Below the pieces are notes generated by a model, which did no database searches, was not told the origin of the DNA, and saw nothing but the letters and a program-made list of their open reading frames with translations. A stretch of 64,000 bases of DNA from Anaerolineae bacterium (GTDB lineage Bacteria; Chloroflexota; Anaerolineae; JAAYZQ01): NCBI GenBank assembly GCA_034428935.1, contig DAOUHB010000003.1, positions 974 to 64,973 of the forward strand, in the 5' to 3' direction. Both the position numbers and the translations under genes were made by a program. Positions 1 through 64,000 of this stretch are shown one piece after another (the first letter of the stretch is position 1; every line of letters starts with the position of its first letter).

Positions 1-36
1 GGTTTTCGCCCTGGCGCCCTTTGTGTTTTCGGCGGG

Positions 37-756
37 TTAGCGGGCCTGCCTTCTGTGCCAGATGGCCCACGCGAGGATGAGCGCCAGGAGCGCGACCAGG
101 GCCGCGGCGATGACCGGCCAGTTGGTGCTCGCGGGGTGGGGCGGCGGCAGATCCAGGGCTGTGGGCTGAGGGAGTGCGGGCGCCTCTCCCCGGGCGGCCG
201 CCGCCACGGGCACCTGGGCCGCGTTCTCGGGCCCCAACTCTTCCACGCCGGTCTCGATGCCGTTGGCCCGCAGGATATGGGCCGTCACCTGCCAGTACTC
301 TTCCTCGGTCTGGGCACCCGGGTCTTGCCACGGCATACGCTCGCTGATGTAGGCGTGCAGGCTGGCCGCGGTCTCGTAGCGGGCCATGACGCTCTCGCCC
401 ACCACCGGCGGCACGTAGCGCACCAGCTCAAAGCCGTGCTCGGGATGGTTGGCGCCGTGGCACTTGGGCTGCCAGCAGTTCTGGTCGCCCTCCGCCCACG
501 CCGAGCGCCACTCGTCGGTCAGCCCCTGGCCCCGGTCGCCGTGACACGACATGCAGACCAGGTAATAGACCATGGCTCCCAGGTCCGCCTGACCTGGCTC
601 GGCAGGCATCTCTGGGGCCGCCAGCCGGTCCTCGGTCGGAGTGGGCATTTCCTGGGCCAGCGCCGGCGGCGCCACGAGCAGGATAAGCAGCAGCCCCAGG
701 CAGGCTGCCTGCCAGAGCCGGCTCCTGCCGCCATCACCCTTGGTCGTTGCTTTCAT
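37..756 (-). CDS. membrane-anchored c-type cytochrome (signal peptide, CXXCH heme site, C-terminal TM helix)
   Basis: The ORF 37..840 is trimmed to the internal ATG at 754-756 (MKATTKGDGGRSRLWQAACLGLLLILLVAPPALA looks like a signal peptide). It has the heme-binding motif CMSCH, a hydrophobic C-terminal anchor (VIAAALVALLALILAWAIW) and a second Cys pair, CWQPKCH. Confidence 0.75.
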   Translation of the reverse strand: MKATTKGDGGRSRLWQAACLGLLLILLVAPPALAQEMPTPTEDRLAAPEMPAEPGQADLGAMVYYLVCMSCHGDRGQGLTDEWRSAWAEGDQNCWQPKCHGANHPEHGFELVRYVPPVVGESVMARYETAASLHAYISERMPWQDPGAQTEEEYWQVTAHILRANGIETGVEELGPENAAQVPVAAAARGEAPALPQPTALDLPPPHPASTNWPVIAAALVALLALILAWAIWHRRQAR

Positions 757-920
757 GCGTGCCTCGCCTTTCCGTAGCCCGCGCCAGGTGTGGGAGCGCG
801 GCCCTGCCTTGCGTCCTCCGGAGTATAACACCGAGCGCATCCCCTGTCAAAGAGCCGACCTCTTCACCGGCGCGATCCGGCCCGCCTGCGCTTGGGCCGC
901 ACACCGTCCTGCGTCGCGCC

Positions 921-1152
921 GTCCCGACACTTGCGCCTGCGCGCAGTGCAGGTGTGCTCCGGCGTCGGGAGGTGCAGGGGGCACAGGCGTTGGGTCCTCC
1001 TCCCGACACCGTCCGCCGTTCCCGACGCTCCCCCTTCGGGGCCACACCTGCACTGCGCGCACACTTGCCCGCGCTTGTCCCCCTGGCGCTGCCCCGGGCA
1101 AGTGTGCGCGACAGCGTCAGGAGGCAGCGCCAGGGGGCGCAAGTGTCGGGAC
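921..1152. repeat. triple nested perfect inverted-repeat element (outer 17-bp stem enclosing a 19-bp and a 15-bp hairpin)
   Basis: A, gtcccgacacttgcgcc (921-937), pairs with A', ggcgcaagtgtcgggac (1136-1152). B, tgcgcgcagtgcaggtgtg (938-956), pairs with B', cacacctgcactgcgcgca (1043-1061). C, gcgcacacttgcccg (1057-1071), pairs with C', cgggcaagtgtgcgc (1095-1109). All three were checked base by base. Confidence 0.85.
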
Positions 1153-1182
1153 AGTGCGGGACAGGTGCCTGCGAGGGGAGGG

Positions 1183-1229
1183 GAGCCTCACACTCCCCCC
1201 TTCCCGTGTCGGGAAGGGGGATCGGGGGG
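1183..1229. repeat. GC-rich REP-like hairpin element, copy 1
   Basis: The sequence is gagcctcacactccccccttcccgtgtcgggaagggggatcgggggga. It has an internal stem ccccttccc/gggaagggg and resembles the copy at 39848-39895. Confidence 0.5.
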
Positions 1230-1287
1230 ATAGGTGACTTGCCATCCCGCTCCGCTTGTAGTACACTACGCCGCGGGAGATCCGCCT

Positions 1288-2352
1288 GTGGGCAAGAGCT
1301 TTACCCTGCGTCCACTGCGGCCCGACGATGGACCGGCCGTGGAGGCCCTGGAAAAGCAGACGCCCGATACCGGCCTTGTAGGGTTTTACACCCGGTACCA
1401 CCACGACGCCTATGCCACCCGCCTGGCCCTGCAGCCTACCGTCGTGGGCGTGGTGGCAGAGGTTCCGGGGCACGATGGGCTGGCAGGCATGGGGGTCATG
1501 ACCACGGGGCAGTGCATGGTGGATGATCGTGTCGTGCCCTATGCCTACCTCACCGGCCTCAGCGTCCACCCCGACCTGCGCCGCAGAGGCATTGGCAGCG
1601 CCATAGCGGCCTGGCGCCTGGAGACCGCTCGCTCGCTCCTGGGTGATGATGTCGTCGTCTTTGCCGGCATCCAGGGGGGCAACACCGCCTCGCTGCGGAC
1701 GGCGGCCACGTGGATGAGCCAGCGCCTGGACGGCCGCCTGAGGGTGGCCGTGAGCCCGGTGCGCTCCCGCCCACCCCGGCGGGCGGAGGGCTTTGACGTG
1801 CGCCTTGCCCTGGCCCAGGACCTGGAGGAAGTGGCCCGCCGGCAGAACGAATTCTATGCCGGTTTTGACCTCTACCCGCGCAAATCGGCCTCGGATCTCC
1901 AGGAATGGCTGGCGCGGCGGCCCTTTGGCCAGCCCATCAATCGCTACTACCTGGCCACCAACCAGCAAGGTGCCCTCCTGGCCGGCGTGGGCATCACCCT
2001 GGAGGGGATGCTCATTACCAACCAGGTGGTGCGCCTGCCACGGATCCTGCGCCTGGCCAACGCGCTCCTCCGCCTGCTGCCGCCCGACGGGCAGGTCCGG
2101 CGGGCGAACGGCCACTGGCCCTGGTTCCTGGCCGGTCAGGAGTGGGCCGCGGCCCACTTATGGCGGTCGGTGCTCTGGCTCGTGCGCCGGCAAGCCACCC
2201 TGGCCATGCTCTTTTTCGACCGCCTCGGTCCCGTGGCACGTGCCATCTCCACGCCCTGGTACCTGCCCCAGGGCGGCGGCACGCTGGCAGTCTGCAGCCC
2301 CGAGCCCCTGAACCCCGAGCGCCCTCTCTACATAAACAACATGTTCGAGTAA
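1288..2352 (+). CDS. GNAT family N-acetyltransferase
   Basis: ORF 1234..2352. It carries the acetyl-CoA binding motif (VHPDLRRRGIGSAIAAW). The start is placed at GTG 1288, 8 nt after GGGAG; this start is uncertain. Confidence 0.7.
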   Translation: MGKSFTLRPLRPDDGPAVEALEKQTPDTGLVGFYTRYHHDAYATRLALQPTVVGVVAEVPGHDGLAGMGVMTTGQCMVDDRVVPYAYLTGLSVHPDLRRRGIGSAIAAWRLETARSLLGDDVVVFAGIQGGNTASLRTAATWMSQRLDGRLRVAVSPVRSRPPRRAEGFDVRLALAQDLEEVARRQNEFYAGFDLYPRKSASDLQEWLARRPFGQPINRYYLATNQQGALLAGVGITLEGMLITNQVVRLPRILRLANALLRLLPPDGQVRRANGHWPWFLAGQEWAAAHLWRSVLWLVRRQATLAMLFFDRLGPVARAISTPWYLPQGGGTLAVCSPEPLNPERPLYINNMFE

Positions 2353-2406
2353 GCTCCCACCGGTGCGTTGCAACTGCCGCGGCTGCAATGCACCTGGGCT
2401 CGAGTC

Positions 2407-3540
2407 CTAGACGATCCCCGCAGTCCGCAGGCGCACCACGTCGCCCTCGTCGTAGCCCAGCTCGGCCAGGATCCCTGCGGTATGGTGGCCCAGGGACGGC
2501 GCCGCTAGCCCGCCCGGTCCCCGCACGCCCGGCGACAGGCGGACGGGCGATCCCGGCAGGTCGCCGGCGAGCATGCCCAGGGCCTGGACCGGAGCGGAGG
2601 CCAGCGCTTCGCCAAGGGCGAGGACCGGCTCGCAGCAGGCATCCACCCCGGCCAGGGTCTCGACCCACTCCTGGCGGGTCCGCGTGCGGAACAAGGCGCA
2701 TAGGGCGTCGTAGGCCGGCTCGCCTGCCACGGCGGGTGCCATTCCCTGGTCGGCCAGGTCCATGCGTCCCACGGCGCCACAAAAGGCCTGCCAAAACTCG
2801 GGCTCCAGGGCCGCCAGGCTCATATAGCCGCCGTCGGCGGTTTGGTACAGGTTGTAGCTCACTCGGCCGCCCGTCAGGTCGCCCGTACCCCGGGCCACCG
2901 GCTCGCCGGCCAGCAGGCGGGTGACGTCCAGGCGCAGGCAGGCCAGGCTGCTGCCCAGTAGCGAGGCCTCCACCCGCTGCCCGAGGCCCGTCTGCTCCCG
3001 GGCCAGCAGGGCGCCCAGGATGCCGATGGCTGCCCACAGGGCGCCGGTGACGTCGGCCATTTGCGCCCCGGGGATGGCAGGCGGGCCTCCGGCCGGGCCG
3101 GACAGGTCCAGCAGGCCCGCCAGCCCGATAAAGTTCAGATCGTGCCCGGCCCGCGCGCGATAGGGGCCGGCCGGGCCGTAGCCGGTCAGCGAGCAGTAGA
3201 TCAGGCCCTCGTTGGCCCGGGCCAGGGCGTCGTAGCCCAGACCCAGGCGCTCCATCACCCCCGGCCGGAAGCTCTCCAGCAGAACGTCGGCGCCCTCGGC
3301 CAGGCGTAGCAGGATCGACCGCCCTTCCTCGGCCTTCAGGTTCAGCGTCAGGCTCTTCTTGCCGCGGTTGAGCGTGCGAAAGATCAGGCCCTCGCCGGTC
3401 TCCGGGTCGAGGGGCGGGACGGCGCGCACCCAGTCGCCGCCGCCAGGGCGCTCGACCTTGATCACCTCGGCCCCCAGGTCCGCCAGGATGGCGCCGCAGT
3501 ATGGGCCGGGAAAGAGGAGCGACAGGTCCAGGACGCGCAC
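2407..3540 (-). CDS. family III CoA-transferase (CaiB/BaiF/alpha-methylacyl-CoA racemase-like)
   Basis: The N-terminus, MRVLDLSLLFPGPYCGAILADLGAEVIKVERPGGGDWVR, is typical of CoA_transf_3. The protein is 377 aa. Confidence 0.9.
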   Translation of the reverse strand: MRVLDLSLLFPGPYCGAILADLGAEVIKVERPGGGDWVRAVPPLDPETGEGLIFRTLNRGKKSLTLNLKAEEGRSILLRLAEGADVLLESFRPGVMERLGLGYDALARANEGLIYCSLTGYGPAGPYRARAGHDLNFIGLAGLLDLSGPAGGPPAIPGAQMADVTGALWAAIGILGALLAREQTGLGQRVEASLLGSSLACLRLDVTRLLAGEPVARGTGDLTGGRVSYNLYQTADGGYMSLAALEPEFWQAFCGAVGRMDLADQGMAPAVAGEPAYDALCALFRTRTRQEWVETLAGVDACCEPVLALGEALASAPVQALGMLAGDLPGSPVRLSPGVRGPGGLAAPSLGHHTAGILAELGYDEGDVVRLRTAGIV

Positions 3541-3541
3541 C

Positions 3542-4753
3542 TCAGGCTCCTTCGTAGCGCCCGACGATGGTCACGCTGCTGATGTTCATGTGGGGCATGC
3601 CGCCCAGATTGTGGGTCAGGCCGTAGCGCAGATCCTGGCGCTGGCGCTGCCCGGCCCGGCCGTGAAACTGAAGATAGAGCTCATACAGCATGCGCAGCCC
3701 CGAGGCGCCGATGGGATGGCCGAAGCACTTGAGCCCGCCGTCGGGCTGGCAGGGCAAGGGGCCGTCGATGTTGAAAAACCCGTCGAGGATGTCGCGCACT
3801 GCTCCGCCCCGCTCCGAGATGTGCAGGTCCTCCATGGTCACCAGCTCGGTGATGGAGAAGCAGTCGTGCACCTCCATGAGGCTGATCTCGCGCCGCGGGT
3901 CGGTGATGCCGGCCTCCCGGTAGGCCACAGCGCTGCACTTGCTGGTGGTCAAGAAGTGGTCGCCCTCCCAGGCGTTGTAGCCCATCTCCTCGCCGCTGGA
4001 CAGGGCCAGTTGCAAGGCCTTCACCGCCACCGTGTCTGATTTGCCCAGCCCGCGGGCCACGTCGGGCGTGGTGACGATGGCGCACGCCGCCCCGTCGCTC
4101 ACGCCGCAGCAGTCGAACAGCCCCAGGGGATGGGCGACGATGGGCGCGGACATAACCTGGTCGATGGTCACCGCCTTGCGCAGGTGCGCCTTGGGGTTGA
4201 GGACGGCGTTGGCGTGGCTCTTGACCGACACCTGGGCCATGGCTCGCTTCAGATCCGTCTCGGCGATGCCGTGCCTGGCGGCATAGGCCGTGGCCAGTTG
4301 GGCAAAGGCACCCGGGGCGGTGATGTTGGGCATCCACTGCCAGCCGAGGGCGCCGGCCATGGAGCCCCAGTTGGGCAGCCCACCAAAGCCAATGTCCTTG
4401 AGCTTCTCGACCCCCATGGCCAGGGCAACGTCGTAGGCCCCCGAGGCCACGGCGTAACAGGCGCCGCGAAAGGCTTCCGTTCCCGTGGCGCAAAAGTTCT
4501 CTACCCGGGTGACCGGGATCAGGGGCAGCCGCAGCGTCAGCGATAGGGGCAGGGCGCTCTTGCCCACGTTCACCTCTTCCATGCAGCTCCCGAACCAGGC
4601 CGCCTGGATCTCTCCGCGGTCGATGCCCGCGTCCGCGATGGCTTCTTCAAAAGCCTCGACCATCAGTTCCTCGGCGCCGGACTCCCAGCGCTCGCCAAAG
4701 CGCGTGCAGCCCATGCCGACGATCACCACCTTGTCTCGGATTCCGGTAGCCAT
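3542..4753 (-). CDS. SCPx/nsLTP-type thiolase (acetyl-CoA C-acyltransferase-like)
   Basis: The real start is the ATG at 4751-4753 (MATGIRDKVVIVGMGCTRFGERWE). It has the nucleophile loop ENFCATGTEAF and the C-terminal GHPIGASGLRM. The upstream part of ORF 3542..5557 is Arg/Gly-rich non-coding-like read-through. Confidence 0.9.
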   Translation of the reverse strand: MATGIRDKVVIVGMGCTRFGERWESGAEELMVEAFEEAIADAGIDRGEIQAAWFGSCMEEVNVGKSALPLSLTLRLPLIPVTRVENFCATGTEAFRGACYAVASGAYDVALAMGVEKLKDIGFGGLPNWGSMAGALGWQWMPNITAPGAFAQLATAYAARHGIAETDLKRAMAQVSVKSHANAVLNPKAHLRKAVTIDQVMSAPIVAHPLGLFDCCGVSDGAACAIVTTPDVARGLGKSDTVAVKALQLALSSGEEMGYNAWEGDHFLTTSKCSAVAYREAGITDPRREISLMEVHDCFSITELVTMEDLHISERGGAVRDILDGFFNIDGPLPCQPDGGLKCFGHPIGASGLRMLYELYLQFHGRAGQRQRQDLRYGLTHNLGGMPHMNISSVTIVGRYEGA

Positions 4754-4776
4754 GGCCCCCTCCTGTGCGCTTGCAG

Positions 4777-6627
4777 CTAGCGCAGCTTGAACAGCTTTTC
4801 CACGAGCTGCGATTTCAGCATGTCCCCTTCGATCTTGAGCCGGCCGCTGGTGAAGGCCTGCATGGCCGGCAGTTGCCCGGAGGCAAACTGCAAGAAGTCG
4901 CCGGCCGTCATCTTGAGCGTCGTGGTCGGCCGGGGATGCTGCCCCTGCTCCACGACGCACGCCCCATCCTTCACGGCGGCAAACCACTCCCCGCCACCCT
5001 CGCCCGACAGGCTGAACTGGAAGACGGCATCCACCCCGGCCGCGGCCCCCGGCTGGAAGCAGCCGGGCAGGGCCTGGAAAAAGGCCGCGGCGGTGGACAC
5101 CCCCGTCGCTTCGGGCTGTCCCGCGTCCCGGATCTCGGCGGCGCGGCCCGCGCGCTCTTGCTCGCGGGCCTCGTATTCTCGCACAAGGGGCACGGCCTTC
5201 CAGAAATAACCGATGATGCCCCGCTCCCGGTCGACGTGGTGCCGCCGAAAAACCATCCGCGCCGGCATGCCGACCTTGACGTCCGCCAGCTCGCAGTCGG
5301 TGAAATCGGCCATGAGGCGGCCGCCGTCCTCGAACTGCACCATGCCATAGATGGCCGGCGGGTTGGGGCTGACGGCCAGCATGTCGCCGGTAAAGCTCTT
5401 GATCACGGCGGGCCTGTCGGCGAACTCGTAATCCTCCTGCGTGTGCGAGGCGCCGCATTCGGGGTTGACACAGATGTCGGCCTTGGGGAACTGGGGCGTG
5501 CCGCAGGCGGTACAGCGGCCGCCCACCAGCCCCAGGATCATCTTGCGGCTGCGCCACAATGTTGTCAGGGAGGTCTGGTAGGTGCCCTCGGCGCGTATGC
5601 CGGCCTCGGTCTCGATCAGGTCTCTGAACTTCAGGAATTTCATGTACTGGTTGACGGTCTGCTTGTCGGCCAGGGAGCCCTGGACGCCCTTTTTGGCCGG
5701 CAGGTTTCGGATGCCCTCGGTCACGCGGAAGCAGAGGGCGTCGCAGCCCTGCCCAAAGCCGGCCACCACCAGGCGCTGGCCCGGCTCCGCGTCCTGCAAG
5801 GCATGGGCCAGCATGACCAGGGGATGGGCCGCCCCCGTCTCGCCGCAGATCTCGTGGAGGTTGCCCGCGATCTTGTCCGGCCTGGCGCCGATGGCCCGCC
5901 CGATGCCGGCGTGCTCCCGGGCGAAAAAGCAGGGATAGATCACGCGGTCCACATCGTCGATGGCCAGCCCCAGTTTATCCAACAGGCCCTTGATGGCCTC
6001 GGGGATGATCTGCGAGTAGCCCTCATCCCGGATCCAGCGCTCTTCCCAGGTATAGTCGAATTGCTGCCCCGTGGCGCGATAGTGGCTGACGAAATCGCGG
6101 GTCAGCGAGTGGGCCCCTTCGAACTCGGCAATGACCTCGTCGTCGCCGACGAGGAGCGAGGCCGCGCCGTCGCCAAACCACATCTCGTAAAACGAGCCGG
6201 AACGGGTCTCGCGCCTGTCGGCGGCCGTCACCAGCGACCATCTGCCAGAGCGCGCCCCGTCCAGGGCGGCTATCAGGGCGCTGGTCCCGGCCTTGAGGGA
6301 CGAGCTGACGTCGGCGGCGACGATCTCGTCGCGCAGGTTGAGCGCCGTAGCCACGATGCCGGCATTGAGCCGGTCGGCAAAGGGCAGCGTCGTGGACGCC
6401 ACGTAGAGCGCCTCCACCCGTGCCTTGTCCTGTCCGGCCAGGCAGTCGCGGGCGGCCGCCACGGCCATGGTCACGCTGTCTTCGTCCCAGTTGCACATGG
6501 CCCGCTCGCCCTGGGCGAACATGGCCACAGCCGGCGCGAACCAGCCCACTTGCTGGTAGATGCTCATGCGGTCCATGCGCAGCCGTGGAATGTAACCCCC
6601 GTAGGAAACGATGCCGATCATGTCCAT
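4777..6627 (-). CDS. three-domain fusion: HMG-CoA-synthase-like thiolase-fold domain + DUF35 zinc-ribbon/OB-fold + SCP2 sterol-carrier domain
   Basis: The N-terminus (IGIVSYGGYIPRLRMDR...WDEDSVTMAVAAA) is HMGCS-like. The middle (GRCTACGTPQFPKADICVNPECG...KVGMPARMVFRR) is DUF35-like. The C-terminus (FQFSLSGEGGGEWFAAVKDG...FTSGRLKIEGDMLKSQLVEKLF) is SCP2-like. The start is at ATG 6625-6627 or 6619-6621, after GGGGGAGG. Confidence 0.85.
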   Translation of the reverse strand: MDMIGIVSYGGYIPRLRMDRMSIYQQVGWFAPAVAMFAQGERAMCNWDEDSVTMAVAAARDCLAGQDKARVEALYVASTTLPFADRLNAGIVATALNLRDEIVAADVSSSLKAGTSALIAALDGARSGRWSLVTAADRRETRSGSFYEMWFGDGAASLLVGDDEVIAEFEGAHSLTRDFVSHYRATGQQFDYTWEERWIRDEGYSQIIPEAIKGLLDKLGLAIDDVDRVIYPCFFAREHAGIGRAIGARPDKIAGNLHEICGETGAAHPLVMLAHALQDAEPGQRLVVAGFGQGCDALCFRVTEGIRNLPAKKGVQGSLADKQTVNQYMKFLKFRDLIETEAGIRAEGTYQTSLTTLWRSRKMILGLVGGRCTACGTPQFPKADICVNPECGASHTQEDYEFADRPAVIKSFTGDMLAVSPNPPAIYGMVQFEDGGRLMADFTDCELADVKVGMPARMVFRRHHVDRERGIIGYFWKAVPLVREYEAREQERAGRAAEIRDAGQPEATGVSTAAAFFQALPGCFQPGAAAGVDAVFQFSLSGEGGGEWFAAVKDGACVVEQGQHPRPTTTLKMTAGDFLQFASGQLPAMQAFTSGRLKIEGDMLKSQLVEKLFKLR

Positions 6628-6705
6628 CCTCCCCCTCGTGATGCACATGCGCGCACAATCCGGGCGGATTGTGGCACGTCCTTGCCGCTTGCCAGGTTGC
6701 AGTTC

Positions 6706-7590
6706 CTAGAATGCCCGGCGTTGTGCCTCCTCGCGGCTGACCCACTCCACGATGCCGCGGTCCATGACCGCCTTGTCCTTTTCCACGTCGATTGTCCGCC
6801 AGAAGGCCCGGGACACGCCCTCGCCGCCGTCCTCGGCCTTCCAGATCTGGGTCTTGATGGGCCGCCCCGGATAGAGGGGCCGGCTGAAGCGGTTGCGGAG
6901 GCGCACCAGGCGCTCCGGCTCGCCGGGGAACAGGTGCTTGACCACGGCCCGGCAGGCAAAGCCCAGGGTGCACAGGCCGTGCATGATGGGCCCTTCGAAG
7001 CCGCTGCTCCGGGCGAATTCGGCGTCGACGTGCAGGGCAAAGGTGTCGCCCGACAACCGGTAGATCAGCGGCTGGTCGGGCGACGGATGGGCCATCTCCT
7101 CAAAGTCAGGCTCGCCCTCCGGCATCTCGAAGGCCTCCCGGGGCCCCGGGTCGCCGCCGAACCCGCCGTCCAGCCGGGCGAAGAGGGTCACGACGTTGGT
7201 ATAGAGCTTGTGGCCGTCCTCGTGGTCGGTCTCGACCTCGCCGACCACCAGGGCCCCTTTTCCAGGGCCCTTGTCATAGATCGCGCAAATCCGCCCCTCG
7301 CTGAGCAGCCGGGCGCCCCCGGCCGGGATGGGGCTGTGCACGATGAGCTCGTGCTCGCCGTGGACGATGCCCGCCAGGTTGACTCCCGAGGCGGCGAAAA
7401 AATCGGTCAAGAAATCGTAGGTGCTGAGGGTGGCAAACGTGGGGATTGCCTTGAGGCGTTCTTCGTAAACGTACTCCAGCTCGTCAAAGCCGGCGCCGAC
7501 ACCCAGGCCGTAGAGTGCGAGGTCCTTCCAGGTGTACTCGCTCTGCACCGGCCCGATCGTTTTGCCCACCGCGTCCAGGTTCAGACCCAT
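6706..7590 (-). CDS. MaoC-like (R)-specific enoyl-CoA hydratase, double hot-dog
   Basis: The protein is 294 aa, MGLNLDAVGKTIGPVQSEYTWKDLALYGLGVGAG...IMHGLCTLGFACRAVV. This is the hydratase-2 type fold pattern. Confidence 0.88.
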   Translation of the reverse strand: MGLNLDAVGKTIGPVQSEYTWKDLALYGLGVGAGFDELEYVYEERLKAIPTFATLSTYDFLTDFFAASGVNLAGIVHGEHELIVHSPIPAGGARLLSEGRICAIYDKGPGKGALVVGEVETDHEDGHKLYTNVVTLFARLDGGFGGDPGPREAFEMPEGEPDFEEMAHPSPDQPLIYRLSGDTFALHVDAEFARSSGFEGPIMHGLCTLGFACRAVVKHLFPGEPERLVRLRNRFSRPLYPGRPIKTQIWKAEDGGEGVSRAFWRTIDVEKDKAVMDRGIVEWVSREEAQRRAF

Positions 7591-7707
7591 CGATAGGTCA
7601 CTCCTTTCCTCCTTGCGCCTGGCTCAACGCGTTGCCCCCCCGCCCGTCCATGCCGGCGGGTCCTTCACATGGCTGGAACCTCCCTATCTCTCTGTCTTGG
7701 AGCCCGG

Positions 7708-8319
7708 TCACAGCTCCTGCCAGCTACCGCTCTCGGCGTCAAAGCGCTCAAAGGCGCCGTTCTCCAGGTGATACACCCAGCCGTGGAGGACCAGCCTGCC
7801 CTCGCGCTCGGCCTCGCGGACGGGGTCGTAGGAGCGCAGGTTCTCCAACTGGAGCAGGACGTTTTCTCGAACCGTGGCCAGGTGCTGCTCCTCGGCGGGC
7901 AGGCTGCTGGCCTGGACCCTGGTTTGGGCCGGGCGCGCGTTTTCGATCCAACGGGCGATGTGGGGCTCGCGGCTCCAGTCGGGCGGGTGGTCCAGGGCCT
8001 TGATGCCGCCGCAGTCCGTGTGGCCGCAGACCACCAGGTGCTCCACGTGCAGGTGCAACACGGCATACTCGACCGCGGCGCCCGGCCCTACCTCGCCCAG
8101 GCCAAAGGGCGGGACGATGTTGGCCACGTTGCGCAAGACGAACAGGTCGCCCGGCTCGGCGCCGGTGATCAGCTCGGGCACCACGCGCGAGTCGGAGCAG
8201 CCGATGAACATCACCTTGGGCGCCTGGCCGCGGGTAGCCAGGGTCTCGTACAGCGCCCGATTTTGTTGAAAGACCTCGGGGAACCGGCGTGCGCCGGCCA
8301 GAATCTTGTCCGTAGGCAT
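7708..8319 (-). CDS. beta-class carbonic anhydrase
   Basis: Zinc ligand motifs are present: FIGCSDSRVVPE and VCGHTDCGGIKAL. Confidence 0.9.
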   Translation of the reverse strand: MPTDKILAGARRFPEVFQQNRALYETLATRGQAPKVMFIGCSDSRVVPELITGAEPGDLFVLRNVANIVPPFGLGEVGPGAAVEYAVLHLHVEHLVVCGHTDCGGIKALDHPPDWSREPHIARWIENARPAQTRVQASSLPAEEQHLATVRENVLLQLENLRSYDPVREAEREGRLVLHGWVYHLENGAFERFDAESGSWQEL

Positions 8320-8353
8320 CCCTTCTCCTCCTTCTAGCTAGCTGCCCCACCCC

Positions 8354-9478
8354 TCAGACGTGGGCTCCTCCAACGCCGGGGGCGGCCCGCAGCAGCTCTT
8401 GCGCCGCCCCATAGGGGTCCAGCTCCCGGGCCACGATGCGGTCCACCAGGGCCCGCAGCCCGTCCGCCCGGCTCGAGGCCAGCACCGTGCGCAGCGCCTC
8501 CTGCTGGATGATGGTCTCCAGCTCGGCGGCGGCCCGCTCCCGCTCCCGCCACTCGAGGCGGCCGGTCTCTTTCAGGTGGGCGCGGTGGGCCAGGATGGCC
8601 GACGCCAGCTCGGGAATGCCCTCGCGGCGGGTGGCTACCGTTTTCTGGATGGGCGGCCGCCAGCGCTCCTCGCCATCTTTGCCCGCGGGCGGGTGCGTTC
8701 CCTCCCTGCCGCTCCGCCGCTCCTTCCCGCCCTGGACCACCTCCATCAGCCGCCCGTGGTGCATGACACTTGCGGTCCCGGCGGTGTCCAGGTCGAGCAT
8801 CATCCGCAGCGCCATGACGGCGTGGTCGGCGCCCTCCTGGTCGGCCTTGTTCACGGCAAAGACGTCGGCGATCTCCAGGATACCGGCCTTGATGGCCTGC
8901 ACGTCGTCGCCCAGGCCGGGCACCTCGACTACCACCGTGGTGTGCGCCGTCCGGGCGATATCCACTTCGGCCTGGCCGGCGCCCACCGTCTCGACGATGA
9001 CCAGGTCAAAGCCGGCGGCGTCCAGCACTTTGACGGCGTCGGCCGTGGCCCAGGCCAGGCCGCCCAGGTTGCCGCGGCTGGCCATGCTGCGGATAAAGAT
9101 ACCGGGGTCGCCCGACAGGTCCCGCATGCGGATGCGGTCGCCCAGGATTGCCCCACCCGTGAAGGGGCTGGTGGGATCCACGGCGATGATGCCGACCGAG
9201 CGGCCCGCGGGCTCCCCTTCGTGTCTTAAGTGCAGGGCAAGGGCGTTCACCAACGTGCTCTTGCCGCTGCCCGGCGGCCCGGTGACGCCCACAATGTGCG
9301 CGCGCCCCGTATGGGGATGGAGGGCGGCGAGCATCGCGTGGGCTTCCGCGCCGCCTCCCTCCACCAGGCTGATGGCCCGCGCCACGGCACGGCGCTTGCC
9401 GGCCAGCACGCCTTCCACCAACTCGCTCAACTCCCGTTCTCCCCTCTCCGCCATGCCCGGCTCTCTTGAGTCCGTCAA
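8354..9478 (-). CDS. meaB: methylmalonyl-CoA mutase-associated G-protein chaperone MeaB/ArgK
   Basis: It has the P-loop [18 protein letters not shown] and the NKAD motif. The TTG start overlaps the upstream stop (TTGA at 9475-9478). Confidence 0.9.
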
Positions 9479-9882
9479 GCCACGTTCTCGCGGATAAAAT
9501 CTACGATGGCGTCGGTCGGAGTGCCCGGGCCAAAGACGCCGCGGATGCCCATCTTTTGCAGCCGCTCCACGTCCTCGTCGGGAATGATGCCGCCCGCGAC
9601 GACGAGGACATCTTCCATGTCGTTCTCTCGCAGCAGCTCCATCACTCGAGGGAACAGGGCCAGGTGCGCCCCCGACAGGATGGACATGCCCACCACGTCC
9701 ACGTCCTCCTGAATCGCCGCCTCGGCAATCATCTCCGGCGTCTGGCGGATGCCGGTGTAGACCACCTCCATGCCCGCGTCGCGCAGCGCCCGGGCGATCA
9801 CCTTTGCCCCCCGGTCGTGACCATCCAGCCCCGGCTTGGCAACCAAAACTCTTATCTTTTTGTCTGACACTACTACCTCCAT
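9475..9882 (-). CDS. cobalamin-binding small subunit/domain of a split methylmalonyl-CoA mutase-type isomerase
   Basis: The sequence [36 protein letters not shown] carries the DxHxxG B12-binding signature. At 135 aa it has no catalytic barrel. Confidence 0.9.
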
Positions 9883-9909
9883 GCTCGCGTTTGTTCAGGA
9901 AGTGCTACG

Positions 9910-10446
9910 CTAAATCGGTGCCATCACCATCCGGTCGCGGAGGCGCTTGACCATCAGCTCCTCTTCCCCCTGGATCCACTCTCCCAGGACCTCGCGCCAG
10001 ATGCGATGCAGTTCGGCAAAGGGCTTGGGCTCGTAGCCCTGCCCCTGGAGAAAGGTGCGCACCGTCCGGGGCGTCCAGGCGGGGAGCACCATGGCATTGG
10101 CCTCACACATCAGGACGCCTGCCTCGGCCTCGATAGCCTGCAAGAGCCTGCTGCCCGCCTCCTTCCGGTAGCGGGCTGGCGCCACGTGGAACAAGTCGGT
10201 GATGCACACCAGGTTTTCCACCTGCCAGGCGGCCACGCCCACCACGCCGCTGCCGCCGGTGGCCACCCACAGCCCCTTGCTAAAGAGCCATTCCATGGCC
10301 GTGGCCTCGTTCACGGCCAGGCGCGAGCGGCTCGACTTTTTCACGACCCGGACGATGGCTGCCAGGTCCTGGCGCCCTGCACGACGGACCTCGATGCTCT
10401 CGGCCCCCTCGATGCTCTCGGCCCCCTCGACCTCCTTGTCGCTCAC
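9910..10446 (-). CDS. GNAT-like acetyltransferase domain protein
   Basis: The protein is 178 aa with a GTG start after GAGGGGAG. The fold assignment rests on overall pattern only (weak). The N-terminus carries the duplicated hexapeptide EGAESIEGAESI. Confidence 0.5.
   Translation of the reverse strand: MSDKEVEGAESIEGAESIEVRRAGRQDLAAIVRVVKKSSRSRLAVNEATAMEWLFSKGLWVATGGSGVVGVAAWQVENLVCITDLFHVAPARYRKEAGSRLLQAIEAEAGVLMCEANAMVLPAWTPRTVRTFLQGQGYEPKPFAELHRIWREVLGEWIQGEEELMVKRLRDRMVMAPI
10390..10425. repeat. perfect 18-bp tandem duplication inside a CDS
   Basis: The unit ctcgatgctctcggcccc occurs twice (10390-10407 and 10408-10425) and encodes EGAESI twice on the minus strand. Confidence 0.9.
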
Positions 10447-10449
10447 CTG

Positions 10450-11061
10450 CTAGCTCCCCTCGTCGCCGCGTGGCAACTGCTCCCACGCTGCCTCCACCCG
10501 GGCGCGCAACTGCGCCAGGGTTCCATCGTTGACCAGCACCCGGTCGGCGAGGGCCGCCTTCTCCTCCTGGGGAGGCTGGGCGTCGACCCGGAGGGTCGCC
10601 TCGTCGTGGGTCATGCCGCGCTCACGCACCAGCCGCTCGATCTGCACCTTGCGGGGGGCCGTCACCACCCACAGCGCGTCGTAAGCCCGGTGCATGCCTG
10701 CCTCGATGAGCTTGATGGCCTCCACCAGCACCACGCCGGCCTCGGCCGCGGCAATGCGCCTGCCAACCTCCAGGAGAACCGCCGGGTGAACGGCGGCTTC
10801 CAGGCGGGCCAATGCCGCGGGATCGCGAAAGACAATGTCGCCCAACCGCCGGCGGTCGACGGTACCGCCCGGGTTGAGGATCTCCGGGCCAAAGGCATCC
10901 ACCACGGCGGCATAGGCCGCGCCGCCCGGCTCCATCACCTCGTGGGCTACCCGGTCGGCGTCGATGACAGCCGCTCCCAGGCTGGCCAGCATCCGCGCCA
11001 CGGCGCTCTTGCCGGTGGCAATGTTGCCCGTCAGGCCGATAAGCGTCCGCCGTGGGGTCAT
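10450..11061 (-). CDS. coaE: dephospho-CoA kinase
   Basis: The motif is IGLTGNIATGKSAVARML. The ATG at 11059-11061 overlaps the TGA of the upstream ABC-F gene (ATGA). Confidence 0.9.
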   Translation of the reverse strand: MTPRRTLIGLTGNIATGKSAVARMLASLGAAVIDADRVAHEVMEPGGAAYAAVVDAFGPEILNPGGTVDRRRLGDIVFRDPAALARLEAAVHPAVLLEVGRRIAAAEAGVVLVEAIKLIEAGMHRAYDALWVVTAPRKVQIERLVRERGMTHDEATLRVDAQPPQEEKAALADRVLVNDGTLAQLRARVEAAWEQLPRGDEGS

Positions 11062-12959
11062 CCTGCCAGCTCGGACCACAATTCGAGGCGCTCCTGGAGC
11101 TGGCCCTCGATCTCGCGGTAGAGGGTACCCAGCTCGTAGACGCGCATTGCCTCCTGCCTGGCGCTGGCCTCGCCGATCTCGTCCTGGAGCGCCTGCACCT
11201 GGTGCTCCAGGCGCTGGATCTCGGCTTCCAGCTCGGCCACCTGTTGCCGCCGCGCTTCCTCTTCCCGGCGGGCACGCTGTTGCTCGCGGCGGGCCTGGCG
11301 CTCGTCCACGGAACGCTTTTCATTCGATTCCTCGGGAGCGGGCTCTGGGTTCTGCCGGGTGCGGGCCTCCTGGTATTCGGCCCACGTGCCTTCGAACACC
11401 TCCAGTGCCCGCTCTTCCTCATTGATGATCCACAACTGGCTCGCCAGCCGGTCCACCAGGTAGCGGTCGTGGGTGACCAGCAGGATGGTGCCCGCGTACT
11501 CGTCAAGCACGCTCTCCAGGATCTCCTGGCTGGCAATGTCCAGGTGGTTCGTGGGCTCGTCGAGCAGTAGGAAATTGGCTCGCTCCAGGACGAGGCGGGC
11601 CAGTGCCACGCGGCTGCGCTCGCCGCCCGACAGGGAGCCGATGCGCTTGAACACGTCGTCGCCCCGGAACAAGAAGCGCGCGAGAAAGTTCCGCGCCTCG
11701 GCCAGGGGCAGATTCTTGACCTCTAGCACCGCGTCCAGGGGCGTTTTGTCCGGATCCAGGTCGCTGTGCACCTGCGCGAAATAGCCGATCTTCAGGCTGG
11801 CACCCAGGCGGGCGTAACCGGCCAGGGGCGCCACCTGGCCGAGCAGGGTCTTGAGCAGGGTCGTCTTGCCCGAGCCGTTGGGCCCCAGCAGGGCGACGCA
11901 TTTGCCCCGGCGCAAGTCGAGGTCGGGACAATGAAAGAGGGGGTCCTCCCGCTCGTAGCCCACCACCAGGTCCTGGGTCCAGAGCACCTTGTCGCCGCTG
12001 CGCAGAGGGTCCTGAAAGCGCAGGCTGATGGTCTGCTCCTCTCGCGGGCGTTCCAGGAGTTCCTGCTCTTTGAAACGCTCCAGCCGCTTCAGGCGGCCCT
12101 TGGCCTGCCGGTGCAACTGCCCGGCAATGTTGCGCTGGATAAAGTCCTCTTGCCTGGCGATCATCTCTTGCTGGGCCTGGTATTCCCTCGCCAGGCGTTC
12201 CCGGCGCTCTAGCCGCTGCAGCGTATAGTGCGAGTAGTTTCCGCCATAGACCTCGATCTGCCCGAAAGCCAGCTCCCACACCTTGCGCACGACGCGGTCC
12301 ATGAAATAGCGGTCGTGGGCCACCAGGATCACGGTGCCCTCCCACGTGTTCAGGTAGCCTTCCAGCCACTCGATGGCCTGCAAATCCAGGTGGTTCGTGG
12401 GCTCATCGAGGAGCAGCAAGTCGGGCGACTCCAGGAGCAGGCGAGCCAGAGATGCTCGCGTCTTTTGCCCGCCGCTCAGGTGGGCCACGGGCAGATCGTG
12501 CTCCTCCGTAGGAAAGCCCAGGCCCATGAGCACGTGGCGGGCACGGTCCTGGTAGGTGTAGCCGCCCTGGGCCTCAAAGCGCTCTCGCAGGGGGGCATAG
12601 GCCTCCAGCGCTTCCTGGGCGGCGGCCGGGTTGGCCATCTGGACCTCCAGGTCGTGCAGGCGGGCCTCCATGGCCCGCAGCGGCTCGAAGACAGCCATGA
12701 TCTCTTGCCATAGCGAGCCGTCGCCCTCCAGGCTGGCGCCCTGGGGCAGGTAGCCGATGCGCAGCCCCTTGGCGCGGTGCACCCGGCCGCTGGTCGGCTC
12801 CTCCAATCCGGCAAGGAGGCGCAGCAGCGTGGTCTTGCCCGTGCCGTTGGCTCCCACCAATGCGATGCGATCGCCGCGCGCCACGCTGCACGATACGTCC
12901 CAGAACAGGTCTTGGGGGCCGTAAGATTTGGCCAGTTGTTCCACAATGACGACAGACAT
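11058..12959 (-). CDS. ABC-F family ATPase (two ABC cassettes plus a charged coiled-coil tail)
   Basis: It has two Walker A sites (GANGTGKTT, GPNGSGKTT), two LSGG signatures and no TM segments. Confidence 0.9.
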   Translation of the reverse strand: MSVVIVEQLAKSYGPQDLFWDVSCSVARGDRIALVGANGTGKTTLLRLLAGLEEPTSGRVHRAKGLRIGYLPQGASLEGDGSLWQEIMAVFEPLRAMEARLHDLEVQMANPAAAQEALEAYAPLRERFEAQGGYTYQDRARHVLMGLGFPTEEHDLPVAHLSGGQKTRASLARLLLESPDLLLLDEPTNHLDLQAIEWLEGYLNTWEGTVILVAHDRYFMDRVVRKVWELAFGQIEVYGGNYSHYTLQRLERRERLAREYQAQQEMIARQEDFIQRNIAGQLHRQAKGRLKRLERFKEQELLERPREEQTISLRFQDPLRSGDKVLWTQDLVVGYEREDPLFHCPDLDLRRGKCVALLGPNGSGKTTLLKTLLGQVAPLAGYARLGASLKIGYFAQVHSDLDPDKTPLDAVLEVKNLPLAEARNFLARFLFRGDDVFKRIGSLSGGERSRVALARLVLERANFLLLDEPTNHLDIASQEILESVLDEYAGTILLVTHDRYLVDRLASQLWIINEEERALEVFEGTWAEYQEARTRQNPEPAPEESNEKRSVDERQARREQQRARREEEARRQQVAELEAEIQRLEHQVQALQDEIGEASARQEAMRVYELGTLYREIEGQLQERLELWSELAG

Positions 12960-13142
12960 CGAATCCGTTTCTCCAGTCGGCCATTATTATACCATACGGC
13001 GCAAAGGATACAACTTGTCTGCGGTCTCTTGCCCCGGCGCGTACCGTCATTGGACAGGACTTGACGGTTTTTCGGAACTATAGGGATGGCAGAGGGCGAT
13101 AAACCGCGCCGGGCTTTATCCGCAGTGCAAATGCTGTCCAGA

Positions 13143-13940
13143 TCAGGGCGGAAAAGGCAGAGGGGAGGTCCAGAGGGTCGGATCGACGCCCTGCTCCTGG
13201 AGATAGGCTTGGCCCACCAGCAAGAGGTAGAGCAAAATGGTGGCCAGGGTGTTGTTCAAGGCATGGATGGCGATGGCGACCCACAGCGAGCGGGTGTATT
13301 CGTAGGCCAGGGCCAGGGCGATGCCGATGACAAAGCTGGCCGCGACGACTCCCAGCGCGTCGATATGGCCGAAGGCAAAGACCAGCGAGCTGATGGCGAC
13401 CGCCGCCGGGATGCCGAGCCGCTGCCGCAGTGCGGTGTAGAAAAAGCCCCGGAAAAAGAGCTCTTCGGCCACAGGAGCGAAAACGCCGGCCCCCAGCAGT
13501 GTGACGATAAAGTGGGTCCATGACAGCTCGCTGCCCAGGAGCAGTCCGAGGCGCTCCTGCATCCCTTCCAGCCCGCCTCCCAACCACTGCTGCACGAGGA
13601 CGCCAATGATCCCTCGCAGTGGTAGAAGGACGATGGTGATACCGGCGACCAGCAGCAGCCACCACCACTGCCATCTTGGCGGCGCAATCCCCAACTGGGC
13701 CCAGGTCAGCTTGCCCGGCCACAGCGCCAACAAGAAGGTTCCCCCGGCGAAAAAGAGAACGTTCAGAGTGTCGGCCTGGAGCATGTATGGCACCGAACCC
13801 TCACTCAAGAACCCGCGCTGAACGACCAGTGCAACGCCCAGGCCCGCGGCAAAGAACAGACCCATGACCAGCAGCGGGTAGAGCACGAGCTGAAGACGGC
13901 TGAAGGAAGCTTGTTTTGGCCCGGCGCTGTGTTCGTTCAT
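13143..13940 (-). CDS. CPBP (CAAX) family intramembrane glutamic endopeptidase
   Basis: It has the motifs EELFFRGFFY, FAFGHID and HALNN, and is multi-TM. The start is at ATG 13938-13940 (MNEHSAG). Confidence 0.8.
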   Translation of the reverse strand: MNEHSAGPKQASFSRLQLVLYPLLVMGLFFAAGLGVALVVQRGFLSEGSVPYMLQADTLNVLFFAGGTFLLALWPGKLTWAQLGIAPPRWQWWWLLLVAGITIVLLPLRGIIGVLVQQWLGGGLEGMQERLGLLLGSELSWTHFIVTLLGAGVFAPVAEELFFRGFFYTALRQRLGIPAAVAISSLVFAFGHIDALGVVAASFVIGIALALAYEYTRSLWVAIAIHALNNTLATILLYLLLVGQAYLQEQGVDPTLWTSPLPFPP

Positions 13941-14177
13941 GGCAAATCCTTTCTCGCCAATTATACCATTGCTTGTTCGCGATGACCAGATCGGTTCCGG
14001 CCCTACTGGCTCGGCTGCAACTCCTCTTGCACAGCCCGCATGATAGCGCAGTTGACCGCCTGTGCGTTTTGGCCTATAATGGGGCCAGATCATTGGCCGG
14101 CTATGGCATCGCACTGCAGCTCCCTGCCGGTACCACCCCATGCGTGCAGGGCATATCGCCCTGACAGGAGGACAAGC

Positions 14178-14414
14178 GTGATACGTCTGACCGACAGTGA
14201 ATCCGGCAAACCCATCGGCACCATCAGCGAGGCGCAGCTCGAGGTCTTACAGGCCCAGCTCGAAGAAGAGGACAGCGGCGACCAGGACTATTACATCGAC
14301 ACCGGCACCCTCGTTTGGTTCGAGAGCGAGGACATTGATGCCACCCTCACGGCGCTGCTGCGCCAGGCCCTGGGCACCCGCGAGGGCATGGAGATCCGCT
14401 GGACAAGGGACTAG
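14178..14414 (+). CDS. small acidic hypothetical protein (78 aa)
   Basis: GTG 14178 lies 5 nt after AGGAGGA. The sequence VIRLTDSESGKPIGTISEAQLEVLQAQLEEEDSGDQDYY... is compositionally coherent. Confidence 0.5.
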   Translation: MIRLTDSESGKPIGTISEAQLEVLQAQLEEEDSGDQDYYIDTGTLVWFESEDIDATLTALLRQALGTREGMEIRWTRD

Positions 14415-14496
14415 GTTGTCCTGGCATGCCCGGCGGTCTTGATCGCGCCGGGCGAACGTGGTACAATAGCGGCAGCATAGGAGCGAGGAGAAGCGG

Positions 14497-15351
14497 ATGG
14501 AGCATTTCGAAGGCACGTTTCACGGGGATGGGGGCATCGAGTTGTACTACCAAGGTTGGTGCCCGCAGGGCACCCCCAGGGCGACCCTGGCCATCGTTCA
14601 TGGCTTTGGCGAGCACAGTGGGCGCTATGGCAACGTCGTGAATTGGTTCGTGCCCCGCGGCTATGCCGCCTATGCCTTTGACGTGCGGGGCAATGGCCGC
14701 TCGCCCGGCCCCCGCGGCTACGTCGGCCGCTTCGAGGAGTATCGGGAGGACCTGAGGGCCTTTCTCGACCTCGTCCGCGGCATTCAGCCCGACGGGCCTC
14801 TGTTCCTGCTGGGCCACAGCCAGGGCGGCCTCATCGTCCTGAACCATGTGCTCCACGACCCTTCGGGGATCGACGCCGTGGTGGCCTCTTCGCCGGCCCT
14901 GGGCCGCCTGCCCGTCTCGCCGTTTCTCCTCGTCCTGGCCCGAGCCCTGTCCCGGGTCTGGCCGACCTTTCGCCTGGCCACGGGGCTGGACGTCACCGCC
15001 CTGTCTCGCGACGAATCGGTGGTGCAGGCCTACGTCGCGGATCCCCTGGTGCACAACATGGGCACGCCGCGCCTGGGCACCGAGTTAATGGCGGCCATCG
15101 AGTGGACCCAGGTCCACGCCGCCGACCTGTCGCTGCCCTGCCTCATCGTGCATGGCACCGACGATCGGATCTGCCCCTGCGAGGCAAGCCAGGCCTTTTT
15201 CGAGCGCTGCACTTGCGCCGGCAAGGAGCGCCTTATCTACGAGGGCGGCTATCACGAGTTGTTCAACGACCTCGACGGGGAGCGGGTCCTGGCCGACGTG
15301 CAAGCCTGGCTGGAGAGCCACCTGGAGCCAGGTGGCGGCCGCGTGGACTAG
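14497..15351 (+). CDS. alpha/beta hydrolase (lysophospholipase/monoacylglycerol-lipase-like)
   Basis: It has HGFGEHSGRY and the nucleophile elbow GHSQGG. Confidence 0.85.
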   Translation: MEHFEGTFHGDGGIELYYQGWCPQGTPRATLAIVHGFGEHSGRYGNVVNWFVPRGYAAYAFDVRGNGRSPGPRGYVGRFEEYREDLRAFLDLVRGIQPDGPLFLLGHSQGGLIVLNHVLHDPSGIDAVVASSPALGRLPVSPFLLVLARALSRVWPTFRLATGLDVTALSRDESVVQAYVADPLVHNMGTPRLGTELMAAIEWTQVHAADLSLPCLIVHGTDDRICPCEASQAFFERCTCAGKERLIYEGGYHELFNDLDGERVLADVQAWLESHLEPGGGRVD

Positions 15352-15354
15352 CCC

Positions 15355-16479
15355 ATGTTCGAAAGCCGCTCGCAGATCACCGGGCAGCAGCGCGAGAGGC
15401 GGCTGCCAGCCCTGGCCTTGTCGTGGCTCTTGCTTGTGGCTGCGGCTCTGGCGGCGCTGTCGTGTACGGCAGCCGGCGACGGGAACGCGACTGTTTCGGC
15501 AGCCACACAGACGGCGCCGGCGGCGACCCTGGCCCCCTCGGTCACCCCGGTTCCGCCGGCCCCCAGCCCCACCGTGCTCGCGCCCTCGCCCGGTGCCGCG
15601 CCGACGCGGGCCGCCACGGCTACCCGCCTGCCTTCCCCCACCACGAGCCCGACCCGCCCGGCTGCCTCGCCGGAAGTCAGCCCTACCGTGGTGTCTCCCG
15701 TCTATGCCTGCCCGCCCACCATCGTGCCCGGCGAGACGCCCGTCTACCGCTACCGTGTCCTGGCCACCTATCCCCATGACGAGACTGCCTTTACCCAGGG
15801 CCTGGTCTATACGGACGGCATTTTTTACGAGGGCACGGGGCTCTACGGCCGCTCCAGCCTGCGCCGGGTAGAGCCCGAAACGGGGGAGGTGTTGCAGATC
15901 TACCGGCTGCCGGCCCAGTATTTTGGCGAGGGGATTGCCCTCCACGGCCGGCGCATCCTGCAATTGACGTGGCAGCCTGTGGCAGGCCAAGATACCGCCG
16001 GTTTTGTCTACGACCGGGACAGTTTTGAGCTGCTGGACACGTTCTTCTATCCCACCGAAGGCTGGGGCCTGACCCACGACGGCACGCGCTTTATCATGAG
16101 CGACGGCACGGCGACGCTGCACTTCTGGGATCTCGAGACCCTGGAAGAGATCGGGCAGGTCCTGGTGCACGATGAGATAGGCCCCGTCCCCTGCCTGAAT
16201 GAGTTGGAGTACGTCCAGGGGCAGGTGTATGCTAACGTCTGGCAGACGGACTATGTGGCCGTCATCGACCCGGCAACCGGGAGCGTGACGGCATGGATCG
16301 ACCTGGCGGGGCTGCTGGAGAGCGCGGGACCGGCCCCTTCCGCCGACGTGCTGAACGGTATAGCCCACGACGTCGAGGGTGAGCGCCTGTTCGTCACGGG
16401 CAAGCTTTGGCCCTGGCTGTTCGAGATCGAGCTGATCGAGCCCTCCGCGCGGATCCATCTGCCGCTCATCGGGGGGTAG
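15355..16479 (+). CDS. secreted glutaminyl-peptide cyclotransferase (beta-propeller type) with a Pro/Thr/Ala-rich linker
   Basis: The domain sequence is YPHDETAFTQGLVYTDGIFYEGTGLYGRSSLRRVEPETGEV. The N-terminus has a signal and possible lipobox (LAALSC). Confidence 0.85.
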   Translation: MFESRSQITGQQRERRLPALALSWLLLVAAALAALSCTAAGDGNATVSAATQTAPAATLAPSVTPVPPAPSPTVLAPSPGAAPTRAATATRLPSPTTSPTRPAASPEVSPTVVSPVYACPPTIVPGETPVYRYRVLATYPHDETAFTQGLVYTDGIFYEGTGLYGRSSLRRVEPETGEVLQIYRLPAQYFGEGIALHGRRILQLTWQPVAGQDTAGFVYDRDSFELLDTFFYPTEGWGLTHDGTRFIMSDGTATLHFWDLETLEEIGQVLVHDEIGPVPCLNELEYVQGQVYANVWQTDYVAVIDPATGSVTAWIDLAGLLESAGPAPSADVLNGIAHDVEGERLFVTGKLWPWLFEIELIEPSARIHLPLIGG

Positions 16480-16506
16480 GCCGGGGTGGTCCATCGGTTG
16501 CTGCCT

Positions 16507-16535
16507 TTGCTCTGCCTTGTGTTTTCCGGTATAAT
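16507..16535 (+). promoter_or_regulatory. sigma-70-like promoter candidate (TTGCTC-17-TATAAT)
   Basis: The hexamers and the 17-nt spacer were counted by hand. It lies about 135 nt upstream of the 16670 start. Confidence 0.4.
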
Positions 16536-16669
16536 TGAGGGCAGGGCAAGTCGTTCATGAGTTCACCGCGGGGCGCAGGGTGCTGCTCTCCCGCAGAAGA
16601 ATATCGGGCGGTATGATCGTCGTGTAGCCAAGACGCGCAACTCAGCCTGGTCCACGAGAGGGGAAAACG

Positions 16670-19165
16670 ATGAAAGCTGTTGTGATGGCTGGCGGTGAAG
16701 GCTCTCGCTTGCGGCCCCTGACCATCGGTCGCCCCAAGCCAATGGTTCCCTTGGTGGCCAAGCCTGTCATGGGCCACATCCTCGATCTGCTGAAACGCCA
16801 CGGCATCACCGAAGTCGTGGTGACCCTACACTTTATGCCCGAGGCCATCCAGAGCTACTTTGGCAGCGGTACCAGCATGGGGATGCACATCAACTATGCC
16901 ATCGAGGAGACACCCCTGGGCACGGCCGGCAGCGTGAAGAACGCCCAGGAATTCCTGGACGAGCCCTTTATCATCATCAGCGGCGACGCCGTCACCGATA
17001 TCAACCTCCAGCAGGTCATCGACTTTCACCAGTCGAATAAGGCCGAGGCCACGCTGACCCTTTACCGCGTGCCCAACCCCCTGGAGTACGGCGTGATCAT
17101 CACCGACGCCGACGGCAAGATCTCCCAGTTCCTGGAAAAGCCATCCTGGGGCGAGGTCATCTCGGACACGGTGAACACCGGCATCTATGTCGTCGAGCCC
17201 CAGGTGCTGGACCTCATTCCGGAGGGAGTGCCGACCGACTGGAGCAAGGACGTGTTTCCGCAGATGCTCCAGGAGGGCCGGCCGCTCTACGGCTACATCG
17301 CCGGCGGCAACTGGACCGACATCGGCGACATTGCCGAGTACATGCGCGCCACGGGCGACGCCCTCCACCGCCGCGTCCAGACAGAGGACCCCGGTCAGCA
17401 CATCGGTGGCGACGTTTGGGTGGGCAACGGAGTCGAGATCGCCCCCGATGCCCAGCTCTACGGCCCCATCTACCTGGGCGATGAGGTCAAGGTCAAGGGC
17501 GGCGTGATCATCCACGGGCCGACGGTCATCCGCGATTATACGATCATTGACAACCGGGCCCACATCGACCGGACGATCATCTGGCGCAACTGCTACATCG
17601 GCGAGGGAGCCGAAATCCGAGGCGCCATCGTCTGCCGCCAGTGCACGGTCAAGAGCAAGGCCGTGCTCTTCGAGGGTGTCGTCATCGGCGACAGCTCCAT
17701 TGTCGGCGAGGGCGCCGTGGTGCACGCCAGCGTCAAAGTCTGGCCCGAAAAAGAGATCGAGCCGGGCGCCACCGTCAAGACGAGCATCATCTGGGGCGCC
17801 CGCGGCCGGCGCATCCTCTTCGGGCGCTTTGGCGTCACCGGCGTGGTCAACGTCGACCTGACGCCCGAGTTTGCGGCCAGGCTGGGTGCGGCCTTTGGCG
17901 CCACGCTGCCCAAGGCCAGCACCGTCACTATCAACCGCGACCCCCACCGCAGCCCGCGCATGATCAAGCGGGCCGTCATCTCCGGCCTGCCCTCGTCGGG
18001 CATCCACGCTCACGACCTGCGCTCCATGCCCATTCCCGTGGCGCGCTATTATACGCGGGCCAGCGGGGCTGCCGGCGGAGTCCACGTCCGCCTGTCGCCC
18101 TTTGACCGGCGCGTGGTGGACATCCGCTTCTTTGACGGTCAGGGCCGCAACCTGAGCAAAAACGCCGAGCGCAACATCGAGCGCGTTTTCTTTCGGGAGG
18201 ACTTTCGCCGCGTTTACCTGGACGACATCGGGACCATCGAATATGCGCCCCAGGTGGTCGAGACCTACGTTCGGGACTTTTTGCAGGTCGTCGACGCCGA
18301 GGCCATCCGCCGTGCCCATTTTCGCATCGTCGTAGACTATGCCTTTGCCCCCACGGGCGAGGTCCTGCCCCAGATCCTGAGCCAGTTGGGCGTGGAAGTG
18401 GTGCCCCTCGCATCCAACGTCGAGGGCGACAAGATGTCCCTTTCCCAGCAAGAGTTCGAAAAAGAGCTGCGGGAAGTGACCTTGATCACCGGCGTGCTGG
18501 ATGCTCAGTTGGGCGTGCGCCTCGATGTGGGCGGCGAAAAGATCTTTTTGGTGGATCATCACGGCCAGTACGTGCCCGAGACGGCGGCCGCGGGGGCCAT
18601 GGCCGAGCTGGCCCTGCGCTCGAGCCCCGGGGGCACCATCGTCGTGCCGGTTCACATGCCCAGCCTCTTTGATCGCGTCGCCGCGGCCCACGGGGGACAC
18701 GTGCTGCGCAGCAAGGTGGACTCGCACGACCTCATGAACGCGGCGGCTCGCGAGGGCGTCATCCTGGCCGCAGACGGCGGCGGCAACTATATCTTTCCCG
18801 AATTTCAACCGGCCATCGACGGCCTCATGGCCACCGTCAAGCTGCTGGAGTTCCTGGCCCGGCAGCAGACCTCCCTGGCCGACGTCGTGGCCTCGTTGCC
18901 GCCCTACCACATGAGCCATAGCGTCGTCTCCTGCCCGTGGGAGGCCAAGGGGCGCGTAATGCGCCTGCTGAACCAGCAGTATAAGGACCGCCGCGCCGAG
19001 CTCATCGACGGCATCAAGATCCTCCTCGGCGAGGACGAATGGGTTCTGATCCTGCCCGATCCCGATTTCCCGCGCTTTCACATCCATACCGAGGCGCGCG
19101 ACAGCGCCGAGGCCAAAGATCTCGCCGATCGGTACGTGCGCATCGTGGAGGGCCTGCAGGGCTAG
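16670..19165 (+). CDS. fusion of a sugar-1-phosphate nucleotidyltransferase, a left-handed beta-helix and a phosphomannomutase/phosphoglucomutase-like module
   Basis: The N-terminus is [27 protein letters not shown]. Hexapeptide repeats span about residues 270-360. The C-terminal 450 aa are PGM/PMM-like. Confidence 0.88.
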
Positions 19166-19230
19166 CGCGCACCGCCGGCGCCGAGGTCGCGGGGGCCACA
19201 GCGGATTCCCGCGGCGATCATGGAGGATCC

Positions 19231-20184
19231 ATGCACCCGACACTGTTCACCATTGGCAACTGGAGCGTGCCCACCTACACCGTGCTCCTCGACCTGGGCC
19301 TCATCCTGGGGTTGGTGCTGGCCTACTTTGAGGGACGGCGGCTGCTACAAAGCGGCGAGACCGGCCTGGACCTGGGGTTGTGGGCCATCATCGGCGGGGT
19401 GATCGGCGGCCGGGCCGCGTACGTCATCGCCAACCTGAGCGCATTCCAGGAGGAGCCCATTCGGGCCATCCGCCTATGGGAGGGCGGGCTCTCCTTCCAC
19501 GGCGGCGTGTTGGGCGGCCTGCTGGTGTTGCTCCTCTTTGCCCTGTTTCGCGACCGGGGCTTGCCGTCGGGCAGGAACTCGTTCTGGCGCCTGGCCGACG
19601 TCCTGACCCCCGGCGTCGCCGTGGGCATTGCCTTTGGCTGGGCTGCCTGCCTCATGGGGGGCTGCGCCTACGGCGCCCTGGGAGAAGGCTTTGGCTACGC
19701 CGTGCTGCCTGACCTCTTTGGCGTGGCCGCGCCACGGTTCGCGACCCAGGCGGTGGCCCTGGGCTTTTCCCTGCTGCTGGCGGCCGGCATATGGCTGCTG
19801 CGCGGCCACTGGCCCTTCCCCGGGGCCTCGTTCCTGCTGTACGGCCTGCTCTATTTCGCCGGGCAGTTTTTCCTGGAGTTTACCCGCGGAGACGAGGCCA
19901 TTTACCTGGGCTCCTTGCGCCTGGCACAGATCATCGACCTGGCCCTGGTTCTGGCTGCTGCCCTCGGGCTCCTTCTCCTCTGGTGGCGGGGCGAAGAGGA
20001 ACCGGCCGGGGAGGAGGCGCGGCCGTCGGACGAGCAGGAGGCGCTGCCGGCCGACGTGGAGGAGGCTCCTCCGCCGGACGAGGAGGAGGCTCCTCCGCCG
20101 GACGAGGAAGAGGTGCTGCCGCCGGACGAGGAAGTGGCGCTGGCTGCTGGTGACGACGAACCGGAGGCCGGCGAGGAGGGTTGA
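19231..20184 (+). CDS. lgt: prolipoprotein diacylglyceryl transferase with an acidic Pro-rich C-terminal tail
   Basis: ATG 19231 follows GGAGGA. The sequence is MHPTLFTIGNWSVPTYTVLLDLGLILG...GGLSFHGGVLGG. The tail is EEAPPPDEEEAPPPDEEEVLPPDEE. Confidence 0.9.
   Translation: MHPTLFTIGNWSVPTYTVLLDLGLILGLVLAYFEGRRLLQSGETGLDLGLWAIIGGVIGGRAAYVIANLSAFQEEPIRAIRLWEGGLSFHGGVLGGLLVLLLFALFRDRGLPSGRNSFWRLADVLTPGVAVGIAFGWAACLMGGCAYGALGEGFGYAVLPDLFGVAAPRFATQAVALGFSLLLAAGIWLLRGHWPFPGASFLLYGLLYFAGQFFLEFTRGDEAIYLGSLRLAQIIDLALVLAAALGLLLLWWRGEEEPAGEEARPSDEQEALPADVEEAPPPDEEEAPPPDEEEVLPPDEEVALAAGDDEPEAGEEG
20056..20127. repeat. 3 x 24-bp tandem repeat in the lgt 3' end
   Basis: The units are gtggaggaggctcctccgccggac, gaggaggaggctcctccgccggac and gaggaagaggtgctgccgccggac. 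Confidence 0.85.
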
Positions 20185-20262
20185 ACCACTGAAGGAATGA
20201 GGGCCCTGAAGCCACTGAAGGCCGGTTTCAGTGTCCTCAGTCTTTCAGCGCCTCAGTGGTTC
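20183..20262. terminator. nested stem-loop between convergent lgt and GT39 genes (putative bidirectional terminator)
   Basis: The outer 12-bp stem pairs gaaccactga(a)gg (20183-20195) with cctcagtggttc (20251-20262). The inner 7-bp hairpin pairs cactgaa (20213-20219) with ttcagtg (20227-20233). There is no clear U-tract. Confidence 0.45.
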
Positions 20263-22302
20263 GACCGGCACTTTACCCCCTGGCTCGTAGACGATGAACC
20301 GCAACTGCCCGGCCGGGTTGTGGAGTTCCAGGACGCGGCCGCCGGGCAGGGCTTGCTGCACGAACGCCAGCTCGGCGGATCGCTCGGGCAGGAAGAGGTA
20401 CACCGACGGGCGACCGGCGTCAAGGGCAGGCGGGGCCGTCAGCGGCTCGACGACGTCCTGCCCGAGGATGGCAGGCGCCAGGAAGGGAATGGTGCCAAAG
20501 CTCCAATAGAGGCGCGGCGCCCCGAACAGGTAGGCTGTCGTGCCGGGCTCCGCGTCGTGCAGGTAGGTGCCCATCATCGTCGCCGTTTGCCCGTTGTCGC
20601 CGCCATAGTGCCGCAGGGGGCTGAGGTCGTAAAAGTAATAGCGCAGGTTGGCCGCGCCCAGGGCCACGATGAGGAGCACCAGGGCAAGCCTTTCCCAGGC
20701 CCGCGGCAGGACCAGGAGGCGCCAGCCCAGGTGCACGGCTCGATCCATGCCCAATGCCACCAGGATGGCCACGGCGGGACTGGCGATTACCAGGCGCTGG
20801 CTGGAGGGAGGGCTCTCGGTCAGCATGCCGCCCGTGACAATGACGGCCCAGAACCAGAGCAGCAACAAGAAGTCTCCCCGCCGGCGCCAGTGAGCCACGG
20901 CCCAGGCCATGCCCAGGACGGCGAGGATTCCGGCCCCAAAGGACAGGAGGGACCTATCGGCTCCGTACCAGACGGTGCGATCGGGAAAGACGTGAAAGGC
21001 GCCGGCTGCGCGCAGGAACTGCTCGGCCAGGAGTTGGGGCGCGCCCTTGCCCGTCAGCTCCACCTCTCGCTCCAGCCAGCCCGACTGAATGATGCCCACC
21101 TGGTTGACCCGGGCGTTCCATTCGTTGGGGTGGACGCGGGCATAGGCGAGCATGGGCGCCGCGGCGATGAGCAGGGCCAGCGCCAGCAGTCCCAGGTGGA
21201 GGCCCAGGCGCCCCGCCTGCCCCCGCTGCCGGATCCAGACATAGCCGGCGTAGACCAGGGTGAGGATCGGGAGCAGCCGAGCGCCGGTGTAGAAATAGAC
21301 GCCGAGCCCCATGATGAGGCCTGCCGCCACAAAGCTGCGCCACGCTGCCCCCTCGCTTGTCTGTGGCTCCTCCGTGCTCCGGGCCAGCCCTCGGTCCAGC
21401 GCCCACAGCGCCAGCAGGACAAAGAGGGCATCCCAGATGTTGTTCGCTCCCAGCCGGCTGTAATGCAGGTGGTAGTCGTAGGTCGCCAGGAAGGCGGCAG
21501 CCAGCAGGGCCACCCGCCGTCCCCGCAGGCCGCGGGCAAAGAGGTAGAGGATGGGCACCGTGGCCGCGCCGGCCAGGGCGGCCGGCAGCCGCAGGGCTGC
21601 CACGTCGTTCCCGGCCAACCACAGCGACCAGGAAAGCGGCCAGTAAAAGAGGGTGGGCATGGACATGTAGCCCATTGAAAAGGGGTTGCGCAATTGTCCG
21701 TTGAGCACCTGCCGGGCGAGCAGGCCGTGCCATGCCTCGTCGCCGCCCAGGGTAAAGGGCACCTGCCCCAGGGCCACGCCGCGCACCAGGAACGCCACCA
21801 GCGTCAGGCCCGCTACGACCGCGACTTCCAGCCGGGCCGCCCGGTCCAGCCGCGCAAAGCGTGCCGGCCACTCCCGCACCCGCCGACACTCGGCGGGCCA
21901 GCCCAGGCCCGGGTGTTTCACGAGGGCAGCCAGTGCGGCGGCGGCTGTGCCCAGGGCCCACAGCAGGGCCACGTCGCCGCTTGCCTGGTCGGGAGCCCGG
22001 TCGCGGGCCAGCAGGCCGGCAGCCAGGGCCAACAAGGCACCCAAGGCCAACAGGCCGGTGGGGATGGGCCACTGCGCCAGCCAGCCAGGAAGGGCCGGCT
22101 GCCAGCGCCGCCCGCTCGGCCGCGCCTGTGCCGGCCTGCCCAGGCGCCAGGCGAGCAGGAAGCACGCCGCCCCCAGGATGTGCAGCACCAGGCCGTCCCA
22201 GGCAAAGTCTGGCCTGTAAAAGAAATAGCGCTGCCCCTGGATGGTGAGCACCAGGGCTGCGACGAGCAGCAGCCAGGCCCCCACACGCCGGCCACGCGTC
22301 AC
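20245..22302 (-). CDS. GT39/ArnT/PMT-like membrane glycosyltransferase
   Basis: It is multi-TM, with the loop-1 acidic motif TLGGDEAWHG. The start is at GTG 22300-22302, after GGAAGGAG. Confidence 0.8.
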   Translation of the reverse strand: MTRGRRVGAWLLLVAALVLTIQGQRYFFYRPDFAWDGLVLHILGAACFLLAWRLGRPAQARPSGRRWQPALPGWLAQWPIPTGLLALGALLALAAGLLARDRAPDQASGDVALLWALGTAAAALAALVKHPGLGWPAECRRVREWPARFARLDRAARLEVAVVAGLTLVAFLVRGVALGQVPFTLGGDEAWHGLLARQVLNGQLRNPFSMGYMSMPTLFYWPLSWSLWLAGNDVAALRLPAALAGAATVPILYLFARGLRGRRVALLAAAFLATYDYHLHYSRLGANNIWDALFVLLALWALDRGLARSTEEPQTSEGAAWRSFVAAGLIMGLGVYFYTGARLLPILTLVYAGYVWIRQRGQAGRLGLHLGLLALALLIAAAPMLAYARVHPNEWNARVNQVGIIQSGWLEREVELTGKGAPQLLAEQFLRAAGAFHVFPDRTVWYGADRSLLSFGAGILAVLGMAWAVAHWRRRGDFLLLLWFWAVIVTGGMLTESPPSSQRLVIASPAVAILVALGMDRAVHLGWRLLVLPRAWERLALVLLIVALGAANLRYYFYDLSPLRHYGGDNGQTATMMGTYLHDAEPGTTAYLFGAPRLYWSFGTIPFLAPAILGQDVVEPLTAPPALDAGRPSVYLFLPERSAELAFVQQALPGGRVLELHNPAGQLRFIVYEPGGKVPVEPLRR

Positions 22303-22333
22303 TGCGTTTCTCCTTCCACGGTCCGGTCCCGGA

Positions 22334-23125
22334 TCAGGCCTTCCTGGCGACGAAAAAGAGATAGGCTCCCACGGCCGGCCGCGGCTCCTCGTAGAAGGGC
22401 CGCAGGGTTCGTTCGGTGAGGGCCAGGTTCCAGCGCGTCGGCACCAGGATCCAACGTCCAAGCAGCTTCCTGGTCACCAGGCTCGGTAGCCCCAGGTAAT
22501 GGCCCAGGTCGAGGGCGTGGTGCGCCCGCCTGGAAAAATAGGGGAACCAGTCCAAAAGCGCCAGGCCGGCCCGGTCCAGACGGCGCTGCCAGGTCTCGGG
22601 CCCGTCGCAATGGTGATGCCGCGAGATGCGGTTGAAATATCGTTCGTAGGCGCGGGCCGCTCCCTCGGCGCCCAGCCGGCGCAACAGCGTGGGGAAGAAG
22701 AGCAGTTCGGTGAAATGATCGCCGGGCACGCAAAAGATAAACCTGCCGCCGGGCCGCAGTACCCGCGCAATCTCGGCCACCACCGGCTCGACGGCCGGGA
22801 TGTGCTCCAGGACCGAGTTGCTGACCACCGTGGCAAACCGTTCGCAGGCAAAGGGCAGGGCATCGCCGCAGGAGCGGGCCAACACCCGGTAGGCGCAGCG
22901 CGAGCGGGCCTCGGACAGCACGTCGCCGGCGGGATCGATGCCGGCTGCCAGGGGCGTGGGCAGCGCCAGGGAGGCAAAGTGGCCGTCGCCACAGCCCACG
23001 TCCAGGACGGGCTCCTCCAATGGCAGCAGATCCTGGCAGAACCGCGCTTCGACGGCGCGCAGCAGCCCCCGAAAAGCGGGCAGGTCCTTGAGATGTTGCC
23101 AGAGAAGGTCGTCGTCCTTGGCCAT
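22334..23125 (-). CDS. class I SAM-dependent methyltransferase
   Basis: It has the VLDVGCGDGHF motif I. The start is at ATG 23123-23125 (MAKDDDLLWQ). Confidence 0.85.
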   Translation of the reverse strand: MAKDDDLLWQHLKDLPAFRGLLRAVEARFCQDLLPLEEPVLDVGCGDGHFASLALPTPLAAGIDPAGDVLSEARSRCAYRVLARSCGDALPFACERFATVVSNSVLEHIPAVEPVVAEIARVLRPGGRFIFCVPGDHFTELLFFPTLLRRLGAEGAARAYERYFNRISRHHHCDGPETWQRRLDRAGLALLDWFPYFSRRAHHALDLGHYLGLPSLVTRKLLGRWILVPTRWNLALTERTLRPFYEEPRPAVGAYLFFVARKA

Positions 23126-23129
23126 CTCG

Positions 23130-24281
23130 CTACCGGTCGATGAGCGACCGAAACAATGCCTCGTAGCCTGCCACGGTCTGCTCCAGGCTAAAGGCTTCCT
23201 CGATCTCGTGGCGCGGCCGGATATACACGCCCGGCTCCTCGACGATGCGGGCGATGGCATCGGCCAGGGCGGTCGAGTCGCCGATGGGCGTCACCTCGCC
23301 CATGCCCGTCATGCGGGGCGGCTGGCGGACGCCGGGCAGGTTGCTGGCGATGGAAGGCGTGCCGCACAGCATGGCCTCCACCTGCACCAGCCCAAAGGAT
23401 TCGGTGGAATTGAGGCTGGGCACCACGAGCACGTCGCAGGCGGCGAAAAAGGCCGGCATCTGCGTTTGGTTGAGCACCCCCAGGAACTCCCAATGCTCCG
23501 GCCCCAGATCCTCGATGAGGGGCATCAGCCGCCGGTAGTAGGCCTCCTCGCCCATGACGTCCCGGTACTGGCCGGCAAAGAGCACCTTGAGCCGCGGAAA
23601 GTGCTCCAAAAGGCGGGGCATGGCGCCGATGAGCACCTCGACGCCCTTTTCCGTGGCCAAGCGGGCGGCCATGCCTACCACCGGCCTGCCCTCCAGGTCG
23701 TGCCTGGTGCGAAAGGCCTCCACCTCCGCCCGCTCGGGAGCGGGCATGATCACGGGCGGGGGAATGACCTGCACCTTGTGCAGAAAGCGCGACAGGAAGT
23801 TGGAATGCTCGGCGAAATCCCGGGTGTAAGCCACCACGGCTTCGGCCATACGCCCCGCAGCGTAATTGCTGGCAAAGACCACCCGGTCCACGATCCGGTT
23901 GAACCAGCCCTGGGGCAGTTGCAGGTCACAGTGGTAGGTGAGGACCACCGGCCGGCCGGCCAGGCGCCCAAGCCCGGCCAACAAACTGGCCTCGAATTGG
24001 GGCAGGTGCGCGCTGACTATGTCGTGGCGGCGAATGAGGTTCCAGGCCCGGAAGGGAAAGCTGGGCATGATCACGCCCTTGCTCACCCGAAAGAGCACGG
24101 GCACGCGGATGACGCGCACGCCGTCCAGTTGCTCGACGAGGGGCAGGGCCCGGTCGTAGCGAGAGGTGAGGACGGTCACTTGATGGCCTCGCCGGGCCAA
24201 AGTGGTCGCCAGTCTCTTAACATAAATTGTCAGGCCGCTGACGTGGGGATGGTAGTAGGTCAGGACGAGAAGGACTTTCAC
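23130..24281 (-). CDS. GT4 (GT-B fold) glycosyltransferase
   Basis: The N-terminus is MKVLLVLTYYHPHVSGLTIY, and the EX7E region is STESFGLVQVEAMLCGTP. The GTG start overlaps the upstream stop (GTGA). Confidence 0.9.
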   Translation of the reverse strand: MKVLLVLTYYHPHVSGLTIYVKRLATTLARRGHQVTVLTSRYDRALPLVEQLDGVRVIRVPVLFRVSKGVIMPSFPFRAWNLIRRHDIVSAHLPQFEASLLAGLGRLAGRPVVLTYHCDLQLPQGWFNRIVDRVVFASNYAAGRMAEAVVAYTRDFAEHSNFLSRFLHKVQVIPPPVIMPAPERAEVEAFRTRHDLEGRPVVGMAARLATEKGVEVLIGAMPRLLEHFPRLKVLFAGQYRDVMGEEAYYRRLMPLIEDLGPEHWEFLGVLNQTQMPAFFAACDVLVVPSLNSTESFGLVQVEAMLCGTPSIASNLPGVRQPPRMTGMGEVTPIGDSTALADAIARIVEEPGVYIRPRHEIEEAFSLEQTVAGYEALFRSLIDR

Positions 24282-25378
24282 GGTAGCTCTTGAGCCTCCG
24301 TTGCGATCCGCTTCTGAATTTGCGCGTAGGTCAGGTTTTGCTGGGCCATGCCCAGGAGCCCCAGCAAGCTGTAGACGATATAGACCACGGCGTGGGCTAC
24401 CAGGGCATAGCTCAACGCCCGCTCGGGCGCCATGCCAAAGAGCACCATGGTCTCCCGGCCCAGCAACTCAAAGACCCCGATAAAGCCGGGTGACGAGGGG
24501 ACCGTCATACCCAGGGCCGTGACGGAGCACATTGCCAGGCCGGCGACAAAGGGCTGGCTGGGCTCAAAGGCCAGCAGCACCACCCAGTAAAAGCTGCTGA
24601 TGGTCGCCCAGATGAGCGCCGACCACAGGACCAGGGGCGGCCCCATGCGCAGGGTGGTGATGCCCGCCAGACCGTCGATGAGTGAATTGGCCACCCCTAC
24701 CAGCTTGTCTCGCCCCGGCCAGGGCGGGTTTGCCAGGAACTGCAGGCGCGTCCTGGCAGCCAGGCGCTCGCCCAGGCGCTGGACGGCGTCCGGTTCCGGC
24801 CAATGGACGGCCAGCAGGATGCGATCCAACAGGGCCAGCGTCCAGGCCCGGCGCCGCACCAGTGCCACAAAGATGACCACGGCGACGAGGGCTGCCGCGC
24901 CAATCACCAGGCCGGAGCGTACCATCCAGTCGGGCAGGGGGGCCGACGAAGACTTGCCGGTGCTCACCAGGAGCATGACCAGGAAAAAGCCGCCTACTGC
25001 CGACAGGGCGTCCAGCACCCGCTCGGCAACGATGGTCGAGAACGCCGTCGTGCGGCTCACCTCCTCCGTGTCGCCGATGAGGTAGGCACGGGCCACGTCG
25101 CCCAGTCGGGCCGGGAACACGTTGCTGAGCAGGTAGCCGATGTTGATCACGGCAAACAGGTTGCCCACCCGCAGCCCGGAGAGAGGGTAGAACAGCAGGC
25201 GCCAGCGCACGGCCCGCAGGAAGAGAAACAGCACCAGGGGCACGAGCGAGGCGGCCAGGAGCCAGACGTTCACCTCGCCCAGGGCGTCCCATACGCTACC
25301 CAGGTCGACGCGCCGAAAAGCGAGGACCATGGCAACCAGGCTGATGACAATGCCGATCCAAAAACGCGCTTTTTTCAA
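24278..25378 (-). CDS. flippase-like membrane protein (LPG-synthase TM / UPF0104 family)
   Basis: The start is TTG 25376-25378, after GAGGGAG. The sequence is KKARFWIGIVISLVAMVLAFRRVDL...FLRAVRWRLLF, with about 8 TM segments. Confidence 0.78.
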   Translation of the reverse strand: MKKARFWIGIVISLVAMVLAFRRVDLGSVWDALGEVNVWLLAASLVPLVLFLFLRAVRWRLLFYPLSGLRVGNLFAVINIGYLLSNVFPARLGDVARAYLIGDTEEVSRTTAFSTIVAERVLDALSAVGGFFLVMLLVSTGKSSSAPLPDWMVRSGLVIGAAALVAVVIFVALVRRRAWTLALLDRILLAVHWPEPDAVQRLGERLAARTRLQFLANPPWPGRDKLVGVANSLIDGLAGITTLRMGPPLVLWSALIWATISSFYWVVLLAFEPSQPFVAGLAMCSVTALGMTVPSSPGFIGVFELLGRETMVLFGMAPERALSYALVAHAVVYIVYSLLGLLGMAQQNLTYAQIQKRIATEAQELP

Positions 25379-25489
25379 GATCCGCTCCCTCAAGCGGCCA
25401 ATTATAGCATCCTTCGCCCCGGATGGCGAATCGCCAACCCCCTTTGTCCTTGCCGGTCTCTGCGCTCCCACCCACAGCCATCCCCCATT

Positions 25490-25518
25490 TTGACACCCCA
25501 CCCCAAACCCGGTATAAT
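25490..25518 (+). promoter_or_regulatory. consensus sigma-70 promoter for tRNA-Lys (TTGACA-17-TATAAT)
   Basis: Both hexamers are perfect and the spacer is 17 nt. The -10 ends 12 nt before the tRNA 5' end. Confidence 0.7.
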
Positions 25519-25530
25519 AACCGGCGGTAT

Positions 25531-25607
<77 letters not shown>

Positions 25608-25610
25608 CTG

Positions 25611-25642
25611 GCCGCCAGTCTCCGGGACTGGCGGCTGTTTCG
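25611..25642 (+). terminator. hairpin terminator after tRNA-Lys
   Basis: The stem gccgccagtc/gactggcggc (10 bp) has the loop tccgg and is followed by tgtttcg. Confidence 0.6.
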
Positions 25643-25684
25643 TAAGCCGCCAACAACCGATAAGGGCCGGAAAGGAAGATCGCC

Positions 25685-26476
25685 ATGCACGACCACCTTC
25701 AGAGCTACCTGGACTTTGCCGTGGAGACGGCCTACCTGGCGGGCCGGCTGACGCTGGGTTATTTTCAGGGGGACCTCCAGCCGGAGCTCAAGGCCGACAA
25801 CTCGCCCGTCACCGTTGCCGACCGCAAGGCGGAAGAGCTGATCCGGGACCGCATCGCGGCGCACTATCCCGGCCACGCCATCGTGGGCGAGGAGTTTGGC
25901 ACGACGGGCAGCGAGGGCGCCAGCCATCGCTGGTTCATTGACCCCATCGACGGCACCAAGGCCTTTGCCCGGGGCGTGCCCCTCTATGCGGTCCTCCTCG
26001 GGCTCGAGATCGACGGCCAGGTTCGCGCCGGTGCCGCCTACTATCCCGCCCTGGACGAGATGCTGGCCGGCGCCACCGGCCTGGGTGCCTGGTGGAACGG
26101 CCGTCGCGCGCGGGTTTCAAATGTGCAGCGCCTGGACAAGGCCTACGTCTCCTGTTCCGACGTGGGCGGCTTTGCGGCCCACGGCCGGGGCCGGGCGTGG
26201 GAACGGCTTCAGGCCGCCGTATACCATCGCGTCGGCTGGAGCGATGCCTACGGCTACCTCCTCGTCGCCACCGGCCGCATCGAGATCATGCTCGATCCGT
26301 CGATGAATGCCTACGATTGCGGTCCCTTCCCGCCGATCTTTCAGGAGGCCGGGGGTTACTTTGGCGACTGGCAGGGCAACCCGAGCATCTATGCCGGCGA
26401 GGCCCTGGCCACGACCCAGGCGTTGTTGCCCCAGGTGCTGGCGCTGATCCGCGAGGCCGAAGCGGACTCAGCCTAG
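25685..26476 (+). CDS. inositol monophosphatase family protein (HisN-type histidinol-phosphatase-like)
   Basis: It has the motifs WFIDPIDGTKAF and GWSDAYGY. Confidence 0.85.
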   Translation: MHDHLQSYLDFAVETAYLAGRLTLGYFQGDLQPELKADNSPVTVADRKAEELIRDRIAAHYPGHAIVGEEFGTTGSEGASHRWFIDPIDGTKAFARGVPLYAVLLGLEIDGQVRAGAAYYPALDEMLAGATGLGAWWNGRRARVSNVQRLDKAYVSCSDVGGFAAHGRGRAWERLQAAVYHRVGWSDAYGYLLVATGRIEIMLDPSMNAYDCGPFPPIFQEAGGYFGDWQGNPSIYAGEALATTQALLPQVLALIREAEADSA

Positions 26477-26667
26477 CTTTTTTGGCACGACGAACCAGTT
26501 GTGGGGAATGCCGGGCATCCCGACTGGAATAACCGGAAAGGGCCAGCGCCCGTGCGCTGCGCGATCCAGGCCGCGCCCTCCTCGCCCGCCAGGAGGAGTG
26601 CCCGGGGATCCTCGAAGAGGCGGTCCTCCCGCGCGTGCTCCATGGCGCGCACGCTGGGAGCGGTCAG

Positions 26668-27126
26668 TTAGTCGGGTTCAATACGGCGTTCCTGTTGATA
26701 CCGGGAAATTGCCTGGCGCAGTGTGTTCACGGCCAGTGCCGCGCAATGGGCATTCTCTTCTGGCAAGCCGTCCAGTGCCCGGACAAGATCCTCTGGATCT
26801 ATTTCGCTTGCCTCCTCCAGGGACATCCCCTTTACCATATTCGTCAGCATGTTGCCGCAGGCCAAGGATGAGCAACAGCCATCGGTCATAAAAGTGGCTT
26901 CCTGGATGGCGCTGCCACGCAGCCGAAGATAAATGGCCATCGTGTCGCCACACGATCCGGTTACGACAGCGTGCGCATCTGGAGCATCCATACAGCCCAG
27001 GTTTGTCGGATTGCGCGCCTGCTGGAGCACTGTGGCCGAGTAGAGCGCCTCTTCCTCCTGGTCTATCTCTCGTTGCAGGTCCGCAACCAATCGGTCCAAC
27101 TTGTCAGTTTCTTCTTGTTCAGTCAC
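26668..27126 (-). CDS. NifU/IscU-like Fe-S cluster scaffold protein
   Basis: The conserved Cys contexts GSCGDTM, DGCCSSLACG and AHCAALA are present. Confidence 0.85.
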   Translation of the reverse strand: MTEQEETDKLDRLVADLQREIDQEEEALYSATVLQQARNPTNLGCMDAPDAHAVVTGSCGDTMAIYLRLRGSAIQEATFMTDGCCSSLACGNMLTNMVKGMSLEEASEIDPEDLVRALDGLPEENAHCAALAVNTLRQAISRYQQERRIEPD

Positions 27127-27271
27127 ACTTGTCCCTCGTCACGTCTGTTCAACGGCGCGAGCATTCGTGCCAATGCCATCCGCCCGGTCATGGCCGGGTA
27201 GCGTGCGCCCCAAAGCTACAGTTGTGCCATCGACAACGATACCGTTCGTCCCAGGGTCCTCTCTTGCTCTC

Positions 27272-28408
27272 TCATCGACGAGCGTGCATTTGCTTCTGAG
27301 CAAAGGCCGACGGCTGCGCCTGCGGCGTTCGTCTGATCAGTTCTTGAGCGATGGGCGCAAAAATCTCGCCCGTGTACTCTTCGATCCGCCCTGCGTCGCA
27401 CAATCGTGCGATCTCGGGGTCGATGGGCAGCCGGCCCAGGAAGGGCACGCCGATCCGTCGCGCCGTCTCTTCAGCGTGGCTTGGGCCAAAGAGCTCGTGG
27501 CGTTTGCCCGTGTCGGGACACTCGAAGTAGCTCATGTTCTCGATGAGCCCCAGAATGGGCGTTTCCATCTGCTGGGCCATGTTGGCCGCTTTGCGGACGA
27601 CCATTCCCGCCAGGCCCTGGGGCGAGCTGACCAGAACGATGCCCGACATGGGCAGCGACTGCATGACCGTCAGCGACGCATCCGACGTCCCGGGCGGTAG
27701 GTCCACGACGAGATAGTCCAGCGTCCCCCAGAAGATGTCGCCCCAGAACTGCTTGATGGCGTTGCTGACCAGCGGTCCGCGCCAGATGACGGCCATGTCC
27801 TCCTGCTCCAGCAGCAGGTTGATGGACATCACCCGGATGCCGGTCTTGCTCTGGGGCGGCATGGGGCCCAGGGGGCTCACGCCCAGCCGGGCCTCGCCGG
27901 GAAAGAACATCTTGGGGATGCTTGGGCCGGTGATATCGGCGTCCAGAATACCCACCCGGTGCCCTTCCCGGCGCAAGGCCATGGCCAACAGGCCGCTGAC
28001 CAGCGACTTGCCCACGCCACCCTTGCCACTCATGACGGCGATGACGTGCTTGATCTCGTTCAGGTGTTCGGCTGAACCTTTCTCGGGCTCGCCGATGCCC
28101 ATGCGACGTTTTTCCTCGTCCGTCATTTCGGTCAGCTCGACCGTTACCTCTTCGGCTCCCAGAGCGCCGACCGCTGCTTTCACATCGCCTACGATTTGGT
28201 CCTCGGAGGGACGGCCCCGTGCGGTCAGAGCCAGGGTGATGCCAACCTGGCCATTCCGTGTCTTTACCTCGCGGACCATGCCCAAGTCTATCAGGCTCCT
28301 ATGTAGCTCGGGGTCCATGACCCCTTCCAACGCCTTGCGAACCTCTTTTTCTGTAACCAACGCTTGTGCCTCCTCTGGCAAGATTTTAAGGCCTTTCTCC
28401 CTCGACAC
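27272..28408 (-). CDS. Mrp/NBP35/ApbC Fe-S carrier ATPase with an N-terminal DUF59 domain
   Basis: It has the deviant Walker A VMSGKGGVGKS and the DUF59 sequence VMDPELHRSLIDLGMV. An alternative start at TTG 28358-28360 has a better RBS (GAGGAGG, 8 nt spacing). Confidence 0.9.
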   Translation of the reverse strand: MSREKGLKILPEEAQALVTEKEVRKALEGVMDPELHRSLIDLGMVREVKTRNGQVGITLALTARGRPSEDQIVGDVKAAVGALGAEEVTVELTEMTDEEKRRMGIGEPEKGSAEHLNEIKHVIAVMSGKGGVGKSLVSGLLAMALRREGHRVGILDADITGPSIPKMFFPGEARLGVSPLGPMPPQSKTGIRVMSINLLLEQEDMAVIWRGPLVSNAIKQFWGDIFWGTLDYLVVDLPPGTSDASLTVMQSLPMSGIVLVSSPQGLAGMVVRKAANMAQQMETPILGLIENMSYFECPDTGKRHELFGPSHAEETARRIGVPFLGRLPIDPEIARLCDAGRIEEYTGEIFAPIAQELIRRTPQAQPSAFAQKQMHARR

Positions 28409-28740
28409 TCGCCGGGCTCACTGCTGTCCACTTTCGCATGGACCGCGTGCAGCACGTCACCTGACCTTGGTCTGGTCTGCTCCCATGCGCGAGTCGTGGG
28501 TGTCCAGAAAAGTGTACGGTGTCCGGCCAGGCAGGGAGACTGCTGTCCTCCGTTTGGCGCTACGAGCCGCGTGCCAGACCGGGAATTGTTCGGTCTCATC
28601 TAGAGACAGCCAGACTCTTATCTTCCTGGAAACGACAGGCTCACGCGGGCAGGCTTCCTGTTTCTGCCTCCCCTGCCGGCGATGGCGTCCATCAAGACTC
28701 GCTCTTCTGTTCTGCCTTCATCTATATGCGATGTGCACAT

Positions 28741-28769
28741 AGCATAGCACATCTTACTTCTGTTGTCAA
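28741..28769 (-). promoter_or_regulatory. minus-strand promoter candidate (TTGACA-17-TGc-TATGCT) facing mrp-nifU
   Basis: The reverse complement of 28764-28769 is TTGACA and that of 28741-28746 is TATGCT. The -10 is flanked by GCACAT hexamers (28735-40 and 28747-52). Confidence 0.5.
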
Positions 28770-28797
28770 GTATTCTGGACAGAATGGCAATTATCTA

Positions 28798-28826
28798 TTG
28801 ACAGCTAGCATCTAGCGTGTTATACT
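28798..28826 (+). promoter_or_regulatory. plus-strand promoter candidate (TTGACA-17-TGt-TATACT) facing the DUF1638 operon
   Basis: The hexamers and spacer were counted by hand. The spacer contains the palindrome gctagcatctagc (28804-28816). Confidence 0.55.
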
Positions 28827-28873
28827 GCAACTAACAAGGGAGCAAGCACATACATGTAGAGTGCCGATACTGG

Positions 28874-29179
28874 GTGGGGATCCGGCTCGAGAGCCCCATC
28901 AGCGACGGCTTTCGAGAGGGTAGTACGGCCGGTGAGGGCGTGTGCCCCGGACAGGAGCTTGTGCCAGGAGCAAGTCGACGATGGACCAGAGCTTCTCCGA
29001 CCATCGATCGCATCTCCAGGCCAACTCTGGGCACTCTCCTGGCCCTGTCTGCAGGGGCATTGGTTTACGTCGGTGCTTCTCACCTGCTGCCTGAGGTGGA
29101 GAAAGAAAACCGGCGCTTTATGATTTCACTGGCCGTTGGCGTGTTGGTGGCCCTGGCGATTGTAGCGGCCAAGGGGTGA
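28874..29179 (+). pseudogene. C-terminal remnant of a ZIP-family metal transporter (metal-ligand residues degenerate)
   Basis: The tail LLALSAGALVYVGASHLLPEVEKE...LAVGVLVALAIVAAKG is ZIP-like. The upstream SDGFREGS and CPGQELVPGA resemble the HxxxDGxAxG and HExPQELGD motifs but have lost their His residues. The N-terminal half of the protein is absent. Confidence 0.45.
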
Positions 29180-29276
29180 GTTGCTTTCGGCAACGGGTTG
29201 GCCGCGCTACAACAGGATTACGCGGGCCAGCGCGGCCCAAGACAAAGGGAAAGCAGAGGTTGGAAAGGTGACCGAG

Positions 29277-29957
29277 ATGATCCAATCCAGTTTTGCAGAT
29301 CGCTGCATCATATCCTGTGGTATGCTCCATCCAGAGCTAACCCACCTGGTACAGGCCGGCTTTCTGAACCCACGCCGGCTTCTGTTCACACCACCGGGCC
29401 TGCACGCTCTGCCCGAGAAGCTGGAAGAGCACCTGCTCGAAAGGCTGGCCCAAGCCCGCGAACTGTGCGCCGATCACGAGATCATTGTCGTGTATGGCAA
29501 AAAGTGCCACGTCAGCACTGACGAACCGCTCAAGCGGGTGGATACGATACTGGCGGAGGCAGGCCGGGGAATCGTCAGGGTCCAGGGCGAATATGGCTAT
29601 GATATGCTTGCTGGCCTCGAAGAACGACAGGAGATCAGCGGGGGGAGACAGGACAAGATCCTGTGGTTCACGCCCGCCTGGCTCAAGAGCTGGAAGACCA
29701 TCTTTCAGAAGTATTTCGCGTGGGATGAGGCGGATGCCAATGCCAACTTTCCCGGCTTCTACGACAAGATCATTGTCCTGGACAGCCTCGGCATTGCCGA
29801 CGAGTACATGGAACAGCACCCTGAGGATATTCTGGACCTGTTCGACTGGACGGGCCTGGAGGTCGAGTTCTGCCCAATTGCCCTCGACCGCTTCAGGCGC
29901 TTGCTTACCGAGGCTCTCTCCCCTGTCAAAGCCGGCATGGCAGTACGCAGTGCTTGA
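29277..29957 (+). CDS. DUF1638 domain protein
   Basis: The sequence is MIQSSFADRCIISCGMLHPELTHLV...LLFTPPGLHALPEKLEEHLLERL...WFTPAWLKSW. The family was recognised from memory of the DUF1638 pattern and has not been verified. Confidence 0.65.
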   Translation: MIQSSFADRCIISCGMLHPELTHLVQAGFLNPRRLLFTPPGLHALPEKLEEHLLERLAQARELCADHEIIVVYGKKCHVSTDEPLKRVDTILAEAGRGIVRVQGEYGYDMLAGLEERQEISGGRQDKILWFTPAWLKSWKTIFQKYFAWDEADANANFPGFYDKIIVLDSLGIADEYMEQHPEDILDLFDWTGLEVEFCPIALDRFRRLLTEALSPVKAGMAVRSA

Positions 29958-30043
29958 TGGTGGCGACCCGTTCCAGGTCTTGTCGGCACCGGGCAGGCGA
30001 CGGGGAGTGATAGATTAGGACAGTGGTTGGGAGGACAGAGACA

Positions 30044-30874
30044 ATGCGGCTAACCTGTGTAGTTGACAATGCCGTGGAGCGCAGTTCAGCATTGTGGGGC
30101 GAGCACGGCCTGGCCTTTTTGATAGAAGCGAATGGCAGGCGATTGCTGTTCGACATGGGCCAGAGTGGGACGTGCCTGCTGCATAACCTGGATCTGCTGG
30201 GTAAAAAGCCGGGAACGATCGATGCCCTGGCCATGAGTCACGCCCACTACGATCACAGCGGTGGCTTGCCGGCCCTGATGGAGCACCTGCAACGCGGCAT
30301 CTCGCTATATGCCAATCCGGACTTGTTCCGCGAGCGGTTCTCGCAGAAGCAGGGAAAGCTGCGCAGCACCGGCCTTTCTCTGAGCCGGGAGGCCTTGGCG
30401 GAACGACTGGCGTTGAGGCTGCATGCCTGGCCCCAGGAGATCCTGCCTGGTGTGTGGACGACGGGAGAGATATCGGAACGACCTGAGGCAGAGGGCAAGA
30501 GCGATTACCTCCTGATGCGCGAGGGGGAGGAACTCGTCGCCGATGCTTATCGTGATGATATGGCGCTCGTACTCGAGAGGGACGACAGACTCATGCTGCT
30601 CTGCGGTTGCTGTCACGCCAGATTGCTCAATACGCTAGCCCACGTCAACCGCATCTTTGAGATGCCCATCGCGGTCATCGCTGGTGGGCTGCACCTCACC
30701 GGTATTACGGGCGACGCCCTGCGGCGCACTGGCGAGTTGCTGGCGGCGATGCCGGCACTGGAGCGGGTATACCCGAACCACTGTACCGGCGAAGCGGCCT
30801 TTGTCACGCTGACCCAGATCTTGGGATCTTCTGTCGTGTGTCCCTGTCCGGCAGGGACCGTATTGGAGTTCTGA
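30044..30874 (+). CDS. MBL-fold metallo-hydrolase (COG1237-type)
   Basis: The N-terminus is MRLTCVVDNAVERSSALWGEHGLAFLIE and the metal motif is SHAHYDHSGGLPAL. The RBS is GGGAGGA. Confidence 0.85.
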   Translation: MRLTCVVDNAVERSSALWGEHGLAFLIEANGRRLLFDMGQSGTCLLHNLDLLGKKPGTIDALAMSHAHYDHSGGLPALMEHLQRGISLYANPDLFRERFSQKQGKLRSTGLSLSREALAERLALRLHAWPQEILPGVWTTGEISERPEAEGKSDYLLMREGEELVADAYRDDMALVLERDDRLMLLCGCCHARLLNTLAHVNRIFEMPIAVIAGGLHLTGITGDALRRTGELLAAMPALERVYPNHCTGEAAFVTLTQILGSSVVCPCPAGTVLEF

Positions 30875-30876
30875 AA

Positions 30877-31113
30877 TTGGCCGGGTTCGCCAACCGGGTG
30901 ATCGTCGGTTGGTTGAGGGACTGTAAAACAGCGTTGTTCGCCGAGAAATTGGTCAAGAACGCGCTCAACTCTGTCGGGGATGATCGGGTTCGGAAGCATT
31001 CCTATCAAGTTCTTGGAGGCAGGCCGGCGATTGCCCTCAATGCAGTAAACGACCTTGTCCCCGAGGATCTCCAACGGCGGCTACGTGAGGGGAGCACGCC
31101 GAAGGAGGACTGA
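30877..31113 (+). CDS. candidate small ORF (78 aa) between the MBL and radical SAM genes
   Basis: TTG 30877 lies 8 nt after GGAG. I recognise no family. Its codon composition resembles its neighbours. This is a weak call. Confidence 0.25.
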   Translation: MAGFANRVIVGWLRDCKTALFAEKLVKNALNSVGDDRVRKHSYQVLGGRPAIALNAVNDLVPEDLQRRLREGSTPKED

Positions 31114-31137
31114 CCAACAAATAAGGAGGCTGTGAGC

Positions 31138-32091
31138 ATGATCGCATTTGGACCGGTTCCTTCCAGGCGCTTGGGACAAAGCCTGGGCATCAACAACATT
31201 CCGCCCAAAATCTGCACCTATTCGTGTGTCTATTGCCAGGTGGGCCGAACTCTGCGGATGCACGTGGACCGTCGACCATTCTATGAGCCAGAGGAAGTCG
31301 CGAGTTCCGTGCGTGAGAAGGTCGCGAGAGCGAGAGAGGCTGGTGAACCCATCGACTACCTGACCTTCGTTCCCGATGGGGAGCCAACCTTGGACGTCAA
31401 CCTTGGGCGAGAGATCGAGCTTCTGAGACCGCTGGGTTTGCCCATCGCCGTCATTAGCAACGCCTCACTCATCTCGCGGGAGGACGTCCGCCGGGAGCTG
31501 ATGAGCGCGGACTGGGTGTCGCTGAAGGTGGATGCCGTTGATTCGGCCATCTGGCGACAGAACGACCGCCCCCATCGTAGCCTGCACCTATCCCCGATCC
31601 TGGAGGGCCTCCTTGCGTTTGCCGGGCATTTTGGCGGAGAGTTGGTGACAGAGACCATGCTCGTGGCCGGTGTCAACGATGGCCCACGACACTTGCGGGG
31701 GTTGGCCGCCTTTCTGGCACGCCTGCAGCCGGATCGCGCCTACCTGTCCATCCCGACTCGCCCGCCGGCCGAGCCGTGGGTGCAAGCGCCCGATGAGGAG
31801 GTCGTAAACCGCGCGTACCACATTCTCAGGGAAGAGGTGTCAAAGGTGGAATACCTCATCGGCTATGAAGGGAATGCCTTTGCCTTCACCGGCGACGTGG
31901 AGCAGGACCTGCTGAGTATCACCGCCGTTCATCCGATGCGCGAGGATGCCGTGAGCGATTACCTGGCCCGGGCCGGCGTGGGGTGGACAGCGGTGCAGCG
32001 GCTGGTGGCCGAGGGCCAGCTAGCCGCAGTCAAGTACCGCGAACACGCCTTCTACCTGAGAAAGCTACAAGCGCCTCGTCGAGGTGCATGA
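31138..32091 (+). CDS. radical SAM protein (COG0731 / Tyw1-related family, function unknown in bacteria)
   Basis: The sequence is MIAFGPVPSRRLGQSLGINNIPPKICTYSCVYCQVG, with the CX3CX2C motif. The RBS AAGGAGG lies 8 nt upstream. Confidence 0.85.
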   Translation: MIAFGPVPSRRLGQSLGINNIPPKICTYSCVYCQVGRTLRMHVDRRPFYEPEEVASSVREKVARAREAGEPIDYLTFVPDGEPTLDVNLGREIELLRPLGLPIAVISNASLISREDVRRELMSADWVSLKVDAVDSAIWRQNDRPHRSLHLSPILEGLLAFAGHFGGELVTETMLVAGVNDGPRHLRGLAAFLARLQPDRAYLSIPTRPPAEPWVQAPDEEVVNRAYHILREEVSKVEYLIGYEGNAFAFTGDVEQDLLSITAVHPMREDAVSDYLARAGVGWTAVQRLVAEGQLAAVKYREHAFYLRKLQAPRRGA

Positions 32092-32113
32092 GATCTTGCA
32101 GAAAGGAGAAAAG

Positions 32114-33025
32114 ATGGCAACGCGAATCCTGGTTCCGTTGGATGGGTCGCCCTTGGCCGAGCAGGCACTCGGCTGTGCCCACGCACTGGCACGGGGACTG
32201 CCGGCCGAACTGATTCTGTTCCGCGCCGTCTGGATCCCGCCTGACGTCCGGGAGCTGCTGAACGAGTCAACCGTGGAGTTGAACGCCATCCTGGCGCAGG
32301 CAAAGACGGAAGCGGATGAGTACCTGCGCGGGCTGAAGGAGCAACTGGGGAAGCTCGGCCTGGACGTTCGTTCTGTGGTGCGAGAGGGGCCGGCGGCGGA
32401 GGCTATCCTGGAGTATGCCACCCGGGAAAAAGTCGACCAGATCGTCATGGCCACCCATGGCTACAGCGGCTTCAAGCGTTGGACGCACGGCAGCGTGGCC
32501 GAGCGGGTGTTACAGGCAACCCAGGTGCCGCTCCTTCTCGTTCGGGCCGACGAGCGAGGCGTTGCGCAAAATTGGCAGCAGCCGGCACACTGCCGGCGAA
32601 TCCTGGCACCGTTGGACGGCTCTCCCACGGCAGAGCAGATCTTGCCAACCTTGACCCCTGTCGTCCGGGCCATGGGTGCCAACCTGACCCTTTTCCAGGT
32701 TCCCATCGCCTACAGCTCCGGAGCGATGACAGGCGAATTGTATCTCCCCCTTCAGGGGGTGCTTGAGACGGCGGAAGCGGAGTCGCGGGCGTATCTGGGT
32801 GCTGTTGCCGGCCGCCTGGCGGCGCAGGGGCTGGATGTGACCACGGCGACAGCCAACGGCTCCGTGGCGAACTGCATCATCGAGTACGCCGAGGCCAATC
32901 GGGTGGACTTGATCGCCATGTGCACCCATGGCCGGACAGGCCTGGCGCGATGGGCATTGGGCAGCGTCGCCGATCGGATCCTACGGGCGGGTAGTACCCC
33001 GATCTTGCTCGTGCGAGCCCGGTGA
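32114..33025 (+). CDS. tandem-domain universal stress protein (2 x UspA)
   Basis: MATRILVPLDGSPLAEQAL and RILAPLDGSPTAEQIL start the two repeats. Each repeat has the ATP motifs (ATHGYSGFKRWTHGSVAERV and CTHGRTGLARWALGSVADRI). Confidence 0.9.
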   Translation: MATRILVPLDGSPLAEQALGCAHALARGLPAELILFRAVWIPPDVRELLNESTVELNAILAQAKTEADEYLRGLKEQLGKLGLDVRSVVREGPAAEAILEYATREKVDQIVMATHGYSGFKRWTHGSVAERVLQATQVPLLLVRADERGVAQNWQQPAHCRRILAPLDGSPTAEQILPTLTPVVRAMGANLTLFQVPIAYSSGAMTGELYLPLQGVLETAEAESRAYLGAVAGRLAAQGLDVTTATANGSVANCIIEYAEANRVDLIAMCTHGRTGLARWALGSVADRILRAGSTPILLVRAR

Positions 33026-33263
33026 TGGTTCATGGATCGTAACAGGAGGTTTTGTTCCGCACTCGCGCCTTTTCCTTCGGGCGTGAGCGGGACGACGACC
33101 GGGCGGCTGCCGTCTGGCTTTACTTTCGTGCCTTCAACGCTTGCCGCGCCACGTGCCGGCGGTGGGCATGGTCATGCGAAAGCGAGAGGAGAAGATAGAG
33201 TTGATCCACTCTGCCGAGGAAGCAGAGATTCGTTCGCCGAACAGGGATCAGAAAGGGGAGAGA

Positions 33264-33719
33264 ATGGTCCGTACCAGAGGCCTGCGTGAGACACTGCATA
33301 CCAGCGGCCGCCGGCTCACCCGTCAACGCCGGCTGGTGCTCCGGGTGCTGGAAGAAAGCAGAGAGCACCTGGACGCCGAGAGGCTCTACGACCTGGCGAC
33401 ATCCTTGGATCCCAATATTAGCCTGGCGACGGTGTATCGCACCCTGGCCATTCTTAAAGAGATGGGACTGGTGGAGGAACACCGACTGGGTGAAGGGCAC
33501 GCCCACTTTGAGGCAACCCGAAGCACTCCTCATTATCACTTTACGTGCACTGCGTGCGGCCGCGTGATCGAGTTTGATGCACCGCAGGTTGCAGAGGTCG
33601 TTGAGCGCCTGAGCAAGCAGAGAGGACTACAGGTCACCGGTGCCCACTTTCTCGTCACGGGGCGGTGTACCCGCTGCCAGGACGAGGGGGAAGCAGTTCC
33701 GGAGAAGCCGCAGCCATAA
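33264..33719 (+). CDS. Fur-family metalloregulator (Fur/Zur/PerR type undetermined)
   Basis: It has GRRLTRQRRLVLRVLEES...SLATVYRTLAILKEMGLV, HHYHFTCTACGRVIEF and the C-terminal CTRC. Confidence 0.9.
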   Translation: MVRTRGLRETLHTSGRRLTRQRRLVLRVLEESREHLDAERLYDLATSLDPNISLATVYRTLAILKEMGLVEEHRLGEGHAHFEATRSTPHYHFTCTACGRVIEFDAPQVAEVVERLSKQRGLQVTGAHFLVTGRCTRCQDEGEAVPEKPQP

Positions 33720-33794
33720 CCCGAAAATAGGGCCGACAAAAGGACTCGGGTGGAGCCACCAATTTGCGGTCCAGGATATCGGGCAATAGAACAT

Positions 33795-33823
33795 TTGAGC
33801 GACCGCGTTTTTTGTGGTACAAT
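33795..33823 (+). promoter_or_regulatory. promoter (TTGAGC-17-TGg-TACAAT) predicting a leaderless helicase mRNA
   Basis: The -10 ends at 33823 and the ATG is at 33830. No RBS can fit in between. Confidence 0.5.
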
Positions 33824-33829
33824 GCGTGT

Positions 33830-36286
33830 ATGGACACGGCGACTTTTTTGAAGCAGCTTGCCAGCCTGCCCGGCTACAAGGGCCAGGTGGTGCATGTGGA
33901 GCACTTGCCGGCGCGCAAGGCACGCTACGGGCAACTGGAGCGGCCCTTGCCTGGGCCCCTCCAGGCCGCGCTCAAGCGTGTAGGCGCCGAGCGGCTGTAC
34001 AGCCACCAGGCCCAGGCCATCAACGCCGCTCGCCGCGGCCAGCACCTGATCCTGGCCACGGGCACGGCCAGCGGCAAGACGCTGGCCTACAACGTGCCGG
34101 TCCTGGAAGCCATCGTCGCCGACCGCAACGCCCGGGCCCTCTACCTCTTTCCCACCAAGGCGCTGGCCCAGGATCAGCTCCGCAGCCTGGCGGCCCTGAC
34201 CGAGGGCGACGTAAGGGGCATCCGCTTCGGCACCTACGACGGCGACACGCCCCAGGCGGCCCGCAGCCGCCTGCGGCGCGAGGTGAGCGTCCTGCTGACC
34301 AATCCCGACATGCTCCACGTCGGCATCCTGCCCAACCACAACCTGTGGGCCGGTTTTTTCGCCAACCTGCGCTTTGTGGTGATCGACGAGGCCCACGTCT
34401 ACCGCGGTGTCTTTGGCTCCCACGTGGCCAACGTCCTGCGGCGGCTGTGGCGCGTGTGCGCCCGTTACGGCGCCGCGCCGCAGATCATTGCCTGTTCGGC
34501 CACCATCGCCAATCCCGGCGAGCACCTGCACCGGCTGGCGGGCATCGAGCCAGTGGTCATTGACGACGACGGCGCGCCGGCCAGCGCCCGCGATTTCGTC
34601 CTGTGGAACCCGCCCTTTGTCGACGCGGCCCGGACGGCGCGGCGTAGCGCCAACATCGAGGCGGCGCGCCTCCTGGCGCAACTGGTGCAGGCCGGCGTGC
34701 GGACCATTGCTTTCAGCCGCGCCCGCCGCGTGGCCGAGCTGATCCTGCTCTATGCGAGGCGCATCCTCCAGGACCAGGCCCCCGCCCTGGCCGACCGCAT
34801 CCGGGCCTATCGGGCCGGCTACCGGCCCGAGCAGCGCCGCGAGATCGAGCACGGCCTGCGGGCGGGGGGCAACCTGCTGGGTGTCACGGCCACCTCTGCC
34901 CTGGAGCTGGGCATCGACATCGGCGACCTGGATGCGTCGCTCCTGGTGGGCTATCCGGGCACCATCGCCAGCCTGTGGCAGCAGGCCGGGCGGGCGGGCC
35001 GCGGCACGCGCCAGGCTTTGTCGCTGCTCATCGCCCAGGACAATCCCCTGGACCAGTACTTCATGCGGCATCCGCGGGACCTCTTTGGGCGGCCCCACGA
35101 GCACGCCCTCATTGACCCGTCGAACCCCTACGTGCTGGAACAGCACCTGCCCTGCGCTGCCCACGAGTCTCCCCTGTCGCGCGGTGCGGAGGAGGGCGAG
35201 GCGGCCCCTGTCTTCCAGGAGAGCTGGGGGGCGAGGGCCAGCCCGCGCCGGGCGCTGCCCGGCGGGCGCAGGGGAGGGCGTGCTGTCGCGTCGGGGACGC
35301 CGGCGCCGCGGACGGCGGGTGCCAGCCTGCCAACTGGCCTGGCAGCCGGCGACGACGAAGATCTGTTCGGCCCCGGCTTTGTGAGCGCCATGGTCACGCT
35401 GGAGGACAGCGGCCGGCTGATCTACCAGGGTGACCGCTGGTACGCCCGGGCCGGCTCCTATCCGGCGGAAGACGTCTCCCTGCGTGCCCTGGCCGGCTCG
35501 CGGGTGGCCCTGCTCAATGCCGCCGATGGGTTCCGCATCATGGAAGAGATCGAGGCCACCTCGGCCCTGTTTCGCGTCCATCCCGGGGCCGTCTACCTGC
35601 ACCAGGGCGAGTCGTTCGTGGTGCGCGAGCTGGACCTGGACATCGGGCACGCCATCCTGGAGCCGGCACAGGTCAACCACTACACCCAGCCCCGCGAGAT
35701 CAATGACGTGCGCATCGTCCGTTCGCTGGCACACAAGCAGTTCGACGGCGCCACGACCTATCTTGGCACGCTGCGGGTCACGCAGCAGGTCATCGGCTAC
35801 CGGCGCATCCAGCAGTTCCGCGAAGAGGTAATGAGCGTGGTGGACCTGGACCTGCCGTCGCAGACCTTTGAGACGGTGGGCGTGTGGTGGGACGTGCCCG
35901 AGGCCATCATCCAGCAGGTGCGGCGCAGGCGCCTGGACCTGGCGGGCGGGCTACACGCCATGGAGCACGCGGCCATCGGCCTGCTGCCTCTCTTTGCCAT
36001 GTGCGACCGCTGGGATATTGGCGGGCTGTCTACCCCCCGGCACCCCGACACCGAGGCGGCCCAGGTCTTTATCTACGACGCCTTTCCGGGCGGCGTCGGC
36101 ATCGCCGAGAAGGGGTTCGAGCTGGTCGCCGACCTGTGGCGGGCGACCCACGACGCCGTGCGAGACTGCCCCTGCGAGGATGGCTGCCCCAGTTGCATCC
36201 AGAGCCCAAAGTGCGGCTCGAACAACGAACCCCTGGACAAGCAGGCCGCCGTTCTGATCCTGGCCGAACTCCTCAAACGCTCGTAG
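33830..36286 (+). CDS. DEAD/DEAH-box helicase with a C-terminal DUF1998 zinc module (YprA/MrfA-like)
   Basis: It has the Walker A motif TGTASGKTL, the DEAH box (VIDEAHVYRG), the helicase-C motif QQAGRAGRG and the C-terminal CPCEDGCPSCIQSPKCGSNN. Confidence 0.9.
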   Translation: MDTATFLKQLASLPGYKGQVVHVEHLPARKARYGQLERPLPGPLQAALKRVGAERLYSHQAQAINAARRGQHLILATGTASGKTLAYNVPVLEAIVADRNARALYLFPTKALAQDQLRSLAALTEGDVRGIRFGTYDGDTPQAARSRLRREVSVLLTNPDMLHVGILPNHNLWAGFFANLRFVVIDEAHVYRGVFGSHVANVLRRLWRVCARYGAAPQIIACSATIANPGEHLHRLAGIEPVVIDDDGAPASARDFVLWNPPFVDAARTARRSANIEAARLLAQLVQAGVRTIAFSRARRVAELILLYARRILQDQAPALADRIRAYRAGYRPEQRREIEHGLRAGGNLLGVTATSALELGIDIGDLDASLLVGYPGTIASLWQQAGRAGRGTRQALSLLIAQDNPLDQYFMRHPRDLFGRPHEHALIDPSNPYVLEQHLPCAAHESPLSRGAEEGEAAPVFQESWGARASPRRALPGGRRGGRAVASGTPAPRTAGASLPTGLAAGDDEDLFGPGFVSAMVTLEDSGRLIYQGDRWYARAGSYPAEDVSLRALAGSRVALLNAADGFRIMEEIEATSALFRVHPGAVYLHQGESFVVRELDLDIGHAILEPAQVNHYTQPREINDVRIVRSLAHKQFDGATTYLGTLRVTQQVIGYRRIQQFREEVMSVVDLDLPSQTFETVGVWWDVPEAIIQQVRRRRLDLAGGLHAMEHAAIGLLPLFAMCDRWDIGGLSTPRHPDTEAAQVFIYDAFPGGVGIAEKGFELVADLWRATHDAVRDCPCEDGCPSCIQSPKCGSNNEPLDKQAAVLILAELLKRS

Positions 36287-36354
36287 CCCTCCAGGCCTGG
36301 CCGGCCACGGCAATCCGCCGTCTGTTTGGCGCTTGCCGGCCCGGACGTCAGGAC

Positions 36355-37005
36355 CTAGTCTTCCACGGTTTGTGAAAGCGGAGACCTGCCAGGGGGCGGT
36401 GACACGTTCGGGTCTCGGCGCGCTGCTCGCCGGGCCAGCAGGTTGATGATATAGAATCCGCCAACGAGGAGCACGGAGAACGCCACCACGGCCAGCTCGA
36501 AATATTGATCGAGAAAGACCTTGACGGATTCGCCAAAGATGAGGATCACCAATCCCACCAGGAAAAAGCGGCCACCCCGCCCAATCGCCGAAGCCAGCAT
36601 AAAGCGCTTCAGGTCGAGTCCGAACGCTCCCGCAGAGATGGAAAAGAGCTTGTAGGGAATGGGCGTAAAGCCTGCGAGGCCCACTGCCCAGACGTCGTAG
36701 CGCCTGTAGTAGTTTTGTACCAGGCTGACCTTTTCCTGCTTGAAAAAGCGTTGGAGCAACGGGCGTCCGCCTTTGTCGCCAATGTAATAGCCCAGGAGCC
36801 CGCCGGCCAGCGACCCGCCTGTCGCAATAGCCGCGAACAGCAACGCCCAGGCCGTCCTGGCCAGCGCCAGAGGGATCAACAATACGTCCGGCGGTACCGG
36901 AAAAAACGACGATTCGGCAAAAGCGATGGCAAAGAGCGCCACACCTCCATAAGGAGACGCCGCCCAGCCAGCCGTCCACTCTATCAGGTCCCGTAGAAAC
37001 TCCAT
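36355..37005 (-). CDS. DedA/SNARE-associated family membrane protein
   Basis: The sequence is YGGVALFAIAFAESSFFPVPPDVLLIPLAL. The start is at ATG 37003-37005, after AGGAGA. Confidence 0.85.
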   Translation of the reverse strand: MEFLRDLIEWTAGWAASPYGGVALFAIAFAESSFFPVPPDVLLIPLALARTAWALLFAAIATGGSLAGGLLGYYIGDKGGRPLLQRFFKQEKVSLVQNYYRRYDVWAVGLAGFTPIPYKLFSISAGAFGLDLKRFMLASAIGRGGRFFLVGLVILIFGESVKVFLDQYFELAVVAFSVLLVGGFYIINLLARRAARRDPNVSPPPGRSPLSQTVED

Positions 37006-37063
37006 GCTCGTATTTCTCCTGGTCCAATGCTGCGCCTGGTCCTGAATGACCGGCCTCTCTGCG

Positions 37064-37110
37064 GCAAACAAAAAGCCAACACTTGCCCCCTTTGGGCGTC
37101 GTGTTGGCTT
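37064..37110 (-). terminator. rho-independent terminator downstream of the DUF2294 gene
   Basis: On the minus strand the stem aagccaacac/gtgttggctt (10 bp) is followed by ttttgtttg. Confidence 0.6.
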
Positions 37111-37270
37111 ACCTGGCGGCTGATCTGCTCCCCGCAGGGGAGCCTATCCTCCTCCCTGTCCGCCACACAGTGGCTATTCAGTTGCGCGACAGGAGTCTAG
37201 CACAAAAGGGCAGGCCTGTCAAAAGAGGCGAACCGGCAGCCCGCCATCAGCCGTGGCCGTGCCCGCGCCG

Positions 37271-37645
37271 CTATTCGCGAAACCCGGCCTCCAGATTCTC
37301 TGCCAGGGTCAGGACAAGGATGCGCTCCCCTGTCCGGATGCTCAGATCGCTGTGCAAGCTGATCATCGATACACCGGTTATGGTCTCGATGGCCTCTTCC
37401 ACGACGGCCCGGCTGGTCTCTATCAGGCGGTTTCGCAGTTGCTTGAGCAAATGCCGTCCATTGGGATCGCCGGTCAACCTCTCCTCGGCTGGGATCAGCA
37501 CACCTTTCAGTCGAATTAGAATCAGATCTTCGACGATCCAGACCCGCACCTCCTTGGGTCCCCGCCCCATCTGCTCTCGCTCAAAACCGGTGATCATGGC
37601 CGCAATCTGGGCCTCTACCTGGCCTTTGGTTTGTCGTGTTGGCAT
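37271..37645 (-). CDS. DUF2294 domain protein
   Basis: The sequence MPTRQTKGQVEAQIAAMITGFEREQMGRGPKEVRVWIVEDLILIRLKGVL...SLHSDLSIRTGERILVLTL matches my memory of the DUF2294 pattern. Confidence 0.78.
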   Translation of the reverse strand: MPTRQTKGQVEAQIAAMITGFEREQMGRGPKEVRVWIVEDLILIRLKGVLIPAEERLTGDPNGRHLLKQLRNRLIETSRAVVEEAIETITGVSMISLHSDLSIRTGERILVLTLAENLEAGFRE

Positions 37646-37911
37646 TTCGTCTTCCTCGCAGAGTTTCCAGGATAGGCCTTCCCGGCCGGGTCGCACCAGG
37701 CGCGCCACGCACGACCGTTCGGCAGCGGGTGCGCGCTGCGCTGCTGCCTCGAGGCGACATCACGGACCACGGATGAGAGTCATCGTCTGGCAAGCATTAT
37801 ACAATGATCTGAAGATGGGGGCAAGACGCTGGCCGAGCTGCTCAACCTCAGAGGTTCTATTCGGCCTCGCCCGGGCCCTGCCGGAGGCGAGAAATCCAAC
37901 ACAGCCTTGAC

Positions 37912-37940
37912 TTGATTTGGGGTCACTGACATGATAAAAT
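37912..37940 (+). promoter_or_regulatory. promoter candidate (TTGATT-17-TGa-TAAAAT) about 175 nt upstream of the ABC exporter
   Basis: The hexamers and spacer were counted by hand in an AT-richer intergenic region. Confidence 0.4.
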
Positions 37941-38117
37941 ACCGTTACTGGTAGCAGCATCAACAATCCTTGCATCCGCACCGTCGAATAGGCTGTTCAT
38001 AGCAGAACTGTTTTGCCTTTCGTGCGTATAGGTCAATAAGGACATAAGAAGCCGAGGAGGCCCCAGATAGGGGCCTGGGACGCGGTGCATGGCTTGTCGT
38101 GTTCAAGGGGGGATGGG

Positions 38118-39044
38118 ATGAAGACGCAGAATGACCTGGTGGTTTGCGTGCGCAATCTGGTCAAGCACTATCCCGGAGTCAGGGCCGTGGACGATGTCTC
38201 TTTTGACGTCTGCCAGGGCGAGATCTTTGGGATGGTGGGTCCAAACGGCGCAGGCAAGACCACGACGATCGAGTGCCTGGAGGGACTGCGCCGGCCCGAC
38301 GGCGGAATGGTCCAGGTGTTGGGCCTGGACCCCTTGAAAGATCGCTATCAACTGCGAGAACGGATCGGCGTCCAGTTTCAGTCGGCTGCCCTGCCCGATC
38401 GCATCAAGGTCTGGGAAGCACTGGACCTCTTTGCTTCCTTCTACCCCCGCTCGTTGGACTGGCATCTGCTGCTGGAGCAGATGGGGCTGGCAGAGAAAAG
38501 AGATGCCTACTTTGCCAAGCTCTCGGGCGGGCAGAAACAGCGGGTCTTTATCGCGTTGGCGCTGGTCAACGTCCCCGACCTGGTCTTCCTCGACGAGCTG
38601 ACCACCGGCCTGGACCCCCAGGCCCGGCGTGCGATGTGGGACCAGGTGCGGTCCATCCGCGAGCGAGGCACCACCGTTTATCTCACGACCCATTTCATGG
38701 AGGAAGCGGAGCGCCTGTGCGACCGGGTGGCAATTGTTGACCACGGCCAGCTCGTTGCCCTGGACGCACCTCAGAACCTGATCGCTTCGCTGGGCGCGGA
38801 AAACCGCGTCGTCTTTGAGGCGGAAGGACGCCTGGACGTGGAGTCGCTGCGCGCTGTTCCGGGCGTCGGCCGGGTTGAGCGAATCGGCGAGAGAGTTGTG
38901 GTTTATGGGCAAAAGGACGGGCTGGTTAGCGGCGTGGTAAACGCCCTCGAGGCTGGGGGCATTCGCTTTGAAAACCTGCGCACTGAGCAGCCAACGTTGG
39001 AAGACGTATTCCTGGCTCTGACCGGGAAAGAGATGCGCAGCTAG
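38118..39044 (+). CDS. ABC transporter ATP-binding protein (ABC-2/DrrA-type exporter)
   Basis: It has GPNGAGKTTT, LSGGQKQRV and FLDELTTGLD. Confidence 0.9.
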   Translation: MKTQNDLVVCVRNLVKHYPGVRAVDDVSFDVCQGEIFGMVGPNGAGKTTTIECLEGLRRPDGGMVQVLGLDPLKDRYQLRERIGVQFQSAALPDRIKVWEALDLFASFYPRSLDWHLLLEQMGLAEKRDAYFAKLSGGQKQRVFIALALVNVPDLVFLDELTTGLDPQARRAMWDQVRSIRERGTTVYLTTHFMEEAERLCDRVAIVDHGQLVALDAPQNLIASLGAENRVVFEAEGRLDVESLRAVPGVGRVERIGERVVVYGQKDGLVSGVVNALEAGGIRFENLRTEQPTLEDVFLALTGKEMRS

Positions 39045-39054
39045 GAGGCATCCC

Positions 39055-39798
39055 ATGGTTGGCTTTCGAAAACTGACGCTCGTACAGGCCAAACTCTATC
39101 TCAGAGAGCCCATGTCCGCGTTTTTCACACTGCTTTTTGGTCCATCCCTGCTACTGCTGCTTGGCTTTATCTTTGGGAACGAGCCCAGTCCGGCGACCGG
39201 CGGTCTGGGTTACCTGGATCAATCCGTACCGGCCTATATGGCCATTATCATCGGCATTGTGGGGTTGACAGCCGTGCCTATCACCAGCGCAACCCGACGG
39301 GAGATGGGCGTGCTGCGCCGTTTCTCGGCCACCCCACTGCGTCCGCTTGCCTATTTTCTAACGGATGTGCTCGTGCCCTTTCTGATCACTCTGTTGGGCA
39401 TCCTGCTTCTGGTACTGGTGGGTGCAGTTGTCTTTCGCGTTCGCTTTGAGGGCAACCTGCTCAGCCTGTTTGCGGGTATTGCCCTGGGCGCGTGTGCCTT
39501 TTTCGCCCTGGGCTATGCCCTGGTCGGGCTGGTTCCCAGCGCCCGTGCCGTAACGCTCATCGGCAATGTAGTCCTTTATCCGCTGATGATCTTTTCCGGG
39601 TCCGTCGTCCCATTGGAGGTCATGCCCGACGCGGTACAGTCCATCTCTCGCTTTCTGCCCCTCACCCACTTGGTGACTTTTCTGCGAGGCCTGTGGTCGG
39701 GAAACGGCTGGGGCGAGCACCTCGTCGAGGTGGCCGTCCTGGCCGGCATCGCCATCCTTGGGACGCTGATCATCGCCCGAACCTTCCGCTGGGAATAA
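39055..39798 (+). CDS. ABC-2 type transporter permease
   Basis: It has six predicted TM segments and follows the ATPase after AGGAGG. Confidence 0.85.
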   Translation: MVGFRKLTLVQAKLYLREPMSAFFTLLFGPSLLLLLGFIFGNEPSPATGGLGYLDQSVPAYMAIIIGIVGLTAVPITSATRREMGVLRRFSATPLRPLAYFLTDVLVPFLITLLGILLLVLVGAVVFRVRFEGNLLSLFAGIALGACAFFALGYALVGLVPSARAVTLIGNVVLYPLMIFSGSVVPLEVMPDAVQSISRFLPLTHLVTFLRGLWSGNGWGEHLVEVAVLAGIAILGTLIIARTFRWE

Positions 39799-39847
39799 GG
39801 CCGTCGCTCTCCTCTCCCCCAGCCAAAGGACGGCAGGGAACCGAATA

Positions 39848-39895
39848 GAGCCTCTCCCCCCTCCCTCCCAGGGAAGGGGGGGCCGGGGGGGTTGG
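39848..39895. repeat. GC-rich REP-like element, copy 2
   Basis: The sequence gagcctctcccccctccctcccagggaagggggggccggggggg aligns by eye with 1183-1229. Confidence 0.5.
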
Positions 39896-39901
39896 GTCCA
39901 T

Positions 39902-39930
39902 TTGCCCGGCCGCGCAGAAGATGATATAAT
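39902..39930 (+). promoter_or_regulatory. promoter candidate for gatCA (TTGCCC-17-TGa-TATAAT)
   Basis: The hexamers and spacer were counted by hand. Confidence 0.5.
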
Positions 39931-39969
39931 ACCCCCGCTTTCATTTCTGATCTCGTGTACGGTGAGCCC

Positions 39970-40266
39970 ATGAAGCTAAGCCTGGCCGAGGTAGAACACG
40001 TTGCCGATCTGGCCCGCCTGGCACTGACCGCCGCGGAAAAGGATCGCTTCCGCGAACAACTTTCGTCCATCCTGGCCTATGCCGAGCGCCTCCAGGAGCC
40101 GGACACCACCGGCATTCCCCCGACTGCCGCGGTGTTGCCCCTGACTAACGTCCTGCGCGACGACGAGGTGCGGCCCAGCCTGCCCATTGAAGACGTCCTG
40201 GCCAACGCCCCAGAGGCCGAGGAGCGCTTTTTCCGCGTGCCTGTGGTGCTCGAGGACCAGGAATGA
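39970..40266 (+). CDS. gatC: Asp/Glu-tRNA amidotransferase subunit C
   Basis: The sequence is [41 protein letters not shown]. Confidence 0.9.
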
Positions 40267-41765
40267 GCAATCTGCCAGCCCTGTCCATCGTCGAGGCCGC
40301 GGCGCTCTTGCGCCGCGGCGAGATCACGTCCGTCGAGCTGGTGGAGGCCATCCTGGAGCGCATCTATGCGCTGGACAACGATGTGCGCGCCTACCTCACC
40401 CTGGCGCCCGATATGGCCCTCGAACAGGCCGCCGAAGCCGACCGGCGCCGCGCGGCCGAGGCCGACCCTCCAGCCTTGCTGGGCATCCCGCTGGCCATCA
40501 AGGATGTCATCTGCGTTGAGGGTTTGACGACTACTTGTGGGTCCCGCATCCTGGAGGACTATGTCCCACCCTTCAGCGCGACCGTCGTCGAAAGGCTGCG
40601 GGAAGCGGGTGCCGTCATCCTGGGCAAGACCAACACCGACGAGTTTGCCATGGGCTCCTCCACGGAAAACTCGGCCTATTTCGCCACCCGCAACCCCTGG
40701 GACCTGGAGCGGGTGCCGGGTGGCTCCAGCGGCGGCAGTGCGGCTGCCGTGGCGGCGGGCATGGCCCCGGGTGCCCTGGGCTCCGACACGGGCGGCAGCG
40801 TGCGCCAGCCGGCCGCACTGTGCGGCGTCGTCGGCCTGAAGCCCACGTACGGCCGCGTCAGCCGCTGGGGATTGGTGGCCTTTGCGTCCTCTCTCGACCA
40901 GATTGGGCCCCTGACCCGCACCGTGGGCGACGCTGCCCTCCTCCTGAAGGCCATTGCCGGATATGACGACCGCGACTCGACCTCCGTCCAGGCCCCGGTG
41001 CCCGACTATACCGAGCTGGGCGACGGCCTGCGCGGGCTGCGCATCGGCGTGCCACGCGAATATTTCGTGGCGGGCATCGAGCCCCAGGTGGAGGCGGCCG
41101 TGCGAGTCGCCGTCGAGACGCTCGTGGATCTGGGCGCGCGCGTGGTGGATGTTAGCCTGCCCAACACAGAGTACGCGCTGCCCGTCTATTACCTGGTGGC
41201 CCCTGCCGAGGCCTCGGCCAACCTGGCCCGCTACGACGGCATGCGCTTTGGACTGTCGCTGCGGGAAGAAGAGGAAGACGGCGCCACCGTGCCGGATCTG
41301 TGGGACACCTATTGCCGGACGCGCGGCCAGGGCTTTGGCCCCGAGGTCAAGCGACGCATTATGCTCGGCACCTATGCCCTCTCCGCCGGCTACTATGACG
41401 CCTACTACCTGCGCGCCAGCCAGGTGCGGACCCTCATCCGCCGCGATTTCGATCAGGCGCTGGAGAGTTGCGACGTCCTGGTGGCGCCCACCACGCCCCG
41501 CACCGCCTTCAAGCTGGGCGAAAAGGTGGACGATCCACTGCAAATGTACCTGGAGGACATCTATACCCTGGCCCTGTCACTGGCCGGCCTGCCCGGGCTG
41601 TCGCTGCCCTGCGGCTTTGACGCCGCCGGGCTGCCCATCGGCCTGCAGATCATGGGCCGGGCCTTTGACGAGGCCACTATCTTGAGCGTGGCCCACGCCT
41701 ACGAACAGGCCAGTGACTGGCACACCAGGTGGCCGCCCCTTGCCCTCTCTGGCGAAGGAGGGTAG
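40263..41765 (+). CDS. gatA: Asp/Glu-tRNA amidotransferase subunit A
   Basis: It has the amidase signature [14 protein letters not shown] and an ATGA overlap with gatC. Confidence 0.95.
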
Positions 41766-41828
41766 CCTGTCCGTTTCCTGGGTGCCGGTTGTGCACGAAC
41801 TCACATCTCTCGGAGGGTTACGAACGCT

Positions 41829-42836
41829 ATGAAAGTTATCATCCCCCTGGCGGGATTCGGCAAGAGAATGAGACCTCACACCTGGTCCAAGCCCAAGCCC
41901 CTGGTAAATATCGCCGGCAAGCCGGTCCTGGGCCACGTCCTCGACAAGCTCGCGGATCTTGACGTCGAGGTGGACGAGCTGATCTTTATCGTCGGCTGGC
42001 TGGGAGAACAGATCGAGGAGTACTATACCGCCGCCGGCTATCCCTATCCGGCCCGCTACGTGGAGCAGAGGGAGCTTCTGGGCCAGGCCCATGCCATCTG
42101 GCTGGCCCGCGAGGCGCTGGAAGGGCCGGCCCTCATTATCTTTGTGGACACCATCTTTGAGGCCGATCTGTGCGACCTGGAGACCTCGGGGCTCGATGGC
42201 GTCCTCTACGTGCGCGAAGTGGACGATCCCCGGCGCTTTGGCGTTGCCATCCTCGACGACGAGGGCATGGTCACGCGACTGGTGGAAAAGCCGGCGGGCA
42301 TGGACAACCGCCTGGCCGTCGTGGGCGTGTACTATGTCCACGATTCCGAACGGCTAATCCGCGCCATCGAGGAGCTGATGGAGCGCAACATCCAGACCAA
42401 GGGCGAGTATTACCTGGCCGATGCCTTCAGCCTGATGATCGAGGAGGGCGCTCGCTTTGGGGTGCGCGAGGTCTCGGTGTGGGAGGACACGGGCACCCCC
42501 CAGGCTGTGCTCCAGACCAACCGCTATCTGCTGGAGCACGGCAGCGACAACGGCGGGAAGGTGGCCGCTTACAATTCGGTCATTATCCCGCCGGTGTACA
42601 TCGCCGACTCGGCCCGCGTGGAGCATTCCATCGTCGGCCCGTACGTCACCGTGGCCGAGCATGCCGTGGTGAGGAACTCGATCGTGCGCGACTCGATCAT
42701 CGGCGAGGCGGCCTATCTCGACTGCACCATGCTGGAGGGCTCGCTCATCGGCCACGAAGCCGTGGTGCGCGAGCGCGCCCGGGTGCTCAACGTCGGCGAC
42801 TCGTCCCAGGTGGACCTCTCGCCTTTTGACGACTGA
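41829..42836 (+). CDS. sugar-1-phosphate nucleotidyltransferase with a C-terminal hexapeptide-repeat domain
   Basis: The N-terminus is MKVIIPLAGFGKRMRPHTWSKPKPLVNIAGKPVLGHVLD. Confidence 0.85.
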   Translation: MKVIIPLAGFGKRMRPHTWSKPKPLVNIAGKPVLGHVLDKLADLDVEVDELIFIVGWLGEQIEEYYTAAGYPYPARYVEQRELLGQAHAIWLAREALEGPALIIFVDTIFEADLCDLETSGLDGVLYVREVDDPRRFGVAILDDEGMVTRLVEKPAGMDNRLAVVGVYYVHDSERLIRAIEELMERNIQTKGEYYLADAFSLMIEEGARFGVREVSVWEDTGTPQAVLQTNRYLLEHGSDNGGKVAAYNSVIIPPVYIADSARVEHSIVGPYVTVAEHAVVRNSIVRDSIIGEAAYLDCTMLEGSLIGHEAVVRERARVLNVGDSSQVDLSPFDD

Positions 42837-42840
42837 CGAG

Positions 42841-43065
42841 ATGCCCGGCAAGGTCGAATGTCACTCGGGGCATACCTATGCCCAGGAGCCGCGGGCCTTT
42901 GCCTGGGAGGGACAGATGCTCACGGTCGACGAGGTTCTTGACCGCTGGCGGCTGCCGGCGGGTCCAACGTTCCGGGTTCGGACCGCTGCCGGGCAGGTCT
43001 TCGACCTGCACTATGCGGAGGCCGAGGACCAATGGTACATCCGTCCCCTTGGAGGGGAGTCGTGA
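42841..43065 (+). CDS. small hypothetical protein (74 aa)
   Basis: ATG 42841 lies just after the upstream stop. The sequence is MPGKVECHSGHTYAQEPRAFAWEGQ.... Confidence 0.5.
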   Translation: MPGKVECHSGHTYAQEPRAFAWEGQMLTVDEVLDRWRLPAGPTFRVRTAAGQVFDLHYAEAEDQWYIRPLGGES

Positions 43066-43113
43066 TCCCATCGTCGCTGCTGGGAATAACCTGACAAAGG
43101 AGGTCTAAGGAGA

Positions 43114-44274
43114 ATGAGGAGCTTTGTTTCCAGGAAGGTCCAGGCGGTGCCCCCCTCTGGCATCCGTCGTTTCTTTGACATCGCGGCCACCATGGACGAC
43201 GTTATCTCCCTGGGGATCGGCGAGCCGGACTTTGTCACACCCGAAGCGGTGCTTCGGGCGGGCGCCGACTCGCTGCTGGCCGGCGAGACACACTACACGT
43301 CCAACTCGGGCATCCGCGAGCTGCGCCTCGCCCTGGCCGAGCAACTGGCGCGGCTCTATGGCGTGGAGTACGATCCGGAGACCGAGCTGCTCATCACGGT
43401 CGGCGTCTCCGAAGCCCTGTACCTGGTCTTTGCCGCCACGCTGGACCAGGGTGACGAGGTCCTGGTGCCCGAGCCCTGCTTTGTGGCCTACAACCCGGAA
43501 GTGATCTTTGCCGGGGGAGTGCCCGTCAACATCTGCACCAGCGTGGAAAGCGACTTTCAGCTCCTTGCGGCGGACGTAGAGGCTGCCATCACGCCCAAGA
43601 CCAAGGCCCTCCTCCTGGGCTACCCCAACAACCCCACGGGCGCGGTGATGACCCGCCAGCGCCTGCTGGAGGTGGCGCAGGTGGCAGAAAAGCACGACCT
43701 GCTGGTCATCTCGGACGAGATCTATGACCGGTTGGTATACGGCATCGAGCACACCTGCTTTCCCACCTTGCCCGGCATGCGCCAGCGCACGGTGCTCCTC
43801 GGCGGCTTTTCCAAGTCCTACGCCATGACCGGCTGGCGAATCGGCTACGCGGCCGGCCCGGCCGAGATCCTGGGCGCCATGCGCAAGGTGCACCAGTACA
43901 CCATCATGTCGGCGCCCACCGTGGCGCAGCACGCCGCGCTGGAAGCCCTGCTCCACGGCGAGGATGCGGTGGAAGAGATGCGCGCCGAGTACGACCGCCG
44001 CCGGCGGCTCATCGTCGACGGGTTGAACGCCATCGGCCTGGACTGCTTTGAGCCGCGGGGCGCCTTCTATGCCTTCCCGTCCATCGCCGCCACCGGCATG
44101 AGCGACGAGGTCTTTTCGGAGCGCCTGATCATGGAGGAGAAGGTGGCCTGCGTGCCCGGCAGTGCTTTCGGGGCTTGCGGCCAGGGACACGTGCGCTGCT
44201 CCTATGCCACTGCTTACGAAAAGATCGAAGAGGCGCTGGAGCGCATGGCGCGGTTTGCCCGGCGCCATGGCTAG
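43114..44274 (+). CDS. class I/II pyridoxal-phosphate aminotransferase (aspartate aminotransferase-like)
   Basis: It has PPSGIRRFFD, NNPTGAV and the SFSKSYAMTGWRIGY lysine motif. Confidence 0.9.
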   Translation: MRSFVSRKVQAVPPSGIRRFFDIAATMDDVISLGIGEPDFVTPEAVLRAGADSLLAGETHYTSNSGIRELRLALAEQLARLYGVEYDPETELLITVGVSEALYLVFAATLDQGDEVLVPEPCFVAYNPEVIFAGGVPVNICTSVESDFQLLAADVEAAITPKTKALLLGYPNNPTGAVMTRQRLLEVAQVAEKHDLLVISDEIYDRLVYGIEHTCFPTLPGMRQRTVLLGGFSKSYAMTGWRIGYAAGPAEILGAMRKVHQYTIMSAPTVAQHAALEALLHGEDAVEEMRAEYDRRRRLIVDGLNAIGLDCFEPRGAFYAFPSIAATGMSDEVFSERLIMEEKVACVPGSAFGACGQGHVRCSYATAYEKIEEALERMARFARRHG

Positions 44275-44338
44275 AGCGCGGAACCGGCTGCCCGGCGGAT
44301 ATCGCTCTACACAGCCTATCACGCAGGAGTGTGATTAG

Positions 44339-45004
44339 ATGACCGAAACTGGCCGCCCTGGCCGGGTATTTGAATCGACGCACCCGCTGGTGCGGCACAA
44401 GCTGAGCGTCCTCCGCCAGGCAGACACGGGGGTGCGGCGCTTTCGGGAGCTGGCCTGGGAGCTGACGACGCTCCTGGCCTACGAGGCCCTGGCCGACCTG
44501 GCCGTCGTGGAAAAGACCATCGTGACGCCCCTGGCCGAGACCACGGGCTATGCACTGAAGGAGCGCGTAGCCCTGGTGCCGGTCCTGCGCGCCGGGCTGG
44601 GCATGGTCGACCCCATCTGGAACCTGCTGCCCGAGGCGCAGATCGGCCACATCGGTCTCTATCGCGACGAAGAAACGCTGGAGCCCATCGAGTACTATAG
44701 CAAGCTGCCTCCCGCCAGCCAGGTGGACGTCTGCCTTGTGCTGGATCCCATGCTCGCCACCGGGGGCTCGGCCGTGGCCGCTTGCAACCTTCTAACCCGG
44801 TCGGGCATCCACCGGATCAAGTATCTGGGGCTCATCGCCGCCCCGGAGGGCATCGCCCGGCTGCACGCGGCCCATCCCGGCGTCGACATACACGTCGCCG
44901 GCGTCGATTGCTGCCTCAACGACAAGGGCTACATCGTCCCTGGCCTTGGAGATGCCGGAGACCGGCTCTTTGGCACCAAGGCCGACGACGCCCGCGTTCA
45001 ATGA
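44339..45004 (+). CDS. upp: uracil phosphoribosyltransferase
   Basis: It has HPLVRHKLSVLR and the PRPP loop LVLDPMLATGGSA. Confidence 0.9.
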   Translation: MTETGRPGRVFESTHPLVRHKLSVLRQADTGVRRFRELAWELTTLLAYEALADLAVVEKTIVTPLAETTGYALKERVALVPVLRAGLGMVDPIWNLLPEAQIGHIGLYRDEETLEPIEYYSKLPPASQVDVCLVLDPMLATGGSAVAACNLLTRSGIHRIKYLGLIAAPEGIARLHAAHPGVDIHVAGVDCCLNDKGYIVPGLGDAGDRLFGTKADDARVQ

Positions 45005-45024
45005 AGGAAAGAGGATAGAAGCGG

Positions 45025-45471
45025 TTGAACAAAGAACTTCAGCGTCCCTCCTGGGACGACTATTTCATGCAGATCACGTTGCAGGTCGCCAGGAGGAGCA
45101 CCTGCCCGCGGGCGGCCGTCGGTGCCGTCCTCGTCCGCGACAAGCGCATCCTGACCACGGGCTACAACGGCGCCCCGGCAGGGCTGCCCCACTGCACAGA
45201 GGCCGGCTGCCTGATGGTCAACGGCCACTGTGTGCGCACGCTCCACGCCGAGCAGAACGCCATCATCCAGGGCGCCCTCCACGGCGTGGACGTCTCGGGC
45301 AGCACCCTGTACGTTACCCATCAGCCTTGCCTGGTGTGCGCCAAGATGATCATCAACGCCGGAATCGAGCGCGTGGTGTACGGCGGCGAATATCCGGACG
45401 AGATTGCGCGGGGATTCCTGGAGCAGGCCGGCATCAGCCTGGAGCACTATAACTCTGGCCTGACGCCATAG
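45025..45471 (+). CDS. dCMP deaminase (ComEB family)
   Basis: It has the HAEQNAI and PCLVCAKMI zinc motifs and a TTG start after AAGGAAAGAGGA. Confidence 0.9.
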   Translation: MNKELQRPSWDDYFMQITLQVARRSTCPRAAVGAVLVRDKRILTTGYNGAPAGLPHCTEAGCLMVNGHCVRTLHAEQNAIIQGALHGVDVSGSTLYVTHQPCLVCAKMIINAGIERVVYGGEYPDEIARGFLEQAGISLEHYNSGLTP

Positions 45472-45474
45472 ACG

Positions 45475-45516
45475 ATGAAAAAAGCGCCGCAGGAGCTACC
45501 GGCTCTTGCGGCGCTT
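45475..45516 (-). terminator. rho-independent terminator of the M50 protease gene (hairpin also usable from the plus strand)
   Basis: The stem aagcgccgca/tgcggcgctt (45482-91 and 45507-16) is followed on the minus strand by tttttt. Confidence 0.65.
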
Positions 45517-45527
45517 CGGGGGGGTGC

Positions 45528-46631
45528 TTACTTTTGCGCGAACTGCATCAGGCGTTCGCGCCCCACGAGCCCGATCATGCGGCTGCCGTCCGTCACGGGC
45601 AGCAGGCTCAGGCCGTCTTCCATCATCCGCTCCAGGACGTCGTAGGCTGACTCGCCGGCATTGGCCGGCTTGAGGTTGCTCAGGGGGGTCATGATCTGGC
45701 GGATGGGCGTCCCACCCCAGCGTTGCCGGGGCACCTGGCGGATCTGGCCTAGCGTGGCCACACCCTCGGTATCGTAGCCGTCGGTCACCAGGAAGCAGTT
45801 TTGCCCCTCAGGCACCACATAGTCGCGCACCACCCAATCCAGGCTCAGGTTGCTGTGCACCGGCTGGCAGAGGTTGCCGGCAAAGTCGCCCGCGGTAAAG
45901 CCCTCCAGGGCCTCGCGCACGCGCACCTGGCTGATTGCCTGGCCCGCGGCATTGCCCAGGAACCAGCCGATAAAGCCCAGCCACAGGCCGCTTGCCCAGT
46001 TGCCCAGGATAAACATCACCCCACCACCCAGCATCATGAGCACGCTCATAAGCCGGCCGGCGTTGGCGGCCCAGCGCGTGGCGCGGTTCATGTTGCCCGT
46101 CAGACCCCAAACCAGCGAGCGAAAGACGCGCCCGCCGTCGAGGGGAAATCCGGGGATCATGTTGAACACGGCAAGGGACAGGTTAATGGCCCCCAGGTAG
46201 AGCCCCAGGCCCGCCATGGGCGCCAGCTCCAACGCCTCTCCACCCAGCCAGACTGCGCCAAAGGCCAGGGCCAGGAGCAGACTGGAGATGGGCCCCGCAA
46301 TGGCGATGAGAAACTCGGACAGAGGGCGGTCGGGCTCGCGGGAGATGTGGGCGACGCCGCCAAAAATGAACAGGGTGATGCTCTTGACCGGCACGCCCCA
46401 TGCCAGGGCCACCGCGCTGTGTGCCAGCTCGTGGGCCAGAACGGACCCAAAGAACAACAGGCTGGTCACTACACCCAAGGTCGCATACGCGGCCGTCTCC
46501 CAGCCAGGGTAGCGCGCTGGAAAATAGCCCGTGGCCAGCGACAGGGTAACCAGGGCAAACACGATAAACCAGCTATAATTGACCCCAATGGGGATCCCCA
46601 TGATCTTGCCAATTCGCAATGAGCTTTCCAA
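45528..46631 (-). CDS. site-2 (M50) zinc metalloprotease with tandem CBS domains
   Basis: It has HELAHS and FPLDGGRV, is multi-TM and has a C-terminal CBS pair. Confidence 0.9.
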   Translation of the reverse strand: MESSLRIGKIMGIPIGVNYSWFIVFALVTLSLATGYFPARYPGWETAAYATLGVVTSLLFFGSVLAHELAHSAVALAWGVPVKSITLFIFGGVAHISREPDRPLSEFLIAIAGPISSLLLALAFGAVWLGGEALELAPMAGLGLYLGAINLSLAVFNMIPGFPLDGGRVFRSLVWGLTGNMNRATRWAANAGRLMSVLMMLGGGVMFILGNWASGLWLGFIGWFLGNAAGQAISQVRVREALEGFTAGDFAGNLCQPVHSNLSLDWVVRDYVVPEGQNCFLVTDGYDTEGVATLGQIRQVPRQRWGGTPIRQIMTPLSNLKPANAGESAYDVLERMMEDGLSLLPVTDGSRMIGLVGRERLMQFAQK

Positions 46632-46767
46632 GGCTCACCATCCTCTCATTCTCATCATTCTCAATCGTCGGCCGGCGCGGTTCCGTGCCGGGTCCTGTAA
46701 TTACCAAGAATTTTATCACAAATTCGTTAGAGGAGTATTATCGCCGCGTTAGAGTTTCGTTAAATGC

Positions 46768-46795
46768 TTGCAATTTCGCGTCGCTGTGGTATAAT
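46768..46795 (+). promoter_or_regulatory. promoter candidate (TTGCAA-16-TGg-TATAAT) with a ~125-nt leader before the Yip1 pair
   Basis: The hexamers and spacer were counted by hand in an AT-richer intergenic region. Confidence 0.5.
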
Positions 46796-46924
46796 GACAA
46801 TCCACTGGCGTAGCAATATCACCATGGCTGAAGCGGGTAACCATCGACGCGCAGGAAGGGGGTGGTCCGTCCGCAGAACGCGCGCTCTGAAGCTCGTTTC
46901 CACTTGACAGAAAGGAGAAAGCAT

Positions 46925-47647
46925 ATGGACAGTCTTGTGGGCTCCCTGCGGTTGGGGTGGCAGGCTCTCCTCCTGAGAGAAGAGGCGTACGATAGGATGC
47001 GCGCTGCCGCCAGCCCCGTCGTCAAGGGACTCGTCTTTATCCTCGTCCTCGGGCTTGCCATCGCCCTCCTCGGGTTCATCGGCAATGTCCTTGAATGGGC
47101 GACGACACCCGACTTGGTGGCCATCAAGGACACGGTCTTTGAGCACCTGACCCAGATGCCCTGGTGGGAGATGGCCGGGGGTGGCAGTCCCGAGTTCCGC
47201 CAGCAGTTTCAACGCTGGTACGACTGGAGCTGGAACCTGGGCCTGACCCTGGGTGGGCCCAACCTCGGCTACTCGGCGGCGAACATTGTCCTCATACCCC
47301 TGGGCCTCGTCGCGCGCTGGCTGATCTATGGCCTGCTGGCTTATGTCTTTGCCCGCTGGTTGGGCGGCACCGCCGACCTGAGCGAGACGCTGGGCGTCCT
47401 GGCCCTGGCAGCCGCGCCCCAGGTCTTGCGCGCCCTGACCATTCTTCCCTACGTCGGCGTGGGCAGCCTGATCGCCATCTGGGGTATTCTGTGCGCCTAC
47501 GTGGGCCTCAAGACGGCCCATAACCTGCCCTGGCACCGAGCAGTGTGGGCCACACTGCTGCCCTTCCTGCTGGCCCTGCTCGTCCTGCTTCTCGCCGCGT
47601 GCCTGGGCAGTGCCATATTCGCCATCGCGGTCAGAGGAGGTTCGTGA
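46925..47647 (+). CDS. Yip1-family multi-pass membrane protein, paralog 1
   Basis: ATG 46925 follows GAAAGGAGAA. It has 5 TM segments and a Yip1-like N-terminal amphipathic region. Confidence 0.7.
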   Translation: MDSLVGSLRLGWQALLLREEAYDRMRAAASPVVKGLVFILVLGLAIALLGFIGNVLEWATTPDLVAIKDTVFEHLTQMPWWEMAGGGSPEFRQQFQRWYDWSWNLGLTLGGPNLGYSAANIVLIPLGLVARWLIYGLLAYVFARWLGGTADLSETLGVLALAAAPQVLRALTILPYVGVGSLIAIWGILCAYVGLKTAHNLPWHRAVWATLLPFLLALLVLLLAACLGSAIFAIAVRGGS

Positions 47648-48378
47648 TGAGCAGCTTGTTTAACACTCTGTTGCGAACGGTCATCCTCGACGACTCGGCC
47701 TATCGGGAATGGCGCGAGCGCCCCAACGTCTTCCTGCGGGGCATCGTCCTCATCCTCATCGTCTCGCTCATCGCCGGCCTGGTGGGCTTTGGCATGCGCC
47801 TGGTGAGCGAGGTGCAACCGGTCGATGCCGACGAGATCCGCGAGGGCATCCGCGAGTCTTTCGAGATGCAACGGCAGTTCAATCCCGGCTTCCAGGACCC
47901 GGAGGTTTATGAAATGGCGGAGGAGATGGTGGACACGATTGTGGCCATGATCGTGGACATTGCCAACATCCGGCCGCCTCTGCCCGTGGGCGTCGCGGGC
48001 TTTTTCTCCGCCCTGGGTGCCTGGCTGACCGGCGCACTGTCGTCCATCGGCGGCTGGCTGTTCTACGGGGCCCTGGTCCTCGTTGCCGTCAATCTCCTGG
48101 GCGGCAGCGCCAAGCTACGCGATTTTTACGGGACGGTGGCCGTTTTTTCCATCCCCGGGCTGATCGGCTTGCTGGGGCCCATCCCCTGCGTGGGTGGCAT
48201 CCTGGTGTTCCTCGGCACCATCTGGGGGATCGTCATGTACGTCAAGGCGACCTCCGTCGCCACGGGCCTCGACATCGGCCGATCCGTCGTCGCCGTCCTG
48301 GCTCCCTTTGTGATCCTCCTATTGCTGGCGTTGGCTCTCACCATCCTGTTCGTGCTGTGGATGGTGATCATCTTCTAG
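47647..48378 (+). CDS. Yip1-family multi-pass membrane protein, paralog 2
   Basis: ATG 47647 overlaps the upstream TGA. The sequence is MSSLFNTLLRTVILDDSAYREWRERPNVFLRGIVLILIVSL. Confidence 0.7.
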   Translation: MSSLFNTLLRTVILDDSAYREWRERPNVFLRGIVLILIVSLIAGLVGFGMRLVSEVQPVDADEIREGIRESFEMQRQFNPGFQDPEVYEMAEEMVDTIVAMIVDIANIRPPLPVGVAGFFSALGAWLTGALSSIGGWLFYGALVLVAVNLLGGSAKLRDFYGTVAVFSIPGLIGLLGPIPCVGGILVFLGTIWGIVMYVKATSVATGLDIGRSVVAVLAPFVILLLLALALTILFVLWMVIIF

Positions 48379-48455
48379 CCGGCCGGTTCCCATAGCCACC
48401 GGGTGGCAGCGCCGGGCAACGCCTGGCGCCGCCACCCGGTCTCTCTTTTCTCCAC

Positions 48456-48484
48456 TTGACCGCATCGTGGCTTGGTGCTATACT
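48456..48484 (+). promoter_or_regulatory. orphan promoter candidate (TTGACC-17-TGc-TATACT)
   Basis: It was counted by hand. The nearest annotated start is 340 nt downstream and has its own promoter. Confidence 0.45.
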
Positions 48485-48733
48485 TTTTCGCCCGTTGGCC
48501 GCGCAAGGATCGGAGGGCACCCATTGACGATGACGAGTTCGCCGCGGCGGTCCTCGCCTATGGCTACTCCCCCGAGTTCCAGGCTGCCTGCTACCGGGTC
48601 GCCCACGCTGCGGCCGCCCTCCTGAAGGCCTGGACGCCGCTTTTACCTCCGGCGACGCGCTATTAGGCGCAATGTCACCCGCCAATCTGTGAAATGTATC
48701 TCAAAATGTATCCTGGGCTTGTATCCCGGCACA

Positions 48734-48762
48734 TTGACAGCGGAAAGCCTCTCCGTTAAACT
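48734..48762 (+). promoter_or_regulatory. promoter candidate for the NDH-2 gene (TTGACA-17-TAAACT)
   Basis: It was counted by hand. It is preceded by three TGTATC direct repeats (48695, 48707, 48720). Confidence 0.5.
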
Positions 48763-48822
48763 GGTAGAAACCCTTTCCATCCCGCGAAACGCGCGATGGA
48801 AAGGCTGCCGAGGAAACCAACA

Positions 48823-50214
48823 ATGAACGCAACCAACGGCCAGGACCGCAACGGCAACCGTAAGAAACGGGTGCTCATCCTGGGCGCCGGCTTTGCCGGC
48901 CTCCAGACTGCCATTCACCTGGACAAAATTCGGCCCAGGGACGACGGCGTGGAGATCATTCTCGTCGACCAGAATCATTTCCATCTCTTTACGCCCATGC
49001 TGCACGAAGCGGCCAGCGGCGTCATCCAGCCGGGGCTGATCATCGCGCCTGTGCGCCGGGTGCTGCGCAACCGGCGCCCCATCTTTGTCCGCGATCGGGT
49101 GGACGCCATCGACCTGGACGAGCGGCGGGTGCGCCTCTGCCGGGGCGAGATCGACTATGACATCCTGGTCATAGCTTTGGGGTCGGTGACCAACTTTTAC
49201 GGCATTGACTCGGTCCGCCAGCGCGCCCTGGAGATCAAGAACGCGGACGATGCTGACGAGGTGCGCTGCCGCGTCGTCGAATCCTTCGAGGCGGCCACGG
49301 GCGAAGCGGACCCCGAGCGGCGCCGGGAGCTGATGACCCTGGCCGTCGTCGGCGCCGGCTGCACGGGCGTGGAAGCCGTTGCCGAGTTCCACGAGTTCCG
49401 GGAGCACCTGCTCCGCGAGCAGTTCCCCGAGCTCGACCCCCACGAGATGCGGACCGTCCTCGTCGAGGTCCAGGACCGGGTGCTGTCCACCTTTGACGAA
49501 GGCCTGGCACGGTCGGCCCACAGGCGTATGGAGAGGATGGGCATCGAGATCTTGCTGAACCATACCGTCACCGGCCTGAGCGAGCGCGGCCTGGAGTTCG
49601 CCTCTGGCCGGCCGCCGCTGCCCTCGGCGGTGGTCGTCTGGGCGGCCGGCGTCGCGGCGTCGCCCCTCGTCCAGGATCTGCCCCTGGAGAAGGACCGCAT
49701 GGGCCGCGTCGTCGTCGGGAGCGACCTGGCGGTGCCAGGGCGGCCGGGCGTCTATATCATGGGAGACGCCGCCCACGCCCGACATCCCGAGACAGACGAG
49801 GTGTACCCGCCTACGGCACAGGTGGCCTATAGGCAGGCGCCAACGGTTGCGGCCAACATCGCCGCCGACCTGAACGGGGGCGAGCACAGGCAGTTCGACT
49901 TTACATATATTGGTGACCTGGTGTCGCTGGGCAAGGGTTCCGGAGTGGCCAACCCCTATGGTTTAAGGCTGCGGGGATTGCCGGCGTGGCTTATGTGGAA
50001 GTTCTACTATCTGCTGGGCCTGGTGGGCTGGCAGAACCGCCTGCGCGTGGCTCTTAACTGGATCCTGGCCCTGCTTTTCCCAAAGAGCAGCGCGCTATCC
50101 TACGAGTGCTTCCAGGATTGTGACGAGGACGAGGCGGCAGCCGGCTCGGGGAGAATGGTCGACCCGGTTGCAGGGTCGGCGTCGGAACGGGCTTTCAGGA
50201 GCCGGCGACTCTAG
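48823..50214 (+). CDS. ndh: type II NADH dehydrogenase-like FAD/NAD(P) oxidoreductase
   Basis: It has two dinucleotide folds (VLILGAGFAGLQ and AVVGAGCTGVE). The start is at ATG 48823 or 48796. Confidence 0.85.
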   Translation: MNATNGQDRNGNRKKRVLILGAGFAGLQTAIHLDKIRPRDDGVEIILVDQNHFHLFTPMLHEAASGVIQPGLIIAPVRRVLRNRRPIFVRDRVDAIDLDERRVRLCRGEIDYDILVIALGSVTNFYGIDSVRQRALEIKNADDADEVRCRVVESFEAATGEADPERRRELMTLAVVGAGCTGVEAVAEFHEFREHLLREQFPELDPHEMRTVLVEVQDRVLSTFDEGLARSAHRRMERMGIEILLNHTVTGLSERGLEFASGRPPLPSAVVVWAAGVAASPLVQDLPLEKDRMGRVVVGSDLAVPGRPGVYIMGDAAHARHPETDEVYPPTAQVAYRQAPTVAANIAADLNGGEHRQFDFTYIGDLVSLGKGSGVANPYGLRLRGLPAWLMWKFYYLLGLVGWQNRLRVALNWILALLFPKSSALSYECFQDCDEDEAAAGSGRMVDPVAGSASERAFRSRRL

Positions 50215-50220
50215 AACGAG

Positions 50221-50293
50221 TACCCCAGGCAGGAGTCGAACCTGCGACACATGGTTTAGGAAACCACTGCTCTATCCTCTGAGCTACTGGGGC
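50221..50293 (-). tRNA. tRNA-Arg (anticodon CCT)
   Basis: The reverse complement folds as follows: acceptor GCCCCAG/CTGGGGT, D stem GCTC/GAGC, anticodon stem GTGGT/ACCAT with loop TTCCTAA, and T stem GCAGG/CCTGC with loop TTCGACT. Confidence 0.95.
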
Positions 50294-50303
50294 ATGTGGG
50301 AGT

Positions 50304-50332
50304 AGTATAGCACAGGACGGCCCGTCTCACAA
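50304..50332 (-). promoter_or_regulatory. promoter candidate for tRNA-Arg (TTGTGA-17-TGc-TATACT)
   Basis: It was read on the minus strand. The -10 ends 10 nt before the tRNA 5' end. Confidence 0.55.
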
Positions 50333-50363
50333 AATGCGGTGTCGGTTTTGGTGCGGCCTTTCC

Positions 50364-51017
50364 TCACCTCGGCGCTCTCCCCACCGGAGATGGTCTGTCG
50401 CCTGTCAGTCCGTCGAGGTGGTGCGTGTCGTTGAGCAAGGTTACCGCCGGCCCGCGCCGCTGAAATTCCAGGATGCTCAGCGAGCTGTTGCTCAGGCGAA
50501 AGGGCTGCGGCCGGCGTGGCGGTATGTTCAGGGCACAGCAGATCAGCATCGACAGCGTGCCACCGTGCGACACCAACCCCACCACCTCGTCGCCTTGGTA
50601 GCGGCCGCGCAGGTCAGCCATCAGGGATGATACGCGCCGCTGGAAGACGTCCAGGCCCTCCTCGCCCGGGAAATCTACAGGCCCGCTGCCCTGCAACTGC
50701 TGCCAGACCTCCGGAAACAGCCCCTCGACGTCAGTCCACACAACGCCGCTGAGCCGCCCGATGTCGTACTCCAGCAGCCGCTCGTCCCACGTGACGGGCA
50801 ACTCCAGAGCTGCCGCCACGATCCCGGCCGTCTCGGCAGCGCGCCGCAGCGGGCTGGCAACCAGGGCCGCCAGTTGCCAGCCCTCACGCCGGAGCCGCTC
50901 GGCCACCAGGCTGGCCTGGGCGCGGCCAAGCTCTGACAGTGACGTATCATAGTGTCCCTGCATCCGGTGCTCGGCATTGCCCATCGATTGCCCGTGACGG
51001 ATCAACAATAGCTTCAT
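50364..51017 (-). CDS. histidine phosphatase family protein (phosphoglycerate mutase/CobC-like)
   Basis: It has MKLLLIRHGQSMGN (the RHG motif) and a downstream SHGG. Confidence 0.85.
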   Translation of the reverse strand: MKLLLIRHGQSMGNAEHRMQGHYDTSLSELGRAQASLVAERLRREGWQLAALVASPLRRAAETAGIVAAALELPVTWDERLLEYDIGRLSGVVWTDVEGLFPEVWQQLQGSGPVDFPGEEGLDVFQRRVSSLMADLRGRYQGDEVVGLVSHGGTLSMLICCALNIPPRRPQPFRLSNSSLSILEFQRRGPAVTLLNDTHHLDGLTGDRPSPVGRAPR

Positions 51018-51047
51018 GGTGCTCCTGTCCTCGAGGTTTGCGCTGGA

Positions 51048-54017
51048 CTATAACAGGCTGATGGGGTCGACGTCCACCTGCCAGCCCAGGGGCAGCACCA
51101 GGTCCCGCAGCAGGGGCATCGGATCCCGGGCCCGGACCACGATCTGCCAGCGGCTGTGGCCTGCCAGGCGGCTGTAGAAGCAGGGGGCCGGGCCCACGAG
51201 GGTCGCTGCCGTGCCCAGGCGGCGGATCTCGGCCGCCAGCCAGCCCCCCATGCGCTCCGCTTCCACGCGGCAGCGATGGGCGTCGGGATCGCTATAGCGC
51301 AGGGCCACGAGGCGGCTGTAGGGGGGGTAGCCCAGGTGGCGGCGATAGGCAGTCTCCTGCTGGTAGAAACGCCGGTAGTCGTGCTGCGCCGCGGCCTGGA
51401 TGGCATAATGCTCGGGGTTGTAGGTCTGGACGATGACCTGCCCACCCCGGTGGCTGCGTCCCGCCCGGCCGGCAACCTGGGTGAGCAATTGAAAGGTTTG
51501 CTCCGCGGCCCGGTAATCGGGCAGGTTCAGCGCCGTGTCGGCCGAGACGACGCCCACGAGTGTGACCCGTGGCAGGTCGAGCCCCTTGGTGATCATCTGC
51601 GTGCCGACGAGCACGTCGGCACGGCCGGCGGCAAAGGCCTCCAGGAAGCGCGCGTGGTCGAGCCCACTGGCCGTGTCGCTGTCCCAGCGAAGCAGCCGGG
51701 CTTCGGGCCATGCCTGGCGCACCGCCTCTTCGACCCTCTCGGTGCCCAACCCAAAATAGCGAATGCGGCGCCCGCCGCAGGACGGGCAGGAGCGGGGCGG
51801 CGGCTGTCTCCGGTTGCAGTGGTGGCAGACCAGGCCCTCGACCGCCGGCCGTCTTGCCGCAACCTCCGGCTCGTCCTCGGGCGACGGGCCATGATAGGCC
51901 AGGGGCAGGTCGCAGGCCGGGCAGCGGACCACCGCGCCACAGTCGCGGCAGAGGACAAAAGTGGCGCTGCCCCGGCGGTTCAGGAAAAGCATGGCCTGCT
52001 CGCCCGCCTCCAACGTGTGCCGCAGCGCCTCTGCCAGGGCGCGGGAGAAAATGCCCCGGTTGCCGGCCCGCAGCTCCTGGCGCAGGTCGACCAGGCGTAC
52101 CGGGGGCAGAGGCGCCGTGCCGGCCGGCCCGTTCCCCCGGGACGGCAGAACGCGCTGCTTCAGCTCCAGCAGGCGGTAGGGCGCCTGCCGTTGCCCGGGC
52201 CCTGCCCCGCCGCCCGCCCGGAAATAGGTCACCAGGTCGGGCGTGGCGCTGCCCAGCACCACTGCGGCCCCGGCAATGCGCCCCAGGGCGATGGCGGCGT
52301 CGCGGGCGTGATAGCTGGGCGCCGGAATGGGGTCGTCCTGCTTGTATGACGTGTCGTGGGCCTCGTCGAGGATCACCAGTCCCAGGCGCTTGACGGGCGC
52401 AAAGAGGGCCGATCGCGGACCGATTACCACGTCGGCCTCGCCGCAGCGCACCCGGTTCCAGGCAGCGTAGCGCTGGCCCTGGCTCAGCTCGCTGTGCAGC
52501 ACCGCCACGCGCCCGGGAAAGCGTGCCTCGAAGTGCTGCACCGTTTGCGGGGTGAGGCTGATCTCGGGCACCAGTACGATGGCGCGCCGGCCGGCGGCCA
52601 GCGTAGCCTCCAGGGCCTGGAGATAGAGCTCGGTCTTGCCCGAGCCCGTCACGCCGTGGAGGAGCGCCACAAACGGTTCTTCGCCGGGCCGCCGGCGGTC
52701 CAGCTCGGGGGCGATGGCCTCCCAGGCACGCTGCTGCTCGGCTGTAAGGCGGGCGGGCCGCTCCTGTATCAGCGCCGGCCGGTCGTGCTCCTCGGCGTGC
52801 AGGCTGACGAGACCCCTCTCGGCCAGCGAGCGCAGCGTCGACAGGTCGGCCCCCGTCTCGGCATAGAGGCCACCGACCCACACCCGGCCCGGCCGGCCCC
52901 GCAGGGCATCCAGGACCGCCCGCTGCTTCTCGCCGCCCCGCAGCGCCACCACCCGGTCCAGCACCTCGGCGGGCGGCAGGGCCAGCAGCACCAAAGGCTC
53001 CTCTTGAACGCGGCAGGCCAGGCCCTTTTTCTCCAGGGCGGTGATGATGGCGGAGCGGATGCCGGTCTCGCGCAGAAAGGACCGCAGTTCTGCCGTACCG
53101 CCGCGGGCCAGGAGCGCCTCCAGGGCCTTGGCCTGCGTCGCCGCCGATCCCGCGTCGACCGGCTGTGCCCCTGCCCGGGCCGACACAACCGTTCGGCGCG
53201 GGGTCAATCGCACCCAGCTTCTCTCCGCCAGGCTATGGACCGTTGATGCGCCGCACTCGGCCAGCTCGCAGACCTGGTTCAGTGTCAGGGGCGACTCGGC
53301 GCGGCGGGCGATGATGAGCAGCGCGTCGGCCTGCTTGGAAGGGTGGCCCAGGCGGGGCACCTCCGCCTCCAGCGTCTCGTCGTCGGCCAGCACGCGGACG
53401 TATTGTACCCGCGGCGGCGCAGGCTGGGGCGGCACCAGGGTGGGCTGCACGTCCACCAGGCCCCGGTCGGCGAGGGAGGCCAGCAATCCCTCGGGATCGT
53501 CGGCCCGGATCTGGTTGAGCAGCGTGCTCTGTCGCACCCGGCCGCGGCGCCGCTGTAGCAGCCGCAGGACGTCTTCTTCTTCGGCGGTTAGCCCATCCGG
53601 CGGCTGTTGCCGCGCCGAGCGGCAGACGGTGATGAATGTACGCTCTTCGAGGCCGGGGGGCAGCGTCAGCCGCAGGGCCCGGTTCAGCGGTGCCAGGTAC
53701 TCGTAGGCAATCCAGCGGGCGAGGGCAATCTGGGCCCCGGTTACCACGGGCAGCGGATCGAGGATATTCCCCACGTCGCGGATCTCGACGTCCGGCGAGA
53801 GGCCCGGAGGCGGCTCGTCCATCAGCTCGACGATGACGCCCAGGGCGGTGCTGCCGCGCAGGGGTACCTGCACCAGGTGCCCCACGGCGGCCTCCTCTCG
53901 CAGGCCCTCGGGCAGCCGGTACGTCAGGGTTTCCGCACCGCTTCGGCCTCGCTGTGGATCGGCGCCCGGCGGTGGGCGCCGCTGGATGGGCCGGTCGACG
54001 ACGACGTTCGCGTACAC
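51048..54017 (-). CDS. priA: primosomal replication restart helicase PriA, long form
   Basis: It has LHGVTGSGKTE, VILDEAHD, Cys-rich zinc fingers (CRDCGAVVRCPACD...CHHC...CPSCG) and QVAGRAGR. The proposed GTG start at 54015-54017 overlaps the upstream TAG (TAGTG). Confidence 0.85.
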   Translation of the reverse strand: MYANVVVDRPIQRRPPPGADPQRGRSGAETLTYRLPEGLREEAAVGHLVQVPLRGSTALGVIVELMDEPPPGLSPDVEIRDVGNILDPLPVVTGAQIALARWIAYEYLAPLNRALRLTLPPGLEERTFITVCRSARQQPPDGLTAEEEDVLRLLQRRRGRVRQSTLLNQIRADDPEGLLASLADRGLVDVQPTLVPPQPAPPRVQYVRVLADDETLEAEVPRLGHPSKQADALLIIARRAESPLTLNQVCELAECGASTVHSLAERSWVRLTPRRTVVSARAGAQPVDAGSAATQAKALEALLARGGTAELRSFLRETGIRSAIITALEKKGLACRVQEEPLVLLALPPAEVLDRVVALRGGEKQRAVLDALRGRPGRVWVGGLYAETGADLSTLRSLAERGLVSLHAEEHDRPALIQERPARLTAEQQRAWEAIAPELDRRRPGEEPFVALLHGVTGSGKTELYLQALEATLAAGRRAIVLVPEISLTPQTVQHFEARFPGRVAVLHSELSQGQRYAAWNRVRCGEADVVIGPRSALFAPVKRLGLVILDEAHDTSYKQDDPIPAPSYHARDAAIALGRIAGAAVVLGSATPDLVTYFRAGGGAGPGQRQAPYRLLELKQRVLPSRGNGPAGTAPLPPVRLVDLRQELRAGNRGIFSRALAEALRHTLEAGEQAMLFLNRRGSATFVLCRDCGAVVRCPACDLPLAYHGPSPEDEPEVAARRPAVEGLVCHHCNRRQPPPRSCPSCGGRRIRYFGLGTERVEEAVRQAWPEARLLRWDSDTASGLDHARFLEAFAAGRADVLVGTQMITKGLDLPRVTLVGVVSADTALNLPDYRAAEQTFQLLTQVAGRAGRSHRGGQVIVQTYNPEHYAIQAAAQHDYRRFYQQETAYRRHLGYPPYSRLVALRYSDPDAHRCRVEAERMGGWLAAEIRRLGTAATLVGPAPCFYSRLAGHSRWQIVVRARDPMPLLRDLVLPLGWQVDVDPISLL

Positions 54018-54883
54018 TACCTGTCCCGGGCTTCCTGGTAAATGGCCGCGGCCATGTAGCCGACGCAGTACTGGCCGCGCCTGCGCTCGCCGGTCACTTC
54101 GGCCGAGTTGGTATGGTACAAGATCTGCACGGCGTCGGCGCCCAGGGCGCGGGCGGCGTGCACCACCGTGAGAATCGGCAACCGGCCACACACCGTGCTC
54201 TGGGGAGCCATGAGCCGGGCCGTGAGCGCCTGCACGTCCATGGCCGCCAGGGCCTCCCGCACGGCTGCGTCGCGGCGCGCCACCTGCTCATAGTCGTCGA
54301 TGTGGTGCAGGTCGGAGCTGGCCACGAACAACACGCGTCCTGCCTGCTCGTCGCCGCGGGCCCTGGCGATTTCGGCCAGGTGCGCGGCCAGCTCCCGGGC
54401 GACTTCCGGCTCGTCGGCGCTCATGAGGATAGGAACCAGGCGAAAGGTGCCCAGCTCTCGCTGCATGAAGGGCAGTTGGATCTCGAGGGCGTGCTCGGCG
54501 TCGCCCCGGATGCGCTTCAGGGGAACGCGCTCCGCAAGGGCCTCGATAAACTCCTGATCCAGGGCAACCTCTCCCAGGGGCGTAGCATATGCATCTTCGG
54601 CGCTCGTTGCGTAATCGCCCACCCAGGCGCGGTGGCTCGGACCCAGCAGCACGACCGTCTCGACCTTCCGCCCCGCGAGCTGGCGGTACGCATAGGCCGC
54701 CGTCTGGCCGGAGTAGGCATAGCCGGCGTGGGGCGCGATGAGCCCCAGCAGCACCCCGGGCACGGGCTGTTGCTCCACCGCCTGAAGGTAATCGTCCACG
54801 GTGCGGGCCAGGGACCGCTCGGTGCCAGGGTACCAGCTCCCGGCAATGACCGGCCGGCGAACGCTCCGTCCCGACGTGCTCAT
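54017..54883 (-). CDS. MEMO1-family protein (AmmeMemoRadiSam system protein B type)
   Basis: The sequence is RRPVIAGSWYPG...GLIAPHAGYAYSGQTAAYAY...SSDLHH. Confidence 0.85.
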   Translation of the reverse strand: MSTSGRSVRRPVIAGSWYPGTERSLARTVDDYLQAVEQQPVPGVLLGLIAPHAGYAYSGQTAAYAYRQLAGRKVETVVLLGPSHRAWVGDYATSAEDAYATPLGEVALDQEFIEALAERVPLKRIRGDAEHALEIQLPFMQRELGTFRLVPILMSADEPEVARELAAHLAEIARARGDEQAGRVLFVASSDLHHIDDYEQVARRDAAVREALAAMDVQALTARLMAPQSTVCGRLPILTVVHAARALGADAVQILYHTNSAEVTGERRRGQYCVGYMAAAIYQEARDR

Positions 54884-54998
54884 GCGTCACCTCCTCGCCC
54901 TTCCCAGGCGCAACGACTCTGGGCTTCTGTATCGCGTGGCCCTATTATAGCATACTTCCCGGGGCGCGGAAAAGGCAACCCCCACCCTTGTTCCCGCT

Positions 54999-55028
54999 TT
55001 GACAGGAGCGCTTTTCCTGTGCTACAAT
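54999..55028 (+). promoter_or_regulatory. near-consensus promoter (TTGACA-18-TGc-TACAAT) for surface protein 1
   Basis: The hexamers and spacer were counted by hand. Confidence 0.55.
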
Positions 55029-55143
55029 CGTCAGGCCCGTTCTGCTGCCATGGTTCAAAACCGGTGCGGGAATGATGCCGGAAAGCCTGTGCAAGCCCGG
55101 GCAATTTTTCTCCATGGAGGAGACCGTGAACGGCGTGGAGCAA

Positions 55144-56802
55144 ATGGCTGTCTCGCTGGCAGCCTCTCGTTCGAGATCGTTGCCCATCGTCATGGGCGTC
55201 GTTTTCTGTGCCCTTGCCGTCCTGGCCTTGATCCTGGCCGCACCTTCGCTGGCAGGTCCCCTGGCTGGACCCTCGCCCGCCGAGCCCCTCGATCTCACCA
55301 TGTCCAAAGATGCCTCTCCGGCCCGCGTGGCAAGCGGGAGTGTCGTCACCTACACCGTCGTTTTCACCAACAACACCGATCAGGTAAACACGCTGGATGC
55401 CATTACCGACACCCTCGACGCCTCCCTCTCCTTCGAGGGGGTGCTTGCCGGCAGCGACGTGCTTGTCGAGCCGGTGCCGGCGGGCGAGGGCCTCGTCTGG
55501 GAAGGGCCCCTCGACGTGCCGCCCCACGGCACGCTCACCCTGCTGTATCAGGCCCGCGCCGCCGAATCGACCGCCTGGTCGTATCCGTGCAACAGCGTGG
55601 AGGCCGCGGCCGGCGACGCTCGCCTCGGCCCCGAGGAGGCATGTGTGACGGCCGGCCCGGAAAAGATGTCTCTCTTCCTACCCCTGCTCACCAACCGCTT
55701 CCGCCTGGCCCACTTTACGCTGGCCAAAACGGCGAGCGCGGCGGTGGTCGAGCCTGGCGCGCTTGTCACGTACACCGTCACGGTCGAGAACATTGGCAGC
55801 CAGCCGGGCACCCTCGCCACGGTGGTCGACGCCTTGCCGGCGGGCTTTGCCTTTCACTCCATGGCCCCCGGCAGCGATGTGACGGCAAACCCGCTGGGCA
55901 CGAGCGGCACCATCACCTGGAGCCCGGCCGAGAGCGTGCAGCCCGGCGCCAGCCTGCAGCTCATCTATCGCGCCACGGCCAGCCAGACGCCGGGATCGTA
56001 CGCCAACCAGGTGAGCATCACCTCGAGCGATGTCCTCCATCTCGACGGACCGGCTTCGGCCGTCGTCAACGTCGGGGTCATTCCCAGCCTGGTGGATCAC
56101 TTTGAGGCCGGCATTGGCCTGTGGACACCGTTCCTGAACTACCATCGCCTGGAACCCGGGCAGTGGTACTGGGGGCCCACCGACGGCTTTGGCGGCTCGG
56201 GGGCTGCCACCCACAATTGCTGCGTCAGCCCCGACAAGGAGGCCGCCGATGCCCTGTTGATGTATTTGGGTGCCGGAGCCGAGAATTGGACTGACTACCG
56301 CGTCGAGACCAAGTTGCTTCTGCGCGGTGGCGTGGACAAGGAGCACAACTGGAGCCTCATCGACGGCGACCCCATCGGCCTCTGGGTGCGGGGGCAATAC
56401 GAGTACGAGGAGGGGGTCACTATCCGCGCCCAATGGGTCACCGGCTACTATGTCGTCGTTGCCGGCAAACCCGACAGGGACAACCTGGTCGTGCGCCTCA
56501 CCCAGATCCAGACCCTGGACGACTGTGTCGGAGACGCCTGCGAAAATCCGCAGAACCTCTACTGCTTTAACAACGTGTACGTGTTGGCCGAGACCCCGCT
56601 GTACAAGCCCTTCTATCGCGAGCAGTGGTACAAATTGGCCGTAGAAGTGCGCGGCCCGAGGACTGTTGTCTGGCTGGACGATGAAAAGGTCATCGACCAT
56701 GTCGACACCAAGGAGCCCTTCTTGAAGGGCACCGTGGGCTTCAAGACCCACGAAACCTGGACGGCCAGCTTTGACGATCTCATCGTCACGCCGCTGTACT
56801 AG
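55144..56802 (+). CDS. secreted DUF11-repeat protein with a C-terminal DUF1080/LamG-like (concanavalin-type) domain
   Basis: The signal-like N-terminus is MAVSLAASRSRSLPIVMGVVFCALAVLALILAAPSLA. Two DUF11-type repeats are present (VASGSVVTYTVVFTNN and VEPGALVTYTVTVENIG). The C-terminus is WTDYRVETKLLL...GTVGFKTHETWTASFDDLIVTPLY. The start is uncertain (55072-55144). Confidence 0.8.
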   Translation: MAVSLAASRSRSLPIVMGVVFCALAVLALILAAPSLAGPLAGPSPAEPLDLTMSKDASPARVASGSVVTYTVVFTNNTDQVNTLDAITDTLDASLSFEGVLAGSDVLVEPVPAGEGLVWEGPLDVPPHGTLTLLYQARAAESTAWSYPCNSVEAAAGDARLGPEEACVTAGPEKMSLFLPLLTNRFRLAHFTLAKTASAAVVEPGALVTYTVTVENIGSQPGTLATVVDALPAGFAFHSMAPGSDVTANPLGTSGTITWSPAESVQPGASLQLIYRATASQTPGSYANQVSITSSDVLHLDGPASAVVNVGVIPSLVDHFEAGIGLWTPFLNYHRLEPGQWYWGPTDGFGGSGAATHNCCVSPDKEAADALLMYLGAGAENWTDYRVETKLLLRGGVDKEHNWSLIDGDPIGLWVRGQYEYEEGVTIRAQWVTGYYVVVAGKPDRDNLVVRLTQIQTLDDCVGDACENPQNLYCFNNVYVLAETPLYKPFYREQWYKLAVEVRGPRTVVWLDDEKVIDHVDTKEPFLKGTVGFKTHETWTASFDDLIVTPLY

Positions 56803-56818
56803 GAGCCCGGCACACGTG

Positions 56819-56847
56819 TTGACACTGCCTGGCATCTATGTTACAAT
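56819..56847 (+). promoter_or_regulatory. consensus promoter (TTGACA-17-TGt-TACAAT) for surface protein 2
   Basis: The hexamers and spacer were counted by hand. Confidence 0.6.
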
Positions 56848-56936
56848 CGCCTGGCTTTGCCCGCCAGGCTCGCACGGCTGGCCGGACGAGGAAGCCGGCG
56901 CCATGCGATATCAGAGAGGAATGGAGGCAAACCCCG

Positions 56937-59237
56937 ATGATTGTCGTGCGCCTTGAAAGGTTCAGGACCCTGCTGCCCTGGACCACTTTGCTCCTGCTGA
57001 GCCTGGTCGCGATTGGCCTGCTCGGCAGCGGTCTGCATCCCACGCAGGCCCTTGCTCCCAACCAGGACGTACAGATCACGAAATCGGTGAACGTGGCGTC
57101 GTTGCTGCCCGGGCAGACGCCCTATCCCCTGTACACTGTCACCTTCCAGAACAGCGGTGAAGAGGACCTGGTTCTGGACACCATCACCGACACACTGCCT
57201 GCGGGCTTTGAGTTTGGCTGGGTGAACTATACCCTCAGCGACTGGGACGTATCGCCCTCAGATTCCGAAGCCCCCGAGGTCGTCTGGACCGAGGACCTGA
57301 CAGTGCCCGCGGGCGACCAGGTCTCACTGGTCTATGCCGTGCGGGTACCCAGTACCGTGCCCAAGGACGTGGTGCCCTACGAGAACACGGTGGTGGCCCG
57401 GGCCAAGGACGGCAGTCTCGTGGGCGAGGCTACGGCATCCCTCATCGTCGGCCAGGTCGACCTGGCCCAGGATATGGTCGCATCTTCGACGGAGGTAATC
57501 AACGGCCAGCCCGTGACCTTTACCATTATCCTCAGCAACAACGGCGAGGTGCCTGGCACCATCGACCTGGTCACCGTTACTTTGGACTCGAGGCTGGCGT
57601 ACGCCGGCGTGGTGCCGGGTGGGGACCTTGGTGACCCGGTCGAGGCGCCGGACGGAACCCTCGTCTGGGAGGGACCCATCGTCCTTCCGCCGGGCTCGGA
57701 CCTCACCCAGGCGTACACGGTGGACACACCCTCGGACGAGAGCCGCTTCGATGCCTGCAACAGCCTCGAGATCAGCTCCGGCGAGGGAGCGCCCTCGCCG
57801 GTTGAGGCCTGCGTCACGGTGCAGCCGGAGCGTGTCCGTCTCTACCTTCCCGTCGTGTTCAACGATTTCCGCTATGCCTGGCTCCCCGTGGAAAAGAGCG
57901 TGTCTCCCCAGGCCATCGTGGCCGGCACCGACGCGGAAGTTGTCTACAGTGTGAGCATCGTCAACGAGGGTGATACGACGGGCACCTTGCAGACCATCGT
58001 GGACAAGCTGCCCGCTGGAATGACCTTCCTGGGCATGGCGCCCGGCAGCGAGGTGACGGATAACCCAAGCGGTACGACGGGGACCATCACCTGGAGCGGC
58101 AACTGGTCGATGCCGCCCGGCAAGCGGCTCGACGTCAAATACAGGGTGCGGGCCAACGTTCCCGCGGGCCAGCACGTCAACGAGGTGACCATCACGGCCA
58201 GCGCCGCCGAGGTGCCCAAAGAGCCGGCCGTTGCCACCCTCCAGGCCGACGTACCCATCGCCGGCCTGGTGGCCAGCAACGATGGCCCGACCCCCAAGGG
58301 AAAGCCGACAATCCTGACTGCAAGCGTATCGGCCGGCAGCAACGTAGTCTATACCTGGGACCTGGGCGATGAGACCACCGCCACCGGCAGCAGCGTCAGC
58401 CACGTCTATCCCGAGATCCAGACCTACGTGGCCACGGTCACTGCCAAGAACAGTGTGAGCGAGGCCAGCGCTACGACGACGGTCACGGTAGAGCCGGCAG
58501 TGCTTCTGGAGGAGCACTTTGACGACGGGAGCGTTGGCATCGGGCGCTGGACCAAGTTCATGAACTACTGGCGCCTGGAAGAGGGCCAGTGGTACTGGGG
58601 TGCAAAGGATGGCGTGGGCGGTAGTGGAGCTGCCACCCAGGATTGCTACCTGGGCGGCAAAAAGATGGCGGAAGATGCGCTGTTGATGTATCTGGCGCCC
58701 GGTGCCGAGGACTGGACGGACTATCGCGTCGAGACGGATCTCCTCCTTCGTGGCGGCGCCGACGAGACGGAGGACGGCACCGTCTACCACATCGACGAGG
58801 GCGGGTACCCCATCGGCCTGTGGGTGCGCGGTCACTACCAGGACGTGGGCAAAGAGGACACCGCCGGCTGGGTGACGGGCTACTACATCATCGTCGGCGG
58901 AAACCCGACCCGCAACAGCATGTTCGTTCGACTCGCCCAGTTGCAGACCCTCACCGATTGCTGGGGCAATGCCTGCAACAACCCGGGCAACCTGTACGAC
59001 TTTAACAACCCGTACATCATCGAGGAAATCAAGCTGGAAAAGACCTTTGCCCGCCATACCTGGTACCACCTGGCCGTCGAGTTACGCGGCAACAACATCA
59101 AGATCTTTTTCGAGGACGAACTGGTCTACGAGTGGAATGACCCGAAGGAACCCTTCCTCACGGGCACCGTCGGCTTCAAGACGTTCAAGTCCGAGACGGC
59201 CAGCTTTGACAACCTCATCGTGACCCCCCTCGATTGA
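56937..59237 (+). CDS. secreted paralog: 3 x DUF11 repeats + PKD domain + DUF1080/LamG-like domain
   Basis: ATG 56937 lies 8 nt after GGAGG. The signal is MIVVRLERFRTLLPWTTLLLLSLVAIGLLG. The PKD-like segment is VVYTWDLGDETTATGSSVSHVYPEIQTYVATVTAKN. The C-terminus is GTVGFKTFKSETASFDNLIVTPLD. Confidence 0.85.
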   Translation: MIVVRLERFRTLLPWTTLLLLSLVAIGLLGSGLHPTQALAPNQDVQITKSVNVASLLPGQTPYPLYTVTFQNSGEEDLVLDTITDTLPAGFEFGWVNYTLSDWDVSPSDSEAPEVVWTEDLTVPAGDQVSLVYAVRVPSTVPKDVVPYENTVVARAKDGSLVGEATASLIVGQVDLAQDMVASSTEVINGQPVTFTIILSNNGEVPGTIDLVTVTLDSRLAYAGVVPGGDLGDPVEAPDGTLVWEGPIVLPPGSDLTQAYTVDTPSDESRFDACNSLEISSGEGAPSPVEACVTVQPERVRLYLPVVFNDFRYAWLPVEKSVSPQAIVAGTDAEVVYSVSIVNEGDTTGTLQTIVDKLPAGMTFLGMAPGSEVTDNPSGTTGTITWSGNWSMPPGKRLDVKYRVRANVPAGQHVNEVTITASAAEVPKEPAVATLQADVPIAGLVASNDGPTPKGKPTILTASVSAGSNVVYTWDLGDETTATGSSVSHVYPEIQTYVATVTAKNSVSEASATTTVTVEPAVLLEEHFDDGSVGIGRWTKFMNYWRLEEGQWYWGAKDGVGGSGAATQDCYLGGKKMAEDALLMYLAPGAEDWTDYRVETDLLLRGGADETEDGTVYHIDEGGYPIGLWVRGHYQDVGKEDTAGWVTGYYIIVGGNPTRNSMFVRLAQLQTLTDCWGNACNNPGNLYDFNNPYIIEEIKLEKTFARHTWYHLAVELRGNNIKIFFEDELVYEWNDPKEPFLTGTVGFKTFKSETASFDNLIVTPLD

Positions 59238-59261
59238 GCGGAAACGGATGTGTACCAGGCA

Positions 59262-61850
59262 ATGACGTCGGGATCGAAGCATCCTGCAGAGCCTGAGAAC
59301 AATGGTTCGCTGCGGGCCGCGCACGGCGCGGCCCGCAGCGGTGGCTCGCGCCCGGCCGGCACCTCCACCGGGCGTGCCATCCAGTCCCTGCCTGCCGCCG
59401 CCACGCACGTCCTGGCAGCGGCCGTGGTACTGCTGGCCTTTGGGCTGCGGCTGCGCTACGCGCTGCAGCCCGAACCCTTTGTCGATGAGCCTACGTCGCT
59501 GCTGGTGGCCGAGGCTATTGCCCGTACCGGCATTCCCCGGCTGCCTTCGGGCCTCTTTTACGGCAACGATCTCCCCTACTCCTACCTGTTGGGCGGCCTC
59601 GTTGCCCTGGTGGGCCCCAGCCTCCTGGCCGCGCGCCTGTTGAGCGTGGCCGCCTCGGTCTTGACGACGGGGCTCGTCTACCTGGCGGGCCGCCGCCTCG
59701 TGTCGCCCTGGGCCGGCCTATGGGGGGCGGGGCTGTTGGCTCTCAATGCCGAGGCCATCCTGTGGGGCGGACGGGCCAGGGCCTACGGGCTGCTGGGCCT
59801 GCTATCCTTTCTTGCCGCTGCCACGTTCTTCGGGGGCTTGGCTTCGGGCCGCGCCGCGCTGCGGCGCCTGGGCCTGGCCCTCCTCGTGCTCAGTGCCTTT
59901 GTCCATCCCGAGGCGGCCCTGCTGTTGCCCGCCTTTCTGGCCGGCAGCCTGGTGGTGTGCGGCTGGCGCTGGTGGCTGCGGCCGGCGCCCCTCGCCGAGG
60001 TGCTTCTCGCCGCCCTGGGCCTCGCCAGCCGCTATGGCCTGCAACTGGCCCTCGCCCGGGGCCTCGTCGGCGGCTTCGAAACCATGGCCGGCAGCCGGCC
60101 GCCCTTGCAGTGGGCCGGCGATCTGCCCGACCGCGTGCAGTCGGTCCTGCCGTTTTTTGCCGAGGCCGGTCGTTGGCCCCTGACCGTCATGGCGGCGATT
60201 GCCCTGGCTGCGGCGGCCTGGCGCCTGGGACGAGGGCGCCGGGACGGACGCGATCGGGCGGTTCTGTTCTTCTCGGCCTGTCTCTGGCTCGTGCCGCTGC
60301 AAATGGTCCTCTTCCTGGGCAGCACCTACCAGGGCACCCGCTACCTGAACCTGCTCCTGTCCATCCTGGCCCTCCTCGCGGCCCGCGGCCTGGAAGAGAT
60401 GTTGCTCGTGGCTCTTGCGTGGCTCTCCTCAGGCCGCCCAGGGGCCGGTAGGCAGCCTGCGCGGGCCGGTGGCGCCGGCCGGTGGGCGGTCCTGCTGGCC
60501 TCCCTCACCCTGGTGCTGCTGCTGGGGGCGATGTTGCCCAGAGCTCTTGCCGCCTCCGCGACACAAGAAAGGGGCTATCGCTCGGCTTTTGACGTCGTGG
60601 CCCGCTACTGGCAGCCGGGCGACCGCGTGGCAACCGTTGCTCCAGCGGCGGCGCAGCTTCTCCTGGGTCGCAGCGACTATTTCGCCCTCGGCCTGGAGTA
60701 CGAGGAGTTTGTCTACCGCGACGCCGCAGGCCGGCTGGTGGACCGCTGGCTTGGCTCGCCCCTCATCCGCGCCGCCGATGACCTGGAAGCTGCCCTGGCC
60801 GATGAGGGCCGGCTGTGGCTCGTGGCCGACGAGTCGCGCTTTCGCCAGCGCTTCGAGCCCAACTTTGTCCGTACGGTGTGGGATCGCATGGAATTGGTGG
60901 GCTGCACGGCCGGGGTCCTGGTGTTTCGGTCCATCCCCGCCGTCGAGTCTGCCGTCTCCCGGCCTTCCGGCGCCCTGTTTGGCGGCGCGCTCCTCCTGGA
61001 GCGTTACGACCTGGGCACGGCTGCCAACCGCCCGGCAGGCGGGCAGTGGGGCGACCTGCTGGCCGTCCCGGGTGAGGGGCTTGATCTCACGCTGCACTGG
61101 CAGGCCAGCCGGCCCCTGGCGCGCACCGTGCATGTCTTTGTTCACGTCGTGGGCCAAGATGGGCAGCGCCTCGCCCCGGCCGATGGCCCGCCGCTGTCTG
61201 GCCCCGCGGGGGCCCTGCCCATGGACCACTGGCCCGTGGGCGAAACCTTGCCCGACCGGCGGCTGCTGCCCTTGCCCGCCGATTTGCCCCCGGGCCTGTA
61301 TCGCTTGGAGGTGGGCCTATACGATCCCGCGACGGGCGATCGCCTGCCCGTCGTCGCCGGCGAGGGGCACGTCGTCGAAAGTGCCCTCATCCTCGAGTTT
61401 TTCCGGGTGCCCGGGCCCGGCGGCATGGATCTGCCGCCTCCCGACGAGGCGCTGTCCCTCGAGCTTAACGGGGAAGAAGACCAGGTGAGCCTGGTGGGGT
61501 ACAGCCTGGGGCGAGGCCCTGTGGTTGCCGGCGGCAGCGTGGACCTCGTGCTACACTGGCAGGCCGCGGAGCGCCTCCAGGCCGATTACACGGTCTTTGT
61601 CCATCTCCTGGACGACGAGGATCGCATATGGGGGCAGGGCGACGGCCGGCCCGTGGGGGGCTACTATCCCACCGGCCTCTGGGATCCGGGCGAGGTCGTC
61701 GTCGACAGGCACCGGATTGCCGTCGATCCGGGAGCTGCGCCTGGTATCTACCGCCTGGCCGTGGGCCTCTACCACCTGCCCACTGGCCGGCGCCTGGCCG
61801 CGCCAGACGGTGACCGGCTTATCCTCACGGAGGTGGAGGTCGGGCCATGA
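59262..61850 (+). CDS. GT39/PMT_2-like membrane glycosyltransferase with two C-terminal copies of a conserved extracytoplasmic repeat domain
   Basis: It is multi-TM at the N-terminus, with FVDEPTSLLVAEAIARTGIPRLPSG. The two repeats are LDLTLHWQASRP...VHVFVHVV...PPGLYRLEVGLYDPATGDRLPV and VDLVLHWQAAER...DYTVFVHLL...APGIYRLAVGLYHLPTGRRL. The start is at ATG 59262 or GTG 59250. Confidence 0.8.
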   Translation: MTSGSKHPAEPENNGSLRAAHGAARSGGSRPAGTSTGRAIQSLPAAATHVLAAAVVLLAFGLRLRYALQPEPFVDEPTSLLVAEAIARTGIPRLPSGLFYGNDLPYSYLLGGLVALVGPSLLAARLLSVAASVLTTGLVYLAGRRLVSPWAGLWGAGLLALNAEAILWGGRARAYGLLGLLSFLAAATFFGGLASGRAALRRLGLALLVLSAFVHPEAALLLPAFLAGSLVVCGWRWWLRPAPLAEVLLAALGLASRYGLQLALARGLVGGFETMAGSRPPLQWAGDLPDRVQSVLPFFAEAGRWPLTVMAAIALAAAAWRLGRGRRDGRDRAVLFFSACLWLVPLQMVLFLGSTYQGTRYLNLLLSILALLAARGLEEMLLVALAWLSSGRPGAGRQPARAGGAGRWAVLLASLTLVLLLGAMLPRALAASATQERGYRSAFDVVARYWQPGDRVATVAPAAAQLLLGRSDYFALGLEYEEFVYRDAAGRLVDRWLGSPLIRAADDLEAALADEGRLWLVADESRFRQRFEPNFVRTVWDRMELVGCTAGVLVFRSIPAVESAVSRPSGALFGGALLLERYDLGTAANRPAGGQWGDLLAVPGEGLDLTLHWQASRPLARTVHVFVHVVGQDGQRLAPADGPPLSGPAGALPMDHWPVGETLPDRRLLPLPADLPPGLYRLEVGLYDPATGDRLPVVAGEGHVVESALILEFFRVPGPGGMDLPPPDEALSLELNGEEDQVSLVGYSLGRGPVVAGGSVDLVLHWQAAERLQADYTVFVHLLDDEDRIWGQGDGRPVGGYYPTGLWDPGEVVVDRHRIAVDPGAAPGIYRLAVGLYHLPTGRRLAAPDGDRLILTEVEVGP

Positions 61851-63427
61851 CGACGCAGCCCGGTGCCGAGCATGACAGCGAGCGGCCGGACCGCAGCCCG
61901 GCATTCGCGATCCTGTTGCTGCTCGTCACGGCCGTTGGCTTCGGCTTCCGCCTGGCCTACGTGCTCGACGTTCCCTTCTTCGTCGACGAGTACCTCCAGG
62001 TGCGCGCCGCCGAGCGGATCGTGGCTCAGGGCGTGCCGCTGCTACCCTCGGGGAACTTTTACAGTCACGGGCTGCTGCTCTCCTACCTGGTCGCCGGCCT
62101 CGTCGGCCTGGGGGCCCGCGCCGATTGGCTGATGCGGCTGCCGGTGCTACTGCTGAGCACGGCGTCCATTCCCCTCACCTATTGGCTTGGTCGCCGGGCC
62201 CTGTCCCGGGCGACCGGCCTGGTGGCCGCGGCCGCCGTCGCCATGGCCGGCGACGCCATCCTCTGGGGCGGGCGGGTGCGGATGTACGCCCCCCTGCAGT
62301 TCTTTGCCCTGGCGCTGACTGTTGTGTTTTACGTGTGGGTCGTCGAGGAACGGGACCGGCCCCTCTGTCGCTGGCTGTTTGTCCTCGCCTTCTGGGGCGC
62401 CCTCTTTTGCCACGCCGAAGCAATGCTCCTGCTCCCTGTCATGGGCATCTGGGCGCTGCTGCAGCGGGGCTGGCGCTGGTGCCTGCGGCTCCCTAACCTG
62501 GCGGCCTTTGGTATCGCTGCCCTGTCCATCGTCGTCGAAATCCTATTGCGGAGGATTGGGCCACCTGTCCAGGCGCGTGTGGCGCCGGGCGTTTTCGAGC
62601 CCCAGGTGCGCCAGTACCTGGGAGCGGCCATCGACTGGCCCGGAGTCGTCAAGATCGTCCAACCCCTGTTCCTGGCGCCTGAGCGCCTGGCGGCGACGCT
62701 GCTGGCCCTGGCCGGGTTGGTCTGGCTCCTCGTGCGGCTCGTCCGGTCGCGGCGGCTGCCGGCGGCAGGGCGCCATTGGCGCGCCCTCGCCTACCTCTAT
62801 GCTCTGCTCCTGTTCGTGCTCCTGATGCTGCTCTTTGTCGTGGACCCCGAGTGGAAGAGCCCGCGCTACGGCCTGATGTTGCTGCCTCACTATTTCCTCG
62901 TCGCCGCTGCCGTCCTGGCTGTCGTTGGTCGCGCCATTGCCCGGCTCCTGCCGGCCGCCGGCAAGGGGCTGCCGCCGTGGCTTGCGCCCGCCGCCGTCGT
63001 GGCCCTGGTCATCGCCGTCTCGTGGCCCTCGGCGGTACGGGCTACCCGCGAAACCGTGCCCGATTACGAGTGGGCCTTTGCCATCGTCGCCGAGCGGGAC
63101 CGGCCCGGAGATCAGGTGATCACTTTCCTCTGCCCGGCGGCCTTCTGGCACCTGGGTCGCTGTGACTACCTGGCGGCCCCCACCGACTTCTCTGGATTTG
63201 CCGTGCAGCGGGAAGGGCGATGGGTCAGCGGCTGGGATTTCGTCCCCATGGTCGATTCGGCCGCCGGGCTGAACGCGGTCCTTGACTCGGCGCAGCGGGT
63301 CTGGTTCGTGGTCGACGAAGGGCGCCTTGCGGGTCGCTACGACGCCGAGTTCCTGGAGACGGTGCTGGCGAGGATGGATCTGGTGGCCCACGAGCGCGAG
63401 ATGGTCGTCTTTTTCGGTCCCCGCTAG
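61847..63427 (+). CDS. GT39/PMT_2-like membrane glycosyltransferase (no repeat domain)
   Basis: It has an ATGA overlap with the upstream gene. The loop is FFVDEYLQVRAAERIVAQGVPLLPSG. The soluble C-terminal domain is paralogous to the middle domain of the 59262 protein. Confidence 0.8.
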   Translation: MTTQPGAEHDSERPDRSPAFAILLLLVTAVGFGFRLAYVLDVPFFVDEYLQVRAAERIVAQGVPLLPSGNFYSHGLLLSYLVAGLVGLGARADWLMRLPVLLLSTASIPLTYWLGRRALSRATGLVAAAAVAMAGDAILWGGRVRMYAPLQFFALALTVVFYVWVVEERDRPLCRWLFVLAFWGALFCHAEAMLLLPVMGIWALLQRGWRWCLRLPNLAAFGIAALSIVVEILLRRIGPPVQARVAPGVFEPQVRQYLGAAIDWPGVVKIVQPLFLAPERLAATLLALAGLVWLLVRLVRSRRLPAAGRHWRALAYLYALLLFVLLMLLFVVDPEWKSPRYGLMLLPHYFLVAAAVLAVVGRAIARLLPAAGKGLPPWLAPAAVVALVIAVSWPSAVRATRETVPDYEWAFAIVAERDRPGDQVITFLCPAAFWHLGRCDYLAAPTDFSGFAVQREGRWVSGWDFVPMVDSAAGLNAVLDSAQRVWFVVDEGRLAGRYDAEFLETVLARMDLVAHEREMVVFFGPR

Positions 63428-63546
63428 AGGCATCCCGGAATTCTCATCTTTTTCTAATGATGGGTTAATCCTCGTCTAATCTAAAGGGGGCATAATGGCC
63501 TTCAATAAGATAGCCATCTTCCTTAATCAGTGTAGTTTTGGGTCAG

Positions 63547-63584
63547 GAAACCGGTCTCAGGGGGAGGGGCCGGTTTCTTGATTT
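63547..63584. terminator. hairpin between convergent genes (weak terminator candidate)
   Basis: The stem gaaaccgg (63547-54) / ccggtttc (63570-77) has a 15-nt loop and is followed by ttgattt. Confidence 0.4.
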
Positions 63585-63641
63585 CCCCGCCATTTTTTCA
63601 CGTTCGGCAGGCGAAGGGTAGAGAAGCGCGGGTAGCCCCGC

Positions 63642-64000
63642 TCAGGGTATCGTCGTCGAGCCGAGGAATAGCCTGCCCTCCGGAACCGGCTCTCCGCTCA
63701 ACATAACAGGCAAGCGCTCCAGCGTATCCCATCGATACAACCCGACATAAATGCGATATTGGCCCGGTGGCGCGGGAATCAGGTGCACATCGACGACCGT
63801 CTCGCCGGGGCTCCAGATAGAAGTCGGGTAGGCGCCGTCGAGGGGTTGAGCGTCGATCTGGGCCGCGAGCCGATCCGCGGCGTCGACCAGGTGTACAAAG
63901 ACGGTATAGTCCGTGCGAGGCACGGCGCTCGCCTTCCAGAAGAGGCCGACCTCCAGGCCGGATGCTCGCGGGCTCAGCGTATAGCCGGTGAGGTCGACCT
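63642..64000 (-). CDS. 3' part of a gene running off the window; encodes a third copy of the GT39-associated repeat domain
   Basis: The frame stays open upstream of the GTG at 63921-63923. My hand translation of 63924-64000 reads VDLTGYTLSPRASGLEVGLFWKASA, continuing into VPRTDYTVFVHLVDAADRL...PPGQYRIYVGLYRWDTLERLPV. Confidence 0.75.
   Translation of the reverse strand, partial: VDLTGYTLSPRASGLEVGLFWKASAVPRTDYTVFVHLVDAADRLAAQIDAQPLDGAYPTSIWSPGETVVDVHLIPAPPGQYRIYVGLYRWDTLERLPVMLSGEPVPEGRLFLGSTTIP

Follow-up and report, generated by a model that had tools for sequence, protein, structure and literature searches.

An uncharacterised radical-SAM enzyme in the probable deletion-scarred core of an Anaerolineae metal/Fe-S island

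The window analysed here, a 64-kb stretch of DNA from an Anaerolineae bacterium, holds a locus that we are inclined, by a modest preference drawn from its sequence, to regard as the reduced and deletion-scarred core of a larger metal/Fe-S island conserved in Anaerolineae. The best reading of its surviving genes, favoured with similar caution, is that they would encode enzymes with an accessory part in Fe-S or metallocofactor trafficking, in a neighbourhood specific to anaerobes. The anatomy of the locus, its homologies, its deletions and its synteny are direct observations.

All features that a preliminary description had proposed for this region were present at or near the positions it gave (Pfam, promoter scan). 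Genes for a DUF1638 protein, a metallo-beta-lactamase-fold (MBL) protein, a radical-SAM enzyme, a tandem universal stress protein (2xUSP) and a Fur-family regulator are co-directional behind a promoter at 28798-28826, and the Fe-S pair mrp-nifU faces the other way across the shared intergenic region (Pfam Mrp and NifU_N; minus-strand promoter). Gene starts (DUF1638, MBL, radical-SAM, USP and Fur) were refined from homologue lengths. The proposed six-gene operon held as a co-directional string, but the string is partly debris because two of its ORFs are remnants of ZIP and DUF362 genes. In relatives, the string runs from the promoter as padR, DUF364/DUF4213, CGGC, DUF5320, MFS, (DRTGG), ZIP, DUF1638 and MBL, and continues with radical-SAM, 2xUSP, (USP, methyltransferase, YkoF, OsmC), fur and ZIP, the fuller versions of the island being those of loci L008, L006/7, L004/5, L094, L095-97 and L098-101. 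L094 and L095-97 carry the order DUF1638-(x)-MBL-radical-SAM-2xUSP, and L100/101 the order ZIP-DUF1638-MBL-(remnant)-radical-SAM. Deletions in the window removed or broke both PadRs, ZIP, DUF362, the promoter and operator of fur, and the ZIP gene downstream of fur. First- and second-position change was low relative to third-position change in the intact genes and relaxed in the ZIP and DUF362 remnants.

The decayed ZIP fragment is an internally deleted and frameshifted pseudogene (28955-29179, plus strand; Pfam Zip 22 bits, below the cut-off). Its 5' piece (28955-28995) retains the native RBS, the ATG (28981) and 5 codons, and is 92% identical over 40 nt to positions 7153-7192 of L098. The 3' piece (28997-29179), which holds the last 61 codons in another frame (frames checked) after an internal deletion of ~178 codons, shares 64% identity with the ZIP of L014 (E = 1e-17) and 87% with the 244-aa ZIP that is intact in L098 and L100. 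The possible 78-aa ORF (30877-31113, plus strand; no Pfam match) has an open frame but is not an independent gene: it consists of the last 78 codons of a DUF362-family gene, identified by homology to the 375-aa DUF362 directly upstream of the radical-SAM gene in L001-3 (70.5% identity to residues 298-375), and shares 60% identity with the C-terminus of an internally deleted, 126-aa DUF362 in L100/101. Its codon-position differences (0.269/0.205/0.449) indicate relaxed constraint.

Two sigma-70-type promoters stand back to back in the control region: an extended -10 promoter for the plus-strand string (28798-28826; TTGACA-17-TATACT with TG, 11 of 12 matches) and a minus-strand promoter for mrp-nifU (28741-28769; TTGACA-17-TATGCT with TG, 10 of 12). 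Six promoter-like sites were present in the 7.7-kb region, compared to 1.7 ± 1.4 in shuffles. Alignment showed that the block is kept base-for-base in four other Anaerolineae loci; CTATTGACA and TAGnGTGnTATACT of the plus promoter are invariant in the window, L004, L006, L007 and L008, the hexamers of the minus promoter are conserved across the five-locus alignment, and positions 28763-28826 are 81% identical to the start of L098. Over the -10 and start of the minus promoter lies a 22-bp palindrome, TATGCGATGTGCACATAGCATA (28725-28746; repeat search, 92% complementary), a candidate PadR operator; its inverted repeat, TATGTGC-N5-GCACATA, is also kept in L004, L006, L007 and L008. Two PadR genes flank the promoter in relatives, the minus-side gene sitting between mrp and the promoter. 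In the window one is missing and the minus-side regulator is a pseudogene (28472-28693, minus strand) recognised as three collinear tblastn pieces against the PadRs of L008 and L095, with in-frame stops and an internal loss of ~130 nt; a 40-nt blastn match shows 85% identity to the 3' end of the PadR gene in L008.

At the far end of the string, the 303-aa USP (32114-33025, plus strand; Pfam Usp 164 bits) contains the two domains expected of it and shares 70-79% identity with the 2xUSP encoded downstream of the radical-SAM gene in L008 and L098. A 151-aa Fur-family regulator (33264-33719, plus strand; Pfam FUR 114 bits) does close the string, but it is parted from USP by 238 nt holding two adjacent stable hairpins (33052-33117, plus strand; terminator-like scan at 33099-33117; RNA fold -43.6 kcal/mol, z = -2.0), which probably mark the 3' end of the transcript or stabilise it. 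In relatives the orthologous fur lies ahead of a ZIP gene; the window protein shares 78-84% identity with Fur from L004 and L098, where an intact ZIP follows. DNA homology to L098 resumes at 33260, 4 nt before the fur ATG, and only 210 nt stand in place of the ~2.1 kb that in L098 holds USP, MTase, YkoF, OsmC and the promoter of fur. A Fur operator, TTGCAAAT-N7-ATTCGCA, is conserved upstream of fur in L004/5, L008 and L098/99, where it lies downstream of the fur -10. It was absent upstream of the window's own fur, which is left with no promoter or operator of its own and no ZIP partner.

These features bear on the proposal that the string is a Fur-controlled, metal-responsive six-gene operon that shares one control region, and its regulation, with mrp-nifU and carries out cofactor or pterin-like chemistry of a new kind. 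In its favour, the string opens with a ZIP relic and closes with a Fur-family gene, mrp-nifU departs from the same intergenic region, fur-ZIP and FeoAB-fur occur nearby in relatives, and the MBL bears a transferred, pterin-related K06897 name. However, the relatives' operator was found upstream of fur only, and neither it nor any Fur box was found at the window control region; the window fur is without promoter and operator of its own, it is PadR genes that flank the promoter in relatives, two of the six ORFs are no more than remnants of genes, and the annotation-transferred COG1237 name is the sole source of the pterin-like idea. We consider this proposal distinctly improbable. The strong metal/Fe-S context of the module is borne out (Mrp, NifU, NifX-like, DUF5320, CGGC, ZIP, FeoB and Fur neighbours across loci); control by Fur is not.

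The radical-SAM enzyme (31138-32091, plus strand; Pfam Radical_SAM 48.5 bits) belongs to an uncharacterised family with a distinctive N-terminal motif, FGPVPSRRLGxSLGINNIP, a single CxxxCxxC (C26, C30, C33) and a small C-terminal alpha/beta domain. No NCBIfam equivalog was found for it, and the family alignment contained no conserved extra Cys for an auxiliary cluster, and this speaks against cluster fusion chemistry of the NifB kind. An AlphaFold model of only moderate quality (pLDDT 68.5) did not resolve the cluster-binding N-terminus, and Foldseek and PDB profile searches returned generic radical-SAM matches only. The description 'Tyw1-related' is apt as a COG label, COG0731 being derived from TYW1/Taw1, but not as a statement of likeness. 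The radical-SAM core with CxxxCxxC is shared, and matches were weak (6djt and 2z2u at E of about 2-3e-3 in profile searches; Foldseek ranks 34 and 39). The window enzyme differs from TYW1/Taw1 in having one cluster motif without auxiliary-cluster Cys, only 25 residues before it and no Wyosine_form domain (Pfam). Structures of PflA activase, RlmN-like enzymes, NifB, DesII and viperin matched as well as or better than TYW1/Taw1 (Foldseek). With its one cluster motif and distinctive FGPVPSRRLG N-terminus, the enzyme is not TYW1-like. NifB, which makes the nitrogenase cofactor core and joins a radical-SAM to a NifX-like domain, has an analogous gene set (radical-SAM, NifX-like, NifH/MinD-like ATPases and NifU), and its structures ranked near the top of the fold matches (E = 6e-7, TM about 0.45; Foldseek). 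The window enzyme nevertheless has neither the extra cluster ligands nor a fused NifX-like domain, its similarity to NifB is at the generic radical-SAM level only, and its family's host contexts appear to be mostly non-diazotrophic.

The family comprises 819 representative clusters (E ≤ 1e-30) and occurs in at least 592 species-level genomes or loci of anaerobic bacteria and archaea. Among 80 loci, the best-scoring of these at least 592, raw neighbour counts placed Mrp/MinD-type and/or NifX-like genes near the radical-SAM gene in 50, mostly co-directional and upstream. Other neighbours were SAM methyltransferase (19-21 of the 80), DUF5320 (about 19-24), NifU (14) and DUF134 (12), and more rarely ZIP (7-8), FeoB (7), CGGC (7), 2xUSP (6-7) and Fur (6). 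The radical-SAM gene is typically the last of arrays of DUF134, DUF5320, NifX-like (Nitro_FeMo-Co), Mrp/MinD-type ATPase and NifU genes. The whole 64-kb window contains no NifX-like, DUF5320, CGGC or DUF364 gene, so the enzyme works here in the absence of most genes that usually surround it.

Mrp/NBP35 proteins that carry NifX-like domains bind Fe-S clusters and pass them on in an anaerobe (PMC6345978). The ORP/MrpORP system of Desulfovibrio vulgaris (Mrp/NBP35 ATPases and a NifX-like 'Di-Nase') is likewise anaerobe-specific, brings Mrp-type P-loop ATPases and NifX-like genes together, often in divergent operons, and includes MrpORP, for which Fe-S binding and transfer were shown (PMC6345978); it is in such arrays that the radical-SAM family was found in the 50 loci, and the text of PMC6345978 nowhere mentions a radical-SAM enzyme. 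The window Mrp (27272-28408, minus strand; coordinates of the longest ORF, with the true start probably ~13 codons further in) is an Mrp/ApbC-type Fe-S carrier ATPase with DUF59 and P-loop domains (Pfam ParA/NUBPL 300 bits, FeS_assembly_P 59 bits), 82-85% identical to the Mrp of L004-L008. It differs from MrpORP in its DUF59 N-terminus, in having no Di-Nase domain (no Nitro_FeMo-Co domain in a profile search) and in scoring 316 against a cut-off of 450 on the MrpORP model (NCBIfam). The second gene of the unit encodes a NifU/IscU-like Fe-S scaffold (26668-27126, minus strand; Pfam NifU_N 104 bits; NCBIfam NifU_clost 103 bits, below the cut-off), 53% identical to the Mrp-adjacent NifU of L004 and L008. 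Desulfovibrio orp operons are under sigma-54 control, whereas the promoters here are sigma-70-type, with PadR neighbours in relatives.

The 276-aa MBL (30044-30874, plus strand; Pfam Lactamase_B 36 bits) merits its COG1237-type label: homologues, also of 276 aa, are named COG1237/K06897 by JGI, the HxHxDH motif is intact as HAHYDH, and the best PDB matches were 2p4z (E = 2.8e-24, full length) and TM1679 (3h3e), followed by 7dck. Codon-position differences relative to L100 were 0.106/0.071/0.287. The archaeal member MJ0301 is annotated as the dihydropterin-methyl-RFAP synthase of methanopterin synthesis; to our knowledge, no activity has been assigned to bacterial members. Unlike methanopterin-linked members, the window MBL has no methanopterin pathway context, and here, as in 24-26 of the 80 loci (~30%), it sits in Fe-S/metal arrays beside the radical-SAM gene.

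The 229-aa DUF1638 protein (29268-29957, plus strand, from GTG 29268; Pfam PF07796, 69 bits against a cut-off of 27) has four invariant Cys (positions 10, 14, 64 and 77, numbered from the Met at 29277) and shares 74-86% identity with hundreds of 225-229-aa proteins from Anaerolineae. Its codon-position differences relative to L100 (0.089/0.076/0.333) indicate purifying selection. The claim that none of the central enzymes has an assigned function stands for the radical-SAM enzyme and the MBL, for which no profile led to a characterised bacterial pathway, but not wholly for DUF1638, whose only genetic link is to reactivation of B12-dependent methionine synthase (PMC5764234, PMC12478193). DUF1638 was required for methionine synthesis with a split B12-dependent MetH and co-occurs with a RamA-like activator in alpha-proteobacteria (PMC5764234), and it was induced together with corrinoid methyltransferases (PMC12478193). 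The window protein shares a full-length PF07796 match with these proteins, Phaeobacter inhibens PGA1_c13340 and Ruegeria pomeroyi SPO2162 (PMC5764234, PMC12478193), and differs in belonging to a tightly conserved Anaerolineae subfamily that follows a transporter gene in a metal island.

Such a link could make the locus a corrinoid (B12) module, in which DUF1638 would aid reductive reactivation or handling of corrinoids and the radical-SAM enzyme, the MBL and the relatives' HisC/CobD-like aminotransferase and methyltransferases would act on corrinoids or their precursors. Besides the split-MetH and induction data, the aminotransferase of L001 and L092 scores as HisC/CobD-like, a methyltransferase has weak CpaM-like similarity, and DUF1638 lies near two methylmalonyl-CoA mutase genes in L010. 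We judge this very improbable: neither the string nor its conserved relatives contain a corrinoid-binding protein, a RamA-like activator or a cobalamin gene, the NCBIfam matches were all below cut-offs, the DUF1638 model had no significant match in a structure search, and DUF1638, a neighbour of the radical-SAM gene in close Anaerolineae relatives only, stood beside it in 0 of the 80 species-level loci. The genes do recur together outside this genome, but a fixed DUF1638/MBL/radical-SAM trio does not, given these 0 and the MBL's ~30%.

Another reading is that there is no functional unit, adjacency and the shared promoter being by-products of deletions in a variable island and the radical-SAM, MBL, DUF1638 and USP proteins acting independently; USP might serve in general stress, for example, and DUF1638 with an upstream transporter. 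The locus bears the marks of at least four independent deletions, every relative examined has a different gene content between the same anchors, DUF1638 comes after an MFS or ZIP transporter gene in relatives, and the MBL is directly upstream of the radical-SAM gene in only 5 of the 80 diverse loci. Yet several lineages keep DUF1638, MBL, radical-SAM and 2xUSP in this order, at 72-86% identity; the four genes have stayed whole, under purifying selection, as the genes around them decayed; and MBL and radical-SAM genes share arrays in ~30% of loci, from different phyla. That there is no functional unit is unlikely, in our estimate.

Returning to a reduced metal/Fe-S island, we infer a transcription pattern in which the conserved promoter pair would transcribe mrp-nifU leftwards and, rightwards, the ZIP pseudogene, DUF1638, MBL, the DUF362 remnant, radical-SAM and tandem USP. 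With the PadRs, ZIP, DUF362 and the fur promoter and operator removed or broken, the surviving genes are probably expressed without ancestral PadR control, and Fur would be an orphaned neighbour rather than the switch. The MBL, with a binuclear metal site, would be a frequent helper of the radical-SAM enzyme, and DUF1638 and USP may be additions of the Anaerolineae lineage. The radical-SAM enzyme itself, the most interesting and informative component of the locus, would, to judge from its family, use one [4Fe-4S]/SAM site to direct a 5'-deoxyadenosyl radical at a substrate; since its gene typically comes last in NifX-like/Mrp/NifU arrays, guilt by association suggests that its most likely role is to mature, modify or repair a metallocofactor of the Fe-S type or the carrier of that cofactor.

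The gene list of the preliminary description, which had proposed a six-ORF metal-responsive operon running opposite a divergent mrp-nifU pair, was borne out by ORF listing and profile searches (Pfam, NCBIfam). On the minus strand, profile searches identified a NifU_N gene (26668–27126) and a gene for an Mrp/ApbC-type ATPase with a DUF59 domain (27272–28408). Plus-strand genes, with starts refined from homologue lengths, encode a DUF1638 protein (229 aa; 29268–29957), a metallo-beta-lactamase-fold protein (MBL, 276 aa; 30044–30874), a radical-SAM enzyme (rSAM, 317 aa; 31138–32091), a two-domain universal stress protein (USP; 32114–33025) and a Fur-family protein (33264–33719), while the remaining plus-strand ORFs were one with a weak ZIP match and a small ORF without a family. 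These genes are co-directional, with gaps of 86, 263 (holding a remnant), 22 and 238 nt, and hairpins lie 3' of USP. Unrelated housekeeping genes border the locus. Those to its left encode an inositol monophosphatase and an LPG-synthase-like protein, those to its right an MrfA-like helicase, a VTT-domain protein and an ABC transporter. The helicase gene (33764–36286, plus strand; DEAD, Helicase_C, HRQ1 winged helix and MZB zinc-binding domains) begins 45 nt past fur, at the site of a ZIP gene in relatives. GC content is ~66% in the window overall and 0.63–0.71 across most of its length; a dip to 0.58–0.61 at 28001–32000 spans the control region, DUF1638, MBL and part of rSAM. Near-identical proteins carry the name 'MAG: Anaerolineaceae bacterium', and the source genome belongs to the Anaerolineae (Chloroflexota).

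The proposed plus-strand promoter at 28798–28826 was recovered in a promoter scan as TTGACA-17-TATACT with an extended TG (11/12 matches), back to back with a minus-strand promoter, TTGACA-17-TATGCT, at 28769–28741; the scanned region held 6 promoter-like sites vs. 1.7 ± 1.4 in shuffles. Four further Anaerolineae loci share the promoter block, which there separates mrp from the rightward genes. Alignment with these showed CTATTGACA and TAGnGTGnTATACT to be invariant and an inverted repeat (TATGTGC-N5-GCACATA) to be conserved as well; the window version of this repeat is a 22-bp palindrome (28725–28746) over the start of the leftward promoter. The 28.8-kb promoter is real and ancestral. An Rfam scan for a leader or riboswitch across 26.0–34.5 kb gave no match, and a long 5' leader of mrp was rejected, as the stretch concerned is a PadR pseudogene.

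Compared to related loci (numbered L001–L101), the window locus derives by deletion from a larger Anaerolineae island and carries four scars. Longer gene strings run from the same promoter on the relatives' contigs. That of L008 comprises PadR, DUF4213/DUF364, CGGC, two small ORFs, DUF5320, MFS, DUF1638, a 130-aa ORF, rSAM, CBM48, 2xUSP and NifU and, further on, FeoBA and Fur, with a second PadR between mrp and the promoter. L095–97 are much like L008, with YkoF, MBL, a 72-aa zinc-finger-like ORF, rSAM and an AIRS-family protein. L098/99 carry DUF364, CGGC, DUF5320, MFS, an ACS-like gene, DRTGG, ZIP, MBL, rSAM, 2xUSP, USP, a methyltransferase, YkoF, OsmC, Fur and ZIP, and the strings of L100/101 lead through DRTGG to an intact ZIP (244 aa), DUF1638, MBL, a shortened DUF362 gene and rSAM. 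Several further genes were observed in the islands. A small ORF of ~72–105 aa with the pattern CxxC...HxxxCxxC, without a Pfam or NCBIfam match and absent from the window, is conserved in several Anaerolineae directly 5' of rSAM or after DUF1638 (L095 8762–8980; L094 ~3665–3835; L008 10139–10360; L001 4425–4616). An encapsulin (Linocin_M18) gene adjoins mrp together with a small ferredoxin gene in L006 (1561–2854) and L007 (509–1922), where L007 adds a rubrerythrin-like ORF and the equivalent 84-aa ORF of L006 is without a Pfam match; this set could represent a nanocompartment for iron storage within the island. Directly 3' of rSAM, at L001 8972–10027, lies a second radical-SAM gene, for an AmmeMemoRadiSam-system enzyme (TIGR04337, 378 bits, above cut-off), whose cluster (33) occurs in 5 of the loci L012–L091.

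Within the 330 nt that separate mrp from the promoter, a PadR pseudogene (28472–28693, minus strand) persists as three collinear pieces with in-frame stops and internal loss; at the DNA level, 40 nt match the 3' end of the L008 gene with 85% identity, and relatives have an intact 130-aa PadR at the same position. The plus-side PadR and the genes from DUF364 through DRTGG are missing from the window. The ORF with the ZIP match, described earlier as a decayed transporter fragment, has a 5' piece (28955–28995; ribosome-binding site, ATG and five codons) that is 92% identical to L098 and a 3' piece (28997–29179) that holds the last 61 codons at 87% amino-acid identity. These pieces stand in different frames, and the gene is therefore an internally deleted pseudogene; instead of a complete multi-pass membrane protein (~245–280 aa), 5 N-terminal and 61 C-terminal codons are left in the window.

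The putative 78-aa ORF is present, but it is what is left of a DUF362-family gene, its final 78 codons, and not a separate gene; identity with the relatives' 72-aa zinc-finger-like ORF 5' of rSAM was rejected, as the two have no similarity. The DUF362-family gene is intact (375 aa) directly 5' of rSAM in L001–3, and the window remnant is 70.5% identical to it. In L100 (6614–6994) and L101 an in-frame internal deletion has joined residues 1–42 to 282–375, giving a 126-aa product. Over its last 78 codons it retains 87% identity with the intact L001 protein, and differences there follow a pattern of purifying selection. This conservation after deletion suggests that the DUF362 C-terminal module may have a role of its own next to rSAM. 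Codon-position differences from L100 were 0.269/0.205/0.449 for the window remnant, cf. 0.106/0.071/0.287 for MBL; the remnant is more diverged and under less constraint than its neighbours. Its translation is possible, since GGAG lies 8 nt 5' of its TTG.

Between USP and fur, homology to L098 ends at 33049 and restarts at 33260, only 4 nt short of the fur ATG, so that ~2.1 kb of L098-type sequence (USP, methyltransferase, YkoF, OsmC and the fur promoter) is reduced to 210 nt. Two adjacent GC-rich hairpins (33052–33117) occupy the junction (-43.6 kcal/mol for a 110-nt stretch, z = -2.0), and the ZIP gene found 3' of fur in relatives is missing. The plus string would be transcribed from ~28833, through the pseudogene debris, to these hairpins. 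DUF1638, MBL, rSAM and USP are intact while their neighbours decayed, and the surviving genes, with first- and second-position differences far below those at third positions, look to be under selection.

The Fur-family protein has a FUR domain (PF01475, 114 bits) and the CxxC pairs CTAC and CTRC, and scored under the cut-offs of all NCBIfam equivalogs (best, Fur-Bacillus 88 bits and PerR 83 bits). A palindromic box, TTGCAAAT-N7-ATTCGCA, and its variants lie just 3' of the fur-promoter -10 in L004/5, L008 and L098/99 (L004 13781–13803; L098 13075–13097; L008 17821–17843, the last as a reverse-complement coordinate, not on the plus strand). Within these loci the box was found only at the fur promoter; it is likely a Fur autoregulatory operator. 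Exact and degenerate searches found this box neither in the window control region nor upstream of the window fur; the sole loose match (3 mismatches) falls inside the rSAM coding sequence and was taken as chance. There is therefore no sequence evidence for the Fur control that had been proposed for the string. The regulators tied to this promoter in relatives are two PadRs, the window is without either, and ancestral repression of the plus string has probably been lost. The earlier picture, of a Fur-controlled six-gene operon of new chemistry, thus holds in part: the genes and the promoter are real, but the Fur operator is absent and the ORFs are partly debris. As a partly decayed remnant without its regulators and transporters, the string is a poor model for regulation.

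The rSAM protein carries the N-terminal motif FGPVPSRRLGxSLGINNIP and a single CxxxCxxC (C26, C30, C33; Pfam Radical_SAM, 48.5 bits), which is conserved in an alignment of 32 diverse family members with no further conserved cysteine; no NCBIfam equivalog matched. The family profile gave weak generic PDB matches (viperin-like enzymes, QueE, RlmN and TYW1; E 1e-4 to 3e-3), among which TYW1 (E 2–3e-3) was weaker than viperin-like enzymes and QueE. Similarly, the AlphaFold model (pLDDT 68.5) matched PflA activase, an RlmN-like enzyme, NifB, DesII and viperin in Foldseek (TM ~0.45), with TYW1 at ranks 34 and 39, behind PflA-AE, NifB, DesII and viperin. These generic matches leave 'Tyw1-related', as the enzyme had been called, as a COG label only. 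TYW1/Taw1 shares the CxxxCxxC radical-SAM motif; however, it also has an auxiliary [4Fe-4S] cluster on three further conserved cysteines N-terminal to that motif and a C-terminal wyosine-formation domain, whereas rSAM has only 25 residues before the motif, no other conserved cysteine column and no Wyosine_form match in Pfam. Assignment as TYW1/Taw1 was rejected on these absences and the weak TYW1 similarity. A NifB-like cofactor synthase was also rejected: NifB has extra Cys/His ligands for K-clusters and a NifX-like domain, whereas rSAM has neither extra conserved ligands nor a Nitro_FeMo-Co domain. Domain fusions were not used as a functional clue, as the only one seen, an rSAM-TrmO_N fusion (representative-library protein P0366), is possibly a gene-call artefact. 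Literature searches found no papers mentioning COG0731 and nothing useful on DUF5320.

The rSAM family comprises 819 representative clusters at E ≤ 1e-30, and species-representative genomes hold at least 592 of its loci. The 80 that score best belong to anaerobic lineages (Anaerolineae, Thermoflexus, Desulfobacterales, Syntrophales, Thermotogae, Bacteroidales, Bathyarchaeia, Thermococci, Methanothrix and Thermoplasmata); Desulfosarcina variabilis (L020, NZ_CP159846.1) is one cultured carrier. All ORFs of these best 80 of at least 592 loci were clustered and labelled by similarity and Pfam, and neighbours were counted within 10 kb of rSAM. An Mrp/MinD-type ATPase and/or NifX-like (Nitro_FeMo-Co) gene was present in 50 of the 80, mostly upstream and co-directional, and rSAM often closes arrays such as DUF134, DUF5320, NifX, Mrp, NifU, rSAM. 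A COG1237-type MBL was found in 24–26 loci, a Class I SAM methyltransferase in 19–21, DUF5320 in ~19–24, NifU in 14, DUF134 in 12 and DUF89 in 9; less frequent neighbours were ABC-TOBE ATPase (8), ZIP (7–8), 2xUSP (6–7), FeoB, ArsP_2 permease, TrmO_N as a separate gene and CGGC (7 each), and Fur and PadR (6 each). An arsenic or organo-metalloid role, to which the ArsP_1/ArsP_2 permeases and methyltransferases of some arrays could point, appears remote, as no ArsS or ArsM model matched. DUF1638 occurred in 0 of the 80, and adjoins rSAM only in close Anaerolineae relatives (L001–3, L008/9, L092–97, L100/101). The DUF1638-MBL-rSAM trio does recur in at least three other lineages (L094, L095–97, L100/101), which removes the objection that these genes co-occur nowhere else, but as a lineage-specific assortment rather than a universal unit.

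Assignment of MBL to the COG1237 type held, with PDB matches to 2p4z (E 2.8e-24 over residues 12–268) and 3h3e (TM1679; E 8e-17), an HxHxDH metal motif (H73-A-H75-Y-D77-H78) and homologues named K06897 (JGI). The name dihydropterin-methyl transferase (EC 2.5.1.105) is transferred from an archaeal enzyme, and the activity is putative here; no methanopterin genes were seen near MBL in the window locus or related loci. The DUF1638 protein matched PF07796 over profile positions 1–161 of 161 (69 bits vs. a cut-off of 27), is 74–86% identical among Anaerolineae and has four invariant cysteines. A sequence search of the PDB was empty, and its AlphaFold model (pLDDT 77.8) had no fold match in PDB structures at E ≤ 1e-3; slight likenesses to alpha/beta proteins with two lobes (PrpR N-domain, nitrogenase/DPOR subunits and SirB) were given no weight. 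Genetic work has linked DUF1638 proteins to the B12-dependent form of methionine synthase and to its RamA-like activator (PMC5764234, PMC12478193). Neither the window string nor the islands with DUF1638 in L001–3, L008/9, L092–97 and L100/101 encode corrinoid proteins or a RamA-like activator, and a B12 role is a minor rival reading. In L010/11, methylmalonyl-CoA mutase genes lie near DUF1638 on the other strand.

The reading with the best support is that rSAM, and with it MBL, would act as accessory enzymes of an anaerobe-specific Fe-S or metallocofactor trafficking neighbourhood. Gene anatomy, homologies and deletions at the window locus are directly shown, whereas its string is probably co-transcribed and would have an Fe-S-linked role. 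Anaerobes widely carry NifX-like/Mrp gene arrays, and to our knowledge the Desulfovibrio ORP/MrpORP system is the sole studied relative of such a neighbourhood. In that system, Fe-S clusters are bound by an Mrp protein that has a NifX-like domain and are handed on to partner proteins, the sole function shown so far for NifX-like/Mrp arrays (PMC6345978). MrpORP fuses a P-loop NTPase to a Di-Nase (NifX-like) domain, whereas the window Mrp has FeS_assembly_P and ParA only and scores 316 bits against the MrpORP model NF041136 (cut-off 450); its assignment as MrpORP was rejected on both grounds. Given this, and given that rSAM is not NifB-like in its ligands, the likeness is one of components and not of membership. 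A bolder proposal, which we regard as rather improbable, is that the FGPVPSRRLG-motif rSAM family is the missing catalytic component of 'ORP-type' NifX-like/Mrp-MinD/DUF5320/DUF134 arrays. Hundreds of anaerobic species, both bacteria and archaea, would then have a nitrogenase-independent radical-SAM pathway for building, modifying or repairing a metallocofactor or its carrier, with the COG1237 MBL as a common second enzyme and DUF1638 as an Anaerolineae-specific helper.

The window locus is an eroded copy of its island, and is informative on which genes are indispensable because DUF1638, MBL, rSAM and USP stayed intact amid decay. The value of the finding is that it points to an rSAM family tightly linked to NifX-like/Mrp arrays across anaerobes; a conserved rSAM that ends such arrays provides a concrete catalytic handle, and its substrate could reveal what the carriers carry.
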